Part shown: one piece after another, positions 1 to 64,000 of the stretch
Layout: every line of letters starts with the position of its first letter
How positions within the stretch are numbered: position 1 is the first letter of the stretch
NCBI GenBank assembly: GCA_937868205.1
Contig: CALMMC010000049.1
Span: 423 to 64,422, forward strand
Direction: 5' to 3'
DNA length: 64,000 bases
Source of the DNA: an uncultured bacterium
Lineage (GTDB): Bacteria; Acidobacteriota; Aminicenantia; Aminicenantales; UBA4085
Position numbers and translations under genes: made by a program
Notes under the pieces: model-generated
The model's input: only the letters and a program-made list of their open reading frames with translations
What the model was told of the DNA's origin: nothing
Database searches by the model: none

Positions 1-263
1 AGGAGGGTGATGATCTCCTCGATTTTCTTCTCTTGGTCGGTCCGCCCCCTCCGCGTCAGGGAGTCGCGGACGCAAGATCGGAGATGTCGTTCAAGGATAC
101 GCTCCTCGACCCGGGCAAGGGCCGCCGAGACGGAGGCAAGCTGGGTCAGGATATCGACGCAGTAGCGGCGTTCCTCGATCATCTTCTGGACGCCCCGGAC
201 CTGGCCTTCGATGCGGCGCAGCCGGACCAGTTCGTCGGTATGGAACGGGTGAGCGTGGGTCAT
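1..263 (-). CDS. CsoR/RcnR/FrmR-family metal-sensing transcriptional repressor (C-terminus runs off the window edge)
   Basis: Reverse-strand translation from the ATG (rc of cat 261-263) reads MTHAHPFHTDELVRLRRIEGQVRGVQKMIEERRYCVDILTQLASVSAALARVEERILEHLRSCVRD... with no stop before position 1. The length and the C...H...C spacing are typical of DUF156 CsoR-like repressors. It is absent from the ORF track because it has no in-window stop. Confidence 0.65.
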   Translation of the reverse strand, partial: MTHAHPFHTDELVRLRRIEGQVRGVQKMIEERRYCVDILTQLASVSAALARVEERILERHLRSCVRDSLTRRGRTDQEKKIEEIITL

Positions 264-327
264 GTCTCCAAGCCTCCACTTCATAATATATATACCCCCA
301 GGGGGTATGTCAAGCTGATCCCCTCTG

Positions 328-587
328 AAATCAGAACCTGTTTATCCATTTCCCCAATTAAATCGGTACCTGTTAATTAAATCGGTACCTGTTTAACCAT
401 TTCCTTATTTTCCCCGGCTTATTGAATCGGTCAATCGGTACCTGTTTATCCATTTCCCCTTTCCACCGGATCAGGCGGAAAACACGGAAATGGTTGACCA
501 GGTGCAAATTTCAGGTGCAATTTTCGGCCTCGCTATTCTCGTCTTTCCCCGGCTTATTAAATCAGTACCTGTTTAACCATTTCCTCA
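328..587. repeat. REP cluster upstream of the RAYT: at least six copies/variants of the core AATCGGTACCTGTTTAWCCATTTCC (forward) and its reverse complement
   Basis: Copies sit at about 328-355, 361-375 (partial), 379-404, 433-457, 486-510 (inverted) and 559-584. The higher-order unit ccccggcttattaaatcRgtacctgtttaaccatttcc occurs twice. Confidence 0.85.
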
Positions 588-674
588 TTGCCGGCCGGAT
601 TTCCCCCGAAATGAGAATATTTCAAATCGCGGGACGTCTTTTTCATTGAATCCCGCGATTCCCGGAGACCAAAG

Positions 675-1349
675 ATGCCTCCCTTTAAGCGCATTGTCGC
701 CGTCAACCGCCCGCACCATATCACCAACCGGGGAAACCGCCGGCAAACCATTTTTTTCAGCGATGAGGACAGGAAGGTCTACCTCGGCCTTCTTGGCTGG
801 CATGCGGACAAGTACGGACTCAAATTTTGGGCCTATTGCCTGATGCACAACCATATTCATCTTATCGCGGTGCCGGAAAATCCCGAGAGCATGTCTCTGA
901 CCATTCGGGAGACCCATCGGAAATATTCCTCCTACATCAATATTCTCATGAATTGGAAAGGCACGCTTTGGCAGAGGCGTTTTTATTCGTTTCCTCTAGA
1001 AGACGCCCATTTGTACCGGGCGCTTCGTTATGTCGAGAATAATCCGGTTCGGGCCGGGATCGTTAAAAAAGCGGAGGAATACCGCTGGTCAAGCGCGCCG
1101 GCCCATGTGTTCGGCCGTCGAGACGGCTTGCTCTCCCCCAACGGGCTCGGCATCAAAAGGAATAACTGGAGGGCTTACCTCAGAGAACAGGAGGAAGAAG
1201 CCGAAATCAAGGATATCCGCGCCCGGTCGTTAACCGGCCGGCCCCTGGGCGGAGATGAATTCATCGCCGAGCTCGAGCAATCCCTGGATCTTGAGCTCCG
1301 GCATAAAAAGCCGGGCCGGAAAAAATCTGACGCGAACGGAAAGCCTTAA
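675..1349 (+). mobile_element. REP-associated tyrosine transposase (RAYT, IS200/Y1-HUH-like TnpA_REP)
   Basis: The 224-aa ORF carries the HUH motif (YCLMHNHIHLIAVPE) and a downstream catalytic-Tyr region (RYVENNPVRAG). It resembles the Y1 transposase/RAYT family and is flanked on both sides by inverted REP repeats. Confidence 0.85.
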
Positions 1350-1366
1350 AGGAAATCATCCCTTAT

Positions 1367-1514
1367 CCATTCGGCACCTGTCATTCGGTACCTGTTTATC
1401 CATTTCCCCTTTCCACCGAATCAGACGGGAAAACACGGAAATGGTTGACCAGGTACGGATTTGGTTAGAATTTATGTCCAGGAAACAGGGAAATGGTTAA
1501 ACAGGTTCCGAATT
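1367..1514. repeat. REP cluster downstream of the RAYT (forward copy 1383-1407; inverted copies 1437-1461 and 1488-1514)
   Basis: Same core as the upstream cluster. The segment ttccaccgRatcagRcgggaaaacacggaaatggttgaccaggt is near-identical to 458-503. The last copy overlaps the mnmA stop codon. Confidence 0.85.
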
Positions 1515-2645
1515 ATTGAGGACCCGGGAAATGGTCCCGCCGCCCAAAACGGCGTCCCCCTCATAGAAAACGGCCGCCTGCCCGGGAGTGATCGCCCTCT
1601 GCGGTCGGGCGAACTCGACGATCACGCTTTTCCTCGGTCCGGGGAAAAGCGTCGCCGGCTCTCCCTCGTGCCGCGAACGGATTTTGACATCCGCCGCCCG
1701 CGGTCCGTCGATCCCCGCGATCGCAACCCAGTTGACGCCGGCGACGGCGAAACGCGATTTGAGAAGAGCCTCGTCCGGCCCGGCGACGATTGTGTTGGCC
1801 GCTGCGTCCAGCGCAAGGACATAAAGCGGGCGCGGAGCGGCGATGCCCATCCCCTTCCGCTGGCCGATCGTGTAATTCAGGAATCCCTGGTGGCATCCGA
1901 TGATCTTGCCCTTTCCGTCGACGATATGTCCCGGCCGGAATGCACCGGGAATCCGTCCGCGCAGAAACGCGGCATAGTCGTCGCCTGGAATGAAACAGAT
2001 TTCCTGGCTTTCGGATTTCCGGGCGACGTGCAGTCTGAAACGCGCGGCCAAATCCCGGACTTCGGTTTTTTTCATCCCGCCCAGCGGGAAAATCGTCCGG
2101 GCCAGCGCCTCCTGGGGCAGGGCATAAAGGAAATACGACTGGTCCTTGCCGGTATCGACTCCCTTAAGAAGGCGCCAACGGCCGCTTTTCCCGTCGAAGT
2201 CGACACGAGCGTAATGGCCGGTCGCGATCTTCGCCGCTCCGAGCCGTTTCGCCCGGCCGAGCAATGGGCCGAACTTGACGAACCGGTTGCACCTCACACA
2301 GGGATTGGGCGTCCGTCCCCGGACATACTCGGCGACGAAATCCGCGACCACTGTCCGGTCGAACCGCCGCCGGAGATTCACGACGGCGTGGGGAATGCCC
2401 AAGTCGGCCGCTACCCGGGCGGCTTCCCGGGCGGCCGCGCCGCCGCCGCAGCTCCGGCCGTCGGCTTTCCCGCCGCATCCCTCCTCCTCTTTCCCCTCCC
2501 CTTCCCGTCCGGAGAAAAGATCCAGCGTGACGCCGGAAACCTTCCAGCCCTGCTCCCTCAAGACGGCCGCGGCCACGGAGGAATCGACCCCGCCTGACAT
2601 GGCGACGACGACGGCTTCAGGGCGGCTTGCGGCTTTTTCGGTCAT
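1497..2645 (-). CDS. mnmA: tRNA-specific 2-thiouridylase MnmA
   Basis: N-terminal PP-loop SGGVDSS, the conserved RTPNPCVRCN motif, and a C-terminus aligning end-to-end with E. coli MnmA (…TPGQAAVFYEGDAVLGGGTI). Confidence 0.9.
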   Translation of the reverse strand: MTEKAASRPEAVVVAMSGGVDSSVAAAVLREQGWKVSGVTLDLFSGREGEGKEEEGCGGKADGRSCGGGAAAREAARVAADLGIPHAVVNLRRRFDRTVVADFVAEYVRGRTPNPCVRCNRFVKFGPLLGRAKRLGAAKIATGHYARVDFDGKSGRWRLLKGVDTGKDQSYFLYALPQEALARTIFPLGGMKKTEVRDLAARFRLHVARKSESQEICFIPGDDYAAFLRGRIPGAFRPGHIVDGKGKIIGCHQGFLNYTIGQRKGMGIAAPRPLYVLALDAAANTIVAGPDEALLKSRFAVAGVNWVAIAGIDGPRAADVKIRSRHEGEPATLFPGPRKSVIVEFARPQRAITPGQAAVFYEGDAVLGGGTISRVLNNSEPV

Positions 2646-2739
2646 CGGTGGTTATGTTATATTATGTTATATTAGAAGGCGGCGGTCATTTTAACACTCT
2701 TTCCGACCGGGCTCCAGGCCGCTCGACTCGACGGAAATA

Positions 2740-3999
2740 ATGCGAAATACGACGCTGCGGACGACGGCGGCCCTCGTAAGATACCATGCCCAGGTCGGCT
2801 CCCGCGTCGCCATCCGGGCTCTCGCCCCCGTTCTCGCCTCAGCCTTCGGCCTCTTTTATCTCCTCCGCCCCGAGCTCTACATCATGCTTGCCCGCCGTCT
2901 TTTCGCCGAGGCCGAGCCGATCGCCCGCGGTCTTCTCATAACCGCCGCGCTTTTGGCCGCGGCCGCCGCAGCCCGAAAATCCGTTTGTTTCGGGCTGGGC
3001 GGATGGCTCCGCAGCCTCCCCGTCGGCGGGAGGGCTCATCGGCGGGCGGCCGTCTTCGCCATCACCCTGGCCGAAACGCCGATCACCTTTTTACTGTTCG
3101 CCTCCTTCTTTGTCGGGACGCGGGATCTTCGCCCTCCTTATCTCCTCGAGGCGGCCGGGCTCTTGCTGGCTTCCGCGGCCGCGGCGGCCGCGGTCGTCCC
3201 GGCGAAAAACAAGTTTTGGCGGGTCGTCATCGGGGCGGCAGCCGCCGTCTTGGCGGGTTCAGGAAATCCGGCCTATTTTGGGATCTCGATCCCCGTTTTT
3301 CTGGCTGTCGATTATCTCGGCGGTCCGTTCGAAAAAATCCGAGCCGGGACGGGCCGGCGGAAATGGATGTTCCCGATTCGTTTCCCGGCGTTGATCGGCG
3401 TGCGGGCGCTCGGACTCTCCGGCTGGTCGGGATATTTTCCGGCCGGGGCGGTCATCGGAATGACCGCTCTCTTCCTTAATAACAACGTTCTGTCCGATCA
3501 TCTCCGGGAAGCGGCCATGCGGACGGGAGGGGCGCTGAGCGCGGCGGTTTTCCTGGCGTTTACAGCCGGATTTCTCGTCGCCGTCCGCGCGCCCTGGCCA
3601 TGGAGCCGGTCTTGGCCGCGCTCGGCCCGACACCGGATTCTATCCGACGCTCTCTTTCTCGGGCTCCCGGCGTTACTTCTGGCTGTCCCCCTGCAGTGGA
3701 TCGGCTGGGCGGCCGTCTGGGGAGCCGCATCGTTTCTGCCGGCGGGAGCGACAAGAGCGGCCGGGGCGGTCAACGCGCCCCGGGAAAGCCGGTCGAAAAT
3801 ATTGGGGACGCTCTTGCTGGAAGGCGGGTTGGCCGCGGTCGTTTATGGACTGTGGACCGAAGCCGGCATTGCTTTCCTTTTTCTTACGCCGCTCCTCGTC
3901 GAGACCGCCGCCCGGCGGGAGCAGACGCTGAAAGTCACAGCCTGGGATGAGATGCATCACGACGCCGTCGGCGATCCCGGCTCTTGGAGCTCGATATGA
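2740..3999 (+). CDS. Polytopic Ala-rich integral membrane protein, probable permease partner of the downstream ABC ATPase
   Basis: Multiple hydrophobic segments; 16-nt overlap with the following ABC ATPase gene. No recognisable family, and the start codon is uncertain. Confidence 0.4.
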   Translation: MRNTTLRTTAALVRYHAQVGSRVAIRALAPVLASAFGLFYLLRPELYIMLARRLFAEAEPIARGLLITAALLAAAAAARKSVCFGLGGWLRSLPVGGRAHRRAAVFAITLAETPITFLLFASFFVGTRDLRPPYLLEAAGLLLASAAAAAAVVPAKNKFWRVVIGAAAAVLAGSGNPAYFGISIPVFLAVDYLGGPFEKIRAGTGRRKWMFPIRFPALIGVRALGLSGWSGYFPAGAVIGMTALFLNNNVLSDHLREAAMRTGGALSAAVFLAFTAGFLVAVRAPWPWSRSWPRSARHRILSDALFLGLPALLLAVPLQWIGWAAVWGAASFLPAGATRAAGAVNAPRESRSKILGTLLLEGGLAAVVYGLWTEAGIAFLFLTPLLVETAARREQTLKVTAWDEMHHDAVGDPGSWSSI

Positions 4000-4688
4000 T
4001 TCGATTCGAAAACATCTTCTTCGGCTACGAGAAAAACGTTCCGGTTTTTCAGGAGTTGAATCTCGACCTGGACGCGGGGCTGACGCTGCTTTTGGGACCG
4101 AACGGGTCGGGCAAGACGACCCTTCTAAAGATGGCCGCGGGCGTGGAAAAGCCCGATCGGGGCACGGTCCGGGTCGACGGAAAAGATCTTTGGAAAAACG
4201 AAGTCGCAGCCCGAAGGGAAATCGCCTACCTGCCCGAGCATCCCGATCTAACGCCCTATGCCTCCATCCGGGAGATCGTCCGGTTCGTCTGCCGGCTGCG
4301 CGGCGAACCGGTCCCCCGCGGAGAAGAAGCCCTGGCGACGCTGGACATGGACCGCGTGGCCGGCCGCTCAGTCCGGGAGCTTTCGCAGGGACAGCGGCGC
4401 CGGGCCGTGCTGGCCGCGGCGATGATCGGCCGGCCGAAGCACCTCCTGTTGGACGAGCCGCTGGAAGCGATGGACCGGCGGATGCGGGACGACATCATGA
4501 TTTGGATCGAAAGCCGGATCAAGGACGGGGCGGCGGCCGTCATCGTTTCCCACGACCTTGATCCGTTTTCCGTTCTGGCGACCTCGGCGGTTGGGTTGAA
4601 GGAAGGCCGGCCCGAACCACATCCCGAGCTTCCGGCTGAAGCGGCGGAACGGCACAAAATCCTCGAGCGGCTTGCCCGCGGTCTTTGA
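3984..4688 (+). CDS. ABC transporter ATP-binding protein
   Basis: Walker A GPNGSGKTT, ABC signature LSQGQRRR, Walker B LLLDEP. Confidence 0.85.
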   Translation: MELDMIRFENIFFGYEKNVPVFQELNLDLDAGLTLLLGPNGSGKTTLLKMAAGVEKPDRGTVRVDGKDLWKNEVAARREIAYLPEHPDLTPYASIREIVRFVCRLRGEPVPRGEEALATLDMDRVAGRSVRELSQGQRRRAVLAAAMIGRPKHLLLDEPLEAMDRRMRDDIMIWIESRIKDGAAAVIVSHDLDPFSVLATSAVGLKEGRPEPHPELPAEAAERHKILERLARGL

Positions 4689-4728
4689 TATTGAATTTAG
4701 GGACGCCCTCTCCGTCATCATTAATTAT

Positions 4729-4924
4729 TAATCGGTACCTGGTTAACTATTTCCGTATTTCTTCTCCCCCGAACTCATGAGACGGGAAAAAGCAATCTTG
4801 ATAAGGAATTATCATGAGTTGTTTCCAGATGGAATCGAGAAAATGGTTAACCAGGCTGGAATTTGGAATTTGCCCACGGAGGAAGCCGGTGGAAACAGGG
4901 AAATGGTTAAACAGGTTCCGATTT
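4729..4924. repeat. REP doublet/triplet (forward 4729-4754; inverted 4837-4864 and 4898-4924)
   Basis: Same REP core. The segment ggaaacagggaaatggttaaacaggttccga is identical to 1481-1511. Confidence 0.8.
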
Positions 4925-5033
4925 GCCGGCTCCAGGTTGATTTACTTGATGAAAAAGGGAAGATGGGTCTTGTGTCACGAAAAAGCATTTGCTAAAATGA
5001 TCTGCGTATTCTTATCCTTCAAGGAGCTCCACA

Positions 5034-5786
5034 ATGTCCGGTCATTCTAAATGGGCGTCCATCAAGCATAAAAAAGGCGCCGCCGACGCCAAGCGCGGCA
5101 AAGTCTTCACGAAAATCATCCGGGAAATCGCCGTTGCCGCCAGGGCCGGCGGGGGCGAACCGGACAAAAATCCGCGTCTGCGAAAGGCGATCCAGGACGC
5201 CAAGAACGCCAACATGCCCGCCGACAACATCAAGCGGGCCATCCAGAAGGGAACCGGACAATTGGAAGGCGTGTCCTACGAGGAAGCCATATTCGAAGGG
5301 TACGGACCGGGCGGCGTGGCTATTTATCTCACTGTGCTGACCGACAACCGCAACCGAACCGTTTCCGAAATCCGCCACATCTTCACAAAAAACGGCGGCC
5401 AGATCGGAACCCAAGGCTGCGTCGCCTTCCGTTTCAAACGGGGCGGCACGATCGACATCGAAAAAGCCGCGGTCGCCGAAGAGAAGCTCATGGAAATCGC
5501 CTTGAACGCCGGAGCGGAAGACATCACCGACGAAGGCGACATGTGGGAAGTCATCACTTCCCCCGACAAGTTCGACGCGGTATTGGAGGCGATCAAGAAA
5601 GAAGGAGTCGAGATCGTCGAGGCGACCAACGGCTACATCCCCGAGGACTACACCAAGGTCGAGGGCAAGCAGGCCCACCAAACCCTCAAGCTCGTCGAGG
5701 AGCTCGAGGACCACGATGATGTCCAGACCGTCGCGTCCAACTTCGACATCTCGCCGGAGGATCTCGCCTCGTACGAAAGCTCCTGA
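5034..5786 (+). CDS. yebC: YebC/PmpR-family transcriptional regulator
   Basis: MSGHSKWASIKHKKG…NMPADNIKRAI is the canonical YebC N-terminus. It sits in conserved synteny immediately upstream of ruvC. Confidence 0.9.
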   Translation: MSGHSKWASIKHKKGAADAKRGKVFTKIIREIAVAARAGGGEPDKNPRLRKAIQDAKNANMPADNIKRAIQKGTGQLEGVSYEEAIFEGYGPGGVAIYLTVLTDNRNRTVSEIRHIFTKNGGQIGTQGCVAFRFKRGGTIDIEKAAVAEEKLMEIALNAGAEDITDEGDMWEVITSPDKFDAVLEAIKKEGVEIVEATNGYIPEDYTKVEGKQAHQTLKLVEELEDHDDVQTVASNFDISPEDLASYESS

Positions 5787-5791
5787 TTTTC

Positions 5792-6310
5792 GTGCCGGGC
5801 CACAAGCCCATGCGGATACTCGGGATCGATCCCAGCAGCGTCGCGACCGGATACGGGATCGTTCAATCCGACGGAAACGATTCCCAGGTTCTCGCTTACG
5901 GCGCGATCAAGCCGTCCCGCAAAGCCGCCCTTCCCATCCGGCTCCTCGAAATTAAAACCGGGCTTGAACGCCTGATCTCAGCCTACAATCCAGAAGAAAT
6001 CGCGATCGAAAATCCTTTTTTCGGCCTCAATATCAAGACAGCGATCACTTTGGGCCAAGTCCGCGGGGCGGTTTTGGTCGCCGTCGCCTCGGCTTCCCTC
6101 CCCCTCTTCGAATATTCCCCTCGCGAGATCAAGAAGGCCGTGACCGGATACGGTCAGGCGGAAAAAACCCAAGTCGGGATCATGATTCGGGCCCTTCTCC
6201 GGATCGACGATGACGCCATGGAGGAGGATGCCTCCGACGCCCTCGCCTGCGCCTTCTGCCACCTCAATACGCGGCTGGCGAAAAAGAACCTGGAGGAGAT
6301 GAAAATCTGA
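5792..6310 (+). CDS. ruvC: Crossover junction endodeoxyribonuclease RuvC
   Basis: The MRILGIDPSSVATGYGIV N-terminal catalytic Asp region and overall length match RuvC. The true start may be the internal Met at 5810. Confidence 0.9.
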   Translation: MPGHKPMRILGIDPSSVATGYGIVQSDGNDSQVLAYGAIKPSRKAALPIRLLEIKTGLERLISAYNPEEIAIENPFFGLNIKTAITLGQVRGAVLVAVASASLPLFEYSPREIKKAVTGYGQAEKTQVGIMIRALLRIDDDAMEEDASDALACAFCHLNTRLAKKNLEEMKI

Positions 6311-6374
6311 CGGCCGCGGCCGCGGCCGGCCTCATTTCGGCGCCTGGTCCGCCTTTTCCCTTTTTCCGGAGGAG

Positions 6375-6510
6375 ATATTCAGTACCTGGTTATCCATTTC
6401 CTTATTATCAGCTTTCATCCGCCTGGAAAAAATCCTTGATAGGATTACATATTTATCGTCAGATGCACCGGACGGAAAGAAATGCGGAAATGGTTGAACA
6501 GGTACCGATT
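6375..6510. repeat. REP inverted doublet (forward 6375-6401, inverted 6486-6510)
   Basis: atattcagtacctggttatccatttcc … ggaaatggttgaacaggtaccgatt. Confidence 0.8.
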
Positions 6511-6524
6511 GATCAACACTCCGG

Positions 6525-7607
6525 TTAGACCGCGAACCGGAAATTGATGATATCCCCGTCCTGGACCTGATACTCCTTGCCCTCCAGCCGGAGCGTCCCC
6601 CGCGTCCGGCATTCGGCCATCGATCCGGCCGCGATGAATTCGCTGAAAGGCACGACCTCCGCACGGATGAAGCCGCGCTCGATGTCGGAATGGATCTCCC
6701 CCGCCGCGGCCAGGGCCTTCGTCCCGTCCCGGATCGTCCAAGCCTTGACTTCGTCCTGTCCAACCGTGAAAAACGACAACAGCCCCATCAGCCGGTAAGT
6801 GGCGGCGATGAGTTTCTCCCGGGCCGGCCGCGTGATCCCGTAATCCGCCAAAAAGGCTTTGAGCTCCGCGTTCGGCAACTCGCGCAATTCCATCTCGATC
6901 CGGGCCGAAAGCCCGATGACGGCTGTATTCGCCTGCTCCGCCCAGCCGGCAAACGGGGCGAGAACCTCGCCTTCACGGCGGATGTCTTCTTCGTCCAGAT
7001 TGACGGCCACGATCAGCGGCTTCTGCGTCAAGAATCGGTACCCGCGGATCAGGAGCTCCTCGTCCGGCTTGAACTCGAGGAGCCGGAGCGGACGCTCCGC
7101 CTCCAGGTGGGCCCGGCAGGTTTTCAGCACGGCCAGCTCGCGGACATCCCGATCGCTTTTTTTGGCCGCAATCTCCTTTTCCAGACGATCGAAGCGTTTC
7201 TCGATGACGGCCAAATCGCTCAGGAGAAACTCCGTTTCCGCGTCCCGAAGATCGCGGACCGGATCGACGGATTCCCTCGGATGCGGAACCGCCGGGTCTC
7301 CAAAGGCTCGGACAACCAGAAGCAGCGCGTCGACGGTCCGGAGTTTCCCCAAGAACTGCTCGCTGAAGCCGGTTTTACGGCCGTCCCCCGCCGCCACTCC
7401 GGCCAACTCGGAGAATTCGATCGTCGCCTGAATTTTTTTCTTCGGCTTGTAGATCTCGGCCAAGCGGTCGACCCGGTCGTCCGGAACCTTGACTACGGCC
7501 ACGGGCTCGGCCCCGTGAGCCGCGGCCTCCGCCGGCGCCATCCCGGTCAAGGCGGCGAAAAGAACGGTCTTGCCGGAAAGAGGCGGACCAACAAGGCAGA
7601 TTTTCAC
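6525..7607 (-). CDS. ychF: Ribosome-binding ATPase YchF/Ola1
   Basis: P-loop GPPLSGKT. The C-terminal TGS domain aligns with E. coli YchF (…AWTIRDGTKA…GFIRAEV…QVQDGDIINFRF). Confidence 0.9.
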   Translation of the reverse strand: MKICLVGPPLSGKTVLFAALTGMAPAEAAAHGAEPVAVVKVPDDRVDRLAEIYKPKKKIQATIEFSELAGVAAGDGRKTGFSEQFLGKLRTVDALLLVVRAFGDPAVPHPRESVDPVRDLRDAETEFLLSDLAVIEKRFDRLEKEIAAKKSDRDVRELAVLKTCRAHLEAERPLRLLEFKPDEELLIRGYRFLTQKPLIVAVNLDEEDIRREGEVLAPFAGWAEQANTAVIGLSARIEMELRELPNAELKAFLADYGITRPAREKLIAATYRLMGLLSFFTVGQDEVKAWTIRDGTKALAAAGEIHSDIERGFIRAEVVPFSEFIAAGSMAECRTRGTLRLEGKEYQVQDGDIINFRFAV

Positions 7608-7682
7608 AATGATCTCTCTTTAAAATGAATCCGTTCGACTAATGTTCAGAATACGTTTTTCCCCGGTTTTTTTCAAGAAATG

Positions 7683-7873
7683 AATCGGCACCTGTTCAAC
7701 CATTTTCCTATTCCCATTCATCTTCGAATGAGAGTATTTCGGGAAAAGGGCCAATATGGCCGCCGGCGCCGCAGGCAAAAGCAAATCCGGAAATGGATAA
7801 CCAGGTACCGATTTCGAGATTTCGAAATGAGGAAATGGATAAACAGGTACCGATTTAACGGGGACCGATTTCG
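7683..7873. repeat. REP cluster (forward 7683-7708; inverted 7787-7811 and 7829-7853; partial 7861-7873)
   Basis: Same core, with GGTACC retained in the two inverted copies. Confidence 0.8.
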
Positions 7874-7918
7874 CCGGAAATATCGCGGGAAAAACGATTT
7901 CGGGGGGAAAGGCCTCCG

Positions 7919-8524
7919 CTAGCGCCCGGCGCAGCCCTGATCGGTCCTCACCAGCCGGGTCGCGTCGAATCCCATCTCCTCGCAGCGGCCGATGATCTGC
8001 TGGTACAAGCTCTCGTCGATCGACGGCGTGCGGGCCAGGATCCACAGGTAATCGCGGTTGGGGGCCCCGACGACGACATGGCTGTAGTCCTCGGGCAATT
8101 CCAGAATCCAGTAATCCCCGCGGAAAGGCCAGAAAAATTGAACGCGGAGCTTGGCATTGCCCGTTCCCTCCACGACAAAGGCTTTCCCCCTGGCGACTTT
8201 GATCTCGCCCTCGGCCGAATCCTTCCGGCAGGAATTGACGACCCGGACATACCCCTTGTCCGTCATCTCATATTCGGCCTTGGAACAATGGCACCCCTTC
8301 TGAAACTTTTGGGGAAAGGCGGCGATCTCGTACCATGTCCCCATATACCTTTGCAGGTCGACATAGGCGACCGTTTCCAGGGCGGGAACACCGGCCGTTC
8401 CCGCCGTTTTCGCTTCACTCCCTCTCGCCGTCCCGGGCCCGTCTTCCGAAGCCGCGGCCTCCGCCGCGCCCACGGTAACGGCGAAAAACCCCAAAGCAGC
8501 TAGAATAATGATGATATCCTTCAT
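7919..8524 (-). CDS. blc: Bacterial lipocalin (Blc-like) with signal peptide
   Basis: Lipocalin SCR1 motif YMGTWYEIA. The start is chosen at MKDIIIIL (GGGAGG RBS upstream); the ORF track gives a longer alternative from 8560. Confidence 0.8.
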   Translation of the reverse strand: MKDIIIILAALGFFAVTVGAAEAAASEDGPGTARGSEAKTAGTAGVPALETVAYVDLQRYMGTWYEIAAFPQKFQKGCHCSKAEYEMTDKGYVRVVNSCRKDSAEGEIKVARGKAFVVEGTGNAKLRVQFFWPFRGDYWILELPEDYSHVVVGAPNRDYLWILARTPSIDESLYQQIIGRCEEMGFDATRLVRTDQGCAGR

Positions 8525-8606
8525 GTTGTTATTATCCTCCCGATTCCGCCCGCGTTTCAAGCGTTATTGACAGGCCCGGCCGCTCCGGCTATAACTCGGA
8601 AGGATA

Positions 8607-9041
8607 ATGAAAATCCTCTTCGTCTGTTACGCAAACCTGTGCCGGAGCCCCCTGGCCGAGGCGATCTCCGAGTCCGAGTTCTCCGGCCGGATCGAAGCCC
8701 GGAGCGCCGGCGTCGCCCCCGCCCCCGGCCGTCCTTTCGAGGAGGCAGTCGATGTCGCCCGAAGGTTCTACAAGCGGAACATCTCCCGCCACCGGACGCG
8801 CCATGTCCTCGACTTTTCGCTCCAGGACTTCGACTACATTATCGGCATGGATTCGAACGTCTTCATGCAATTGACGGCGATGTCCGAAATTCCGAAGGAG
8901 AAACTCTACGGTTGGGAAATCCCCGACCCGGCCGGCCTAGGCGTGGAAACCTACGAGAAAGCCGCCCGCTTGATCGAACGGGAGATCGAACATTTTCTCG
9001 AGTTCCGGGAGCGGGAAGCCTACGAAGCCGGCTCTTCCTGA
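8607..9041 (+). CDS. Low-molecular-weight phosphotyrosine phosphatase / ArsC-like (LMWPc family)
   Basis: P-loop ILFVCYANLCRSPLAEAI (CX5R); 144 aa. Confidence 0.75.
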   Translation: MKILFVCYANLCRSPLAEAISESEFSGRIEARSAGVAPAPGRPFEEAVDVARRFYKRNISRHRTRHVLDFSLQDFDYIIGMDSNVFMQLTAMSEIPKEKLYGWEIPDPAGLGVETYEKAARLIEREIEHFLEFREREAYEAGSS

Positions 9042-9136
9042 GCCCCCCGACGGCCTGATGGCAGAAGATCAAGCCGCCGGCGGCCAAAGAGAACAGAGAA
9101 CGACGAACAAAACGCGGTGATCATAACAAGAGAAAA

Positions 9137-10411
9137 ATGAAAGAGGAGAACGCCATGGCCCTGGACCTCGAACGCGTCCGTCATCAATTCCCCGCCCTCG
9201 CCGGCAACGCCGTTTTTCTGGACAACCCCGGGGGCACCCAGGTCGTCAAGAACTGTCTCGACCGGATGCTCGACTATCTCATCGAGGCCAACGCCAACCA
9301 CGACGGCGCCTTCAAAACGAGCCGCGAGTCGGACGCCCTGGCCGCCCGCGCCCGCCAGGCCGCGGCCGATTTTCTCAACGCCCGCCCCGAAGAAGTCGTC
9401 TTTGGGGCGAACATGACGACCCTGACCTTTCATCTTTCGCGCTCCCTCGCTCCGCGCCTCGGCCCCGGCGATTCCCTCGTCGTCACCCGTCTTGACCACG
9501 ACGCCAACATTTCGCCCTGGCTTCTCCTGGCCCGCGACCGGGGGGCCGAAATCCTCTGGGTCGATTTCCATCCCGAAGACGGCACCCTCGACTTGGCGGA
9601 TCTCGACCGGGCCTTGGAGAAAAAACCCAAGCTCATCGCCGTCAGCTACGCCAGCAACGCCCTCGGGACGATCAATCCCGTGGCCGATATCGCCGCCCGG
9701 GCCCGGGCGGCCGGGGCGCTTGTCTTCGTCGACGCCGTCCATTACGCCCCCCACGGGCCGATCGACGCGGCCGCCCTCGGCTGCGACTTCCTGGCCTGCT
9801 CGGCGTACAAGTTCTTCGGTCCCCATCTCGGCCTTCTCTATGGGCGGCGGGAACTCCTGGAGGAGCTTCCGGCCTATAAAGTCCGGCCGGCCGACGACAG
9901 GGTCCCTTTCCGATTCGAGACGGGGACGCCCAACTTCGAGGCGCTCGCCGGCCTGCTCGGGACGATCGAGTATCTCGAGGAGCTCGGAACACGCTTCGGC
10001 GAGGATCCCGAGGCCGAGCCGGCCGACGATCCGTCCGGACGGAAGCGGAAGCTCCGCCGGGCGGCGGCGGCCGTCCGGGCCCATGAGCGGACGCTGGCCG
10101 CGGCCATGTTCGAAACGCTCCAAGCGATCCCCTCGATGAAAATCTTCGGGCTCACGGACCCGGCCCGCTTCGACGAACGCGTCGCGACCTTCTCATTCCG
10201 CCTGGGGGACGTCCCCCCGCGGCGGATCGCCGAGGAGCTGGACCGCGACGGGATCTATGCCTGGGACGGGCACTACTATGCCCTCGAGACGGTTCGGCGC
10301 CTCGGCCTCGAGGACAAGGGCGGCATGCTCCGGGTCGGGGCCGTCCATTACAACACTCTCGAAGACATCGCCCGGCTCGGCCGGTCGCTGGCCCGGATCG
10401 CCAAGGCCTGA
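9137..10411 (+). CDS. Class V aminotransferase, cysteine desulfurase-like (SufS/CsdA-related)
   Basis: Fold-type I PLP enzyme with the SAYKFFGPHLG lysine motif; overall similarity to cysteine desulfurase family proteins. Confidence 0.8.
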   Translation: MKEENAMALDLERVRHQFPALAGNAVFLDNPGGTQVVKNCLDRMLDYLIEANANHDGAFKTSRESDALAARARQAAADFLNARPEEVVFGANMTTLTFHLSRSLAPRLGPGDSLVVTRLDHDANISPWLLLARDRGAEILWVDFHPEDGTLDLADLDRALEKKPKLIAVSYASNALGTINPVADIAARARAAGALVFVDAVHYAPHGPIDAAALGCDFLACSAYKFFGPHLGLLYGRRELLEELPAYKVRPADDRVPFRFETGTPNFEALAGLLGTIEYLEELGTRFGEDPEAEPADDPSGRKRKLRRAAAAVRAHERTLAAAMFETLQAIPSMKIFGLTDPARFDERVATFSFRLGDVPPRRIAEELDRDGIYAWDGHYYALETVRRLGLEDKGGMLRVGAVHYNTLEDIARLGRSLARIAKA

Positions 10412-10548
10412 ATTTTTTTCGGGACGTCGGCGGAAGAATCATCAATCCGCCGCGGATCTGGTCAGAGAGCGATTCGCCCCGGCGGCCGAAACGTCCGGCG
10501 CCGGATGCTTCCGTGCAGATGTGGTGAACCCGGAACAGGTCTCCCGGA

Positions 10549-10690
10549 TCAGGTCTTTTCGGCCAGCCGGCGAAAGCTTCGATTGAGGGCGATGAACCAC
10601 AGTGACCAGCCGAGGTGCATGATTCTCTGCTTGGCGCCGATCCAGGGGCCGAGAGTATCCGGCATATACGCCGTTCGTTGTGGTAAAATA
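10549..10690 (-). pseudogene. C-terminal remnant of a native high-GC DUF998 gene
   Basis: Reverse-strand translation FILPQRTAYMPDTLGPWIGAKQRIMHLGWSLWFIALNRSFRRLAEKT* aligns with the C-terminus of the adjacent intact DUF998 ORF (…ILPGYFGLKQRFLYAGWTVWSVYLSFRFLKLSAK*). It is cut off by an in-frame stop exactly at the AT-rich junction. Confidence 0.55.
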
Positions 10691-10705
10691 AATTAAAAGA
10701 AGACT

Positions 10706-11281
10706 ATGAGAATAAAATATTTATTAATTTTTGGATTGTTAAGTCCGTTGGTTTTTTGGATTACGACAATTCTTTGCGGATTACGACTTGAAGGATATAA
10801 TCATTTTACCTGGTTGGTAAGTGAATTAGGAGCATTAGGGACCAGGACACAGGTTATTTTTACATTCGGATTAGTTTTAAGTTCCATCCTTAATTTTGTT
10901 TTCGTTATTGGTTCATTTAAATTTTGTAAAATGAGGCAATTGAATCTGATTCCTGTGATATTCCTATTGTTTTATTCTTTCCTTGCGGGACCAGCTCTAT
11001 TTCCAATGCCTTTGAGACTGCATGGTATTGTTGGAATCCCTTTTCCTCTGATAATGTTTGCTCCGATCGTGAGCCTCATTTTCTGGAGAAAGAAGGAGTA
11101 TCAGGTAAAAATAAGAGTGATAGCCATCATTAGTTTCCTGATTATGCTATTGGGATTTTTAATTTATTTTCCGAATATCCTGCCTGGATATTTCGGATTA
11201 AAACAAAGATTTTTATATGCAGGCTGGACTGTTTGGTCTGTTTATTTGAGCTTCAGGTTTTTGAAATTAAGTGCGAAATAA
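10706..11281 (+). CDS. DUF998-family membrane protein encoded in a roughly 600-bp low-G+C cassette
   Basis: A 191-aa multi-TM ORF. By eye the segment is about one-third G+C against flanks in the high 60s, with sharp compositional boundaries near 10690 and 11290. Confidence 0.75.
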   Translation: MRIKYLLIFGLLSPLVFWITTILCGLRLEGYNHFTWLVSELGALGTRTQVIFTFGLVLSSILNFVFVIGSFKFCKMRQLNLIPVIFLLFYSFLAGPALFPMPLRLHGIVGIPFPLIMFAPIVSLIFWRKKEYQVKIRVIAIISFLIMLLGFLIYFPNILPGYFGLKQRFLYAGWTVWSVYLSFRFLKLSAK

Positions 11282-11384
11282 CTCAAGTGAACTGGAGGAC
11301 ATCCCCGATCTGGCATTTACCCTGCGGGCTGACCGGGGTGTCGGAATGACCCCTCCCGATTAATATTGCGTTGGTGTCAGGTCT

Positions 11385-11506
11385 TACATTAAACATTTGG
11401 AACCCAGGTGGCTGTAGTCGCCCAGCCGGGCGGCGCAGAGAAATATCGTTCCCCAAAACAACAGGACCGCCAGGATGCCTGCATCGAGCCATCGGCTTTT
11501 ATTCAT
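11385..11506 (-). pseudogene. N-terminal remnant of the same native DUF998 gene
   Basis: Reverse-strand translation MNKSRWLDAGILAVLLFWGTIFLCAARLGDYSHLGSKCLM*. The core LLFWGTIFLCAARLGDYSHL parallels LVFWITTILCGLRLEGYNHF of the intact gene; it is truncated after about 40 codons. Confidence 0.55.
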
Positions 11507-11556
11507 GGGGGCGATATTCCCTTGAACGTTCATTCGGAAACAAGACGAGCGAGATC

Positions 11557-12123
11557 CTATTTCCTTTGGCTCCACAGCCGGTCGCGGGTCTTGACCCGGA
11601 AATATCCCCGGCCGACGGCCCGGATGTCCTCCACCGAATAGAACGCCTCGGGCCGGCATTGACGGACCGTCTCGATGACCCGGGGCAGATTGACCCGGTC
11701 GAGGACCAAGAAGATGATCTTGACCTTCCCGCTTTTTCCCTCTCCGTCGATGCAGGTCACGCCGTGCTTTTCCTCCCGGAGGCGTTCGACGAGCGCGTCC
11801 GCATTGTTCGGAGTGATGACCCGGAGAAGGACGTTCCCCACGGCCAGTTTTTCCTCGATCCGCATGCCGACGTAGGTCCCCATGGCGAAGCCGGCCCCGT
11901 AGGCCAGGTAATAAAAAGGATTGGTCAGGTTCTGCATGATCTGGGTGATGGCCACCAGCCAGATAATAACCTCGAAAAAACCCAGAAGCGGGGCTAGAAG
12001 CCGCCGGCCCTTCGAGATGAAGATGATCCGCATCGTCTGGAGGCTGACGTCGAAGATGCGGGCCGTGAAAATCAGCAGGGGAAGAATCACCCATTTGAAG
12101 AGGTCGAAATTCAGGAATTCCAT
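11557..12123 (-). CDS. UPF0316/DUF2179-family membrane protein (YitT-like)
   Basis: MEFLNFDLFKWVILPLLIFTARIFDVSLQTMRIIFISKG… matches the DUF2179 pattern. The start is chosen at MEFLNF; the longer ORF-track version carries an R-rich upstream extension. Confidence 0.65.
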   Translation of the reverse strand: MEFLNFDLFKWVILPLLIFTARIFDVSLQTMRIIFISKGRRLLAPLLGFFEVIIWLVAITQIMQNLTNPFYYLAYGAGFAMGTYVGMRIEEKLAVGNVLLRVITPNNADALVERLREEKHGVTCIDGEGKSGKVKIIFLVLDRVNLPRVIETVRQCRPEAFYSVEDIRAVGRGYFRVKTRDRLWSQRK

Positions 12124-12137
12124 CGCCGCCTTCCTCC

Positions 12138-12515
12138 TCACTCCGCGGGCCGGGTTCCGGCGGCCGCGGACCATTTTGCCCGGAGGGCCGGGTCGTCCAG
12201 CCTCTTGACCAGCACGCCCCCGACGACCGGCCGCGCTTGGAAGACCGTCTTTTTTCCTGTGTGCGCTTCCGGAGAGATGACGTCGACGGCCAAGAGGCAA
12301 CCGTCGCTGAATTTCTCCTTGGGGGCCGGAAGCGGCGTTCCGGCCAGGTCGGCCGCCGACCGGATGCTGAAGCAGGGATCATGGGCGATCCGCGGCTCGG
12401 CCGGCGGCCGGAAGGGCGTCGTTTCCGCGGCCGAGGCGGCGGGAAAAAGAGCGGGCGTAATCAGGAAGATGCGGCAAAAGCGGGCGATCATGACGTCCTC
12501 CGGGGAATATTTCAA
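12138..12515 (-). CDS. Hypothetical secreted protein (signal peptide), immediately upstream of the UPF0316 gene
   Basis: The ORF has an N-terminal hydrophobic signal-like segment MIARFCRIFLITPALFPAASAAE. There is no recognisable domain; weakly supported. Confidence 0.35.
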   Translation of the reverse strand: MKYSPEDVMIARFCRIFLITPALFPAASAAETTPFRPPAEPRIAHDPCFSIRSAADLAGTPLPAPKEKFSDGCLLAVDVISPEAHTGKKTVFQARPVVGGVLVKRLDDPALRAKWSAAAGTRPAE

Positions 12516-12571
12516 CTGAGTCTATTTTATGTTTCGCGTGAGTATTTCTCAATCCCGGCGCATGGCCGGTC

Positions 12572-12650
12572 AATTCGGAACCTGTTTATCCATTTCCATA
12601 TTTCAACAGGTTCAGATTTAAATCGGGAAATGGATAAACAGGTTCAGATT
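12572..12650. repeat. REP inverted doublet (forward 12572-12597, inverted 12626-12650)
   Basis: aattcggaacctgtttatccatttcc … ggaaatggataaacaggttcagatt. The inverted copy overlaps the PiT stop codon. Confidence 0.8.
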
Positions 12651-13644
12651 AAAATAGGATGCCGAAGAACTCGTACAAAAGGCCGGCGCAGAGGGCGCTC
12701 ATCGGGATCGTCAAAATCCAAGCCCAGACGATCTTGATCGTCACCTGCCACTTGACCGCGGCCGCGTTCTTGGCCGCTCCGACGCCGGCCACGGCCCCGG
12801 TGATGACATGGGTCGTCGAGACGGGAACCCCCATGTGAGTGGCTGTGAAGATGGAGACGGCGCTGGCCGCCTCGGCGCAGAATCCGTCGATGGGTTTAAG
12901 CTTGACGATCCGCTGGCCCATCGTCTTGACGATCCGCCATCCCCCCGAAAGCGTGCCCAAGGCGATCGCCGTGTGAGCCGAGAGGACGATCCACAAGGGG
13001 ATGTGGAATTCCTTCATGTGTCCCGAGGTGAACATCAGGCCGGCGATGAGACCCATCGTCTTCTGGGCGTCGTTTCCGCCGTGGCCGAGGCTATAGAGAG
13101 CGGCCGAGGCGAATTGCAGGCGCTTGGCCCAGACATCGACGACGGCCATCGGCCGCTTGTGAACGATCCAGGTCGTCACGACCTTGAGGACGATCCCGAA
13201 GATCATCCCGAGCAAAGGGGCCAGGACGATAAACACCGCGATTTTCACCCAGCCGGAAACGATGACGACCTTGAAGCCGGCCTTGGCCACAGCCGCCCCG
13301 AGATATCCGCCCATCAGGGAGTGGGAGGAGCTCGAGGGCAGTCCCCAGTACCAGGTCAGGATGTTCCAGGAGACGGCTCCCAGAAGCCCGCAGAGAATGA
13401 CCATCGGGTCGACGACGGAAATGTCGATCAAGCCGGTTCCGATGGTTTTAGCCACGGCCGTGCCGAAGATCAGAAAGGCCACGAAATTGAAGAACGCGGC
13501 CCAGATGACGGCTTGCTTGGGGCTGAGCACCCGCGTTGAGACGATCGTCGCGACCGAGTTGGCCGCGTCGTGCAGGCCGTTGGTGAAATCAAAAATGAGG
13601 GCGATGGCGATGATGAAGGCGATGAAACCGAAGCTGGACTCCAT
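12649..13644 (-). CDS. Inorganic phosphate transporter, PiT family
   Basis: The GNDAQKTMG / GLHDAANS signature pair of PHO4/PiT. The start is chosen at MESSFGF. Confidence 0.85.
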   Translation of the reverse strand: MESSFGFIAFIIAIALIFDFTNGLHDAANSVATIVSTRVLSPKQAVIWAAFFNFVAFLIFGTAVAKTIGTGLIDISVVDPMVILCGLLGAVSWNILTWYWGLPSSSSHSLMGGYLGAAVAKAGFKVVIVSGWVKIAVFIVLAPLLGMIFGIVLKVVTTWIVHKRPMAVVDVWAKRLQFASAALYSLGHGGNDAQKTMGLIAGLMFTSGHMKEFHIPLWIVLSAHTAIALGTLSGGWRIVKTMGQRIVKLKPIDGFCAEAASAVSIFTATHMGVPVSTTHVITGAVAGVGAAKNAAAVKWQVTIKIVWAWILTIPMSALCAGLLYEFFGILF

Positions 13645-13649
13645 CGGAG

Positions 13650-14276
13650 TCAGCTGCCCTTGACGACGATGCCCTCGACCGTGTTGCTCATGTACTGGAA
13701 GACGTCCATGATCCGCTCCAAGGTGATCAGGATGTCCTTCCACTTCATCAGCTCGATCGGGTCCTTCTCCTCTTTAAACAGCTGGCGGAGGGTCCGGTGG
13801 TAGATCACGTCGCCCTCGTCCTCCAGGTCATGGATCTCCCGGATCTCCTTCCAGATCTCGTCCGTGTACTTCTGCTTGTCGAACGTCTCCTTGACCAGGG
13901 CGATCAAAGCGGCGGTCGCCCTCCCGATCAGCCGGGCGAACTCGTCGATGAACGGGCGCTTCTCGGTTACTTCGTAGAGGTAGACGTTATGGAGGGTGTT
14001 TTCCAGAAGATCGATGATGTCGTCGTACTCATGGATCAGGCGGTAGATGTCTTCCCGGTCGAACGGGGTGATGAAGCTCTTGTTGATGAGGTTGATGATC
14101 CCATGGGTGATATCATCCGCCCGGTGTTCGATTTCCTTGGATTTCTGCCAATATTTCTCGAAATCGCGGAATTCGACGGAAAATGTGTGAAAGACATCGG
14201 CGATTTCGGCAAGGCAGACCGACATTTCCTCGAAGTGCTCGGCGAACGCGGGGGCTTTGGGAAGAAGAAATTTCAT
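13650..14276 (-). CDS. DUF47-family protein (PhoU-like PiT accessory protein)
   Basis: Typical DUF47 architecture and its conserved pairing with PiT. Confidence 0.85.
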   Translation of the reverse strand: MKFLLPKAPAFAEHFEEMSVCLAEIADVFHTFSVEFRDFEKYWQKSKEIEHRADDITHGIINLINKSFITPFDREDIYRLIHEYDDIIDLLENTLHNVYLYEVTEKRPFIDEFARLIGRATAALIALVKETFDKQKYTDEIWKEIREIHDLEDEGDVIYHRTLRQLFKEEKDPIELMKWKDILITLERIMDVFQYMSNTVEGIVVKGS

Positions 14277-14756
14277 GATGACGCCTTGGGAAAAATGAGA
14301 AATATAAATGCGGCGGAGGGGGATTGCGACGGAAGACGGACAGCCATGAGGGAGTCACTATATCCGACGCGGCGGCGGAAATCAAATCAAGCGCCTCGCG
14401 CCGGGACCGGCGCATTTTCCGCCCTTCGGAACCCGCGTCCCGCGTTCTCCGCATAGAAGATAAGGGAGGGGGTTATCCGGTTCAAACGCGAACTCCGGGA
14501 AGACGGTTGTCTCATTCGAAGCGGAGCCTGCGGAAACCGCCCGAGACCAGGGATCGGATGGATCTCGACCTCCGGATCAACGGCTTCACGGGGCCGCCGG
14601 AAATTCAGCGGCAACCGCGCGTCCGACGATCCTCCCGCCGGAGAACGATCCCCCCATCGGCCGTTTTTCGAGCCTCCCGCGTCCTCTTTTCAATCGTGCG
14701 CGACACGGGTTTCCGTCCGGTCGACAGGCCCGGGACGATGTGCTATATAAGACCCT

Positions 14757-16199
14757 ATGTCCGCGAACGACGGTTATCCCCCCGCCGGGGGCGCCTCCGA
14801 AGCCGCCCGCGAGAAAAGCGCGGCCGCAAAAAGCTCCGTTATTGCTGCCGTTTTTCTCACCGGCATGAAGATCGTCGTCGGCCTGGCCACCGGCTCGCTG
14901 GGCATCCTGGCCGAGGCGGCCCATTCGGCCTTGGACCTGGTCGCCGCGGCCATGACCCTCATCGCCGTCCGCGTCTCCAGCCGGCCGGCCGATCAAACCC
15001 ACACCTATGGTCACGGCAAGATCGAAAACCTGTCGGCCATGCTGGAGACGGCCCTTCTGCTCATCACCTGCGTCTGGATCGTCATCGAGGCCGTCCGGCG
15101 GCTTTTTTTCCAGGACGTTCCCGTCGAAGCGTCGCCGTGGGCGTTCCTGGTCATGGCCGTGTCGATCGTCATCGATCTGTCCCGCTCCCGGGTCCTGGCC
15201 CGGGCGGCCAAAAAACACCACAGCCAGGCCCTCGAAGCCGACGCCCTTCATTTCTCGACCGACGTCTGGTCCTCTTCCGTCGTCATCCTCGGCCTTCTCC
15301 TGGTCAAGCTGTCCGGCCTGCTCGACGTCCCTTGGCTGGCCAAGGCCGACGCCGTCGCCGCCTTGGGAGTCTCGGCCATCGTCGTCCTCGTCAGCCTGAA
15401 GCTCGGCAAAAAAACGATCACCGACCTTCTCGACGGCGTGCCGGCCGATCTGCGCGAGGCCGTCGTCCGGGCGGCCCATGTCCCCGGCGTGATCGAAGTC
15501 GACCGGGCCCGCATCCGGCGCTCCGGCCCGGAGATCTTCGTCGACGTCGTTCTCTTCGTCAGCCGCCACGCCGCCTTCGAGCACGCCCATGACATCTCCA
15601 ACGAGGCCAAGAACTCGATCCGACGCGCCCTGGGCCTTCCCGACGCGGACATCATCGTCCATGTCGCTCCGAGCCGGGACGAAACCCGCGACATGGTCGA
15701 GCACATCCGGGACATCGCCGCCCGGCTCGACCTGGCCGCCCATGAAATCCGCTTCTTCGAAGCCGACGGCCGGCCGGCCCTCGACCTGCATCTTGAAATC
15801 CGCGGGGCGGCGAACGTGGCCGACGCCCACGCCCGGGCCTCCGCGTTCGAGGAGGCCGTCCATGCCGCCGTTCCCGGGCTCGACCGGATTTTCACCCACT
15901 TGGAACCGGTCGGCGGCCAAGCCTTCATCGCCCCCCTTCCTCCGGGCGAGGACCGGGCCATCCGCCGGCGGATCGCTGAGCTGTCCGAGGAGATGGGGAT
16001 CGTCTGCGATCCGCACCACATCTTGATCGAGGAGACCGTCGGGGAAGTCTGCGTCTCCTTTCACTGCAGCGTCGATCCCGCCACGCCCCTGGCCGAGGCC
16101 CATAAGTTCAGCGAGCGATTCGAGATGGCCCTCCGGCGCGACATTCCGCGCGTCGGCCGGGTCTTGATCCACATCGAGCCGCCGGAACCGGCCGGGTAA
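14757..16199 (+). CDS. Cation diffusion facilitator (CDF) transporter with an extended, apparently duplicated cytoplasmic C-terminal domain
   Basis: TM core with HSALDLV…HTYGHGK motifs. The protein is 480 aa with two consecutive CTD-like segments. Confidence 0.8.
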   Translation: MSANDGYPPAGGASEAAREKSAAAKSSVIAAVFLTGMKIVVGLATGSLGILAEAAHSALDLVAAAMTLIAVRVSSRPADQTHTYGHGKIENLSAMLETALLLITCVWIVIEAVRRLFFQDVPVEASPWAFLVMAVSIVIDLSRSRVLARAAKKHHSQALEADALHFSTDVWSSSVVILGLLLVKLSGLLDVPWLAKADAVAALGVSAIVVLVSLKLGKKTITDLLDGVPADLREAVVRAAHVPGVIEVDRARIRRSGPEIFVDVVLFVSRHAAFEHAHDISNEAKNSIRRALGLPDADIIVHVAPSRDETRDMVEHIRDIAARLDLAAHEIRFFEADGRPALDLHLEIRGAANVADAHARASAFEEAVHAAVPGLDRIFTHLEPVGGQAFIAPLPPGEDRAIRRRIAELSEEMGIVCDPHHILIEETVGEVCVSFHCSVDPATPLAEAHKFSERFEMALRRDIPRVGRVLIHIEPPEPAG

Positions 16200-16287
16200 C
16201 TCCGCTATTCCGCCCGGTTCCGTCCCAAATTTCCCCGCGTTGACTTCGGCCAAGCCTATGTGTTAATAAGCGGCAAACGGAGGCAAC

Positions 16288-17631
16288 ATGGCATCTCGAG
16301 GTAAGTGGAGCTCACACGTCGGCTTTATCCTTGCCGCCGCTGGTTCGGCCGTCGGCCTGGGCAACATCTGGCGTTTCCCTTATCTCGCCGGAAAGAACGG
16401 GGGCGCGCTATTCGTGCTGATCTATATCGCCTGCGTGATCGTTCTGGGGCTGCCGGTCATGCTGGCTGAGCTCTCCCTCGGCCGGGCCACGGGAAAAAAC
16501 GCGGTCGGGGCGTTCCGGGCGATCCGGCCGGGGACGAAATGGCATTGGATCGGTTACTTGAATGTGGTCACGGCGGTGATGGTCCTCTCCTTCTATTCGG
16601 TGATCGCCGGCTGGACGCTGGGCTACTTTGTCAAGACGTTGGGCGGAACGTTTAAATCGACCGGAAAAGACGATGTCGTCGCCGTCTTCAGCCGGTTCAT
16701 CGCTTCGCCGGGACTGCAACTGCTGTTGCTCGCGATATTCATCTTCCTGACCGTTTCCATCGTCAGCAAGGGCGTCTCAGCCGGCCTGGAGAAATTTTCG
16801 AAAGTGATGATGCCGGCGCTGTTCGCGATCCTTATCCTGCTCATGGTTTATTCGCTGACCCTGCCCGGGGCCGAGAGGGGGTTGGCGTTCTACCTGAAGC
16901 CGGACTTCTCGGAAATCAACGGTCGGGTGTTTCTGGAGGCAATGGGACAGGCTTTCTTCAGCCTCAGCCTGGGGATGGGAGCCATGCTGACCTACGGATC
17001 CTACTTGAGCAAGAAAGAAAAGCTGGTCGCCTCGGCCGCCTGGGTGGCGGTTATCGACACTTCAGTCGCCCTCCTGGCCGGCTTCATCATTTTTCCGGCC
17101 TTGTTTTCACAGAACATGGCGCCAGACCAGGGTCCCGGGCTGGTGTTCGCCATCCTTCCGGTGATCTTCGGCAAAATCCCCGGAGGCACGCTGTTTGGGG
17201 CCTTTTTTTTCGTCATGCTGGCCTTGGCCGCCTTGACCTCGACCATCTCCCTCCTCGAGATTCCGGTGTCCTTCCTCATCGACGAGAAGAAATTGACTCG
17301 CCGCCGGGCCGCATGGCTGATGGGGGGAGCGGCTCTCCTGTTCGGCATTCCCTCGTCCCTCTCCGGCGGCAGCGTGAAATTCTTCAGTCGCCTGCCTGCG
17401 TTTCACATCGATTTTCTTTCGCTGTGGGACAAGGTTTGGGGGAATATCTCCGTGAGCGTCGGCTCCCTCTTGATCGCCCTTTTCGTGGTACATGTCTGGA
17501 AGACGGACAAGGCTCTCGCAGAGATCTCCGCCGAAGGCGCCGGCTTTCGTTTGGCGCGGATCTGGATCCTAGCAATCAAGTACGTCTGCCCGCTGTTGAT
17601 CCTCGTAGTCCTCGTCAGCCAGTTCATTTGA
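16288..17631 (+). CDS. Sodium-dependent transporter, SNF/NSS family
   Basis: N-terminal GFILAAAGSAVGLGNIWRFPY signature. Confidence 0.85.
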   Translation: MASRGKWSSHVGFILAAAGSAVGLGNIWRFPYLAGKNGGALFVLIYIACVIVLGLPVMLAELSLGRATGKNAVGAFRAIRPGTKWHWIGYLNVVTAVMVLSFYSVIAGWTLGYFVKTLGGTFKSTGKDDVVAVFSRFIASPGLQLLLLAIFIFLTVSIVSKGVSAGLEKFSKVMMPALFAILILLMVYSLTLPGAERGLAFYLKPDFSEINGRVFLEAMGQAFFSLSLGMGAMLTYGSYLSKKEKLVASAAWVAVIDTSVALLAGFIIFPALFSQNMAPDQGPGLVFAILPVIFGKIPGGTLFGAFFFVMLALAALTSTISLLEIPVSFLIDEKKLTRRRAAWLMGGAALLFGIPSSLSGGSVKFFSRLPAFHIDFLSLWDKVWGNISVSVGSLLIALFVVHVWKTDKALAEISAEGAGFRLARIWILAIKYVCPLLILVVLVSQFI

Positions 17632-17651
17632 AGTCCGACGAACCGGACACC

Positions 17652-18236
17652 TTATAGCCGTTTTGCGGCCAGCTCGCCGAGAAACGCGTCGAGCTCCTCG
17701 GCCAGGATCTCCGAGATCACCCCGGCCAGGAGGCCGGCGTCTTTCTCCGCCAGCGGCTCGAGCCGGTCAAAGGTCCGGGCGGCGATCAGCGCGCCGGAGA
17801 CCGGGTCGACCACTTCCAGGGACATCGCCAGCCGGCCGTACCAGCGATCCACCCGGTCTTCCTCCTCGATGCGGAAAATCTTGATCCTCAAGGTCCAGTC
17901 GGCCGGTTCCTTCCCCGGCTCCATCTCGATCCTCCGGAACCTCCGTCCCGCGACGAGCCGGTCCCGGATCATGTCCCGAACAAGCCGGGAGGGCCGTTCG
18001 GCCCAAAAGTTATAGGCGTAATAGTTGATTTCCGTCGGCGAGATCCGGTAGACGATCCGGAAGTCGTCATAGATCCCCTCGACGACCGGCCGGTCGAGAA
18101 ACAAAGTCCGGTCAAAGGCCGGCCCGGCCGGGCCGGAGACCGGGACCCCCAGGTCGAAATAACGCTTGGCGTGAGCGGCGAAGCAACCCGCGCCGGCCAG
18201 GATGACGGCGGCAAGAAGCCATGCTTTTTTCATCAC
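17652..18236 (-). CDS. ABC-type transport auxiliary lipoprotein (PqiC/YmbA-like, DUF330)
   Basis: Signal peptide plus lipobox (AGAGCFA), length about 190 aa, positioned downstream of mlaD in the same operon. Confidence 0.65.
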   Translation of the reverse strand: MMKKAWLLAAVILAGAGCFAAHAKRYFDLGVPVSGPAGPAFDRTLFLDRPVVEGIYDDFRIVYRISPTEINYYAYNFWAERPSRLVRDMIRDRLVAGRRFRRIEMEPGKEPADWTLRIKIFRIEEEDRVDRWYGRLAMSLEVVDPVSGALIAARTFDRLEPLAEKDAGLLAGVISEILAEELDAFLGELAAKRL

Positions 18237-19177
18237 TTCTTTTCCTTTTTGCTTCGAATAAGCATCATGGGATCCTCGGCCAGGGTCCGGGCGAGAGCGG
18301 AGAGGTTATCCACGGCCACCCCCAGGTTCTCGACCGTCCGGCGGAGGTCGGACTGCTGGATCATCAAGACGTTCTCGATCGTCTTGAGACTCGCGTTCGC
18401 TTCGGCGATGAACGACTCGAGGTTGGTCAGGACCTTGCCCATCTCCTCCTCGGAAAAGCGCTGATTGATGTTGTCGAGGATCGAGCCGCCCTTGGCGTCC
18501 AGAGTCCCCGTCAGGGCGGACAGATCCTCGGTGATCTTCCGGAGGTTCTCGGTGACCTCGCCGAACTCGAGGGAGGCTTTCTCGATATTGTCGATGGCCC
18601 CGGTCAAGTTCATCTCCTTGCTTTCGAGGACGCGGGAGACCACTTCGGTGCTCCGGTGCCAGGCGGTCAGAACCTGGTCGATCTTGGCCCGGTTCTCCGC
18701 GTTGAGGAGCTCGTTGACGCTTTTGATCGCTCCCTCGATGTTGGCCACGATGTCCTCGGCCCTCTCCCCCAAGCCGCGGGCCGGAGGGATCTCCCCGCCG
18801 GGCGCGAGAAGGGGGGAATCCGAACTCCCGCCGGAAAGCTCGATGAACTTCTGTCCGGTGATCCCCGTTATCGTCAACGTCGCCGTCATGTCCTGCTTCA
18901 CCGGGAACTCCCGGACGATGCCGATCTCGACAAGGATGGAGCTCAAGTCGTCGGGATTGACGCGGATTTCCCGGACCTTTCCGACATCCACTCCCTGATA
19001 CTTGACCGAAGCGCCGACGGAGAGGCCGTTGACCGATGCTCCCTTGATGTTGATCGTGTAGGGCAGGCCCTTATTCCGGAAAGCCGGGACAATGAGCATC
19101 CCGGCCAGAAAAAGAAGCAGCGCGACCGAGACGACCCAAAAGATCCCCAAGCGCGTTTTTTGTTCTTTAGTCAGCAT
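18233..19177 (-). CDS. mlaD: MlaD/Mce-family substrate-binding protein
   Basis: N-terminal TM followed by an Mce domain (…ASVKYQGVDVGKV…). A 4-nt overlap with the upstream gene indicates an operon. Confidence 0.8.
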   Translation of the reverse strand: MLTKEQKTRLGIFWVVSVALLLFLAGMLIVPAFRNKGLPYTINIKGASVNGLSVGASVKYQGVDVGKVREIRVNPDDLSSILVEIGIVREFPVKQDMTATLTITGITGQKFIELSGGSSDSPLLAPGGEIPPARGLGERAEDIVANIEGAIKSVNELLNAENRAKIDQVLTAWHRSTEVVSRVLESKEMNLTGAIDNIEKASLEFGEVTENLRKITEDLSALTGTLDAKGGSILDNINQRFSEEEMGKVLTNLESFIAEANASLKTIENVLMIQQSDLRRTVENLGVAVDNLSALARTLAEDPMMLIRSKKEKK

Positions 19178-19913
19178 GACGGTCCGTCCTCAGGAAGAAA
19201 GATCGCAGATATTCATCCTCCGACGCCTCCATCTCCGCCAACGTCCCGTCGAAATGGATCCCGTCGCCGCGGAGGAGGAGGATGCGGTCGGCGATCCGCC
19301 CGATCGACCGCAGCTCGTGCGTCACGGCGACGAACGTCACCCCGCGGGATCTCTGGAGCGAGCGGAGGAGGTCGTCCAGCCCCAAGGCGGTGAGAGGATC
19401 AAGACCGGCCGACGGCTCGTCGCAGAAGACGATCTCCGGCCCGAGGACCATCGACCGGGCGAGGGCTCCCCGCTTCCGCATTCCGCCCGAAAGCTCGAAC
19501 GGGTACTTGTGGTCGGCCCCGACCAAGCCGACCATCCCCAGGACCTCGCGGACGCGGTCGGCCTCGGCCGTCCAGGGGGTCTCGGGCCGGTGGATCCGGA
19601 TGGGCAGGGCGACATTCTCGTAGAGGGTCAAGGAATTCAGCAGGGCGTTGTTTTGGTAAAGGACGCCGATCCGCCGATACAGGGCGCCCAGGATGCGCTC
19701 GGAGTCATAGTCGATCCGCTCCTCCCCCCAGTAGACGTCGCCGCGAAGCGGCCGGGTCAGCCCGATCAGGGTTTTGAGAAGCGTCGATTTCCCCGATCCG
19801 CTCTCCCCGACGATCACCGTGATCCGGCCGGGAGGCAGGGTGAAATTCAGATTCCGGAGAATCGTCTCTCTTCCGTACCCGACGTCGAGGTCGACCGCCC
19901 GTATGTTTTCCAT
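19167..19913 (-). CDS. mlaF: ABC transporter ATP-binding protein MlaF-like
   Basis: Walker A GESGSGKST, ABC signature LSGGMRKR, Walker B FCDEP. Confidence 0.85.
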   Translation of the reverse strand: MENIRAVDLDVGYGRETILRNLNFTLPPGRITVIVGESGSGKSTLLKTLIGLTRPLRGDVYWGEERIDYDSERILGALYRRIGVLYQNNALLNSLTLYENVALPIRIHRPETPWTAEADRVREVLGMVGLVGADHKYPFELSGGMRKRGALARSMVLGPEIVFCDEPSAGLDPLTALGLDDLLRSLQRSRGVTFVAVTHELRSIGRIADRILLLRGDGIHFDGTLAEMEASEDEYLRSFFLRTDRHAD

Positions 19914-19919
19914 GATCTC

Positions 19920-20669
19920 TTAGTAGAGGATGAAGGCGAACACGCAATCGAGGCCGATGATCAGGGAAATGGCCAGGACGACCGACTCGGTCGTGGCCTT
20001 CCCCACGCCCTCGGCCCCCCGCTCGATGAAGAAGCCCTTGAATCCCGCCCCGACGACGACGGCCCAGCCGAAAACAAGGGTCTTGACGATTCCCACCAGG
20101 AAATCGCTCAAGGTCACAATGTCGAAGACCTTCCGGAGGAAGACGGCCGGAGGCGTGCCCAAGGCGACCTGGGCGACGAGGACGCCGCCGGCCACGCCGA
20201 CGGTATCGGCCATCGCCACCAGAAGCGGCACGACCAGGGTGATCGCGATCAGGCGCGGGGCCATCAGAAACTTCTCCGGAACGATGCCCATCGTCCGGAG
20301 GGCGTCGATCTCGTCCATGACCTTCATCGTCGAAATCTCGGCCGTGATGGATGCCCCGACCTTGCCCGCCAGCATGATCCCGGTCATGAGCGGGACAAGC
20401 TCCTTGATCATCGCCAGGCCGATAAGGTCGGCCAGGTAGATGTCCGCCCCGAAGAGCCGCAGTTGGGCGGCCGAGGTGAGCGAGATCGTGACGCCGACAA
20501 GAAACGTGATCAGGGCGACGATCGGAAAGGACTTGTAGCCCATGACATAGAACTGCTGAACCACCGATCCGGGCAAAACCCCCCGCCGGGATCCGAGGTA
20601 CTGGGCGGTATAGTGGAGCTCGTCGGCAAGGAGACTGAAAAAGCGCCTGAATTCCTCCTTCAGTCTCAT
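19920..20669 (-). CDS. mlaE: ABC transporter permease MlaE-like
   Basis: MlaE/YrbE family architecture. It is the first gene of the mlaEFD operon on the minus strand. Confidence 0.85.
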   Translation of the reverse strand: MRLKEEFRRFFSLLADELHYTAQYLGSRRGVLPGSVVQQFYVMGYKSFPIVALITFLVGVTISLTSAAQLRLFGADIYLADLIGLAMIKELVPLMTGIMLAGKVGASITAEISTMKVMDEIDALRTMGIVPEKFLMAPRLIAITLVVPLLVAMADTVGVAGGVLVAQVALGTPPAVFLRKVFDIVTLSDFLVGIVKTLVFGWAVVVGAGFKGFFIERGAEGVGKATTESVVLAISLIIGLDCVFAFILY

Positions 20670-20768
20670 GCCGTCTCCCGCATTGGAAGGTTTATTATAC
20701 CTTAAATTGACCGACCGGCGACGAGTCTGTTACATTGTCCTGGAAACGCCATCCTTCGGAGGTCCGCT

Positions 20769-22094
20769 ATGAAAAAAGCCGTCGCCGCGGGCGCCGTGAT
20801 TCTCTTCGCCGGCGCCGCCCTCCTCTCCGCCTCGTTCCGGAAGGAGGACATCAAAGTCCACCGGCTCGATAACGGGCTGAAGATCCTTCTCCTCGAGCAT
20901 CACACGATCCCCAACATCGCCCTGTACACGTATTACCGCGTCGGGTCGCGCAACGAGCGGCCCGGCCTGACCGGGGTCTCCCATTTCATCGAGCACATGA
21001 TGTTCAACGGCTCCCCCAAGGTCCCGCCGGGAGAGTTCGACCGGAGGATGGAATTCGCCGGCGGCTCGAACAACGCCTCGACCAGCCAGGACCGGACGGG
21101 ATACACCGATTGGATTCCCGCGGCCGCCTTGGAAGAGATGCTCGAGATGGAAGCCGACCGGATGCAGGACGCGACGTTCGATTCCGAGGTCCTCGAGTCG
21201 GAGCGCCAAGTCATCGCCTCCGAGCGGCGGATGGGCGTGGACAACGACAACGACGCCATTCTCTCTGAAAACGTCCAGGCGACGGCCATCATGGCCCATC
21301 CCTACCACTGGGACGTCATCGGCTGGATGAGCGACATCCAGGGCTGGCGGCGGGACGAAATCATCGCCTATTACAAGACCTATTACGCCCCCAACAACGC
21401 CGTCCTGATCCTCGTCGGCGACTTCGCCGAGGCCCGGGCCCTCGAGCTGATCCGGAAATACTTCGGACCGATCCCGTCCGGCCCGACGCCGCCGGCCGTC
21501 GTCACCGTCGAGCCGCCGCAGATGGGCCCCAAGCGCGTGTTCATCCAACGCGACGCCCAGGTCCCCTCCTTCCAGGCCGTTTGGCACGCCCCGGCCGTCC
21601 ATGATCCCGGATCCATTCCCATGGACATCCTGGGCCGGGTTCTCCTCCGCGGTGAAAGCAGCCGCCTCTACCGGCGCCTGGTCCGGCAGGAGCAGCTGGC
21701 GAGCAGCGTTTTCGGCGGGGCGAGCCGGACCATCGACCCCTATCTCTTCGCCGTGCACGTCAAGCCCAAGCCGGGCGCCGACTTGGCCCGGATCGAGGCG
21801 GTGATCGAGGAAGAGCTGGCCAAGATCAAGAAGGAAGGCCTGGCCGATTCCGAGATCCAAAAGGTTCTGAACGCCGTCCGGAGCGATTTTTACCGGAGCC
21901 TCCAGACCATCGCCGGCAAGGCTTACCAGCTGGCCGAGACCGAAACAGCCTACGGCGGATTCGAGAGAATGTTCACCCTGATGGACGATTACGCGGCCGT
22001 CACCAACGCCAAGATCATCGAGGCCGCCAATCAATACTTCACCGACGACAACAAGACCGTTGGAACGCTCGTTCCCGAAGGAGGCCGGAAATGA
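20769..22094 (+). CDS. M16-family zinc peptidase (pitrilysin-like), catalytic subunit, with signal peptide
   Basis: Inverted zinc-binding motif HFIEHMMFNGS (HxxEH). Confidence 0.85.
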   Translation: MKKAVAAGAVILFAGAALLSASFRKEDIKVHRLDNGLKILLLEHHTIPNIALYTYYRVGSRNERPGLTGVSHFIEHMMFNGSPKVPPGEFDRRMEFAGGSNNASTSQDRTGYTDWIPAAALEEMLEMEADRMQDATFDSEVLESERQVIASERRMGVDNDNDAILSENVQATAIMAHPYHWDVIGWMSDIQGWRRDEIIAYYKTYYAPNNAVLILVGDFAEARALELIRKYFGPIPSGPTPPAVVTVEPPQMGPKRVFIQRDAQVPSFQAVWHAPAVHDPGSIPMDILGRVLLRGESSRLYRRLVRQEQLASSVFGGASRTIDPYLFAVHVKPKPGADLARIEAVIEEELAKIKKEGLADSEIQKVLNAVRSDFYRSLQTIAGKAYQLAETETAYGGFERMFTLMDDYAAVTNAKIIEAANQYFTDDNKTVGTLVPEGGRK

Positions 22095-23479
22095 AATCCC
22101 GGATGAGCCTTCTCTGCCTTTCGGCCGCGGTTTTCCTGGCCGCCTCGGCGGCCGGAGCGGCCTTCAAGCTGCCCGTCCCGGAAAAGCTCACCTTGAAGAA
22201 CGGGATCGTCGTCTATTACCTGAAGACGGCCGAAGTCCCCATGGTCAGCTTCCGCCTTTATCTCAAGGGCGCCGGCTCCGCCCAGGAGCCCTCCGCCTTC
22301 GAAGGCATCGCCGGGATGACGGCCGACCAGATCATGAAGGGAACCCCGGCCATGGGCGCTGAAGCCGTGGCCGAAGCCCTCGATTTCCTCGGCGCCCGGG
22401 CCGGAGTTTCGGCGGCCGATGAATACGCCTCCCTCAGCGCCGAGTGCCTGTCGGAGCATTTTCCCAGAGTCCTGGACATCGCCGCGGCCTGCCTGAAGGA
22501 ACCGGCGTTCCTGGAGGACGAGTTCAAAAAAGCCCGCGACATCCGGCTGAACGAGCTGAAAAGCAGCAAGGACAACCCGGGCCGGGCCGTCCGGTATTAT
22601 TTCCTCAAAGCCTATTTCGGAACGCATCCGCTCGGTCATTTCCCCTCGGGGACGGACGAATCCCTGGTCAAGATGACCGCGGCCGACGTCCGGGATTATT
22701 ACCGGACGTATTACGGGCCCAAGGGAGCGATCGGGGCCCTGGTCGGCGATATCGAAAAGAAGCAGGCCCTCGTCCTTCTCAACGCCGCCCTCGGCGGCTG
22801 GAAGGGAGCTGACGTCCCGGTCACGGCGACCCCTCCCCTCCCCGAGCCGCGCGGGGCGAAGCTTCTTCTCGTCGACAAGCCCGACGCCACCCAGGCTTAC
22901 TGGATCCTGGGCGCTCCCGGCCACGCCCTGGGGGACAAGATCACTCCGCAGGCGGCGGTCATGAACACGCTCTTCGGCGGCCGCTTCACCTCTTGGCTTT
23001 CCACCGAAATGCGGATCAAGCGCGGCTTGACCTATGGGGCGAACAGCAGCCTCCAACCCTACCGGATCGGCGGCTTGTTCCAAGCCGCGTCGTATACCCG
23101 GAACGAAAAAATCGGCGAGATGCTCGACCTTCTCTTCGACCTGCTCCGGAAAGCCGGCCGGGACGGATTCACGCCCGCGGAGGTCGAAAGCTCGCGCAAT
23201 TATATCCAGGGGCAATTCCCGCCGACCCTCGAGACGAACGGCGCCAAGGCCAACGCGTACGTCCAACTGGCTTATTTCAACCTCGGGTTCGATTACTACG
23301 ACCGGTATTTGGCCGGCGTCAAGACGACGAGCCCGGAGGCGGCCAAGGCGGCGGCGGCCCGGCTGATTCCAGCGGACGATTACGTCCTGGTCGTCGTCGG
23401 CAAGGCCGACGAGATCCGGGACCAGTTGAAAAAATTCGGGGCCTGGACGGAAAAGAAGATCTCCGATCCCGGATTCTGA
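22091..23479 (+). CDS. M16-family peptidase, non-catalytic partner subunit
   Basis: M16 fold but no HxxEH motif. A 4-nt overlap with the upstream M16 gene suggests a heterodimer pair. Confidence 0.8.
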   Translation: MKSRMSLLCLSAAVFLAASAAGAAFKLPVPEKLTLKNGIVVYYLKTAEVPMVSFRLYLKGAGSAQEPSAFEGIAGMTADQIMKGTPAMGAEAVAEALDFLGARAGVSAADEYASLSAECLSEHFPRVLDIAAACLKEPAFLEDEFKKARDIRLNELKSSKDNPGRAVRYYFLKAYFGTHPLGHFPSGTDESLVKMTAADVRDYYRTYYGPKGAIGALVGDIEKKQALVLLNAALGGWKGADVPVTATPPLPEPRGAKLLLVDKPDATQAYWILGAPGHALGDKITPQAAVMNTLFGGRFTSWLSTEMRIKRGLTYGANSSLQPYRIGGLFQAASYTRNEKIGEMLDLLFDLLRKAGRDGFTPAEVESSRNYIQGQFPPTLETNGAKANAYVQLAYFNLGFDYYDRYLAGVKTTSPEAAKAAAARLIPADDYVLVVVGKADEIRDQLKKFGAWTEKKISDPGF

Positions 23480-23486
23480 GCCTCTA

Positions 23487-23590
23487 AGGAGACGCCATAC
23501 GGATTCCCCTCATTTTCCGGATCGTTCTCCCGGGTTTCGGAAGAAACAAAAAGAGGTTCAAAGGTATTGTGTCTCCTCAATTCTTGCTTT
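23487..23590 (+). repeat. Copy 1 of a roughly 100-nt intergenic element (ggagacRccatac…ttttccgga…aggtattgtgtctcc), forming the 5' leader of the OMP gene
   Basis: Near-identical blocks recur at 24342-24448 and 24523-24578. The terminal inverted repeat ggagac/gtctcc encloses the element. Confidence 0.7.
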
Positions 23591-23625
23591 TCGGGGAGCG
23601 GCCCCGGGGATAAACAGGTGAACAA

Positions 23626-24327
23626 ATGACGCGCGCCATGAAAACACTCTCCTCCGCCTTGATCTTAACGTTCGTCCTCGCCGCCGCGGCCGGAGCCGCG
23701 CCGCCCGAATTCCAATTCGGACTGGCCTTCAATCCCGCCCTTCCGCAGGGCGGATTCCATGACGTCCTCGGACGGACGATCTGGGGCGGCTCGTTCCAGT
23801 TTGCCTTCCGGCCCTCGGGCAGTCCGGTTCTCCTCGGAACATCGCTGGGCTTTGGAATCTACGGCTTCGATTCCTGGCAGGATTGGCCGGGGATCCTCGA
23901 TCCCGACGTGCTCGTCGACATCCGGACGACCAACGCCGTCCTGGCCTGGAACGTGTTCCTTCGTCTCCAGCCGGCGCGCGGCCTCATTCGACCCTACCTC
24001 GACGTCTTCGCCGGGCTGCATCTTCTGACCACGGATACGCGGATCGGAGACGGGGACGACGACGGCTCCGGCGGCTTCAGCGTCAATAACGCCGCGGACA
24101 CGGCCTTCGCCTGCGGCGCCGGCGCGGGCGTCATGCTTCCGGTCGTCCGTTTTGTTCACCGGGACGGCCGTCCGGCCGCGGCCATCAACCTGGATCTCGG
24201 AGCCCGTTATGCCTTCGGCGGCCGGGCGGATTACTTGGTCAAAACGGACCGCCACGGCGTTTTCGACGAGCGGACGTCGCGCACCGACCTGCTCATCCTC
24301 AACGCCGGGCTGTCCTTCTGCTTCTGA
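23626..24327 (+). CDS. Outer-membrane beta-barrel protein (OmpW/OmpA-like porin family), signal peptide
   Basis: Signal peptide, alternating amphipathic beta-strands, C-terminal aromatic residue (…LSFCF). Confidence 0.55.
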   Translation: MTRAMKTLSSALILTFVLAAAAGAAPPEFQFGLAFNPALPQGGFHDVLGRTIWGGSFQFAFRPSGSPVLLGTSLGFGIYGFDSWQDWPGILDPDVLVDIRTTNAVLAWNVFLRLQPARGLIRPYLDVFAGLHLLTTDTRIGDGDDDGSGGFSVNNAADTAFACGAGAGVMLPVVRFVHRDGRPAAAINLDLGARYAFGGRADYLVKTDRHGVFDERTSRTDLLILNAGLSFCF

Positions 24328-24341
24328 CCCGCGGCTGTTCA

Positions 24342-24578
24342 AAAGGGAGACACCATACCCATCCCCCCGATTTTCCGGAACGTTCCCCCGAGTTTCAGAA
24401 AAAAGAAAAATGGAGTTCACAAGGATTGTCTTTCCGAATTTCTTCAGAGGCTTGTTTTTCATCTGATCTCCGCGTTTCCTCCTCGCCCGGAACGGCAAGG
24501 ATTCGATGGCCTTGACATCGGAGGAACCGGAAGAGGCGAAATTGGATTCATAGGTATTGTGTCTCCCAATTTCTTCCG
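24342..24578 (+). repeat. Copy 2 (24342-24448) and partial copy 3 (24523-24578) of the same leader element, upstream of the C69 peptidase gene
   Basis: gggagacaccatacccatccccccgattttccggaacgttcc… and …cataggtattgtgtctcccaatttcttcc. Confidence 0.7.
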
Positions 24579-24603
24579 TTATAGTATCCGTCCGGAGGAA
24601 TCC

Positions 24604-26388
24604 ATGAAATACAAACCCGCCCTTTTCGCCGTTTTGACCGCCGTCCTCTTGACGCTCGGCGGAGCGATGGGACACGGAGTGCAGGCCCGGGCCGCGAATC
24701 CGGATGATCCGGCCGGCTGCCCGACCTGCCTGGACTTCAATCCCCGTCTCGAAGCCTGTACCGTCATTCTGGTCGGCAAGAACGCCTCGACCGACGGGTC
24801 GGTTATGACGACCCACACCTGCGACTGCGGCCTGTGCGACTGGACCTTCCGCCGCGTTCCGGCCAAGGACCACCAGCCGGGCGAAATGCGCCGGATTTTC
24901 TACTCCGATCAGTTCGGGACCTGGCCGCCCGACCTCGGCCTCAAGTGGGACCGCGTCCCCGTGGACGGCTTCACCGGCCTGGAAATTCCCGAAGTCCCCC
25001 ATACGTACGGCTACATCCTGGGCGCCTTCGGCTACATGAACGACAAGCAGGTCTCCATCGGCGAGTCGACCATCGGGAACGTGGAGAAGCTGGAGAACAA
25101 CACCCCGGCCCCGAAATTCGACATCACCATGCTGACCATCATGGCCATGGAGCGCGGCGGGACCGCCCGCGAGGCCATCCAGGTCATGGGCTCGCTGGCC
25201 GAGAAATACGGCTACGGGCATACCGACTCCGGTGAAATGCTGGCCGTGGCCGATCCCAACGAAGTCTGGCTCTTCGAAATCTTCCCTGTCGGCGCCCTGT
25301 GGACGCCGGCCAGCGGCAAACCCGGCGCGGTCTGGTGCGCCCAGCGCGTCCCCGACGACCACGTTTCGGTCTGCCCCAACGAGTCCCGGATCGGCGAGAT
25401 CGACCTGAACAACAAGGATTACTTCATGGCCTCGCCGAACGTCATCCAGCTGGCGATCGACCAGAAGCTTTTCGATCCCAAGAGCGGCAAGCCTTTCAAC
25501 TGGAAAAAGGCTTACTCCCCCAACGACGTCAGCGCCGCCTCGACCGCCGGAGCCCGCGTCCGGCTGTGGCGGTTCTTCAACCTCGTCGCTCCTTCCCTCA
25601 ACCTCGGCCCCGAGACCAACAACATGGACTTCCCCTTCTCGGTCAAGCCCGAGAAGAAGCTTTCCGTCCAGGACGTCATGAACATGACCCGGGACAAGTG
25701 CGAAGGCACGGTCTTCGACCCGGCCCGCGGCCTGCAGGGCGGACCCTTCTCCAACCCGAATTTCCTCCCCTACGGCTTCAAGCTGGACGACAAGGCTTAC
25801 AACACGCCGCGGATCATCGGCGTCAACCGGGCCGAGTACGTGACCGTGACCCAGGCCCGGAAAGGCTTGCCCGACCCGATCGGCGGAATCGTCTGGCTGG
25901 CCATGGGCTTCCAGGATACCTCCTGCTTCATGCCCCTTTACAACGGCATCACCGAGATTCCCCGCGGGCTCCAGATCGGCGATCATTTCGAGTTCAGCCG
26001 CGAGGCGACCCGCTGGGCCTTTGATTACGTGGACTTCCACACCCAGGTCGTGTACTCCCACGCCATCCAGGACGTCCGGGCCGCCCAGCAGAAGTACGAG
26101 GCGCCGGCCGTCGTCCGGACCCCCATGGTCGATAAGTACGCCCTGGAGCTCTACCAGAAAGACCCGGCCGCGGCCGCCCAATACCTGACCGATTACTGCC
26201 TGAACAACATCGCCGCCGTGACCGACGCTTGGTGGAAGCTGGGCGATATGCTCATGGTCAAATACAACAAGCTCTGGATCTACGACGTGAAGGCCCGGAA
26301 GCGCGCTCCCTTGCTCTTCCCCGACTGGTATCTCCGCCTTCTGGTCGAGCAGAACAAGCTCACCCCGAAGGAGACCGACGAACACTGA
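24604..26388 (+). CDS. C69-family dipeptidase (secreted), Cys-nucleophile Ntn-hydrolase
   Basis: Signal peptide, then CTVILVGKNASTDGS, typical of peptidase C69. The start is chosen at MKYKPALF. Confidence 0.75.
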   Translation: MKYKPALFAVLTAVLLTLGGAMGHGVQARAANPDDPAGCPTCLDFNPRLEACTVILVGKNASTDGSVMTTHTCDCGLCDWTFRRVPAKDHQPGEMRRIFYSDQFGTWPPDLGLKWDRVPVDGFTGLEIPEVPHTYGYILGAFGYMNDKQVSIGESTIGNVEKLENNTPAPKFDITMLTIMAMERGGTAREAIQVMGSLAEKYGYGHTDSGEMLAVADPNEVWLFEIFPVGALWTPASGKPGAVWCAQRVPDDHVSVCPNESRIGEIDLNNKDYFMASPNVIQLAIDQKLFDPKSGKPFNWKKAYSPNDVSAASTAGARVRLWRFFNLVAPSLNLGPETNNMDFPFSVKPEKKLSVQDVMNMTRDKCEGTVFDPARGLQGGPFSNPNFLPYGFKLDDKAYNTPRIIGVNRAEYVTVTQARKGLPDPIGGIVWLAMGFQDTSCFMPLYNGITEIPRGLQIGDHFEFSREATRWAFDYVDFHTQVVYSHAIQDVRAAQQKYEAPAVVRTPMVDKYALELYQKDPAAAAQYLTDYCLNNIAAVTDAWWKLGDMLMVKYNKLWIYDVKARKRAPLLFPDWYLRLLVEQNKLTPKETDEH

Positions 26389-26416
26389 TCCCGGCGGAGA
26401 TCCGAAGATTTCCGAT

Positions 26417-26451
26417 CCCCGCCCTCCATTCGGAGGGCGGGGATTTTTTTT
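26417..26451 (+). terminator. Rho-independent terminator
   Basis: ccccgccctcc-attc-ggagggcgggg followed by an 8-T run. Confidence 0.8.
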
Positions 26452-26463
26452 AGGAGGGCGTCC

Positions 26464-27102
26464 ATGAGAGGACGATGGATGCAGGCGGCGGCCTGGCTTC
26501 TTCTATCAGCCGCCGGAGCGGCCCAAACCCCGCCGGCGTCCTCCGCGCCTCCCGGCCCGCTCGAGCGGCCGGTCCTGTTGATCATCGATGTCCAGAACTT
26601 CTATTTCGAGGGCGGAACGCTCCCCCTGGCCGGAAGCGTCAAGGCCTCGCTTCAAGCAAAGACGCTTTTAGAGTCGTTCCGGGCGAAAAACCTCCCGGTG
26701 ATCCATGTCGCCCATATGCCCAAGGAAAAACCGGCCGCCCCCGACCCGCTGTACTCTTTCCATCCCAACGTCGCCCCGCGGCCCGGCGAGGCTGTCGTCA
26801 TCAAACACTACGCCGACGCCTTCCGGGAAACGGATCTCCTGGACCGTCTCCGGGCGCTGCGGGCCGAAACCCTCGTCATCTGCGGGATGCAGACGCACAT
26901 GTGCGTCGAAGCCGCCGTCCGGCATGCCGCCGACACCGGCTTCCGGGTCGTCCTGGCCGAGGATGCCTGCGCGACGCGCGACTTGAAATACAAGCGCACG
27001 ACGGTCCCGGCCGCCTCGGTCCAGGCGGCCGTCCTGGCGGCCCTGAACGGCACGTACGCGAAAATCGCCGCGGCCGCCGAGATCGCGGCCGCCCTCAAGT
27101 GA
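26464..27102 (+). CDS. Isochorismatase-family cysteine hydrolase, secreted
   Basis: LLIIDVQN…, the Asp-Lys-Cys triad context (…VICGMQTHMCVE…), and a signal peptide. Confidence 0.8.
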   Translation: MRGRWMQAAAWLLLSAAGAAQTPPASSAPPGPLERPVLLIIDVQNFYFEGGTLPLAGSVKASLQAKTLLESFRAKNLPVIHVAHMPKEKPAAPDPLYSFHPNVAPRPGEAVVIKHYADAFRETDLLDRLRALRAETLVICGMQTHMCVEAAVRHAADTGFRVVLAEDACATRDLKYKRTTVPAASVQAAVLAALNGTYAKIAAAAEIAAALK

Positions 27103-27106
27103 CCGG

Positions 27107-28357
27107 ATGAAGCCCCCGGCGAAGCTTTTCGGCTGGCTGCGCGACGCCCCGCCCGCCTCGCGCCGGTCGCTGCTGGCCGCCTCGCTGGGGTGGATGCTCG
27201 ATTCCTTCGATGTCATGCTCTACTCCATGGTCCTGGCTTACTTGATGAAGGACCTGGGCATGAGCAAGGCCACGGCCGGATTGATGGGCTCGATCACCCT
27301 GGTCGCCTCGGCCGCCGGCGGGGTGATTTTCGGCCTCGTGGCCGACCGGATGGGCCGGACGCTCGCCCTCCGGGCTAGCATCTTGATCTACTCCATTTTC
27401 ACCGCGGCCTGCGGCCTGGCCTCGTCCGTTCCGATGCTGGCCGTTTTCCGGGTGTTTCTCGGCCTGGGCATGGGCGGGGAATGGGCCAGCGGGGCGGCTC
27501 TCGTTTCCGAAACCTGGCCGGCCGAGCACCGGGGGAAAGCCCTCGGCGTCATGCAGAGCTCCTGGGCCGTCGGCTACGCCCTGGCCGCGCTGGTCACGGC
27601 CGTCATCTACCCTTGGCTCGGCTGGCGGGCCGTCTTTTTCTTCGGGGTTCTCCCGGCCCTCCTGGTGTTCTGGATTCAGACGAAGGTCGAAGAGCCGGCC
27701 ATCTGGGTGGAGCACCGGGAGCGGGAAGCGAAGGCCGAGACCGCGCGGCCGTCCATCCGCTCCATCATCCGGGGCCGCCTCCTGGGAACGACCGTCCTGA
27801 TCACGATCATGAACGCGGCCACTCTGTTCGGCTGGTGGGGGCTCAACCTCTGGATCCCCGGCTACCTCTCTCTTTCCCGGGACCAGGGCGGAATCGGCCT
27901 GTCTCCCCGGCACATGTCGTCCCTGGTCATCTTCATGCAGGCCGGGATGTTCCTGGGCTACCTGACGTACGGGTACATCAGCGACCGGCTCGGGCGGAAG
28001 CGGACGTACATCGCCTTCCTCCTCTGCGCCGCCGTCCTCATCATCGCCTACTCGGGGGTTCGGACGCCGACAGCCCTGTTGTTCCTGGGCCCCTTCGTGG
28101 CCTTCTTCGGGACGGGCTACTTTTCCGGATTCGGCGCCCTTTCGGCCGAGCTCTACCCGACGTCCATCCGGGCGACGCTCCAGGGATTCACTTACAATAT
28201 CGGCCGAGTCGTCTCGGCCGTGGCCCCCTTGGTCATCGGCTCGCTGGCCCAGACGAAGGGCTTCGGAACGGCCTTCCTGCTGGTCGCCGCGGCCTTCCTC
28301 TTCGCCGCGGCCATGTGGATCTGGATTCCCGAAACGCGCGGCCGGGCGCTGGCTTAG
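27107..28357 (+). CDS. MFS transporter
   Basis: 12-TM architecture with a GxxxDRxGRR-like motif (GLVADRMGRT). Confidence 0.85.
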   Translation: MKPPAKLFGWLRDAPPASRRSLLAASLGWMLDSFDVMLYSMVLAYLMKDLGMSKATAGLMGSITLVASAAGGVIFGLVADRMGRTLALRASILIYSIFTAACGLASSVPMLAVFRVFLGLGMGGEWASGAALVSETWPAEHRGKALGVMQSSWAVGYALAALVTAVIYPWLGWRAVFFFGVLPALLVFWIQTKVEEPAIWVEHREREAKAETARPSIRSIIRGRLLGTTVLITIMNAATLFGWWGLNLWIPGYLSLSRDQGGIGLSPRHMSSLVIFMQAGMFLGYLTYGYISDRLGRKRTYIAFLLCAAVLIIAYSGVRTPTALLFLGPFVAFFGTGYFSGFGALSAELYPTSIRATLQGFTYNIGRVVSAVAPLVIGSLAQTKGFGTAFLLVAAAFLFAAAMWIWIPETRGRALA

Positions 28358-28424
28358 GCCGCCCTTTTTGTGCGTTCTAATTCGTTCTCCTCAACCAAGA
28401 AAAGAGGACCGGCGATGGAAAACC

Positions 28425-28452
28425 GCCCGGAAAGGCGGGCCTTTTCCCTCGA
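28425..28452 (+). terminator. Possible weak intrinsic terminator after the MFS gene
   Basis: ccgcccg-gaaagg-cgggc, then cttttcc; short stem and a poor T-tract. Confidence 0.3.
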
Positions 28453-28603
28453 AGGCCGTTTTTTTACGTTCAAGTCTGATTCGTTACATTCCAGGGCCCT
28501 GGGAAAACTCCCCGGCAGACGGCTTTTCTCCGTTATTTCTCGGGAAGGCCGATTGGCACGGCGCTTGCTGTTTCAATCTTGGAAGAAAAGGAATAATCCG
28601 AAC

Positions 28604-30070
28604 ATGCGCGGAACGAGATCTCTCGCCGCCGTCCTGATCGGCCTGTCCCTCGTCCTTGCGCCTCTCCGGGGGCGGGCCGAGACCGATCCCCTCAAGGAGG
28701 CCTGGAACCGCCTGCCCGCGGCCGAGAAGCATTTCCAGAAAGGACTGCGGGAATTCCAGGCCGGCCGGTACGCCGCGGCCGCGGGGGCGTTCCGGAAAAC
28801 CATCGATGCCCTCCCCCGGCACGCCTATGCCTCCTACTACCTGGCCAACATCGCCTATGTCCAGGGGGACTTTCAAAACGCCTTGGCCGACATGGAGCGG
28901 TCGCTTCGAGACCTGGACTTCATGCGGGATCTCAACACTTATGCCGTCGCCAAGCAAAGTCAGACGATCGATTCGTACCGGCAGATGCTCGACTCTGAAT
29001 GGGAGAACGCCCCCGACTGCCGGTCCCAGCGCGAAATCGAATCTCTGACCGACGAGATCGCCACTGAGAAAAACAAGCTGGAGGTCCGGACGGCCGCCGA
29101 GGACGCCTCCCGTTTGTCCCAGCGCGCCCATTTCCTTTATTTCCTGGGCAATATCCGCTTCCAGCTGAAGCAATTCCCCGAGGCCTTGGACGCTTACCAA
29201 AAAGCGCTCGACCTCAATCCCCGCCACGTCAGCGCGGTCAACAACGCGGCCGCGGTCCGGTACATGGCCGGCGACCCGCAGGGCGCCCTGGACCAGCTGG
29301 ACGAGGGAGCCCGGGCGGGCGTGGGCGGCCATCTGAACTTGAAGCTCAAGCATCTCATCCTCGAAGCCCTGGGTCGGCCGACGGAAGGCGTTCTCCAAGA
29401 GGATCTCTCGGCCGCCGGTCCCGGGGCGGACCTGGGCGTCGTCCGGTTCGCTCTCGCCTTCAACGGCGGAGACCCGCTTTTACCGCCCCTCTACGAGAAC
29501 GGTTACGTCGTGTTCAGCCGGACGTCCCGGCAGGCGATCCTCGTCGACCCGGGGGTCGAGGATCCCCGCATCGCCGAGTTGATCGCCCGGAACCATCTCG
29601 AGGTCAAAGCCGTCTTCAACACGCACAACCACGACGACCACGCGGCCGCCGACAAGGTTTACGCCGCCCTCTACAAAGCCCCGGTCTATCTTTCTCCCAA
29701 GGAAGAGAAACGGACGGACCGCCCGGCGGTCCGTCCCATCGGCGACGGCGAAACCATCTCTTTCGAAGGATTCACGGTCCAGGCCCTGCTCACGCCCGGC
29801 CACACGGCCGGAAGCACGTGCTTTTTAATCGGGGGATATCTCTTCTCGGGCGACACCCTGCTGGCGGATGATATCGGGTCTCCGGCCGGCGGCAACGACC
29901 GGCAGCGGGCGGACGCCCGGAGCGGCCTGGTCCGGGTCATCCGAGAGAAGCTTCTGTCCCTGGACGGCCGGACGCGCGTCTGTCCCGGCCACGGAAAGAC
30001 GACGACCATCGCCGCCGAAGCGGCCGGCAATCCATTTTTAAAGAATCAGCCCGCCGATCTGAATCGCTGA
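28604..30070 (+). CDS. Secreted TPR-repeat protein fused to an MBL-fold metallo-hydrolase domain
   Basis: Signal peptide (MRGTRSLAAVLIGLSLVLAPL), TPR-like helical repeats, then HNHDDHAAAD…TPGHTAGS metallo-beta-lactamase motifs. Confidence 0.7.
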   Translation: MRGTRSLAAVLIGLSLVLAPLRGRAETDPLKEAWNRLPAAEKHFQKGLREFQAGRYAAAAGAFRKTIDALPRHAYASYYLANIAYVQGDFQNALADMERSLRDLDFMRDLNTYAVAKQSQTIDSYRQMLDSEWENAPDCRSQREIESLTDEIATEKNKLEVRTAAEDASRLSQRAHFLYFLGNIRFQLKQFPEALDAYQKALDLNPRHVSAVNNAAAVRYMAGDPQGALDQLDEGARAGVGGHLNLKLKHLILEALGRPTEGVLQEDLSAAGPGADLGVVRFALAFNGGDPLLPPLYENGYVVFSRTSRQAILVDPGVEDPRIAELIARNHLEVKAVFNTHNHDDHAAADKVYAALYKAPVYLSPKEEKRTDRPAVRPIGDGETISFEGFTVQALLTPGHTAGSTCFLIGGYLFSGDTLLADDIGSPAGGNDRQRADARSGLVRVIREKLLSLDGRTRVCPGHGKTTTIAAEAAGNPFLKNQPADLNR

Positions 30071-30972
30071 TAACGCTCTTCCAGGCGTTCCCGGTCCGGC
30101 CGCTCCTCCATCCGCCGCGGGAGATTCAGGATCTTCCCTTGAAATCCCTGCAACCCGTGGAGGAGCATGGGGCCGTCCTTTTCCTGGAGAACGTCATCCC
30201 TGATTTCCACGTAATAATCCGGTCGAATCCCTAAAATATCGCTGTCGAAAGCTTTATGATGAATCGCGCACATGGCCAGACCGTTATTCACGGCCGGGAT
30301 ACCGCTTGGATGCTTGTCTTCCAAGATATGCGCCGCTTCAAGAAGCTCATGATGCCTCAACCGGCATATCGCGCACGAATACTGATAGGCTCTTAGGACG
30401 CGGGCGCGAAAGGCGTTTTGATGAATCCTCCGCTGGATCTCGACCGTGATATAACGCCGATGGAAATCTTCCACGGAAGGAGGATTTGATCTTTCTTTTA
30501 CGATCGCCTTCTGGTCATCGGCGATGACGCTGAAAAACAGCTTTTCCGGGTCATCGCCGACAATGAATACCGGCCAAATCGGTTCATACCATCCCGGTTC
30601 CACTCCATAAAAATAAATGAGCGGAATTCCTCTATTCATCGCCTTCCGCAACCCCGCATTATCCGGATGCGAGGGATTGTGCCCGCGGTATCGATAGAGA
30701 ATGATCCCGGTTTCCGTCGACCGGTCGTCGTAGGGACGCGGTTTTCCCGGGATCTCCGGAACCGTCAAGATGCTGATCGGGATTTCAGGGAGAATTTTTG
30801 GCTTGAAGATTCCCTGCGGTCCGACAAGGGGAACGCGGACACCCTCAAAATTGAATCCCTTCGCGAGGACGTTCCGCGGGATCGCCCGGCCGTAGTGACG
30901 AAGTTGTTCGATTAAAAAGGCGGAAGCCGCCTGGCGGACTTTTCGATCGAGATCAATCTCTCTATAGATCAT
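30046..30972 (-). CDS. HNH endonuclease (HNH_2-type) with an N-terminal SRA-like/PUA-superfamily reader domain; putative modification-dependent (type IV) restriction enzyme
   Basis: C-terminal YSCAICRLRHHELLEAAHILE…NNGLAMCAIHHKAFD. N-terminal YDDRSTETGIILYRYRGHNPSHPDNAGLRKAMNRGIPLIYFYG…PVFIV resembles the SRA YDD/Y.G/N.AL/PV.V pattern. The gene lies in a visibly lower-G+C segment. Confidence 0.6.
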   Translation of the reverse strand: MIYREIDLDRKVRQAASAFLIEQLRHYGRAIPRNVLAKGFNFEGVRVPLVGPQGIFKPKILPEIPISILTVPEIPGKPRPYDDRSTETGIILYRYRGHNPSHPDNAGLRKAMNRGIPLIYFYGVEPGWYEPIWPVFIVGDDPEKLFFSVIADDQKAIVKERSNPPSVEDFHRRYITVEIQRRIHQNAFRARVLRAYQYSCAICRLRHHELLEAAHILEDKHPSGIPAVNNGLAMCAIHHKAFDSDILGIRPDYYVEIRDDVLQEKDGPMLLHGLQGFQGKILNLPRRMEERPDRERLEERYQRFRSAG

Positions 30973-31928
30973 CCGAGAAACCTGTTTTCATTATGCCAGA
31001 GAAGCATCTGTCTTGAGGGGCGATCTTCCTCTGTTTGCGGATAATGATTAAGGCGCCGGCCGTGGAACGGATAATAAGACCGCCCGTTGGCGAATTCTTC
31101 CTTCAATCGCCGGCTGATTTCAATCCGGAATTCCGGAGTCACGGTGATATATCCCCGGTCGAAAAGGCGGTGGAAATCGCTTCGGAGAAGCAACCCGTTG
31201 CTCACTTCATGCGGACCCTCTTCCCCATACGGCTTGATATGAGCGGCTTCCAGGGCGGGCAAGGAATGCTCTTCCGTAATGGCGCACGAACGGGCATAAG
31301 CGTCGGTCACGGCCACCTGAAACGCCCCTTGACCGAGTCGAGGCCGGATGACGGATTCCTTGCCGTAACGGGCTCTTTCCTCCTCCACCCGCCGTGTATC
31401 CAGATAAAGATCGGACAGGCCTTGCCTGGCCAAGCCTTCCTGGACGTTTTTCCAGATAAACCGGCCGGCGTCCGTGCCCAGCTCATACCCCTTGGCTTTT
31501 CCCCGGACGATCGACGCTTTCCATTCGGGCGCCGGAAACCACATCGATTCCTCGAAGAAAAACGGCTGGGTCAGAATGATGCATCCGATTTTGAAATCCT
31601 CGTGAGGATCGTTTTCAATTCTTCGGTAAGGGAGCAATCTCCGCCGCATGTCCGAAAAGGAAGAGGCCCCGTTTCGGATATCGAAGGCTTCCCAAGCCAG
31701 GCTGATCGGCAGAGTCGAAAAAGATGAAAAAACGCCTCCCCCGGCGATCACATCCCTCTGCCGCGTTCTTTGACTCCGATGGAGCTTGAAAAGGAACAAA
31801 TCTCCTTTTCCGATCGCCCGGAAGGAGGCGCTTGAAGACGGCTGCCAGAAGTTGACTTCGTCAATGCCGCGAATTCCGCGTAAAAAATCAAACCAGTTTT
31901 GATCCGTAATCCCGGCATAAATCCTCAT
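30969..31928 (-). CDS. HNH endonuclease (HNH_2-type) with an N-terminal EVE/ASCH-like PUA-superfamily domain; second putative type IV restriction nuclease
   Basis: C-terminal YARSCAITEEHSLPALEAAHIKPYGEEGPHEVSNGLLLRSDFHRLFD. N-terminal MRIYAGITDQNWFDFL…EVNFWQP…IGKGDLFLFKLHRS…VIAGGGVF resembles EVE domains. There is a 4-nt overlap with the downstream HNH gene; an alternative start lies at 31967. Confidence 0.6.
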   Translation of the reverse strand: MRIYAGITDQNWFDFLRGIRGIDEVNFWQPSSSASFRAIGKGDLFLFKLHRSQRTRQRDVIAGGGVFSSFSTLPISLAWEAFDIRNGASSFSDMRRRLLPYRRIENDPHEDFKIGCIILTQPFFFEESMWFPAPEWKASIVRGKAKGYELGTDAGRFIWKNVQEGLARQGLSDLYLDTRRVEEERARYGKESVIRPRLGQGAFQVAVTDAYARSCAITEEHSLPALEAAHIKPYGEEGPHEVSNGLLLRSDFHRLFDRGYITVTPEFRIEISRRLKEEFANGRSYYPFHGRRLNHYPQTEEDRPSRQMLLWHNENRFLG

Positions 31929-32059
31929 CGAACGTGATTCCCTGAACCGTCGGCGGCAATATAACAAGGCCGGGCGGGGATGGCAAGGCCCCCTTTCTCC
32001 GCGCGGCGAGTAAACGCCGGATGGCGCCCGAACGGTTACAGGGTGAGAAAGGAGCTCAT

Positions 32060-32579
32060 CATGAAAAAACCCGTATTGATCGCAGCCGTGGCGGCCGCGG
32101 TTCTTTTAACCGCCTCTCCCCTCCTCCGGGGATCGGAAACCGGCCCCGAAGCGACCGTCGCCAAGATCCGGGACCGGATTCTGGCTCCGGATTTCAAGCC
32201 TGACGGCATCGAGAAGGACCTGATTGAAATCCTGAACGTCTCTCTCGCGATCCTGCCTGAAAAGGAATACGCCGAGGAATTCCGGTCCAAGATCGCCTGG
32301 GTCAAGGATTCGTTCGCGGACGAGCATTTGTTCGCCGATAAAATCCGCCAGTATCTCGGAATCGCCTATGCCCTCGTTTCCGACGGGACGAGCTGGCGTC
32401 TCCCCGAAGAGCTCCAGCGTCCCTATCCGGGCGAACCGGCGTCCATCAAACGGGCGACGGCGGTCTGCGGCCGGCTTCTCGAATCGGCCTTGGCTGAAAT
32501 GAAAGCCGGAAACAACGAAAAAGCGGCCGGCTGCCTTATCGGCTTCGTCCTCCTCGTCATCACCCCCATCGAAGCCTGA
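32060..32579 (+). CDS. Hypothetical secreted protein
   Basis: Signal peptide MKKPVLIAAVAAAVLLTASPLL; no recognisable domain. Confidence 0.4.
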
Positions 32580-32663
32580 GACGGGAACGGGGAGGCGGTC
32601 GGTACCGGCAGGATTGATTTCCCGGTCCGCCTCAAATACATTGGGGAAGTCAAGCCGGCCGAA

Positions 32664-33212
32664 ATGGGAAATCCCGCGTTCGATTACGATTCGCTGATCA
32701 AACCGCTGGAGCCCCGAATGATGCGGACGATCTGGCGGATCCTCCGGGAGAAGCCGGCGGCCGAGGACGCTCTCCAGGACGCCCTGGCCGTCATCTGGAA
32801 AAAGCGCGGGACGGTGGCCCGGCACCCCAATCCCCCGGCGCTCATCCTCCGCATCACGATTGCCTCGGCCGTGGATAGTCTGCGGAAGACGCGGCGGCGC
32901 CTCCGCCACGAGGTCCCCGGCCTTCCGAAAGACCGGAGAGCGGACGATTCCGCCGACCCGGCCGCGGGAAAGGCGGAAGAACGCCGGTTCAGACCGGCGA
33001 TTCTCCAAGCCGTCGGACGCCTCCCCAAACGCCAGGCGGAAGCGGTCCTCCTGCGGATCATCGAGGAACTTTCCTACGAGGAGATCGCCCGGGCCATGGG
33101 CTGCACCGAGGCGACGGCCCGCGTCCACGTCATGCGGGGGAAAGCCGCCCTGGCCCGGCGGCTGGCCCGTTTCCGTCCGGATCCGGCCCGTCAACCCGGG
33201 CTGAAGGAATAA
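32664..33212 (+). CDS. RNA polymerase sigma-70 factor, ECF subfamily
   Basis: Region 2 (…EDALQDALAVIWKK…) and region 4 HTH (…LSYEEIARAMGCTEATARVHVMRG…). Confidence 0.85.
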   Translation: MGNPAFDYDSLIKPLEPRMMRTIWRILREKPAAEDALQDALAVIWKKRGTVARHPNPPALILRITIASAVDSLRKTRRRLRHEVPGLPKDRRADDSADPAAGKAEERRFRPAILQAVGRLPKRQAEAVLLRIIEELSYEEIARAMGCTEATARVHVMRGKAALARRLARFRPDPARQPGLKE

Positions 33213-33228
33213 GACAAGAGAGGCTGTC

Positions 33229-33585
33229 ATGAGGGCAAAACGATTTGAAGACGCGGATCTGGAGCGCCTCCTGAGGGACGCTCTCCCTGACGACCTCCCG
33301 GACGAAGCCGCCGCCGGGATGCGGGACCGGATCGCCGCCTTTCGGACCGCGGCGGCGAAGGAAGAACGGGGTCCGGCGGTCTCCTTCATCCTCGCCCGGA
33401 AGGGAGCCTGGGCCGTCTTGGCGTTGGCCCTGTTGATCGCCGGCGCTCTTCTCCAGGGCTTCCAATCCCCCAGCCCGCTGGCAAAAAAAATCGCGTTCCT
33501 CAAAAACAAGCTATCGAATTCGGAGCCCGCCCGTCCGGCCGATATCGACGGGGGAATCCGGATCCCCGGCCTGAAGGAGGGTTGA
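33229..33585 (+). CDS. Putative membrane-anchored anti-sigma factor
   Basis: A small protein with a single TM segment, directly downstream of the ECF sigma and overlapping (ATGA) the next gene. Confidence 0.4.
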   Translation: MRAKRFEDADLERLLRDALPDDLPDEAAAGMRDRIAAFRTAAAKEERGPAVSFILARKGAWAVLALALLIAGALLQGFQSPSPLAKKIAFLKNKLSNSEPARPADIDGGIRIPGLKEG

Positions 33586-34595
33586 CCATGAACGAACACG
33601 ACAAGAACCGGGTCCGCGGCCGGGCCGCCGTCCGGTGGTTGATCGCCGCGGCTTTCATCGCGGGCGTCGCCCTCTCGGGGCTTTTCGCCGGGATGGCGAA
33701 CCGGGCGGGTTTATTTTTCCTCTTCCTGGGGACGGCCGCCTCGGTCCTGACGGGTTTTTCCCGGTCCGAAATCCGGGAGGCGTTCCGGCTCGCGGCCGGA
33801 AAATCCGGAACGCCGGAAGCCCGGCGAGAGGCCGCGTCCTTCTGGGAGGCGGCCGCCCGCAACGCCTGGGCTCTCGGCGTCATGGGAAGCCTGCTGAACT
33901 TCACCGTCGTTCTCGGCGGCGGAAGCGGCGGGATCGCCGATATCAGCGACCGGATGATCCAATCGTTCATTGTCACTTTTTACGGCCTCGTCCTGGCCGT
34001 TCTCTTGCTGGTCCCGGCTATGAAGATCTCAGGTCTTGCCGGAAACGGGGAGCCCGGCCCGGGTCCGAGGCCGTCCCGCGGCGGGCCCTTTCTCTTCGAA
34101 CGGGTGACGGGCTATGTCCTCTTCGCCGTTGTTCTCGGACTGACCGTCCTGTCCCTCGTTCGAAGCGTCCCGCCCGGCGGCCCGCTGTCCGCGGCCGAAG
34201 TCATGCTCCATGGCCCGGCGGCCCTCTTCATTTTCGGCGGATCGATCGCCCTGGCCCTTTTCCTGGGAACCGGAAGAGGGGCCTGGACGTTCGGATTCGG
34301 AATGACGGGCCTCGCCGCCCTTTTTCTCGGCTTGATTCAAACGATGTTCGGATTCGTCCACACGGACATCAAGGAGATCTCCGCGGCCATCGCCTTCATC
34401 ATTTCGTCTTCCCTCTATGCTCTTCTCGGTCTGGTTCTCGTCGCCGCCCCCCTGGAAGACCGCAAGCGGCCGGACGGGGGGGATCAGCCGGGGAGGCTCA
34501 GCCGAGTCCTGTGGATGGCTTTCCCGTTCGTGGCCTTCATCTTCCTCGTCCTGAGCTGGATCTTGGTCATCACGCCAATGAAAAGAACCGGCTGA
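33582..34595 (+). CDS. Integral membrane protein with two MotA/TolQ/ExbB-like segments
   Basis: Two repeats of a hydrophobic G-rich block followed by polar-loop TM pairs (…GSLLNFTVVLGGGSGGIADISDRMIQSFIVTFYGLVLAV… and …GLAALFLGLIQTMFGFVHTDIKEISAAIAFIISSSLYALLGLV…). The family assignment is tentative. Confidence 0.35.
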   Translation: MTMNEHDKNRVRGRAAVRWLIAAAFIAGVALSGLFAGMANRAGLFFLFLGTAASVLTGFSRSEIREAFRLAAGKSGTPEARREAASFWEAAARNAWALGVMGSLLNFTVVLGGGSGGIADISDRMIQSFIVTFYGLVLAVLLLVPAMKISGLAGNGEPGPGPRPSRGGPFLFERVTGYVLFAVVLGLTVLSLVRSVPPGGPLSAAEVMLHGPAALFIFGGSIALALFLGTGRGAWTFGFGMTGLAALFLGLIQTMFGFVHTDIKEISAAIAFIISSSLYALLGLVLVAAPLEDRKRPDGGDQPGRLSRVLWMAFPFVAFIFLVLSWILVITPMKRTG

Positions 34596-34687
34596 GCCGC
34601 GTTCCTCCTCCGAAAGCCGCGGCCGTTTGATTGATTTTCCCCGGCCGTTGATATAATCATATCCCATCCCCCGAGGAGGCTCCCGCC

Positions 34688-35629
34688 ATGAAGCGCCGCG
34701 ACTTCGTCTCCAAGGGCCTCGGCACCGCCGCGGCCGTTTCCCTTCCCTTCCTCGGAACGGCCGGACGGCCTCTTTCCGCCGGCCGCGAGTCCGCCCCGCC
34801 CCCCGACGGCGGAACCAGCCGCTTCAAGCTCGGTTACGCCCCGCCCTTCGGCCTGTTCAAGGCCCACGCCGGGGACGACCCGGCCGCCCAAATCCGCTTC
34901 TGCGCCGACGAGGGCTTCACGGCGATGTTCGACAACGGCCTCATGGGCCGGCCGGCCGCCCAGCAGGAGCTGATCTCCCGGGAGCTGGCCGCCCGCGGCA
35001 TGAAGCTCGGCCCGTTCGTCCTTTATTCCGATTTCGGGGTCAAGTCGTTCGTCCTCCGGGACAAGGACGTCCGGGCGATGCTCGTCGAACGGATGAAAAA
35101 GGGCGTGGAGACGATGAAGCGGACCGGCTGCGCCCAAGCCCTCGTCGTTCCGGGGCGCTTCGACGAAAGCCTCGCCTGGGAATACCAGACGGCCAACGTC
35201 GTCGACAACCTCCGGGCCTGCCTGGACGTCTGCCGCCCGGCCGGCCTCGTCCTCGTGCTCGAGCCCCTCAATCCCAAGGACCACCCGGGCCTGTTCCTGA
35301 CCAGGATTCCCCAAGCCTATGCCCTCTGCCGGGCGGTCGACGATCCCCACTGCAAGATCCTCGACGACCTGTATCATCAGCAGATCACCGAGGGCAACCT
35401 CATCCCCAATATCGAGGCCGCCTGGAGCGAGATCGCCGCTTTCCACGTCGGCGACAGCCCCGGCCGTAAGGAGCCGACGACCGGGGAGATCAACTACCGG
35501 AACATCTTCAAATGGATTCACGGCAAGGGATACCAGGGTGTCCTTTGCCTGGAGCACGGCCTCAGCCGCCCCGGCAAGGAAGGCGAGCGGGCGGTCATCG
35601 AGGCCTACCGGGCCTGCGACGCGTTCTAA
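34688..35629 (+). CDS. Tat-exported xylose-isomerase-like TIM-barrel protein (sugar phosphate isomerase/epimerase, hydroxypyruvate isomerase-like)
   Basis: Twin-arginine signal MKRRDFVSKGLGTAAAV; AP endonuclease 2/xylose isomerase-like barrel motifs (…VLEPLN…, …LCLEHG…). Confidence 0.8.
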   Translation: MKRRDFVSKGLGTAAAVSLPFLGTAGRPLSAGRESAPPPDGGTSRFKLGYAPPFGLFKAHAGDDPAAQIRFCADEGFTAMFDNGLMGRPAAQQELISRELAARGMKLGPFVLYSDFGVKSFVLRDKDVRAMLVERMKKGVETMKRTGCAQALVVPGRFDESLAWEYQTANVVDNLRACLDVCRPAGLVLVLEPLNPKDHPGLFLTRIPQAYALCRAVDDPHCKILDDLYHQQITEGNLIPNIEAAWSEIAAFHVGDSPGRKEPTTGEINYRNIFKWIHGKGYQGVLCLEHGLSRPGKEGERAVIEAYRACDAF

Positions 35630-35665
35630 CCGTCCTCGGGTCGTCTCGACAAAGGAGGAAACGCC

Positions 35666-36934
35666 ATGAGCTTGAGCAAGAACATCACCCGCCGCGATTT
35701 CATCAAGACGACCGCCGCCGCCTCCCTGGCCGCGGCCATTCCCGGAAACCTCGGCTTGTTCGCCGCCGGATCGGACGCCCTTCGGATCGGCGTCATCGGC
35801 TGCGGCGGCCGCGGAACCGGAGCGGCGATCAATTGCCTCGAGGCCGCCGAGGGAATCGAAATCGTCGCCCTCGGCGACTTGGTCCCGGACCGGATCGAAT
35901 CCTCATACCGGAAGCTCATGGAAAAATTCCCGGACCGGGTCCGCGTCCCGGCCGGCAACCGGTTCACCGGCTTCGACAACCATCTCAAGGTCTGCGCCCT
36001 TCCCGAAGTCAACCTGATCGTCACCGCCGCCCCGCCCGGCTTCCGGCCGATTCACCTGAAAGCCGCGGTCGAGGCCGGCAAGCATGTCTTCATGGAGAAG
36101 CCCGTGGCCGTCGACCCGGCCGGCGTCCGCGCGGTGATCGCCTCCTCCGAGGCGGCCGCGGCTAAGGGATTGGCCGTCGTCGCCGGCACCCAGCGCCGCC
36201 ACCAGAAAAGCTACCTCGAGCTCATGCGGCGGATCCGGGACGGGCAGATCGGCGAGATCGTCGGGGCCCAGTGCTACTGGAACCAAGGGGATCTCTGGGT
36301 CAAGCTCCCGGAGCCCGGGATGAGCGAAATGGAGTGGCAGTGCCGCAATTGGCTCTACTTCACCTGGACGTCCGGCGACCATATCGTCGAGCAGCACGTC
36401 CACAACATCGACGTGGTCAACTGGGCGATCGGCGCCCTCCCGAAGAACATCGTCGGGATGGGCGGCCGCGAAGTCCGGAAAGCCCCCGAGTACGGCAACA
36501 TCTACGATCATTTCGCCGTCGAGTTCGAGTATCCGAACGGCGTCCGGGTCGCCAGCTACTGCCGTCAGACCGAGGGCTGCGCCGACCGGGTGGAGGAGCG
36601 GATCATCGGGACGAAAGGCACGGCCTTCGGCTACGGCGAGATCAAGGGCGAGAAGCCCTGGACATTCGAAGGTCCGGAGCCCGATCCCTATGTCCAGGAA
36701 CACGCCGACTTGGTCGCCTCGATCCGGGCGGGAACGCCGCTGAATGAGGGCCGGCGGATCGCCGAGAGCACGATGTGCGCGATCATCGGCCGGATGAGCG
36801 CCTACACCGGACGGGCGATCTCCTGGGATTGGGCGATGAACGCCTCGAAGCTCGACCTGTCGCCGGCCCGGTACGAGTTCGGCCCCAACCCGGTCGATCC
36901 CGTGGCCGTCCCCGGGAAGACGCCGCTTATTTAA
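35666..36934 (+). CDS. Tat-exported Gfo/Idh/MocA-family NAD(P)-dependent oxidoreductase
   Basis: Tat signal RRDFIKTTAAASLA; Rossmann motif GVIGCGGRG; C-terminal alpha/beta domain. Confidence 0.85.
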   Translation: MSLSKNITRRDFIKTTAAASLAAAIPGNLGLFAAGSDALRIGVIGCGGRGTGAAINCLEAAEGIEIVALGDLVPDRIESSYRKLMEKFPDRVRVPAGNRFTGFDNHLKVCALPEVNLIVTAAPPGFRPIHLKAAVEAGKHVFMEKPVAVDPAGVRAVIASSEAAAAKGLAVVAGTQRRHQKSYLELMRRIRDGQIGEIVGAQCYWNQGDLWVKLPEPGMSEMEWQCRNWLYFTWTSGDHIVEQHVHNIDVVNWAIGALPKNIVGMGGREVRKAPEYGNIYDHFAVEFEYPNGVRVASYCRQTEGCADRVEERIIGTKGTAFGYGEIKGEKPWTFEGPEPDPYVQEHADLVASIRAGTPLNEGRRIAESTMCAIIGRMSAYTGRAISWDWAMNASKLDLSPARYEFGPNPVDPVAVPGKTPLI

Positions 36935-36959
36935 GCTCGGACGCGGACCGGGGAAGGCT

Positions 36960-37667
36960 CTACCGGATGACCCGGCCGCGGACAAAGCCGATGGAGACCC
37001 CGCCGCTTCCGGTTGATTCCAGGATCACATCGCCGCCGACGTCGTCGATCTCGATATCGCCGGAGCCGTCGTCGACCGTGACGCTTCCGCCGATCCCGGT
37101 GATCGTCATCGACCCTGAGCCGTCGTCGATCCGGAGGCCGCCGGTCACGTCCCGGATATCGATATCGCCGGAGCCGTCATCCACGCGCACGTCGCCCTCG
37201 ACGCCTCTGACCGTGATGTCTCCCGAGCCGTCCTCGATCGAGACGTCGCCCCGGATGTTGACGACCGCCATCGATCCGGATCCATCGTCCACGGCCAGGT
37301 CGATTGTCTTGGGCACGCGGACGGTCAGGTTGCAGAGCGCGTCGCCGGAGAACCGGCGGGGAAAGCCGTCGAATTGGAAATAGCCTTTCAGGACGGCTCT
37401 CTCCCCGATCTTTTCGAGGGAAAACCGCAGGTGATTGTCCATGAAATCCTCGACCCGATCCTTGCCGGCTCCACGGATGATGATCTCGGCGTCGACTTCG
37501 ATGGAAGACAGGCCTTCCACGCCCTCGATCCTCAGGCTTCCCGCCCCGGCGTTGACTTCGAGGGCGCGGATCCCCTCCGCCGGGAGCGTCAGGCTTTTTT
37601 CGACCTGATAAGAGAAGGCCGGCGCGGCCAAAAGCAAAAGACAAAGCGCATACGGCATTTTCTTCAT
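36960..37667 (-). CDS. DUF4097-family beta-helical repeat protein (putative adhesin), secreted
   Basis: Signal peptide, then about 10 tandem roughly 20-aa repeats (VDDGSGDIEIDDVGGDV…, IDDGSGSMTITGIGGSV…). Confidence 0.65.
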   Translation of the reverse strand: MKKMPYALCLLLLAAPAFSYQVEKSLTLPAEGIRALEVNAGAGSLRIEGVEGLSSIEVDAEIIIRGAGKDRVEDFMDNHLRFSLEKIGERAVLKGYFQFDGFPRRFSGDALCNLTVRVPKTIDLAVDDGSGSMAVVNIRGDVSIEDGSGDITVRGVEGDVRVDDGSGDIDIRDVTGGLRIDDGSGSMTITGIGGSVTVDDGSGDIEIDDVGGDVILESTGSGGVSIGFVRGRVIR

Positions 37668-37810
37668 GAGACAAACCTCCTGAGCGATTTCAAAAGGGAA
37701 GACGAAAATCTCCATTAAAAGGTTCGCTGGAAGCCCGGGAGGGCTTGGCCTCGGACCATTTCTCCCATTATAATCATCTCTGCTTTTACCTGCGCGGAAA
37801 GGAGAGAGCC

Positions 37811-39115
37811 ATGCCGAAAACGTCTGATTCCACCCGAAACGAGCGGCAGGAAGCCCTCAAGGGCATCATCAAGGATCTTCACGCCGGAGCCACGGTCAAG
37901 GATCTCCGCAAGCGTTTCGCCGTTCTCATCAAGGACACGTCGGCCGAGGAGATCGCCGATATGGAAAACGCCCTCATCCAGGAGGGTTTCCCGGTGGAGG
38001 AAATCCAACGCCTGTGCGAGGTTCACGCCGAGGTCTTCGACAAATCGCTCCGGAAAGCCGGCAAGCCATCGAAAATCCCGGGACACCCGGTCCACACGTA
38101 TCTTGAGGAGAACCGGGAAGCCCGGCGCCGGCTCAAGGACATGAAGCGGGCCTTGAAAAAGATCAAGGAGAACCGCCCGGGAGACCGGGAAATCGAGGCC
38201 TTCCGGGAGCGGTTCGAGGCTTTCCGGGAAATCGAAAAGCATTACGCCCGGAAGGAAAACCAGCTCTTCCCGCCTCTCGAAGCGACGGGATTCACCGGCC
38301 CGACCAAGGTCATGTGGGGAAAGCACGATGAAATCCGGGCCCACCTCAAGTCGGCCGCCGACCTCTTGGCCGCCGGCGATTGGGCCGGCCTAAAAGAGCG
38401 GTTCGGAACGCTCGCCTCCGCGGTCAAGAAAATGATGTTTCTCGAGGAACGGATTCTATTCCCGACCTCGGCTCGCAAGCTCAAGACATCCGACTGGGTC
38501 CGGATCAAAAACGGCGAACCGGCGATCGGCTATGCTTGGATCAAGCCCTCGGCCGTGTGGGATGCCCGCCTGGCCGAATCGATGAGCGCCCCGGCGGCCG
38601 AGCCGGCGCCGTCCGCCCCGGCCGCGCCTTCCCGCGGAGCGGAGAAATTATCCGCCGGCGGCGAAGGTCCGGCCGCCTCCGGGATCGGTCCGGCCCTCGA
38701 AACCATCCGCTTGTCCCAGGGGCGCCTGACGCCCGAGCAGATCGATCTGATGCTCCGCCGGCTCCCCGTGGACATCACTTTCGTCGACGAAAACGACCGC
38801 GTCGCTTACTACTCGGACGGGCCGGAACGGATTTTTCCCCGCAGCCCCGAAGTCATCGGCCGCAAGGTCCAGAACTGCCATCCGCCCAAGAGCGTCCACA
38901 TCGTCAACGAGATCGTCCAAGCGTTTAAGGAGGGGACGAATGACGTCGCCGAATTCTGGATCCAGCGGGAAGGCGGGCCGTTCATCCACATCCGCTATTT
39001 CGCCGTCCGCGACGAGGCCGGCTCCTATCGCGGAACCATCGAGGTGTCCCAGGACATCGCCCCGCTCCGGGCCCTCCAGGGCGAGCGGCGGCTCTTGAAT
39101 TGGGAGATGCTTTGA
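37811..39115 (+). CDS. DUF438 - hemerythrin-like - PAS domain protein (putative O2/NO/redox sensor)
   Basis: DUF438 N-terminus (…EEIADMENALIQEGFPVEEIQRLCEVHAEVF…), HHE-type hemerythrin helices, C-terminal PAS. The start is chosen at MPKTSDS. Confidence 0.75.
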   Translation: MPKTSDSTRNERQEALKGIIKDLHAGATVKDLRKRFAVLIKDTSAEEIADMENALIQEGFPVEEIQRLCEVHAEVFDKSLRKAGKPSKIPGHPVHTYLEENREARRRLKDMKRALKKIKENRPGDREIEAFRERFEAFREIEKHYARKENQLFPPLEATGFTGPTKVMWGKHDEIRAHLKSAADLLAAGDWAGLKERFGTLASAVKKMMFLEERILFPTSARKLKTSDWVRIKNGEPAIGYAWIKPSAVWDARLAESMSAPAAEPAPSAPAAPSRGAEKLSAGGEGPAASGIGPALETIRLSQGRLTPEQIDLMLRRLPVDITFVDENDRVAYYSDGPERIFPRSPEVIGRKVQNCHPPKSVHIVNEIVQAFKEGTNDVAEFWIQREGGPFIHIRYFAVRDEAGSYRGTIEVSQDIAPLRALQGERRLLNWEML

Positions 39116-39148
39116 AAACGCCGGCGTTCCGGCTAGAATAAGCGTTAG

Positions 39149-39625
39149 ATGAACGGGCCGGAACAAACGACCGAACCGACCCGCCGCCGACGGCGCGGAC
39201 CGGCCGTCCTTCTTTTCGCCCTGGCCGGGGCGGCCGCCGGGCTGGGCGGATTCACTTTCTTTTTCGCCCAGGGCGCGTCCTACCTCAAGGACGATCCGAA
39301 AATCTGCATGAACTGCCACATCATGCGGAGCCATTTCGACGACTGGAACCGGGCCTCCCACAAGGCCGTCGCCGTCTGCAACGACTGCCATACGCCGCCC
39401 GGCTTCCTCGGCCACTGGACGGTCAAGGGAATCAACGGCTTTAATCACGGGAAGGCGTTCACGACCGGCGACTTCCACGAGCCGATCCGCATCCGGCCGT
39501 TGAACAAGCGGGTCCTGCTGGACAACTGCCGGCGCTGCCACGAGCCGGTCATCGAGCGGATGCGGACGAACAGCCGGGGCGAGGAAGCCGACTGCAGCCG
39601 CTGCCACCGGAACGCCGGACACTGA
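39149..39625 (+). CDS. nrfH: Cytochrome c nitrite reductase small subunit NrfH (NapC/NirT tetraheme family)
   Basis: N-terminal TM plus four CxxCH motifs (CMNCH, CNDCH, CRRCH, CSRCH). Confidence 0.85.
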   Translation: MNGPEQTTEPTRRRRRGPAVLLFALAGAAAGLGGFTFFFAQGASYLKDDPKICMNCHIMRSHFDDWNRASHKAVAVCNDCHTPPGFLGHWTVKGINGFNHGKAFTTGDFHEPIRIRPLNKRVLLDNCRRCHEPVIERMRTNSRGEEADCSRCHRNAGH

Positions 39626-39641
39626 CGACGAAGGAGATCGG

Positions 39642-40952
39642 ATGATGGAAACGAAGCGTCCGCGGAAGAACGCGCTTTTGTACGGGGCGGCTTTCCTGGC
39701 AACGGCCGCGGTCATCGCCGGCGTCCTCGCCCTTCTCTTCAACGTCCGAACCCGGCGGGAGGAGGCGTACCGCTATCCCTTGAAGGTCGTCGAAATCAAG
39801 GACGGCGAGATCGATCCGGCCGTCTGGGGGAAAAACTTTCCCCTCGAGTACGATACGTTCGTCCGGACGCGGGAGAATTACGGCCGGACGTTCCACGGCG
39901 GATCGGAGCGCTTCAGCCGGATCGACGAGATCCCCGCGGCCAAGCGGCTCTGGGCGGGCTATGCCTTCAGCGTCGAGTACAATGAGGAGCGGGGTCACTT
40001 CTTCGCCCTGACCGACCAGAAGATGACCCGCCGGGTCCGGGAATTCGATCAGCCCGGAGCCTGCGCCAACTGCCACTCGGGCAAGGCTCCGGCCCTGATC
40101 CGGGAGATGGGCTGGGAGGCATTCAATAAAACGCCGTACAAAGAGCTCTCCCCCAAACTCCGCCACGGCTCGGTCTGCGCCGACTGCCACGACCCCAAGA
40201 CAATGGAGCTGGTCATCACCCGCCCGGCTTTCAAGAAAGCCATGGCCGCGGCCGGCGTCGACTTGGCCAAGGCGACCCGCCAGGACATGCGGACCTACGT
40301 CTGCGCCCAGTGCCACGTCGAATACTACTTTTACGGGGAGAACAAGGAACTGACTTTCCCCTGGGCCAAGGGCCGGACGATCGAGGCGATCGAAGCCTGC
40401 TACGATGAAAACGGCCACGTCGACTGGGTCAACGCGGAAACCGGGGCGGCCATGCTCAAGGTCCAGCATCCCGAGTTCGAAACGTGGGGCACCGGGCTCC
40501 ACGCCAAGTCCGGGGTGGCCTGCGCCGACTGCCACATGCCGTATGTCCGGGCCGGAAGCGTGAAGGTTTCCGACCACTGGATCCGCAGCCCCCTGACGAA
40601 CATCGCCGCCGCCTGCCAAGCCTGCCATCCCCGGCCCGAGGAGGAATTAAAATCCCGGGTCAAGGACATCCAGGACAAGACGGCGGGCCTTCTGCGGAAG
40701 ACGGAAACGGCCTTGCTTGCGGCCATGGACGCGATCATCAAGGCCAAGGCGGCCGGCGTTCCGGACGAGCGCTTGTCCGCTTCCCGGGCTCTGATCCGGC
40801 GCGGCCAGCTGCGCTGGGATTTCGTCTTTTCCGAGAACGGGACAGGCTTTCACAGCCCCCAAGAGGCCGCCCGCGTCCTGGCCGAGGCGATCGATTTCGC
40901 CCGGCAGGCGGAATTGGCCGCCGCCCTGCTCGCTCCGGCCGGAATCCGCTGA
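39642..40952 (+). CDS. nrfA: Ammonia-forming pentaheme cytochrome c nitrite reductase NrfA (CxxCH active-site variant)
   Basis: Five CxxCH motifs (CANCH, CADCH, CAQCH, CADCH, CQACH). The first heme is CxxCH rather than the CxxCK of canonical NrfA. Overall NrfA-like length and motif order. Confidence 0.85.
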   Translation: MMETKRPRKNALLYGAAFLATAAVIAGVLALLFNVRTRREEAYRYPLKVVEIKDGEIDPAVWGKNFPLEYDTFVRTRENYGRTFHGGSERFSRIDEIPAAKRLWAGYAFSVEYNEERGHFFALTDQKMTRRVREFDQPGACANCHSGKAPALIREMGWEAFNKTPYKELSPKLRHGSVCADCHDPKTMELVITRPAFKKAMAAAGVDLAKATRQDMRTYVCAQCHVEYYFYGENKELTFPWAKGRTIEAIEACYDENGHVDWVNAETGAAMLKVQHPEFETWGTGLHAKSGVACADCHMPYVRAGSVKVSDHWIRSPLTNIAAACQACHPRPEEELKSRVKDIQDKTAGLLRKTETALLAAMDAIIKAKAAGVPDERLSASRALIRRGQLRWDFVFSENGTGFHSPQEAARVLAEAIDFARQAELAAALLAPAGIR

Positions 40953-41143
40953 CGATCCGCGCCGCGGCTCGGGGCAAGACCCGCCCGCCTCGTTCTTTCC
41001 GGCCAGGGGGCGAAGGATTTTCAGTCCTAACGACGGGCGTCGTTTTCGCGATCATTAAGCTGAATCCGCACGATTTTCCGATTCCTATAAAGAAAAGGAT
41101 TTAAAGGAAATACAGGGAACTAAAAAAAAATATTAAATTTCTC

Positions 41144-41171
41144 TTGACACGCGTAACCTTTGCGTTATTAT
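41144..41171 (+). promoter_or_regulatory. Near-consensus sigma70 promoter (TTGACA, 16-nt spacer, TATTAT) followed by a TATGAC-N9-GTCATA palindrome (41181-41201)
   Basis: ttgaca at 41144-41149 and tattat at 41166-41171, inside an AT-rich roughly 200-bp block. The palindrome immediately downstream of the -10 is operator-like. Confidence 0.6.
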
Positions 41172-41212
41172 ATATAACGTTTATGACACTATTTGAGTCA
41201 TAGGGGTTAACA

Positions 41213-41281
41213 ATGAGCAATTTCAAAATGTTGGTTTTAGTGGTCGTCGTGATCTTTCTTTCGATGCTTGTGATCGGTTGA
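41213..41281 (+). CDS. 22-codon hydrophobic small ORF (MSNFKMLVLVVVVIFLSMLVIG)
   Basis: AGGGG Shine-Dalgarno 8 nt upstream of the ATG. It lies downstream of the strong promoter, and the peptide is a single TM-length hydrophobic helix. Confidence 0.35.
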   Translation: MSNFKMLVLVVVVIFLSMLVIG

Positions 41282-41303
41282 GTCCCTCCGAGGAAACAGG
41301 AAC

Positions 41304-41777
41304 ATGAAAAGGAGACTTCCCATGACCCCGGCAAGCAAAATCGACGAATTCGAGCGGACGTACCGCGGCGTCTATTCCCGGTTCGTCATCGTTTTTCTCG
41401 TTTTCTCCGCGGCTTGGCTGGTCCGTTTCATCGTCCGGACCATCGGCACGCTCCCCGAATGGCTGGACATCGGTTTCGCGGTGATCCTCATCCTGACCCT
41501 CCCCGCCCAGTTTTACAGCGTCGTCCGCTTGAGCGCGCTTCGCAAGCGCGGCCAAGCCGACGCGGAGCTGGGCGTCCTGTTCACGGATGAGAGGATTCAA
41601 GCCCACGGCAAGGCCGCCTGGATGTACGGATTCATCGCCATGGCCTCCGTCCTCGCCGTCCTCGGCGCCATTTCCGTCTTCGCCGACCTCAAGGACACGA
41701 ACGCCGTCATCTTCACGGCCCTCTGGGCCGGCTTCGGAGCATACCACTTGTCCTTCGTCCTCATGGAAAGGCGCTGA
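41304..41777 (+). CDS. DUF2178-like small membrane protein
   Basis: A 157-aa protein with 3-4 TM segments, immediately upstream of and co-oriented with an XRE regulator, the typical DUF2178/YozG pairing. Confidence 0.5.
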   Translation: MKRRLPMTPASKIDEFERTYRGVYSRFVIVFLVFSAAWLVRFIVRTIGTLPEWLDIGFAVILILTLPAQFYSVVRLSALRKRGQADAELGVLFTDERIQAHGKAAWMYGFIAMASVLAVLGAISVFADLKDTNAVIFTALWAGFGAYHLSFVLMERR

Positions 41778-41778
41778 C

Positions 41779-42003
41779 GTGGGCGGCGAGGAGCTCCGCA
41801 ACACGATCCGCGTCCAGCGGGCGATCAAGGACTGGACCCAGGAGGAGCTGGCCCGCCGGGTCGGCGTCACCCGGAAAACGATCAATACCATCGAAAACGC
41901 CGTTTTCGTCCCCTCCACCGTCCTGGCCCTGAAAATCGCCCGGGCTTTCGGAGTGAAGGTCGAGGACGTTTTCCAGCTGGCCGACGCGCCGCCCGAATCC
42001 TGA
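41779..42003 (+). CDS. XRE-family (Cro/C1-type) HTH transcriptional regulator, YozG-like
   Basis: HTH LRNTIRVQRAIKDWTQEELARRVGVTRKTINTIENAVFVPSTVLALKIARAFGVKVEDVF. The likely start is the GTG at 41779, right after the upstream stop. Confidence 0.75.
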   Translation: MGGEELRNTIRVQRAIKDWTQEELARRVGVTRKTINTIENAVFVPSTVLALKIARAFGVKVEDVFQLADAPPES

Positions 42004-42220
42004 GGCCCGGGAACCGAAAATCCAGGCTCGAGGCTGAGGCCGCAGACCGAACACCTCCGTGATCAAACAGCCGGAGCGGGAGCGGAGCGCGCCGTCGGCG
42101 GCTCATCCGGCCGCATCGGGGACGCGCCGAGCGAGCCGGCTCTCCCCAAAACGAAGAACGATCCCCGGCCGCTGAACTCAAGGGCCTCGAATCGGCGCCC
42201 GAGGCCTTGCCGGCGATTCC

Positions 42221-42249
42221 TTGACACAATCCCCCGCCGGCGATACGAT
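42221..42249 (+). promoter_or_regulatory. Sigma70-like promoter (TTGACA, 17 nt, TACGAT) for the C1 peptidase gene
   Basis: ttgaca at 42221-42226 and tacgat at 42244-42249, about 50 nt upstream of the start codon. Confidence 0.5.
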
Positions 42250-42297
42250 CTTTTTCCTCCGATGCCTTTTTTAATTCCACCCGCAACGAGGTGCCGC

Positions 42298-43533
42298 ATG
42301 TTCAGAAAAAAAACCATCCTCGGCCTGCTGGCCGCGTCGCTGCTTCTCGCCGCTTCCGCCGCCGCTCAGGACAAGCCGAAAGATAAAGGGATTTTCATCG
42401 AGCCCAAGAATCCCTTCTGGGAGGAAATCGCCAGGACGACCGGAGAATTCGGAAAGGCCCGGCCGGCCCCTCCCCGCCGGACGTTCATGGTCGACCTGGC
42501 CGGATTCGCCGTCCCGAAAAGCTTGGACGGCTTCAAGACGGCTTGGCATAATCCGCCGGTCTCCCAGGGGAACACGAACACCTGCTGGAGCTTCGCCACG
42601 ACCGCCTTCTTCGAATCCGAGATCTACCGGATCCACGGAAAGAAAGTCCGGCTCTCGGAGATGTTCACGGTCTACGCCGAATACCTGGAGCGGACGAAGC
42701 GGTTCATCCGCGAGCGGGGGGATTCCTACGTGGCCGAGGGATCCGAGGGCAACGCCGTCACCCGGAATTGGAAGATTTACGGCTGCATGCCCTGGGAGGC
42801 CTTCTCCGGGCTGAAGCCGGGCCAAAAATTCCATGATCATTCCAAGCTCATCGAGGAAGTCAAGGCCTACCTCGACCATGTCAAGACCGCCGGCGCCTGG
42901 AACGAGGCCGCCGCCCTCGAGACGGTCCGGGCCATTCTCGGCGCCCACATGGGCACCCCGCCGGAGAAGTTCACGGTCGAGGGACGGGAATACACGCCCC
43001 GGACCTACCTGCGGGACTGCCTGAAGATCAATCCCGACGATTACGTCGACGTTGTGTCCTACCTGCAGCAGCCCTTCGGCCCGAACGTCGAGTACGAAGT
43101 GCCGGACAACTGGTGGCACAGCAAGGATTACGTGAACGTCCCCCTCGACACCTTCATGAAGATCCTCAAGAAGGGCCTGGCCGCCGGCTTCACGATGAGC
43201 ATCGGCGGGGACATCTCCGAGCCGGGCAAGAACGCGGAGAAAAAAGTCCACATGATCCCGACGTTCGACATCCCCGCGGAATTCATCGACGACAACGCCC
43301 GGCAGTACCGCTTCGGCAACGGGACGACGACCGACGACCACGGCATCCACCTCATCGGATACAAGGAGGACGGGGGGCGGCTCTGGTTCCTGGCCAAGGA
43401 CTCCGGATCGAGCGCCTTCAACTTCGATCCCAAGGGCTATTACTTTCTGACCGAGGAGTACCTCAAGCTGAAGATCATGGATTTCATGGTTCACAAGAGC
43501 GTCCTCGAGGGCCTCGTGGAGGGGAGCCGCTGA
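42298..43533 (+). CDS. Papain-family cysteine peptidase C1B (aminopeptidase C / bleomycin hydrolase-like), secreted
   Basis: Catalytic QGNTNTCWSFAT (Gln/Cys) and DDHGIHLIGY (His); signal peptide after MFRKKTIL. Confidence 0.8.
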   Translation: MFRKKTILGLLAASLLLAASAAAQDKPKDKGIFIEPKNPFWEEIARTTGEFGKARPAPPRRTFMVDLAGFAVPKSLDGFKTAWHNPPVSQGNTNTCWSFATTAFFESEIYRIHGKKVRLSEMFTVYAEYLERTKRFIRERGDSYVAEGSEGNAVTRNWKIYGCMPWEAFSGLKPGQKFHDHSKLIEEVKAYLDHVKTAGAWNEAAALETVRAILGAHMGTPPEKFTVEGREYTPRTYLRDCLKINPDDYVDVVSYLQQPFGPNVEYEVPDNWWHSKDYVNVPLDTFMKILKKGLAAGFTMSIGGDISEPGKNAEKKVHMIPTFDIPAEFIDDNARQYRFGNGTTTDDHGIHLIGYKEDGGRLWFLAKDSGSSAFNFDPKGYYFLTEEYLKLKIMDFMVHKSVLEGLVEGSR

Positions 43534-43534
43534 G

Positions 43535-44320
43535 ATGGCCTTGAACCTCCAGGGAAAAACGATCCTGGTGACGGGCGCCTCCAGCGGCCTGGGTCTCGCC
43601 CTCAGCCGGCTCCTGGCCGAGGAGAATGTCAACCTGGCCTTGCTGGCCCGGCGGGACGACGTCCTTCGCCGGACGGCGGCTGAGCTTCAGCACTCGGGGA
43701 GCGCCGTCCTTCCCGTCAAGTGCGACGTCTCCAAGCGGGAGGAGATCCAGGCCGCTTACCGGGAAGTCCGATCCCGGTTCGGGGGCGTCGACATCGCCAT
43801 CCTCAACGCCGGGGTGTCCGGCCGGGGCGGTATGAATCTCTTCGACGTCGGAGCCGCCCGGACCATGTTCGACGTCAACGTGTTCGGAGTCGTCGATTTC
43901 CTCGGCGAGCTTCTGCCCGATTTCAAAAAGCGGGGATCGGGGACCATCGTCGGCGTCTCCAGCCTGTCCGACAGCCGGGCGGTCCCCCGCAACGGATTTT
44001 ACTGCGCCAGCAAGTCCGCGGTGTCGTTGATCCTGGATGCTCTCCGGATCGAGCTCAAGCCTCGGGGGATCAAGGTCGTCACCGTCAAGCCGGGGTTCGT
44101 CAAGACGCCCATGACCGACGGCAACGACTTCAAGATGCCGTTCATCGTTTCAGCCGAGAAGGCCGCGGCCGTCATCGTCAAGGGCCTGAAAAAAGAAAAG
44201 ACGTACATCCGGTTCCCCTTCCTCATGCGGGTCAGCGCCTGGGTCCTCAAGCTGATGCCGAATTTTCTCTACGAGATTTTCGCCGCCCGGGTGAAAAGCG
44301 GCGCGGAGAACAAAAAATAA
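43535..44320 (+). CDS. SDR-family short-chain dehydrogenase/reductase
   Basis: TGASSGLG cofactor motif and the YCASKSA catalytic YxxxK. Confidence 0.85.
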   Translation: MALNLQGKTILVTGASSGLGLALSRLLAEENVNLALLARRDDVLRRTAAELQHSGSAVLPVKCDVSKREEIQAAYREVRSRFGGVDIAILNAGVSGRGGMNLFDVGAARTMFDVNVFGVVDFLGELLPDFKKRGSGTIVGVSSLSDSRAVPRNGFYCASKSAVSLILDALRIELKPRGIKVVTVKPGFVKTPMTDGNDFKMPFIVSAEKAAAVIVKGLKKEKTYIRFPFLMRVSAWVLKLMPNFLYEIFAARVKSGAENKK

Positions 44321-44346
44321 AAACGCCGGTTAAGGAAGAGCCGCCC

Positions 44347-44979
44347 ATGCGTTCACGTCTCAAAACCGCAATCCTCGCGGCCCTCGTCATCCTGGCCGCG
44401 GGGCTCCTTTCAAGCTGCGCCGCCCTGGAGCCGTTCCTCTCCGCCCTTTCGAATCTCCAGCGGCTTCAATTCCGGCTGGCCGACGTCTCCGATTTTTCGG
44501 TCCTGGGCATCCGGATCGAGGGCAAATCCGCCCTGAACGATTTCAGCGTCATGGACGGAGTCAAGCTCGTCCAGGGATTCACGGCCAAACGCCTGCCGGC
44601 GGAATTCGTCCTCCGCGTCGAGGTCCGCAATCCCAACGACGGCACGGGCGGATCGCCCCGGACCGTCTCCACGCTGACCGGCTTGGAAAGCCGCCTCCTC
44701 ATCGACGGCACGCCGACGGTCATCGGCAATATCGACCAGGCGATTGAGATCCCCGGGACGGGCCGAAACACCGTCATCCCCATCCGGATGACGATCGATC
44801 TCTACGAATTCTTCGCGGCCAAGGGTTACGAGGGGCTCCTCAACCTCGCCCTGGCCTTGGGCGGGGCTGAACGCGATCCCGCCCGCGTCGCCCTCGACGC
44901 CCAGCCCACGGTCACCACTCCCCTGGGCCCGATCGTCTATCCCGGCCGGATCACGATCATCGACGCAGAATTCCGCTGA
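44347..44979 (+). CDS. Lipoprotein of unknown function
   Basis: Signal peptide plus lipobox (LLSSC), AGGAAG RBS, about 210 aa. Possibly LEA14/WHy-like; weak. Confidence 0.5.
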   Translation: MRSRLKTAILAALVILAAGLLSSCAALEPFLSALSNLQRLQFRLADVSDFSVLGIRIEGKSALNDFSVMDGVKLVQGFTAKRLPAEFVLRVEVRNPNDGTGGSPRTVSTLTGLESRLLIDGTPTVIGNIDQAIEIPGTGRNTVIPIRMTIDLYEFFAAKGYEGLLNLALALGGAERDPARVALDAQPTVTTPLGPIVYPGRITIIDAEFR

Positions 44980-45036
44980 GTCCGGAAGGCCGGGCGGAGA
45001 GGGGAAACGCCCGAAGGCCGACGAAATCGCCGGCGC

Positions 45037-46881
45037 TTATTTCAGCCGGACGTCGTCGATCTCGAGCCAAAACGGGCCGGGCGCCGTCGTCGCCCCGATG
45101 GCGATCCCCAGGATGTCAAAGCCCTCGAGCCCGATCTTCTCGAACGGAAGGACGACTTCCTTCCATTCCGGACCGGCCGGAAAGAAGGCGATCTTCGGGA
45201 TGAAGCCCGAGCTCTGGGCATAAATCATGACGGCAAACGTCTTCCCCTCGCCCCTGGCCCAAAAGCTCAGGGCTTTTTTCGAGGAAAGATTGGCCGGAGT
45301 GAACGGCGCCCGGCCCGGCGAGAAGAGAGCCGAAGCCCAGCGGATCGACCCCGTCTCGGAGATCTCTCCCTCGATTTTCAGGGCCCGGGCGCTGCCCTCG
45401 GCTCCTCCATCCACGGTCGAAAGCTCGGCCCGGGACTTGCCGCCCATGAGGGAATCCGTGGACGCCGTCCAACCGGACCCGAACCGGGCGGAAACGGCGC
45501 CGTCCTCGAAATCGCTGATCAGGCCGTCCCCCAGCCCTTCCGGGGCCGGGGCGTTTTTCTGGTTTTCCCTCGCCCGCCTGGCTTCCGCGGCCGCGCTCCG
45601 CCAGGACTCCCGATCGATCCGAAGTCCGTCCTTCCAAACACCGACGATGGCCCGGGTCGCCTTGATTTCAACGGTCGGATCACCCTCGACCAGGAGAAGG
45701 TCGGCCCGGCTCCCCGGCGCGATCCGGCCTCTCCCCCCGAGGTCGAATAAAGCGGCCGGGATTGAGGTGGCGCTTCGAAGGGCTTCGAGAGGCGTCAAGC
45801 CCGCCTTGACCAGGAGAGCGAGCTCGCCGTGAAGAGCCGCTCCGAAAGCCGTCCCCGGATTGGAGGTATCGGTCCCGGCCAAAATCGGCACGCCGGCCGT
45901 CCGGAGCTCGCGGAGCGTCCGTTCGGCCGCGGCATAAGCGCCCGGGGCGGACCGGAAGGGCATCGTCTGGCCGAGCGTCTGGAGGTCCTCGGGCCGAAGA
46001 TAAGGGGACAGGCCGGCGTCGGAGGCGACGCCGGCCGGGTCGGGAGAACCGTTCATCGCGGCCAGGACGGTCAAGGTGGGAATGATGAAGGCCTTGCGCG
46101 AGGCCGCGAGCCGTCCGAAATCCGGGTCGAACGCGTCGTCAAAATGAAGATGGGCCAATCCGTCGGCTCCATCCTCCAGGGCTTCCCGGCACTGCCGCAA
46201 GGTCGCGGCGTGGACGACCGTCCGCCTGCCCCTGGCCCGGGCCGCGGCGATGAGGGCGGCTTCCGTCTCCCGCGTAATCGCCGGGATCGCGCGGCCGTAG
46301 GTCGATCCGTCGTCGCGGATGATCTTGATGAAATCCGAGCCCTCGGCGAGCCGGGCGTCGACCCAGGCCTGGGCCTCGCCGGGAGCGGTCAAAGCCGGGA
46401 CCTTGACGCCGTACTCCGTCCCATGCCCTCCGGGCGCGGTCGCTAAAATCCCGCTCGAGACGAGGTGAGCCATGGGCCGGAATCCCGCCGCCTGAGCCTT
46501 CTTTTGAGCCGAGACGAACTCGGCTGAAGTAAACATGTCTACGAGGACGGTCACCCCGAAGACGGCTGCCTCCCGGAGTCCGCTTTCATCCCAGACATGG
46601 ACGTGGGAATCGATGAGCCCGGGAAGCAGCGTCCGCCCCGCCCCGTCGACGATCTCGGCCCCGGCGGGAACGGCCGCCTCCGTTCCGACGGCGGTGATCC
46701 TCCCCCCCTCGACGACGACCGTCGCCGCGGGGATGACTTTTTCTCCGTCGAAAATCCGGACGTTGATAAAGGCCGTCGATCCGGCTTCATTCCCGGCCGG
46801 ACCGGGGACGGGCTCGGACGCGCGGACAGACGCGCCGATCAAGACCGCGGCCCCGAGAACCGCTATCGCTGTTTTTTTCAT
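45037..46881 (-). CDS. Secreted amidohydrolase-family metallo-hydrolase with an extra C-terminal beta-rich domain
   Basis: LPGLIDSHVHV metal-binding motif, signal peptide, and a roughly 200-aa C-terminal extension. Confidence 0.8.
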   Translation of the reverse strand: MKKTAIAVLGAAVLIGASVRASEPVPGPAGNEAGSTAFINVRIFDGEKVIPAATVVVEGGRITAVGTEAAVPAGAEIVDGAGRTLLPGLIDSHVHVWDESGLREAAVFGVTVLVDMFTSAEFVSAQKKAQAAGFRPMAHLVSSGILATAPGGHGTEYGVKVPALTAPGEAQAWVDARLAEGSDFIKIIRDDGSTYGRAIPAITRETEAALIAAARARGRRTVVHAATLRQCREALEDGADGLAHLHFDDAFDPDFGRLAASRKAFIIPTLTVLAAMNGSPDPAGVASDAGLSPYLRPEDLQTLGQTMPFRSAPGAYAAAERTLRELRTAGVPILAGTDTSNPGTAFGAALHGELALLVKAGLTPLEALRSATSIPAALFDLGGRGRIAPGSRADLLLVEGDPTVEIKATRAIVGVWKDGLRIDRESWRSAAAEARRARENQKNAPAPEGLGDGLISDFEDGAVSARFGSGWTASTDSLMGGKSRAELSTVDGGAEGSARALKIEGEISETGSIRWASALFSPGRAPFTPANLSSKKALSFWARGEGKTFAVMIYAQSSGFIPKIAFFPAGPEWKEVVLPFEKIGLEGFDILGIAIGATTAPGPFWLEIDDVRLK

Positions 46882-47045
46882 GCTTCGCCCTTTCCATCCC
46901 GCTTGTCATCCGGCGGGGTGTGCCGGTATTTTATCATATTGTCCGCCCCCTCCCGGCGCTGATTGCATTCGCGGCCGCCTTTGGTTATGATTTTTTCTTC
47001 AGGTCCGTCCAGCCGGGCTGGAAAAACGGGAATAAGGGAGACACC

Positions 47046-47564
47046 ATGAAGAAAACCGTCCTTTTCATCCTTCTGGCTGCGGCCGGCGCCGGCTTCGGTC
47101 TCGGACAGGACGTCGTCGTCAAGGACCAAACGCCGTTCGTTTACGCCTACATCGAATGCACCGGCTCGTATTCGCTGATTTCCGCGAAAATCGGCGAGTT
47201 CATGAATGAATATTTCAGCCAAGGCTTGGGATCCTTCACCGGGGTGATGGCCATGTACCTCAACGCCCCCGGCGAGGTTCCGGAGGCCGAGCTGAAGTGG
47301 CGGATCGGCATGCCGATCGGCGCGGACGTCACGCCCCAAGAGCCCCTCCGGAAAGACGAATTCGCTTATCCCAAGGTCGCCTCGTGCCTTCACGTCGGTC
47401 CCTACGACAAGGTCGGCGAAGCCTACCAAAAAATCGGGGCTTATCTCGAACGGAACGGATGGAAAGCCGCGGGGCCGCCGGTGGAATTCTATCTGAATGA
47501 TCCCGGACAAGTCCCGCCCGAAAAGCTCGAGACCGAAATCCTCATCCCCGTCGAGAAAAAGTAG
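47046..47564 (+). CDS. Secreted GyrI-like small-molecule-binding domain protein
   Basis: Signal peptide MKKTVLFILLAAAGAG; AraC-effector-binding/GyrI-like fold pattern. Tentative. Confidence 0.5.
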   Translation: MKKTVLFILLAAAGAGFGLGQDVVVKDQTPFVYAYIECTGSYSLISAKIGEFMNEYFSQGLGSFTGVMAMYLNAPGEVPEAELKWRIGMPIGADVTPQEPLRKDEFAYPKVASCLHVGPYDKVGEAYQKIGAYLERNGWKAAGPPVEFYLNDPGQVPPEKLETEILIPVEKK

Positions 47565-47721
47565 GCCGCCCGGAACATCTCCCGGCACCGCCGCCGGAAG
47601 GGGGGACGGCGTTCCGATCCCGACATCCGATTCCCCCAAGACGCGATTTTCCGCGGCCGAAGGGTTTTCAGAAACCTCCAAATGAATATAATAGGGGGCG
47701 TTCGGAATTCTCGACAGGCGG

Positions 47722-49110
47722 ATGGATATGACCGATTTTGGGTCCAAGAAAAACGATCCCGCCGTTTCGCGACGGTCCTTTTTGAAAACTTCGGCGGCCG
47801 CCGGACTGGGCGCGGCCGTCGGGGGCGCCCTTCTCGCCCGGCCGTCTCCGGACCCGGCCTCCTCCCAGGCTGAATCCCCGGGGCGGCCCGGCGATCTTCC
47901 CGTCGCTCTCATCGGCGCGGGGGAACAGGGCCGCGTCCTCATGGAATCGTGCCTCCGGATCCCCGGGATCCGCATCGCCGCGGTCTGCGACATCTGGTCC
48001 TACAGCCAGCAATACGCCCGGGGCTACCTCCGCAAGTATGGTCAGGATCCGGCGGTCTACGAGGACTACCGCGACCTGCTGGCCAAGGAGAAGGGCCTGG
48101 CCGCGGCGATCGTAGCCACGCCCGACTGGCTTCATGCCGAACAAACCAACGCCTGCCTGGAAAACGGTCTTCATGTCTACTGCGAAAAGGAGATGTCCAA
48201 TTCCCTCGAGAAAGCCCGGACGATGGTCGAAACGGCCCGGCGGACGGGGCGTCTCCTCCAAATCGGCCACCAGCGCCGGTCCAACCCGCGCTATCTTCAC
48301 GCCATCGACCGGCTGATCCGGGACAAGAAGCTCCTCGGCCGGGTCGGCCTGGCCTACGCCCAGTGGAACCGCTCCAAGGCCGACCTTCTCGGCTGGCCGA
48401 AGACCTATCCCATCGATCCGGCCAAGCTGCAGGCCTACGGCTACGCCGATATGACCGAGTTCCGCAACTGGCGCTGGTATAAAAAATTCGGCGGCGGACC
48501 GATCGTCGATCTCGGATCTCACCAGATCGACCTGTTCGCCTGGGTCTTCGGCTGCAACCCGAGCGCGGTCTTCGCCTCCGGCGGGGTGGATTACTACAAG
48601 GGCCGGGAATGGTTCGACAACGTCATGGCCGTCTACGAGTTCCAGACGGCCGAGGGCGCGGCCCGGGCCATGTACCAAGTCCAGACGACGACGAAATACG
48701 GCGGCTTCTACGAAGTCTTCATGGGCGACGACGGGGCGATCCAGATTTCCGAGGTCGCCCAGCGCGGCAACTGGGCCCTCCGGGAGGCCCACGCCCCGGA
48801 GTGGGACTCGCTGGTCAAGGAAGGGCTGCTCCTCTCCGAGGCGCCGGTCATCCAGAAAGTCGACACGAAGAACATTTTCGTCGACGTCCGGGTCACGGCC
48901 GAGGCGGGGCGCTGGCCGTTCCCCGTCGACCTGGCCAAGCCGGCCCACCAGCCCCATCTCGAAAACTTTTTCGACGCCATCCGCCGCGGCACGGCCTTGA
49001 CCTGCCCGGCCTCGCTGGCTTATGAAAGCGCCGTGGCCGTTCTGAAGGTCAACGAGGCCGTCCGGACGAAATCCCTCGTCCGCTTCCGGCCGGGGGACTT
49101 CAAAGCCTGA
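47722..49110 (+). CDS. Tat-exported Gfo/Idh/MocA-family oxidoreductase (second copy in the window)
   Basis: Tat signal SRRSFLKTSAAAGLGAAV; Rossmann GAGEQG; Gfo/Idh/MocA C-terminal domain. Confidence 0.8.
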   Translation: MDMTDFGSKKNDPAVSRRSFLKTSAAAGLGAAVGGALLARPSPDPASSQAESPGRPGDLPVALIGAGEQGRVLMESCLRIPGIRIAAVCDIWSYSQQYARGYLRKYGQDPAVYEDYRDLLAKEKGLAAAIVATPDWLHAEQTNACLENGLHVYCEKEMSNSLEKARTMVETARRTGRLLQIGHQRRSNPRYLHAIDRLIRDKKLLGRVGLAYAQWNRSKADLLGWPKTYPIDPAKLQAYGYADMTEFRNWRWYKKFGGGPIVDLGSHQIDLFAWVFGCNPSAVFASGGVDYYKGREWFDNVMAVYEFQTAEGAARAMYQVQTTTKYGGFYEVFMGDDGAIQISEVAQRGNWALREAHAPEWDSLVKEGLLLSEAPVIQKVDTKNIFVDVRVTAEAGRWPFPVDLAKPAHQPHLENFFDAIRRGTALTCPASLAYESAVAVLKVNEAVRTKSLVRFRPGDFKA

Positions 49111-49114
49111 ATCC

Positions 49115-51481
49115 ATGTCCGCCGTCAAGCCTTCGCGTTTTTCAGGCCGGGCACGGGCCTTCGCCGGACCGGTTCTGGCCGCCGCGGCCGCGGTTGTTTT
49201 CATCCTGGCCCCGGCTGAGGCCGAGACTCCGCCGAAATGGGCCGGAAGCCGGACCCCGGCCGTCCACCGGATTCCTCTCAATGACGAATTCGGCCAGAAG
49301 ATCATCCCCTCGGAACCCAATCCCCTCCCCTTCTCGGCCCGGACGACCTGCGCCCCCTGCCATGATTACGAAACGGTCAAGACCGGCCGGCATTTCAACG
49401 CCGCGTCTCCGGACGCGCCCGCCGGACGGCCGGGAGAGCCGTGGATTTGGCTGGACGAGCGCACCGGAACCCAGATCCCGCTTTCCGAGCGGTCCTGGAA
49501 GGGCGTGTTCAAGCCGGCCGACCTCGGCCTCTCGTCGTGGGATCTGACGCTTCTTTTCGGCCGTCATTTTCCCGGCGGCGGTCCGGCCGAACCCGAACCG
49601 GAGGATGAAACGCCGGACTCGCGCTGGTCCGTCTCGGGCAAGGCGGAAATCAACTGCCTCGGCTGCCACAGCGCCTCCGGCATCCAGAACCACTCCGAGT
49701 GGGCCAAGCAGATCCTACGGGAAAATCTCCGCTGGGCGGCGACGGCGGCCTCGGGTTTGGGCGAAGTCGGCGGCATCGCCTCGCGGCTGGCCGGGACTTG
49801 GGACATCGCCGACGGTCCCAATCCCGACGATTCGGAATGGGCGGTCGCCCCGTTCGTCAAATACGACCGGGCGCTGTTCGATTCGAAGCACCAGGCGTTT
49901 CTCGACATCGCCTACCCGCCCCGGGATTCTTCCTGCCTGGCCTGCCATTCGGCCGCCCCGGCCGGTTCCCGGAAATTCGACTATGAGGGCGACGTCCACG
50001 GCCAAGCCGGCCTCGCCTGCGCGTCCTGCCACCGCAACGACCTCTCCCACCGCATGATCCGGGGCTACGAAGGCGAAGCCGAGGATGACCCCGCTCTCCT
50101 CTCCGCGGATTTCACCTGCGCGGCCTGCCATCTCGGCCGCGAAAAAGATCAAAACGACCCCCCTCTCCCCGGCCGGATGGGCGCGCCCTATCCCCTCCAC
50201 AAGGGCCTCCCTGAAGTGCATATCGAGCGGCTGGCCTGCACCGTCTGCCATTCGGGCCCGCTTCCGGAGAAAGAAGCCGTCCGCGTCCGCACCGCCCGGG
50301 CCAACCGGCTGGGGATCTTCGGGATCGCCGACTGGTCGACTGATCTTCCGGCGATCGTCGAGCCCGTTTACCTCCGGGACGCCCGCGGCAAGCTGACGCC
50401 CCACCGGATGATGTGGCCGGCCTACTGGGGCGTGAAGGAAGGCGGAAAGAAAACGGGCCCGGTCCGGCCTCTCCGCCCGGCCGAAGTCGAAGCCGCGGCT
50501 GGAGACATCCTGTACCCGGACCGAACCGCCGTCCGGATCCTCGCCGCCCTGCAAAACGCCTCCGGCTTGACGGGCAAGGCCGTCTTGTTCGCGGGGGGAA
50601 AAATCTACGAGCCGAATCTTGACGGCGGCTTGACGGCCGTCGTTCCGGAGGCGGGGACGGCCGTCCCCGCCGGCGACGGTTTCGCCGCGCTCGAAAACGG
50701 GCTTCTTACGCCTTTCGTGCCCGACTTCAACCCGGCCGACTCGGAAACAGCCGCGGAAGCGGAAGGCGCGATCCAAACCGCCCTGGAAGCTCTCTTGCTG
50801 ACCGAGGCCGCCCCCGGCGAACCCGCGCTCCGCTTCAAAGGCTTTCTTTACCGGCTGGTCGATGGATTCCTCGATAAAATGGAAAACGCGGAGGCCGCCG
50901 GGACCGGCCCGGAATGGCTGTGGGCCGCCGGGGAAACCCTCCGGCCGATGCTTTCCGAGGCCGATAAAAACGCCGTTTTAACGCTCACCGGAACGGACCG
51001 GCGCCTGACCGAAACGCATGTCGCCCTTGGCCTGGAAGCCCTGGCCCGCGGCGGCCGGGCGAATGCCGTTTACATCTCGGGAGGAAAGCTTTTCCGCCTC
51101 GACAAGAAAAACCGCCTCGAAGCGCTCGACCATCCGGCCGCCGATCCGGTGGCTTGGCCGGTGGCGCACGAGGTTCGGCCGGCCCGCCAAGCCCTGGGTT
51201 GGAACGGCTGCACGGATTGTCACAGCCTGTCATCGAAATTTTTCTTCGCCCGGGTCGACGGCCAAGGGCCGCTTCGAACCGAGAAGATCTCGCGCCGCCC
51301 GGCCTCGTCCTACATGGGCGTCGACAACCTCTACCACCGGCTGTTCGGCCTGTCCTATGCCGGACGGCCGTATTTCAAGATCCTGCTCGGAGCGGCCGCC
51401 CTGGTCATCGGCGCGGTCCTGCTGGCCGCCCTCGTCCTGGCCGCCGGACGGCTCAGCGGCCTGATCGAAAAAAGGAAATAA
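49115..51481 (+). CDS. Heptaheme c-type cytochrome (788 aa) with a C-terminal membrane anchor
   Basis: Seven CxxCH motifs (CAPCH, CLGCH, CLACH, CASCH, CAACH, CTVCH, CTDCH), a signal peptide, and a C-terminal TM helix. Confidence 0.8.
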   Translation: MSAVKPSRFSGRARAFAGPVLAAAAAVVFILAPAEAETPPKWAGSRTPAVHRIPLNDEFGQKIIPSEPNPLPFSARTTCAPCHDYETVKTGRHFNAASPDAPAGRPGEPWIWLDERTGTQIPLSERSWKGVFKPADLGLSSWDLTLLFGRHFPGGGPAEPEPEDETPDSRWSVSGKAEINCLGCHSASGIQNHSEWAKQILRENLRWAATAASGLGEVGGIASRLAGTWDIADGPNPDDSEWAVAPFVKYDRALFDSKHQAFLDIAYPPRDSSCLACHSAAPAGSRKFDYEGDVHGQAGLACASCHRNDLSHRMIRGYEGEAEDDPALLSADFTCAACHLGREKDQNDPPLPGRMGAPYPLHKGLPEVHIERLACTVCHSGPLPEKEAVRVRTARANRLGIFGIADWSTDLPAIVEPVYLRDARGKLTPHRMMWPAYWGVKEGGKKTGPVRPLRPAEVEAAAGDILYPDRTAVRILAALQNASGLTGKAVLFAGGKIYEPNLDGGLTAVVPEAGTAVPAGDGFAALENGLLTPFVPDFNPADSETAAEAEGAIQTALEALLLTEAAPGEPALRFKGFLYRLVDGFLDKMENAEAAGTGPEWLWAAGETLRPMLSEADKNAVLTLTGTDRRLTETHVALGLEALARGGRANAVYISGGKLFRLDKKNRLEALDHPAADPVAWPVAHEVRPARQALGWNGCTDCHSLSSKFFFARVDGQGPLRTEKISRRPASSYMGVDNLYHRLFGLSYAGRPYFKILLGAAALVIGAVLLAALVLAAGRLSGLIEKRK

Positions 51482-51487
51482 GCCGCC

Positions 51488-52186
51488 ATGACCGTCTTCG
51501 TCATCCTTGCCGCCGTCCTTCCCGCCGCCCTCGTCCTCGTCCTGACGGCGAGGCGTTTTGCGTCCTCGATCCCCGCGGCCGAACCGGCGGAAGAGAGAAG
51601 GCGCCCGGCCCCCGGCGCCTATCTCGGCTGGCTCCGGATGCGGCTCAAAGCCCTGGCCGTCCCTTCCTTTTTCCGGAAAACCTGGGATCTTTGGAACGGC
51701 TGGGCCGAAGCCCGTTACCGGGGCTGGACCAAATGGATTTTCCTCGCCTGGGCGGCCGCTTTCCTCTATCTGGCCGGAAGCGGCCTGTTTTTCGCGATTT
51801 TCGTCCGGCGGGGACTCTACGGCCTGCCGCTTCTGGGGCACGTCATGTCCGGCGGATTGTTCGCCGCCGGCCTGGCCGCCGTCTTGATTCTCCGGGCGGG
51901 CGCCCACGGTTTCGACCGCCGGGAGGAGACCGGCCCCGCGGCGTTCGCCGTCCCGTTCGTTGGAACCATATCCAGGGCAATCGTCCGGAAAACCGTATTC
52001 TGGTGGTTCGCCGCGTTCGGCTTCGTCCAGGTGACGACCGCCCTGGCTTCCATGCTTCCGATGTTCACCTTCAACACCCAGGTCGCGCTTCTCATGATTC
52101 ATCGCTTCTCCGCCCTCGGTCTGACGCTCGCGGCGATCGTCTTTTTCGACCTCATCCTCCCCGACCGGGCCGGCCCGCGGGCATGA
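51488..52186 (+). CDS. Polytopic membrane protein (possible cytochrome b-like/quinone-interacting partner)
   Basis: 5-6 TM helices with several conserved His residues. Its stop overlaps the apbE start. Confidence 0.4.
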   Translation: MTVFVILAAVLPAALVLVLTARRFASSIPAAEPAEERRRPAPGAYLGWLRMRLKALAVPSFFRKTWDLWNGWAEARYRGWTKWIFLAWAAAFLYLAGSGLFFAIFVRRGLYGLPLLGHVMSGGLFAAGLAAVLILRAGAHGFDRREETGPAAFAVPFVGTISRAIVRKTVFWWFAAFGFVQVTTALASMLPMFTFNTQVALLMIHRFSALGLTLAAIVFFDLILPDRAGPRA

Positions 52187-53121
52187 GCGCGCCCCCTTCC
52201 GCCGTCCCCCGCTTCGCCCATGAAGCGATGACGACCCTCTTCGAGATTTTCATCCCCGGGCCGGACGAAATCTACGCCGGACAGGCCGCCCGGGAAGCCT
52301 TCCGGGAAATCGACCGGCTGGAGGCGCGGTTCAACCGCTTCGATCCGGGAAGCGAGATTTCCCGGATCAACCGCCTTCTCCCCGGCGAAGAAACGACCGT
52401 CGGGATCGAAACCTTCGAATGTCTCGCCCTGGCCGAAGCCGTTCGCCTCGAAACCGGCGGAGCATTCGACGCCAACGCGCGGGCCGCCGCCCTGGACGCA
52501 TTCGCGGAAGGCCGGGACGCGAAGCCGGAGCCGGCCCCCTTCGAGCTTCTCGGCGGAGCCGGGTCGTGCCTGGTCCGCCGGCTGGAAGAGGAACGGCCGG
52601 GACATGGGCCGATCGACTTGGACCTGGGCGGCATCGGCAAGGGATACGCCCTGGACCGGGCCGGGCAGCTTCTTTTGACCTGGGGGGTCCCGGACGCTCT
52701 CCTCCACGGGGGGACAAGCACGGTTCTGGCTCTCGGCTCGCCCGCGGCCGCCTCCGGGACGGAGCCGAGCCGCGAATCCTCCGAACGGACGGGATGGCCG
52801 GTCGGGATCGGAGCCGGGTGGCCCGGAGCCCCCGAGCGCGTCTTTCTTTCCGGCCGGGCCCTCAGCGGATCGGGAACCGAGGTCAAGGGCGGGCACATCC
52901 TCGATCCCCGGACGGGGCGGCCGGCCCGGGGAAATCTCGCCGCTTGGGCCTCGGCCCCGACGGCCGCGCTGTCCGACGCCCTTTCCACCGCCTTTTTCGT
53001 CATGACGGCCGACGGCGTCGAAGCCTGCGCCGCCCGGAACCCGGAGATCGGAGCCTGCCTGGTCGTCGCCTACGGCGATGTCCGGATTTTCAATCCGCGC
53101 TTTTTCCCCGCCGGCGGATGA
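52183..53121 (+). CDS. apbE: FAD:protein FMN transferase ApbE
   Basis: ApbE-family motifs (…AMTTLFEIFI…, …DLGGIGKGYALD…). ATGA overlap with the upstream gene. Confidence 0.8.
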   Translation: MSAPPSAVPRFAHEAMTTLFEIFIPGPDEIYAGQAAREAFREIDRLEARFNRFDPGSEISRINRLLPGEETTVGIETFECLALAEAVRLETGGAFDANARAAALDAFAEGRDAKPEPAPFELLGGAGSCLVRRLEEERPGHGPIDLDLGGIGKGYALDRAGQLLLTWGVPDALLHGGTSTVLALGSPAAASGTEPSRESSERTGWPVGIGAGWPGAPERVFLSGRALSGSGTEVKGGHILDPRTGRPARGNLAAWASAPTAALSDALSTAFFVMTADGVEACAARNPEIGACLVVAYGDVRIFNPRFFPAGG

Positions 53122-53213
53122 GGCTCCGCCTGTTCAAAATCCGGACGAAAATCCAGGTTCGCGCTTGAAGGCGCCCGCCTCCCAGGTTATATTAAGAAGT
53201 GAAGGAGTTTCCG

Positions 53214-53894
53214 ATGAAGTCATACGCTCCCGCCGCGGCCTTAGCGGCCGCCCTGCTCATCCTCGTCCCCGTTTACGCCTCCCTGTCCGCCCAGGATTCG
53301 GACAAAGAAGAGCTCAAGCTCAAGCTCCCGAAGCCGATGTTCATCGGAACCCCCCGCAACATCAAAACAGCCAACCTCGAGACGATCACGGGGAAATCCC
53401 GCGGCCCGTTCTTCGTTCCCAAGGGCACCCGCCTGCTTTCGGCCGGGAAAGCCGTCCTTTCCAGCGACATGCAGCCGGTCATCGGCGACTTGGGCTTTGT
53501 CGTCGACGGCGAGAAATCCGGCGAGGACGGGTATTTCGTCGAGCTCGGCCCGGGACGGCAGTGGGTCCAGATCGACCTCGGGAAAACCGCCGCCCTTCAC
53601 GCGATCCTGATCTGGCACTACCACAGCCAGGCCCGGGTATACCGGGACGTCGTCGTCCAAGCCTCCGACGACAAGGATTTCCGCGGCAACGTCCTCACCG
53701 TGTACAACAACGATCATGACAACACCCTCGGCTTCGGTCCGGGCAAGGACAAGGAATACATCGAAACCAACGAAGGCCGCCTGATCGATCCCAAGGGCGC
53801 CGCGGCCCGGTACCTCCGGCTGCATTCGAACGGCAACACTTCGAACGACATGAACCATTACGTCGAAGTAGAGGTCTACGGCATTCTCAAATGA
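53214..53894 (+). CDS. Secreted discoidin/F5-8 type C-like domain protein
   Basis: Signal peptide and a beta-sandwich region (…QWVQIDLGK…LIWHYH…) reminiscent of the F5/8 type C fold. Confidence 0.5.
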   Translation: MKSYAPAAALAAALLILVPVYASLSAQDSDKEELKLKLPKPMFIGTPRNIKTANLETITGKSRGPFFVPKGTRLLSAGKAVLSSDMQPVIGDLGFVVDGEKSGEDGYFVELGPGRQWVQIDLGKTAALHAILIWHYHSQARVYRDVVVQASDDKDFRGNVLTVYNNDHDNTLGFGPGKDKEYIETNEGRLIDPKGAAARYLRLHSNGNTSNDMNHYVEVEVYGILK

Positions 53895-55477
53895 AACGCG
53901 CCGCGCTCGGCGTTCTATTTCTCGCGGCCCTGGCCGCGGCCTTCTTTTTCCGCTTGACCAGCCTGGATCTCCGGCCGATGCATCATGATGAAGCCAACCA
54001 GGCGGTCAAATTCGGCGCGCTTCTGGAACGCGGCGAGTACCGTTACGACAAAACCGACCATCACGGCCCGGCGCTTTACTACCTGACCTTGCCCGCGGCC
54101 AAGGCCGCCGGGCGGGCCAAGCTCGCCGACCTCGACGAAATGCTTCTGCGGACCGTCCCGGCTGTCTTCGGAGGCGCCCTTCTTCTCCTCCTTCTCTTCT
54201 TCGGCCGGAGCCTGGCGGACGAAGCCCGGGCGCTGGCCGCCCTTTTCCTCGCCGTTTCTCCCGCGATGACGTATTACAGCCGATTTTACATCCAGGAGAT
54301 GTGTTTCGCCTTTTTTGTCCTGGGATTCCTGGTCTCCTTGTGGCGGTACCTCGTCCGGCCGGACGGCGGAGGATCTCTTTTCGCCGGCGTCTTCGCCGGC
54401 CTGATGGCCGCGACGAAAGAGACGGCGGTGATCGTGTTCGCCGCGGCCGCCCTGGGCGTGGCCGCCGTCCTGACGCGGGAGAGACTCATCGCCCCGAAAT
54501 CGGACACGCCCATCCGGAGACGCTTTTTCGCCCGGCACTTCATCATTCTCCTCATCGTCGCGGCGGCCGTCGCGGCCGCCTTCTTTTCCTCCTTCGGGTC
54601 TCATCCGGCCGGGATCAAGGACGCCGCCGACGCCCTGAAGATCTACGTGGAAAAAGGGAGCGCCGCCCCGGGGTTCCACGGCCATCCGTTTTTTTATTAT
54701 CTCGGGATCCTGGCCGGCTCCGCCTCCGGGGGACTCGTCTGGACCGAGCTTCTCGTCCTTCTTCTCGGGGCGGCCGGAATGGTTTTCGTTTTCCTCCCCC
54801 ATCGGCGGAGCTTTCTGGACGAAATCCCCGATCCGCTTCCGGTCGACCGCTCTCTCGGCCTTTTCCTCGTCGTCTACACGCTTGCGGCCACGCTGGCTTT
54901 TTCCCTCCTCGGCTACAAAACCCCCTGGAACATGATTCCCTTTTATCTCGGCTGGCTGATTTTTGCCGGGATCGGCGGAATCACGCTGTTCCGGATGATG
55001 AAAACGCTTCCCCTCCGGGCCGCCGTCCTCCTGGTCCTGGCGGCCGGTCTGGGCCATCTCGCCGGACAAAGCCGCCTGGCCTGTGTCCGCTACCCGGCCG
55101 ATCCCCGCAATCCTTACGTCTACGCCCAGACCAGCCCCGATTTCCTGAAGCTTGTCGGACGGGTGGAGGCCCTGGCCGCCGTCCATCCAGAGGGACGGAA
55201 CCTCCTCGTCAAGGTCGTGGCCGAACCTTATGAACAGTGGCCTCTGCCGTGGTATCTCCGGGAGTATAAAACCGTCGGTTATTGGACCGAGGCGGAAGCG
55301 GCGGGGAATCTCGGCGCGGCCGACCTGGTCATTGCCTCCGCCGAGCGGGCCGAGGACGTCGAAAACGCGCTCGGACGACCGTCCATCGTCGAACATTACG
55401 GCCTTCGCCCGGGAGTCCTCCTGACCCTTTTCATTCCTCCCGGCCTCTGGGAGGCGTTCATGAAAAGCCGGGGTTAG
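53891..55477 (+). CDS. GT39/GT83-like membrane glycosyltransferase (TIGR03663/Agl23-like, dolichyl/undecaprenyl-phosphate-sugar dependent)
   Basis: About 10 TM helices with an early DE motif (…PMHHDEANQ…). 4-nt overlap with the upstream gene. Confidence 0.55.
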   Translation: MKRAALGVLFLAALAAAFFFRLTSLDLRPMHHDEANQAVKFGALLERGEYRYDKTDHHGPALYYLTLPAAKAAGRAKLADLDEMLLRTVPAVFGGALLLLLLFFGRSLADEARALAALFLAVSPAMTYYSRFYIQEMCFAFFVLGFLVSLWRYLVRPDGGGSLFAGVFAGLMAATKETAVIVFAAAALGVAAVLTRERLIAPKSDTPIRRRFFARHFIILLIVAAAVAAAFFSSFGSHPAGIKDAADALKIYVEKGSAAPGFHGHPFFYYLGILAGSASGGLVWTELLVLLLGAAGMVFVFLPHRRSFLDEIPDPLPVDRSLGLFLVVYTLAATLAFSLLGYKTPWNMIPFYLGWLIFAGIGGITLFRMMKTLPLRAAVLLVLAAGLGHLAGQSRLACVRYPADPRNPYVYAQTSPDFLKLVGRVEALAAVHPEGRNLLVKVVAEPYEQWPLPWYLREYKTVGYWTEAEAAGNLGAADLVIASAERAEDVENALGRPSIVEHYGLRPGVLLTLFIPPGLWEAFMKSRG

Positions 55478-55536
55478 AGGCCGCGGCCAAGGCTCCGGGT
55501 GGATTCCCCAGCCGGCCGCGCATCCAAGACGGCCGG

Positions 55537-57879
55537 TTACTTCGGCCGCGGCTTGAAGACAAACTCCCGCGGCGGCGCGGCTCCGAGCAGATGCCGGACG
55601 AAATAATCCCAGCGCTTCCGGGTCATGTACGGCTCGCTGCCGAATCCGTGCCCCCGATTGGGGAACAGGATCATGTCGAAATCCTTGTTGGCCGCGATCA
55701 GGGCGTCGACCACGAGAAGAGTCAGGTAGGGCGGAACGTTGTCGTCCATCGTTCCGTGGGTGATCAGGAGCTTTCCTTTCAGGTTGGCGGCGAAGTTCTG
55801 GTTGGCCTGGGAGTCGTAATTCGACGTCCCGTCCGGGCGGCGGACGAGCCGTCCATGCCATTTCTCGCCCCAATCGTCCTCATAGCCGCGGTTGTCATGA
55901 TTGCCGGCTTGAGACACTCCCACCTTGAAGAAATCAGGGTAATGGAACATAGCCGCGGCCGCGGCGTATCCGCCGCCTGAATGGCCGTAAATCCCGGCCC
56001 GGTCCAGATCAATCCAGGGATAGCGCACGGCCAGCTCCTTCATCCCCGCGACCTGATCCGGCAGCGTGTTGTCAGCCATGTTGCCGTAATACGCCTCGTG
56101 GAATTTCTTGGACCGGTTCGGCGTCCCCATCCCGTCGATCTGGACGACGACGAATCCCAGCTCGGCGATCGCCCGGGCGTCCCATCGGCGCGAGGCCGAG
56201 AAGCTCCGGGAGCTCACGCTCCCGCTCTGCGGGCCGGGATAGATGTTGTTCAGGATCGGATATTTCCGGGCCGGATCAAATCCGGTCGGGCGGAACATCA
56301 GTCCGTACAGATCGGTGACGCCGTCGCGGGCCTTGACCGTGAAGGGCGTCGGCGGCGTCCAGCCCGTCTCGAGCAGGGCCGAAATATCGGCTTTTTCAAG
56401 GGTCAGAACGAACCGGCCTTCGGCCGTTCTCAGGACCGTCGTCGGCGGAACGTCCGGGCGGGAAAACGTGTCGATCAGATAGCGGCCCGACGGCGAATAG
56501 ACAACCTCGTGATCCATGTCCTCCGGCGTGAGCAGGACCTTGCCGGTCCCGTCGAAGCCGATCTGATAGATATGCCGGAAGTACGGATCGCGGCCGGATT
56601 CCATCCCCAGGCCGGCGAACGTCAGCCGCCGCTTCTCCGGCTCGACCCGAACGACGCGGGCGGCCCTCCCGGGGCCGGAGGTGATCGGATTTTTCAGCCG
56701 CCCGGTTTCGAGGTCGTAAAGGAAGAGGCGTCCCCAATCCTCGCGCTCGGAAAACCAGATGAATTCGCCGGACTCCGGCAAAAACCGCCAGGCCGACTCC
56801 CCCGCCCCGGATTCGAAAAATGTCTTCGTCGTTTCCTCGAAGACGTCCCGGACCTCGCCCGTCTCGGGATCGGCGACCCGGAGCAGGGCCGAGGAGTGGT
56901 CGCGCGGCGTGGAGACGAACGCCAGCCGGCGCGAATCCCGGCTCCAGGCGACGTCCTCCATCTGTCCGTCGCTGGCTTGGATGTCGTCGGTCACGCTGCC
57001 GCGGCGCGCGTCGGGCGGAACCTTCAAGCGGACGACCCGCGGTCCGTCCAGGTGGACGACGACCCGCTGGATCGTGATCACCGTCTCATCCTCCGGCAGC
57101 GGATACTTCCAAACATGAAGAACGGGCCGGCCGGCTTTCACCTCGACGAGCGGCATTTCGCCCACGCCGCGCTGATCCTGCTGAAACGTGGCGATCTTCC
57201 GCGAATCAGGCGACCAGGCGACGATCGGCCGGTCGCTTTTCGACCAGCCGGCGTTGTCCGTCGCGTAGCCGAAATCCTTGACTCCGTCGAACGTCAACGG
57301 CCGCTCCGTCCCCGTCTCCGTTTCCCGCACCCACAGGTTGTCGCCGCGGAGGAAGGCCTCCAGGCGCCCGTCGGGAGACGCCGCTCCCGGCTCACGCTCT
57401 TTCTCCGGCCGGCCGCCGGGCGGGGCGATCGCCTCGAACGTCATCTTCCGGCCGCGGAGATCGCAGGAATACCGGCGCGCCCCGACGACGAAGGAGATCC
57501 TTTTCCCTCCGTCCATAAACTCGATTTCATTAAACGGCAGGCTCGTCGCGGCGTGCGGCTTGCCCTCGGCCGCCGACAGAGCGGCCGCGACCCGGACGTG
57601 GTCGAACGCCGGCCCGCGGACGCCCCGGGGCGCGTCGACCAGAATGAATTCCGATCCTCCGGCCAGCCGGTTCCGGTACCAGAACCTGTCTCCCGAAAGC
57701 CAGTGCGGCTCGACGGAAGCCCGGAAAACGAGAGACGCGGCCTGGGCCCCGAGGAATCGTTCCGCCCGGGCATAATCGGCGGCGGTGACGACGGGGCGTT
57801 CCGCGGCCGTCGAGGGAAGGGCGGTCAATACGGCGGACAACGCCGCCGCGGCGAGGATCCGGAGCATCCGGTGGGACAT
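55537..57879 (-). CDS. S9-family serine peptidase, dipeptidyl-peptidase IV-like (beta-propeller plus alpha/beta hydrolase), secreted
   Basis: GYGHSGGGY nucleophile elbow; DPP-IV N-terminal propeller region; signal peptide. Confidence 0.85.
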   Translation of the reverse strand: MSHRMLRILAAAALSAVLTALPSTAAERPVVTAADYARAERFLGAQAASLVFRASVEPHWLSGDRFWYRNRLAGGSEFILVDAPRGVRGPAFDHVRVAAALSAAEGKPHAATSLPFNEIEFMDGGKRISFVVGARRYSCDLRGRKMTFEAIAPPGGRPEKEREPGAASPDGRLEAFLRGDNLWVRETETGTERPLTFDGVKDFGYATDNAGWSKSDRPIVAWSPDSRKIATFQQDQRGVGEMPLVEVKAGRPVLHVWKYPLPEDETVITIQRVVVHLDGPRVVRLKVPPDARRGSVTDDIQASDGQMEDVAWSRDSRRLAFVSTPRDHSSALLRVADPETGEVRDVFEETTKTFFESGAGESAWRFLPESGEFIWFSEREDWGRLFLYDLETGRLKNPITSGPGRAARVVRVEPEKRRLTFAGLGMESGRDPYFRHIYQIGFDGTGKVLLTPEDMDHEVVYSPSGRYLIDTFSRPDVPPTTVLRTAEGRFVLTLEKADISALLETGWTPPTPFTVKARDGVTDLYGLMFRPTGFDPARKYPILNNIYPGPQSGSVSSRSFSASRRWDARAIAELGFVVVQIDGMGTPNRSKKFHEAYYGNMADNTLPDQVAGMKELAVRYPWIDLDRAGIYGHSGGGYAAAAAMFHYPDFFKVGVSQAGNHDNRGYEDDWGEKWHGRLVRRPDGTSNYDSQANQNFAANLKGKLLITHGTMDDNVPPYLTLLVVDALIAANKDFDMILFPNRGHGFGSEPYMTRKRWDYFVRHLLGAAPPREFVFKPRPK

Positions 57880-58019
57880 CGGCAGCCTCCTTTTTATCGA
57901 TCGTGGATCATAGCCACGGTCTCGGCGACGGCCCGGGCTGAAAACAGGAGGGCCGTCCGGAAATCCTTGCTATTGTGGCTGTTTTGCCCGAGAAGATCAA
58001 TCGTTCCAAAGGGACAAGG

Positions 58020-58056
58020 ATGAAGATGCCAGGACCGGGCCCGTTTTGATATAATC
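58020..58056 (+). promoter_or_regulatory. Extended -10 promoter (TGATATAAT) for the aldolase gene
   Basis: tgatataat at 58047-58055, about 50 nt upstream of the start. The -35 is weak (tgccag). Confidence 0.5.
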
Positions 58057-58105
58057 TGGGCGATTCAACGCCCGGAAAACCCGGAGCCGTTTCAAGGAGC
58101 CGATC

Positions 58106-59521
58106 ATGTCCAATCAGGTTTGGGACCGCATGTCGAAATCTCTGGAAGGCATCGTGAACATCGAAGAAGCCCGCGTCACCCTCCTCGATGAAAAAAGACT
58201 CCCGGAAACAATGGACGGCTTGATCCAGGAAGCGGTATTCGGCGACCCGGACGTCCAAGCCGCCGCCCGGTGGCTGATCCGGGAGACCGCCCAGGCCGCC
58301 GGCATCCGTCCCGCCTCGATCCATGAGCTGTATGTCGCCCGGGGCCGCGGCCAGATCGAGAAAGCCTTCACTGTTCCGGCAATGAACTTGAGGATGCTGG
58401 CGTATGATTCCGCCCGGGCCGTGTTCCGGGCCGCCAGGACGATCGACTGCGGCGCCTTTATCTTCGAGATCGCCCGGAGCGAGATGGTCTACACGGACCA
58501 GCGCCCGACCGAGTACGTCGCCGCCGTCCTCGCAGCCGCCCTCCGGGAAGGATACCGCGGGCCCGTCTTCATCCAGGGCGACCACTTCCAGGCCGGGGCC
58601 AAAAAATACGCGATCGACCCCGAAGCCGAGGTCCAAGCCATCCGCGACGTGATCGTCGAATCCATCGGCGCGGGGTTCTACAACATCGACATCGACACGT
58701 CCACCCTCGTCGATCTCTCCCTCCCGAAGCTCCATGACCAGCAGAAGAAAAATTTCGAGCTTTGTGCGACCCTGACCCGCTTCATCCGCGACCGCGAACC
58801 CGCCGGGGTGACGATCTCGATCGGCGGCGAAATCGGCGAGGTCGGGCATCAAAACAGCACGGTCGAGGACCTCGACGCCTTCATGGAGGGGTACAACGCC
58901 GCCCGCGGGGCCAAGACGGGGATCAGCAAAATCAGCATCCAGACGGGCACATCGCACGGCGGCGTGGTCCTGCCCGACGGGTCGTTGGCCGATGTAGCCA
59001 TCGATTTCGAGGCCCTCCGGAAGCTGAGCGCCCGGGCCCGGGAGAAGTACGGCATGGGCGGGGCCGTCCAGCACGGCGCCAGCACCCTGCCCGACACGGC
59101 GTTCCACCGGTTCGTCGAGGCCGGGACCTGCGAAGTCCACCTGGCCACCGCCTTCCAAACCCTGATCATGGATCATCCGACCGTCCCCGAGTCGCTCCGG
59201 CTGGAAATGTACGATTGGCTGAAAAAAAACGCGGCCGCGGAGCGCAAGCCCAAGGATTCCGACGCCCAATTCTTCTACAAGCTTCGGAAAAAGGCCGTCG
59301 GACCGTTCAAGAAGCGCTTCTGGGACCTGCCGAGGGAAGCCCGGGAGGAGATCGGAGCGGATCTGGAGAAGAAATTCCAATACCTGTTTGAACAGCTGGG
59401 AATGGCCCGGACCGCCGGCATCGTGAAACGCTTCATCAAGGCGCCGGAAATCCATACTCCCCGGCCCGCCGGCGGCATCCGGAAAGCCAAAACCGAAAAC
59501 GTCGACGGCCTGGCAGACTGA
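58106..59521 (+). CDS. Class II fructose/ketose-bisphosphate aldolase (long-form)
   Basis: Class II aldolase metal-binding motifs (…IQGDHF…, …TSHGG…, …QHGAS…); 471 aa. Confidence 0.8.
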   Translation: MSNQVWDRMSKSLEGIVNIEEARVTLLDEKRLPETMDGLIQEAVFGDPDVQAAARWLIRETAQAAGIRPASIHELYVARGRGQIEKAFTVPAMNLRMLAYDSARAVFRAARTIDCGAFIFEIARSEMVYTDQRPTEYVAAVLAAALREGYRGPVFIQGDHFQAGAKKYAIDPEAEVQAIRDVIVESIGAGFYNIDIDTSTLVDLSLPKLHDQQKKNFELCATLTRFIRDREPAGVTISIGGEIGEVGHQNSTVEDLDAFMEGYNAARGAKTGISKISIQTGTSHGGVVLPDGSLADVAIDFEALRKLSARAREKYGMGGAVQHGASTLPDTAFHRFVEAGTCEVHLATAFQTLIMDHPTVPESLRLEMYDWLKKNAAAERKPKDSDAQFFYKLRKKAVGPFKKRFWDLPREAREEIGADLEKKFQYLFEQLGMARTAGIVKRFIKAPEIHTPRPAGGIRKAKTENVDGLAD

Positions 59522-59561
59522 AGCCCAGGCTGAATCCAAGACTCTCTGCCTCCCGGAAAGC

Positions 59562-59738
59562 GGGCGCACGTCCCCGGAGCGGGGCATTTGTCGCCTCTTC
59601 GCAAATGCCGCGGAGCGGGGCAGAAGCGCCATTCATCGCCTCAGGTCGATCCACCGCCAAAAAGTCCTGGCGCGCACGTCCCCGGAGCGGGGCATTTGTC
59701 GCCTCTTCGCAAATGCCGCGGAGAGGGGCTGAAGCGCG
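59562..59738 (+). repeat. Two tandem roughly 68-nt direct repeats, each containing the hairpin GGCATTTG-N11-CAAATGCC
   Basis: gcgcacgtccccggagcggggcatttgtcgcctcttcgcaaatgccgcggagMggggcWgaagcgc occurs at about 59562-59629 and 59668-59738. Confidence 0.8.
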
Positions 59739-59740
59739 GA

Positions 59741-59957
59741 GGTTATGACGGCCGGAGCGAACATCGTCCGGATTAGGCTTTTCTCGATGCTTGCTTGGGA
59801 AGCCGGCTCGGAAGAAGCCGGCCGAGCGAAGATGTTTGAGCGTCCCGCGCCTTGAACCGTTAAAAGGTCTTCCGGGACGCGAGTTCTTCGCCGCCAAGCC
59901 AGGCCGATCGAGAAAAGCCGTCAAGATCCGGACGCGTGAGCGGAGGCCGTTATAACC
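59741..59957. repeat. Roughly 215-bp long imperfect palindrome (MITE-like element or structured RNA)
   Basis: The outer arms ggttatgacggcc / ggccgttataacc carry one mismatch. Inner complementary blocks pair in the same way: cgtccggat/atccggacg, ggcttttctcgat/atcgagaaaagcc, cgaagatgtttgagcgtcccg/cgggacgcgagttcttcg. Confidence 0.7.
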
Positions 59958-60041
59958 CCGCAATATTTTCTCCCACCGCCGCGTCTTGGGATTTCGGCGG
60001 AGCGGGACCGAAATCCAGCCCCGCTCCGCCTGATTTCCATT

Positions 60042-63000
60042 TTACTTCCGGTTGCCGCGGATCGGATACGGCGGCCGGACCGGCTTCTTGGCCGGCGATT
60101 TAGCCAACTCTTCCATCACGATGGCGATCGCCCGCTCGAGCTGCGGATCACCGCCGGCGGCGACCGCGGCCGGATCCTGTTCAACCTCGATATCCGGCGG
60201 CACGCCCTCGTTTTCGACGATCCAGCCGTCTTCCGTCCAGATGGCCAGGTTGGGTGCGGTGACGTAGCCGCCGTCCATCAGGACCGGGAAGCCGAGCGTC
60301 CCGACCAGGCCGCCCCAGGTGCGTTTCCCGACCAGCGGGCCGATTTTGAACTTGCGGAACATCCACGGCAGGAGGTCTCCGCCGGACCCGGCGGTTTCGT
60401 CGATCAGCATGACCTTGGGTCCTTGGATCGAAGCCCCCGGCGCTTTCATGTCGGCGCCGTGCCGCATGTTCCAATAGCTGATCTCCGGCCGGCGCAGATG
60501 ATCGATGTAATAATCGGCGATCAGGCCGCCGCCGTTGAACCGCTCGTCGACGATGACCGCCTCCTTGTCGGCCTGGGGATAGAAATACCTCTTGAAATAA
60601 GCGAATCCCTGGTACGACGTGTTGGGGACATAGACATAGGCGACCCGTCCGCCGGTGGCATTCTCCACCTTCTTCAGGTTGCCTTCCACCCAGTCGCGGT
60701 TGCGGAGGGCCAGCTCGTTTTCGACCGGCACCGCCCGGACGGTCCGGGCTCCCCGGCCGTCGGGAAGCGGCCCGACCTTCAGCTCGACGAACTTGCCGGC
60801 CTTGTTCTCGAACAAGGCGTAAAGGTTATCCGCCGGAGCCCGCAGATCCCGGCCGTCGACCGCCAGCAGGTAATCCCCCTCGGCCACGTTCAGGCCGGGC
60901 TCGGTCAGGGGCGAGCGCAGGTCGGGATTCCAGTTCAATCCCCCGTAGATTTTCTTGATCCGGTACCGGCCGTTTTCAACGGCGTAATCCGCCCCGAGGA
61001 GTCCGCCCGGAACGGCCCGGTTCGCGGCCAAAAAATCCCCGCCGCCGACCCGGTGGTGGCCGACGCCGAGCTCGGAGCACATCCACTGGATCAGCCGGTT
61101 GAGATCGGCCCGGCAGGACAAGTGCGGCAAAAACACTTCGTATTTTTTCCGCATGGCCTCCCAGTCGGCTCCGTGCATGTTGTCGGCATAGAAGTAATCC
61201 CGGTTGATCCTCCAGGCCTCGGCGAAGATCTGGGCCCATTCCTCTTCCGGAACGACCGGGACGCCGATCTCCCCGACTTGAAGCTGTCCCTGGCCGGCGG
61301 CCGGCTTGGGCTGGAGAGCGGTGAGGAAGAAGGTCTCCGACGGTCCGGAGTACAGGATTTTCTTGCAGTCGAAGGAGAGCGTGTACTGAAAGACGCCGGT
61401 CAAGAGGACCTCGTCCTTGCGGGATTTGAAATCATACCGGTGAAGCAGGCCGCCGCGCGCGGCCGCGGGAGAGCCGATGTCCGGAGGGCCCTCAAGATAA
61501 TAAATCTGTCCGGCTTCGCCCGCTTTCAGGATATCGTAGCTTCCGGGCGGGACAGGCACGGCGACGATCCGCCGTTCGATCCCGTCAAAATCGATCTTGA
61601 CCTCGGCCGCCGGGACCGGGCCCGCGGGCGCGGCCGGAGCGGCCGCCTCCTTCGCCGCGACACCGGGGGCGGATTTGGCGGGCAAGCCCGTCTCCTCGTC
61701 GCTCTCCCGGGCGAGGGGATTGGCCGTGTCCTTGGCCAGGGACACGACATAAATCGAGCTCGTCAGCCGGGCGTCGAACTTGGACAGGTCGAACCATTGA
61801 TTGATCGGACCGGCGTCGGTCGAGGCGAAAAAGTAAAGGAACTTGCCGGAGGCGTCGAAAACCGGGCGGTAGGCCTCGCTCAAACCGTCGGACACGGGGA
61901 AAGACTTGTCCTGGGCGACGGAATAGACGAAGACCCGCTGAAAATACGAGGCGGTGCCCAGGGTATAGGCCAGCCATTTCCCATCGGGCGACCAGGCCGA
62001 AGGACTTTTCCGCCCCCCGAGCTGATAATCGGCCCCGATTTTTTTGATGTTGCCGTTCTCCAGGTCGAGAACGTAAATCGCCCGGGCGTTGTCATGGAAA
62101 GCGATCCGCCGGCCGTCGGGCGACCAGACCGGCGTTTCGTAGAAGCCGGAGCCGGCAAGGGCATAGCTCCGGGGCGTCCCTTTTCCGTCTTGGGGACGGA
62201 CCTCGAGGGCGTATTCCCCGGAGGCATCGGAGAAATAAGAGATCGATTTTCCGTCGGGAGACCAGAGAGGGGACCGTTCATGGGCCCCCGGCGTCCGGGT
62301 CAGGTTGCGGGGATCCCCTTTCTCGGCCGGGACGGTCACGATCTCGCCCCGGAACTCGAAGACGGCCCGGGCCCCGGAGGGCGAGAGCTCGCCGTTGCGG
62401 ATCCACTTGGCCCCCTTGGCCGTCCGCTCCCTGAGCTCGGCCGCGTCGGTCGCGATCCCGATTTGAAGGCGGGTCGAGGCCCCGGAAACGGGGTCAAGGA
62501 GATGAAGAGACCCGGCCTGCTCGTAAATGATCCGGCCGTCTCCGGCCGAGGCGCTGAGAACGGGGAAATCCTCATGGCGGGTCAAGGCCTTGATTTCCCG
62601 GGTCCGGGGGTCGTAGCTGTAAATGTTGAACTCCCCGTCCCGGTCGGACCGAAAGTAGATCTTGTCCCCGATCCACATCGGGCCGGGGTCGTTGCAGCGG
62701 CCCTCGGGCTGGGGGATTTTTTCGTACGACAAGTCGTCGAGGTTGATGATCCAGACGGTTGAATTCGTCCCCCCGCGGTAATGCTTCCACTGGAGAAAGG
62801 CGTCGGACAGGGGATTGGTCGCCAGCTTTTTCCCGTCGGGCGAGTAGACCGCCCGGAAGGCGTTCGGAATCCGGAGCTTTTCCGGGAATCCGCCTTCGAC
62901 GGGAACGGTGAACAACTGCTGGTACCGGCCGGTGAAAACCTGCCGGGCGGACGTGAACAGGACCGCCTTCCCGTCCGGAGTGAAGCCCTGGACGATGTCC

Positions 63001-63332
63001 GCGCCCGGGTGCCAGGTCAGCCGCCGGGGCACGCCGCCGGCGGCCGGGACGACGTAGACATCGGTGTTGCCGTCATACTGGGCGCTGAAGGCGATCAGCC
63101 CGCCGTCGGGCGAGAACGCCGGATTGAATTCGACGCCCAGGTCGGACGTCAGCCGCCGGACGTTTTTCCCGTCGAGGTCGGCCGCCCAGAGGTCATTGGC
63201 GTAATGGAAGGCGAGGCCGCTTTTCCCGACGGCCGGCTGGGTCATCATCCGCGTGTCGCGGACGTCGATCCCGAACCCGAGGGAGACGAAGGCGGCCAGC
63301 ATCGCGGCCGCGCAGCCCGTTCTGATTCTCAT
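60042..63332 (-). CDS. Tricorn protease homologue (beta-propellers plus PDZ plus S41 peptidase)
   Basis: 1096 aa with TolB-like propeller repeats and a C-terminal S41 region (…DERFNGGGL…GSGGD…KRTWGG…). Confidence 0.85.
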   Translation of the reverse strand: MRIRTGCAAAMLAAFVSLGFGIDVRDTRMMTQPAVGKSGLAFHYANDLWAADLDGKNVRRLTSDLGVEFNPAFSPDGGLIAFSAQYDGNTDVYVVPAAGGVPRRLTWHPGADIVQGFTPDGKAVLFTSARQVFTGRYQQLFTVPVEGGFPEKLRIPNAFRAVYSPDGKKLATNPLSDAFLQWKHYRGGTNSTVWIINLDDLSYEKIPQPEGRCNDPGPMWIGDKIYFRSDRDGEFNIYSYDPRTREIKALTRHEDFPVLSASAGDGRIIYEQAGSLHLLDPVSGASTRLQIGIATDAAELRERTAKGAKWIRNGELSPSGARAVFEFRGEIVTVPAEKGDPRNLTRTPGAHERSPLWSPDGKSISYFSDASGEYALEVRPQDGKGTPRSYALAGSGFYETPVWSPDGRRIAFHDNARAIYVLDLENGNIKKIGADYQLGGRKSPSAWSPDGKWLAYTLGTASYFQRVFVYSVAQDKSFPVSDGLSEAYRPVFDASGKFLYFFASTDAGPINQWFDLSKFDARLTSSIYVVSLAKDTANPLARESDEETGLPAKSAPGVAAKEAAAPAAPAGPVPAAEVKIDFDGIERRIVAVPVPPGSYDILKAGEAGQIYYLEGPPDIGSPAAARGGLLHRYDFKSRKDEVLLTGVFQYTLSFDCKKILYSGPSETFFLTALQPKPAAGQGQLQVGEIGVPVVPEEEWAQIFAEAWRINRDYFYADNMHGADWEAMRKKYEVFLPHLSCRADLNRLIQWMCSELGVGHHRVGGGDFLAANRAVPGGLLGADYAVENGRYRIKKIYGGLNWNPDLRSPLTEPGLNVAEGDYLLAVDGRDLRAPADNLYALFENKAGKFVELKVGPLPDGRGARTVRAVPVENELALRNRDWVEGNLKKVENATGGRVAYVYVPNTSYQGFAYFKRYFYPQADKEAVIVDERFNGGGLIADYYIDHLRRPEISYWNMRHGADMKAPGASIQGPKVMLIDETAGSGGDLLPWMFRKFKIGPLVGKRTWGGLVGTLGFPVLMDGGYVTAPNLAIWTEDGWIVENEGVPPDIEVEQDPAAVAAGGDPQLERAIAIVMEELAKSPAKKPVRPPYPIRGNRK

Positions 63333-63349
63333 GATCCTCCTCCTTGACC

Positions 63350-64000
63350 TTATTTTCCGTTGTAAGGCACGCCGGTCTTGATCCAGTCGGCCGCCGGCGC
63401 TCCCTTCAGATAATGATCAAAGAATTCCATCATCTTGATCGAATAATCGAGCTTGTTGGCGTAGATCTTGGGATGGTGGGGTTCGCCCCGGTACTGGAGG
63501 AAGAAGCAATCCTTCCCCAGGCGGCGGAGAGCGAGGTAAAGCTCGATGGATTGATACCAGGGAACAGCCCCGTCTTCGTCGCCGTGCATCAGGAGCAGCG
63601 GCGTCTTGATCCGGTCGGCGAAAAAGACCGGGGAATTCTCGACGTACAAGTCGCGCGCTTCCCAGAGGGACGCTCCGATCCGGCTCTGCTCGCGCTCGTA
63701 CTGGAATTGGCGGGCCATCCCCGACTCCCAGCGGATGCCGCTGTAGGCGCTGGTCATGTTGCCCACCGGGGCGCCGGCGCAGGCGGCGGCGAAGAGATCG
63801 GTCTGGGTGACGACGAAAGCCGTTTCATACCCGCCCCAGGAATGGCCGTGAAGGCCGACGGCCTTCGGATCGGCGAGGCCCATGTCGATGAGCTTCCGGA
63901 CGCCCGGAACGAGGCAATGGACGGCCGACATCCCGGGCCGGCCGACGGTGAACCGGATGTCCGGCAGAAAGACGGCGTAGCCGTGGCCGGCATAAACCGG
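63350..64000 (-). CDS. S9 prolyl-oligopeptidase-family alpha/beta hydrolase (N-terminus beyond the window end)
   Basis: GHSWGGY nucleophile elbow with the Asp/His region (…MHGDEDGAVP…). The ORF has no start within the window. Confidence 0.8.
   Translation of the reverse strand, partial: PVYAGHGYAVFLPDIRFTVGRPGMSAVHCLVPGVRKLIDMGLADPKAVGLHGHSWGGYETAFVVTQTDLFAAACAGAPVGNMTSAYSGIRWESGMARQFQYEREQSRIGASLWEARDLYVENSPVFFADRIKTPLLLMHGDEDGAVPWYQSIELYLALRRLGKDCFFLQYRGEPHHPKIYANKLDYSIKMMEFFDHYLKGAPAADWIKTGVPYNGK

Follow-up and report, generated by a model that had tools for sequence, protein, structure and literature searches.

The window, i.e., the whole stretch of 64,000 nucleotides analysed here, contains a self-contained operon of three genes for a 22-aa peptide, a 151-aa membrane protein and a 74-aa XRE protein (Table 1). 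This agrees with the compact regulatory unit proposed in a preliminary description of the sequence. We somewhat favour an explanation, judged here as a whole, in which the locus is one transcription unit and functions as an autorepressed membrane-sensor/repressor module of the CylR1/CylR2 kind with an accessory single-helix peptide. On this reading, the module is a known kind of poorly understood switch, composed of a membrane sensor and a repressor, in a new variant, and not a toxin cassette.

Table 1. Features of the locus, with positions counted from the first nucleotide of the window.
Feature	Position	Strand	Remarks
A/T-tract, UP-element-like	41121..41143	+	Directly 5' of the -35 hexamer; putative function
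-35 hexamer TTGACA	41144..41149	+	Promoter scan
O1, operator candidate GTAAC-N6-GTTAT	41153..41168	+	In the promoter spacer; overlaps the -10 hexamer by 3 nt
-10 hexamer TATTAT	41166..41171	+	Promoter scan
O2-like imperfect dyad ATAAC-N6-GACAC	41174..41189	+	21 bp 3' of O1; clade-specific; spans the predicted transcription start
Palindrome TATGAC-N9-GTCATA	41182..41202	+	TATGAC 41182-41187, GTCATA 41197-41202
O3-like site	41195..41211	+	Right half-site GTTAAC 41206-41211, exactly 53 nt from the first base of O1
Small ORF	41213..41281	+	22 aa, MSNFKMLVLVVVVIFLSMLVIG; Shine-Dalgarno AGGGG at 41202-41206
Four-helix membrane protein	41322..41777	+	151 aa; Shine-Dalgarno AGGAG at 41310-41314; probable distant DUF6442 relative
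XRE (Cro/C1-type) HTH regulator	41779..42003	+	74 aa; GTG start one base past the membrane-gene stop

The GC content falls to 0.28-0.36 at 41050-41250, as compared to ~0.62-0.66 in the flanks and genes, which bears out the AT-rich block of the preliminary description. Its suggestion that the module was acquired horizontally found no support. The two larger genes have host-like GC contents of 0.62 and 0.65 (window 0.62), and the synteny of nrfA, module and peptidase is common to related contigs, so that neither composition nor gene order points to a recent horizontal acquisition of the locus. Moreover, the AT-richness is confined to the promoter and small-ORF block, and the same block is AT-rich in every host. 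On viral contigs, 84 pattern matches are consistent with chance and none is tied to the module, and no protein relatives of the module were found there. The locus illustrates that an AT-rich island of a GC-rich genome need not be of foreign origin but can be a cis-regulatory block under constraint.

For comparison, we used 22 homologous loci, in which the membrane protein is 20-69% identical to that of the window and which amount to 23 distinct loci together with it. Their hosts are Acidobacteriota/Aminicenantes and one Bacillota MAG. The motif TTGACA-N3/4-GTAAC-N6-GTTAY is collinear in all 23 loci, despite membrane protein identities down to 20-30%. Across the homologous loci, the conserved order is free of gaps and runs from the A-tract through TTGACA, 3-4 nt and GTAAC-N6-GTTAY to a GTTAC-type half-site 53 nt downstream. 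DNA identity between clades is 0.70 over the -35 hexamer and O1 and 0.53 over offsets +41 to +60, as compared to 0.26 in the flanks. The promoter, with TTGACA and TATTAT separated by 16 nt, matches at 11 of 12 positions and is conserved across the homologous loci as well as present in the window, as described before. Its -35 hexamer is exact in 20 of the 23 distinct loci and a TATAWW hexamer lies at the same offset in the other loci. An A-run forms the consensus at the position of the A-tract in nearly all of 17 aligned loci (between-clade identity 0.41 vs. 0.26 farther upstream). A promoter scan over 2.1 kb returned three promoter-like sites, with 0.3 expected, and none on the minus strand at 40500-42600. 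Judging from the spacing, transcription would start at ~41177-41179.

The first gene of the unit is the 22-codon ORF, which encodes one hydrophobic helix behind a short polar N-terminus (GRAVY 2.33). ORFs of 19-22 aa occupy the same position in the loci L001, L005, L022 and L006 (L008 carries the same version) and a small ORF is found there in L028, L035 and L036 of a distant clade; three further contigs, compared for variation within the population, are identical and thus uninformative on this point. In one of the two clades carrying the ORF, a version uses GC-rich codons and a strong GAGGAGG Shine-Dalgarno sequence. Differences at first, second and third codon positions amount to 10, 5 and 17 between the window and L001, to 2, 1 and 5 between L005 and L022, and to 7, 2 and 13, with seven synonymous codons, between L028 and L035. 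Between the window and L006, the small ORF has changed more rapidly than the sequence on either side of it: 11 codon changes are non-synonymous and 3 synonymous. The strong conservation of second codon positions suggests that the hydrophobic helix is under selection. The Shine-Dalgarno-preceded ORF noticed before is thus present with a coding-like substitution pattern, and these comparisons support the view that it is a genuine gene encoding a hydrophobic helix. Conservation in related genomes, which the preliminary description suggested surveying, holds in part, as the ORF recurs in two distant clades and is missing from most others as well as from the close relative L032, where it was lost while the module was retained. 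Hence, the small ORF is not essential to the module. It has no match to known families in Pfam, NCBIfam, PADLOC or PHROG, and the JGI records from the source digester samples (3300010342 and 3300009689) have no gene call for it.

Alternatively, the small ORF might be a mere translated leader, serving to adjust how the membrane gene is translated or to recruit the mRNA to the membrane, while the peptide itself is functionless. Its position ~40 nt upstream of the membrane gene and its fast sequence evolution with length and hydrophobicity kept would fit such a role. In addition, several loci of other clades (L018-L020, L033, L032) have upstream ORFs that are short and unrelated and overlap the main start codon with their terminal ATGA. 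We nevertheless regard this reading as unlikely. The membrane gene has a good Shine-Dalgarno sequence of its own, AGGAG, the second codon positions of the small ORF are strongly conserved, and there is no conserved or stable RNA structure for translation to remodel. RNAalifold on 21 leaders gave 0 pairs, and single-sequence folds are not unusually stable (z-scores of +0.64 for the window and +1.26 for L001), which rules out the RNA element in the leader that we had considered as a candidate. Rfam covariance models yielded a sole match at chance level within 40900-42300 (E 8.5), inside the membrane gene.

For the membrane protein, the ATG at 41322 (151 aa) is most likely the true start, rather than that at 41304 (157 aa), because the homologues begin there and NCBI annotates the 151-aa form. 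An AlphaFold2 model (mean pLDDT 87.9) shows four long helices and a short one at residues 81-87, and gave no significant fold match in the PDB. The protein has a conserved hairpin, D-P-E-L...D-E, on the presumed cytoplasmic side. The small multi-TM protein of the preliminary description is therefore present, with four helices, but its likeness to DUF2178 did not hold. The Pfam model of DUF2178 has no match at E<=1 in the window protein or at E<=10 in three relatives, and DUF2178 is not among the 25 families listed of the 49 that were matched by 30 members. The only consistent weak match is DUF6442 (PF20040), Pfam's uncharacterised bacterial membrane-protein family, which is hit by 28 of the 30 members (best E 7.7e-6). 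The relative P0006 reaches 25.4 bits and the window protein 12.9 bits (E 0.14), with a gathering threshold of 25 bits. Profile positions 15-66 cover the two C-terminal helices and the D-E motif ahead of them, whereas the family here is ~50 aa longer and has two extra N-terminal helices. This suggests that the membrane protein is a distant relative of DUF6442 and not a clear member. The family comprises 261 clusters at 50% identity, and 10 distant members are without a Pfam match.

The downstream gene encodes an XRE protein, as claimed before, with a match to HTH_3 (PF01381) at residues 13-63 of 48.2 bits (gathering cut-off 23) and its GTG at 41779 adjoining the upstream stop. Homologues have an ATG at the same place and the N-terminus MGG..., and in every homologous locus the XRE start lies at most 4 nt from the membrane-gene stop or overlaps it. 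Helix 2-3, DWTQEELARRVGVTRKTVNTIENG, is nearly invariant across clades. The most similar structure in the PDB is 9k3w (E 1.3e-12), an uncharacterised 65-aa regulator, and the nearest characterised relative is CylR2 (1utx), with an E-value of 8.8e-8 and 41% identity. The protein thus shares with CylR2-like small repressors an HTH-only build of 74 aa, significant similarity and a gene directly 3' of a polytopic membrane gene. The fusion of HTH and TPR that defines RRNPP regulators is not found in it, as the 74 aa hold the HTH only.

The gene order could also be read as a toxin-antitoxin-like pair, with the membrane protein or the micropeptide acting as a toxin that damages membranes and the XRE protein as its autoregulating antitoxin, as with HipB, HigA and MqsA of type II systems. 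Autoregulation via a promoter palindrome is typical of type II toxin-antitoxin systems, the XRE protein gives matches below threshold to antitoxin models (HipB, Y4mF, HigA) and to HipB structures, and homologous modules adjoin BrnT/BrnA pairs (L002-L004) and a PIN/RHH pair (L033). Yet the matches to antitoxin models all lie far under the NCBIfam cut-offs (HipB 32.2 vs. 79, Y4mF 31.1 vs. 71.65, HigA 21.8 vs. 47.7 bits), and the XRE protein consists of the HTH domain without an extra toxin-binding region. PADLOC and PHROG scans gave no match for the membrane protein or the peptide either. Furthermore, synteny and base composition mark the locus as native in its lineage, and no relatives of it were found on viral contigs. 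Taken together, these data make a toxin-antitoxin-like pair improbable.

The site at which the XRE protein would act can be approached from the conservation of the promoter region. Among 17 loci, O1 stands out as the sole conserved dyad, with a complementarity of 0.84-0.85 as compared to 0.64 for the runner-up, and its half-sites score 8.96/10 across the 23 loci. Several loci carry it as an almost perfect palindrome of 16 bp, e.g., GTAACCTATAGGTTAT in L007. Since the leader is without conserved or unusually stable RNA structure, the constraint acts on DNA, and the near-invariance of the XRE recognition region agrees with an invariant operator. GTAAC-N6-GTTAY is therefore likely to be the operator for the co-encoded XRE protein. 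O1 has a single occurrence in the 64-kb window. As no second site is found within the 64 kb, no output beyond self-regulation is visible.

The half-site profile peaks at offsets 0 and 42, and the two sites downstream of O1 are only half-conserved. ATAAC-N6-GAYAC is common to the window, L001, L006 (with L008 as the same version) and L032, the right half is GACTC in L022, and the O2 peak over all clades is weak (4.30/10). O2 can only tentatively be considered a further site. The O3 peak reaches 6.83/10, with 4.30/5 for its right half, and a GTTAC, GTTAT or GTAAC half-site is found at offset 53 without indel in 22 of the 23 loci, the exception being L030. The O3-like site overlaps the Shine-Dalgarno region of the small ORF and might contribute to regulation. 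Lambdoid Cro/CI repressors use several phased dyad sites (OR1-OR3) that overlap the promoter, and the Cro/C1-fold repressor with candidate phased sites at offsets 0, 21 and 42 is reminiscent of this arrangement. In contrast to the lambdoid case, O1 alone qualifies as a good dyad, a divergent promoter and a genetic switch are missing, and the repressor lacks an oligomerisation domain at its C-terminus.

The preliminary description had placed an autoregulatory operator of the XRE protein at the promoter, which our data make very likely, but had assigned it to TATGAC-N9-GTCATA at the transcription start and not to the conserved GTAAC-N6-GTTAY. The palindrome is present as described, a perfect 6+6 inverted repeat at ~+5 to +25 that can be extended to 13-nt arms with 77% complementarity. 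Such a repeat is expected by chance in the AT-rich block, as 47% of dinucleotide shuffles of 41100-41300 hold at least one perfect 6-bp inverted repeat with a spacer of 3-12 nt. The palindrome is absent or different in L001, L005, L022 and L032, where its right arm is not kept. No dyad signal appears at its position across loci, in spite of the invariant recognition helix of the XRE protein. The palindrome pairs in the window leader when this is folded at minimum energy, but the leader alignment holds no conserved pairs. We thus consider it quite improbable that TATGAC-N9-GTCATA is the operator. Separately, a conserved upstream ORF starting from the 'TATGA' motif was rejected, as frames and lengths are inconsistent and most instances are without a Shine-Dalgarno sequence.

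The closest characterised system is CylR1/CylR2, the regulator of the cytolysin operon of Enterococcus faecalis. CylR1 is thought to control DNA binding by CylR2, the sensor responds to the hydrophobic peptide CylLS'', and the transfer of the signal is still unsolved (PMC3709268; PMC5454873). In both systems, the gene of a small, HTH-only XRE repressor lies immediately 3' of a small polytopic membrane gene (cylR2 directly follows cylR1 in L027), an inverted repeat, here a candidate, lies in an AT-rich promoter, and no kinase or phosphorelay is involved. The cyl intergenic region contains ATAAC-N7-GTTAC, with half-sites like those of O1. However, CylR1 has 94 aa and three predicted helices as compared to 151 aa and four helices here. 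It has no Pfam family, and hhalign of a 16-sequence profile of the membrane family against CylR1 gave a probability of 0.13% (E 0.46), which rules out CylR1 as a homologue. Because the membrane protein has no detectable homology to CylR1, the analogy is one of architecture and of the XRE partner alone. Moreover, the module here belongs to Acidobacteriota and not to Bacillota, adds a micropeptide cistron and comes without a lanthipeptide cluster, the only visible target being the operon itself.

A similar arrangement is described for YoaS-YozG operons, which encode a DUF2975 membrane protein and a Cro/C1 HTH protein downstream of an AT-rich region with inverted repeats that were read as autoregulatory operators (bioRxiv 10.64898/2026.09.15.751765). 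The order of membrane gene and small Cro/C1-type HTH gene is the same here, as is the AT-rich upstream region with inverted repeats. The membrane families differ, since a Pfam search of our membrane protein gave no match to DUF2975, and a micropeptide is not described for YoaS-YozG. The YoaS-YozG repeats are described as diverse in sequence, whereas a single dyad recurs here from phylum to phylum with hardly any change in sequence or spacing.

Closer to the cytolysin logic, the micropeptide might be released as a pheromone or antimicrobial, with the membrane protein as sensor or immunity factor and the XRE protein as switch. A sensor that responds to a hydrophobic peptide has its precedent in CylR1/CylR2, and here the peptide gene lies within the same operon. 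Still, we judge such a signal or bacteriocin circuit very unlikely. Neither the operon nor the homologous loci with listed gene calls contain an exporter, a modification enzyme or a leader-cleavage motif, the micropeptide is an uncharged hydrophobic helix that is neither amphipathic nor cationic, the Acidobacteriota hosts are expected to have an outer membrane, and most clades are without the peptide. The size and extreme hydrophobicity of the peptide (GRAVY 2.3; ~19-22 aa) also recall the Ibs-type peptides of type I toxin-antitoxin systems (18-19 aa), but a free-standing toxic peptide, as proposed in the preliminary description, is most improbable, because, at the level of sequence, the opposite strand at 40500-42600 has no promoter-like site for an antisense RNA gene of the Ibs/Sib kind, the leader is without conserved RNA structure, the ORF opens an operon under a repressible promoter and matches no family, and the remainder of the module persists in L032 and in most clades, which are without the ORF.

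In the autorepressed sensor/repressor module that we favour, a strong sigma-70-type promoter would drive the three cistrons and an XRE dimer would bind GTAAC-N6-GTTAY between the -35 and -10 hexamers. We propose that the XRE protein at O1 excludes RNA polymerase and that the operon thus represses itself. The half-sites 21 and 42 bp downstream lie on the same helix face and may add cooperative binding or a roadblock. As the two larger genes appear translationally coupled, the membrane protein might be produced in fixed proportion to the repressor. The four-helix protein would govern how freely the repressor binds DNA, in response to a membrane or envelope signal. In the clade of the window, the micropeptide would be a third, membrane-inserted component whose most likely target is the four-helix protein, with the role of a subunit, a feedback modulator or a ligand. 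Known examples of short peptides with a single helix that act on the system by which they are regulated, or with which they are encoded, are MgrB (for PhoQ) and KdpF (kdpFABC), and KdpF is the first cistron of its operon, as is the small ORF here. The small ORF has no sequence relationship to either, and its interaction with the four-helix protein is so far a supposition. More speculatively, and with considerable doubt on our part, the locus could be a self-contained three-component circuit in which the co-transcribed 20-aa TM peptide serves as cognate ligand or feedback modulator of a hitherto unannotated four-helix sensor, and this sensor gates, with no phosphorylation step, a repressor of the CylR2 type.

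Small membrane proteins paired with a tiny XRE repressor are widespread, and how the membrane partner controls the repressor is poorly understood, also for the cytolysin regulator. As a model for such pairs, the module described here offers a well-defined operator/promoter that is invariant across phyla, strict translational coupling and, in some clades, a candidate peptide partner encoded by a previously unannotated micropeptide gene. If the three-component circuit proves true, the poorly understood mechanism of CylR1/CylR2 would be found to operate outside Bacillota and lanthipeptides as well, and a minimal system for solving it would be at hand.

The locus is a real, neatly organised regulatory operon in which a small hydrophobic ORF, a gene for a four-helix membrane protein and a gene for a small XRE regulator follow one promoter. 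That both promoter and operon are genuine is very likely. The observation made in the preliminary description is real, with three corrections that concern its palindrome, its DUF2178 label and the start of the membrane gene. The AT-rich block it pointed to is evident against the 62% GC of the whole window, and its promoter matches 11 of 12 consensus positions; the promoter scan found three promoter-like sites, compared to 0.3 in shuffles. The 22-codon ORF with its Shine-Dalgarno-like AGGGG lies where described, and the XRE gene indeed adjoins the upstream stop, its GTG lying one base past the TGA of the membrane gene.

Features of the module and its neighbourhood (window coordinates)
Feature	Position	Details
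nrfH-like ORF	39149-39625	multiple CXXCH motifs
nrfH-like/NrfA pair	39149-40952	NrfA, cytochrome c552 nitrite reductase, Pfam 4e-139
Short hairpin, then TTTT	41029-41044	may end the nrfH-like/NrfA unit
AT-rich block	41050-41250	GC 28-36%
-35	41144-41149	TTGACA
O1, candidate operator	41153-41168	GTAAC-N6-GTTAT
-10	41166-41171	TATTAT, 16-nt spacer from -35
Palindrome of the preliminary description	41182-41187 and 41197-41202	TATGAC-N9-GTCATA
Small ORF	41213-41281	22 codons, MSNFKMLVLVVVVIFLSMLVIG, behind AGGGG
Membrane gene, JGI call	41304	157 aa; extra 41304-41321
Membrane gene, most likely start	41322	ATG, 151 aa, behind AGGAG
XRE gene	41779	GTG, 74 aa, HTH_3, 48.2 bits
C1-like peptidase gene with promoter	42221-43533	Peptidase_C1_2, E 3.4e-8
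Promoter of the peptidase gene	42221-42249	TTGACA-17-TACGAT

Protein searches and contig look-ups yielded 22 further distinct loci, from wetland, sediment and digester metagenomes and from one Aminicenantes MAG, Acidobacteriota MAGs and one Eubacteriales MAG. Identity of their membrane proteins to the window protein is 20-69%, apart from one near-copy pair (L006 and L008, 84-89%). In every locus reaching far enough, a small XRE gene lies 3' of the membrane gene, and the two are separated or overlap by no more than 4 nt. In L006 and L008, the micropeptide carries an acidic residue mid-sequence, the -35 boxes are weakened (TTGATA and TAGATA) and the membrane protein is altered at otherwise invariant residues (W to R, YH to DP). 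The altered residues and weakened boxes could mean that both copies are decaying or that their assemblies are poor.

The upstream regions of all 23 loci align without gaps when anchored on the first half-site and share one layout: an A-tract precedes TTGACA, which is followed after 3-4 nt by GTAAC-N6-GTTAY, a dyad whose right half overlaps the -10. With proteins at 20-30% identity, ungapped DNA identity between clades is 0.70 for the -35 and O1, 0.53 at offsets +41 to +60 from the first base of O1, and 0.26 in the flanks. GTAAC/GTTAY is the only conserved inverted repeat in a symmetry scan within each sequence (complementarity 0.84-0.85, next best 0.64). The profile of half-site scores is highest at offset 0 (8.96 of 10), has a second peak at offset 42 (6.83 of 10, mainly the right half) and shows only weak bumps near offset 21, where four of five versions in the window's own clade carry ATAAC-N6-GAYAC (offsets 21-36) and L022 carries ATAAC-N6-GACTC. 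Exactly 53 nt past the first G, GTTAC, GTTAT or GTAAC recurs in 22 of 23 loci (exception L030). The sites at offsets 0, 21 and 42 are spaced by two helical turns; O1 is solid as a site, and O2 and O3 (offsets 21 and 42) are tentative.

The XRE proteins of all clades are 57-92% identical to that of the window, and hardly vary over DWTQEELARRVGVTRKTVNTIENG (helix 2-3), which fits an invariant operator. Judging from sequence, O1 is probably the XRE operator. Its pattern occurs once in the 64-kb window, and none of its exact matches in viral contigs is linked to module-type genes. An operator at the promoter had been proposed before, at the palindrome TATGAC-N9-GTCATA. This palindrome is present, but in 47% of dinucleotide shuffles of 41100-41300 there is an inverted repeat with perfect 6-bp arms 3-12 nt apart, so that it carries no weight by itself, and the symmetry scan of the aligned loci detects no conserved dyad there; the conserved dyad is GTAAC-N6-GTTAY. 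An RNA element in the leader was rejected, since 21 sequences share 0 consensus pairs, single-sequence folds are not more stable than shuffles (z-scores +0.64 and +1.26) and Rfam gives no match. Hence, the constraint acts on DNA.

Five distinct versions of a 19-22-codon hydrophobic ORF occur at the same position within the window's clade (besides the window, L001: MAKIMLLILGFIMVCLLILVIG; L005: MAKKIVFIISVFLMIISILIF; L022: MAKKIVFIISIFLAIISILMF; L006, with L008 the same version: MNKLKILVSAIVEIALAMLTIG) and such ORFs recur in a distant clade, where the membrane protein shares 27% identity with that of the window (L028: MKILILAFFLLILVILIIS; L035, with L036 a near-copy: MTKVLILALILLFFAVLIIL). Differences at codon positions 1, 2 and 3 number 10, 5 and 17 between the window and L001, 2, 1 and 5 between L005 and L022 (four synonymous, three conservative changes), and 7, 2 and 13 between L028 and L035 (seven synonymous codons, replacements almost all hydrophobic-for-hydrophobic). 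As expected for coding sequence, the second position is best conserved. The L035 version uses GC-rich codons behind GAGGAGG; thus hydrophobicity is not merely a by-product of AT-rich DNA. Translation of the small ORF is quite likely. Its loss in the close relative L032, which has an unrelated 35-nt stretch in its place, its absence from most other clades, and the 11 non-synonymous against 3 synonymous codon changes between the window and L006 argue against the ORF being strictly required; by our reading, the 46-nt spacer behind it differs at two positions in the latter pair. We considered that the ORF might be a translated leader only, part of a secreted peptide circuit, or a type I toxin. The peptide matches no family in Pfam, NCBIfam, PADLOC or PHROGs and is not called in the JGI records; we regard the ORF as an unannotated micropeptide gene.

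In L032 (membrane protein 62% identical), the replacement stretch at about 205-240 contains the inverted repeat ATTCAACA...TGTTGAAT. L018-L020, L033 and L032 have short upstream ORFs (11-18 codons, e.g., MKLKGYKEKTL) that are not hydrophobic; these begin at a conserved TATGA motif, mostly without a Shine-Dalgarno sequence, end in a TGA overlapping the membrane-gene ATG (ATGA), and may be a coincidence of fixed spacing.

The membrane partner belongs to an unannotated family. The JGI call begins six codons upstream of the start shared by all homologues and by the 151-aa form in the NCBI annotation of 66 contigs, which makes ATG 41322 the most likely start. The protein has no DUF2178 match, so the label given to it earlier falls. 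DUF6442 matches weakly in 28 of 30 core-family members, over the C-terminal two helices (one reaches the cut-off), and ten distant members have no Pfam match. An exhaustive profile search gathered 261 clusters at 50% identity, nearly all of 140-157 aa. The AlphaFold2 model (30 sequences, mean pLDDT 87.9) comprises four long helices and a short one at 81-87, and Foldseek against the PDB retrieved only generic helical bundles. Our own reading of sequence and positive-charge placement, rather than a tool, would place the N-terminus (IExFDRKRR), the helix 2-3 loop (DPEL..L.DE...H..AWK) and the C-terminus in the cytoplasm, the conserved loop being an obvious candidate docking surface.

The closest solved structure to the XRE protein is 9k3w, an uncharacterised 65-aa 'PbsX family' regulator (E 1.3e-12); CylR2 is also among the best solved relatives (E 8.8e-8, 41% identity). 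In Enterococcus faecalis, the cytolysin promoter is repressed by CylR2, an HTH-only protein that works together with CylR1, a small membrane protein relaying the CylLS'' peptide signal independently of phosphorylation (PMC3709268; PMC5454873; bioRxiv 10.1101/2024.08.13.607848). In the cyl locus (L027), cylR1 (94 aa) directly precedes cylR2, with gene order and coupling as in the module. The cylLL-cylR1 intergenic region (plasmid NZ_CP124896) contains, at L027 1135-1151, ATAACATA-A-TATGTTAC, i.e., ATAAC-N7-GTTAC, with half-sites resembling those of O1, and a palindrome TTGTCAAGTG-T-CACTTGACAA. YoaS(DUF2975)-YozG(Cro/C1 HTH) operons are likewise reported, in a preprint of 2026, to have an AT-rich upstream region with inverted repeats, interpreted there as autoregulatory operators (bioRxiv 10.64898/2026.09.15.751765). 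Thus, the general architecture is already known. The membrane protein may work like CylR1 but is not a member of its family (profile comparison negative, probability 0.13%).

We propose that an XRE dimer on GTAAC-N6-GTTAY, within the promoter spacer and -10, would switch off its own operon, possibly reinforced by the phased downstream half-sites. Translational coupling would yield membrane protein in proportion to repressor, which it would retain or free in response to a cue from the membrane or envelope, in the way proposed for CylR1/CylR2. In loci that have it, the micropeptide would enter the membrane and act on the four-helix protein. We lean only slightly towards this chain as a whole; control of the repressor by the membrane protein is an even call, and peptide action on the latter is more doubtful. 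A toxin-antitoxin-like pair was also considered, and the toxin-like cassette suggested earlier is not what we find.

Nor is the module a recent insertion, contrary to the possible horizontal acquisition suggested earlier: the GC of its membrane gene (0.62) and XRE gene (0.65) resembles the host's, and the window and related contigs share the arrangement of nrfA, module and C1-like peptidase in that order, with a GH172 gene inserted after nrfA in L001 and the peptidase side seen in L005. The near-identical promoter in Acidobacteriota and a Bacillota MAG suggests old transfers of the whole module. The nrfH-like/NrfA pair lies directly upstream of the module; L001, L024 and L025 likewise have nrfA on that side. 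The peptidase gene, syntenic in the window, L001 and L005, has its own promoter with no O1-like site; the 423-aa ORF listed for it is probably too long at its N-terminus, the likelier start being MFRKK (the JGI product has 411 aa). Toxin-antitoxin pairs adjoin homologous modules in two unrelated contexts, BrnT/BrnA in L002-L004 (about 920-1445 in L002) and PIN/RHH in L033 (339-1015).

What is new here is that the membrane partner comes from a family without annotation, that operator geometry is very strongly conserved, and that the operon includes a micropeptide gene missing from the annotation. The locus would gain in interest if the peptide were indeed the ligand of the sensor.
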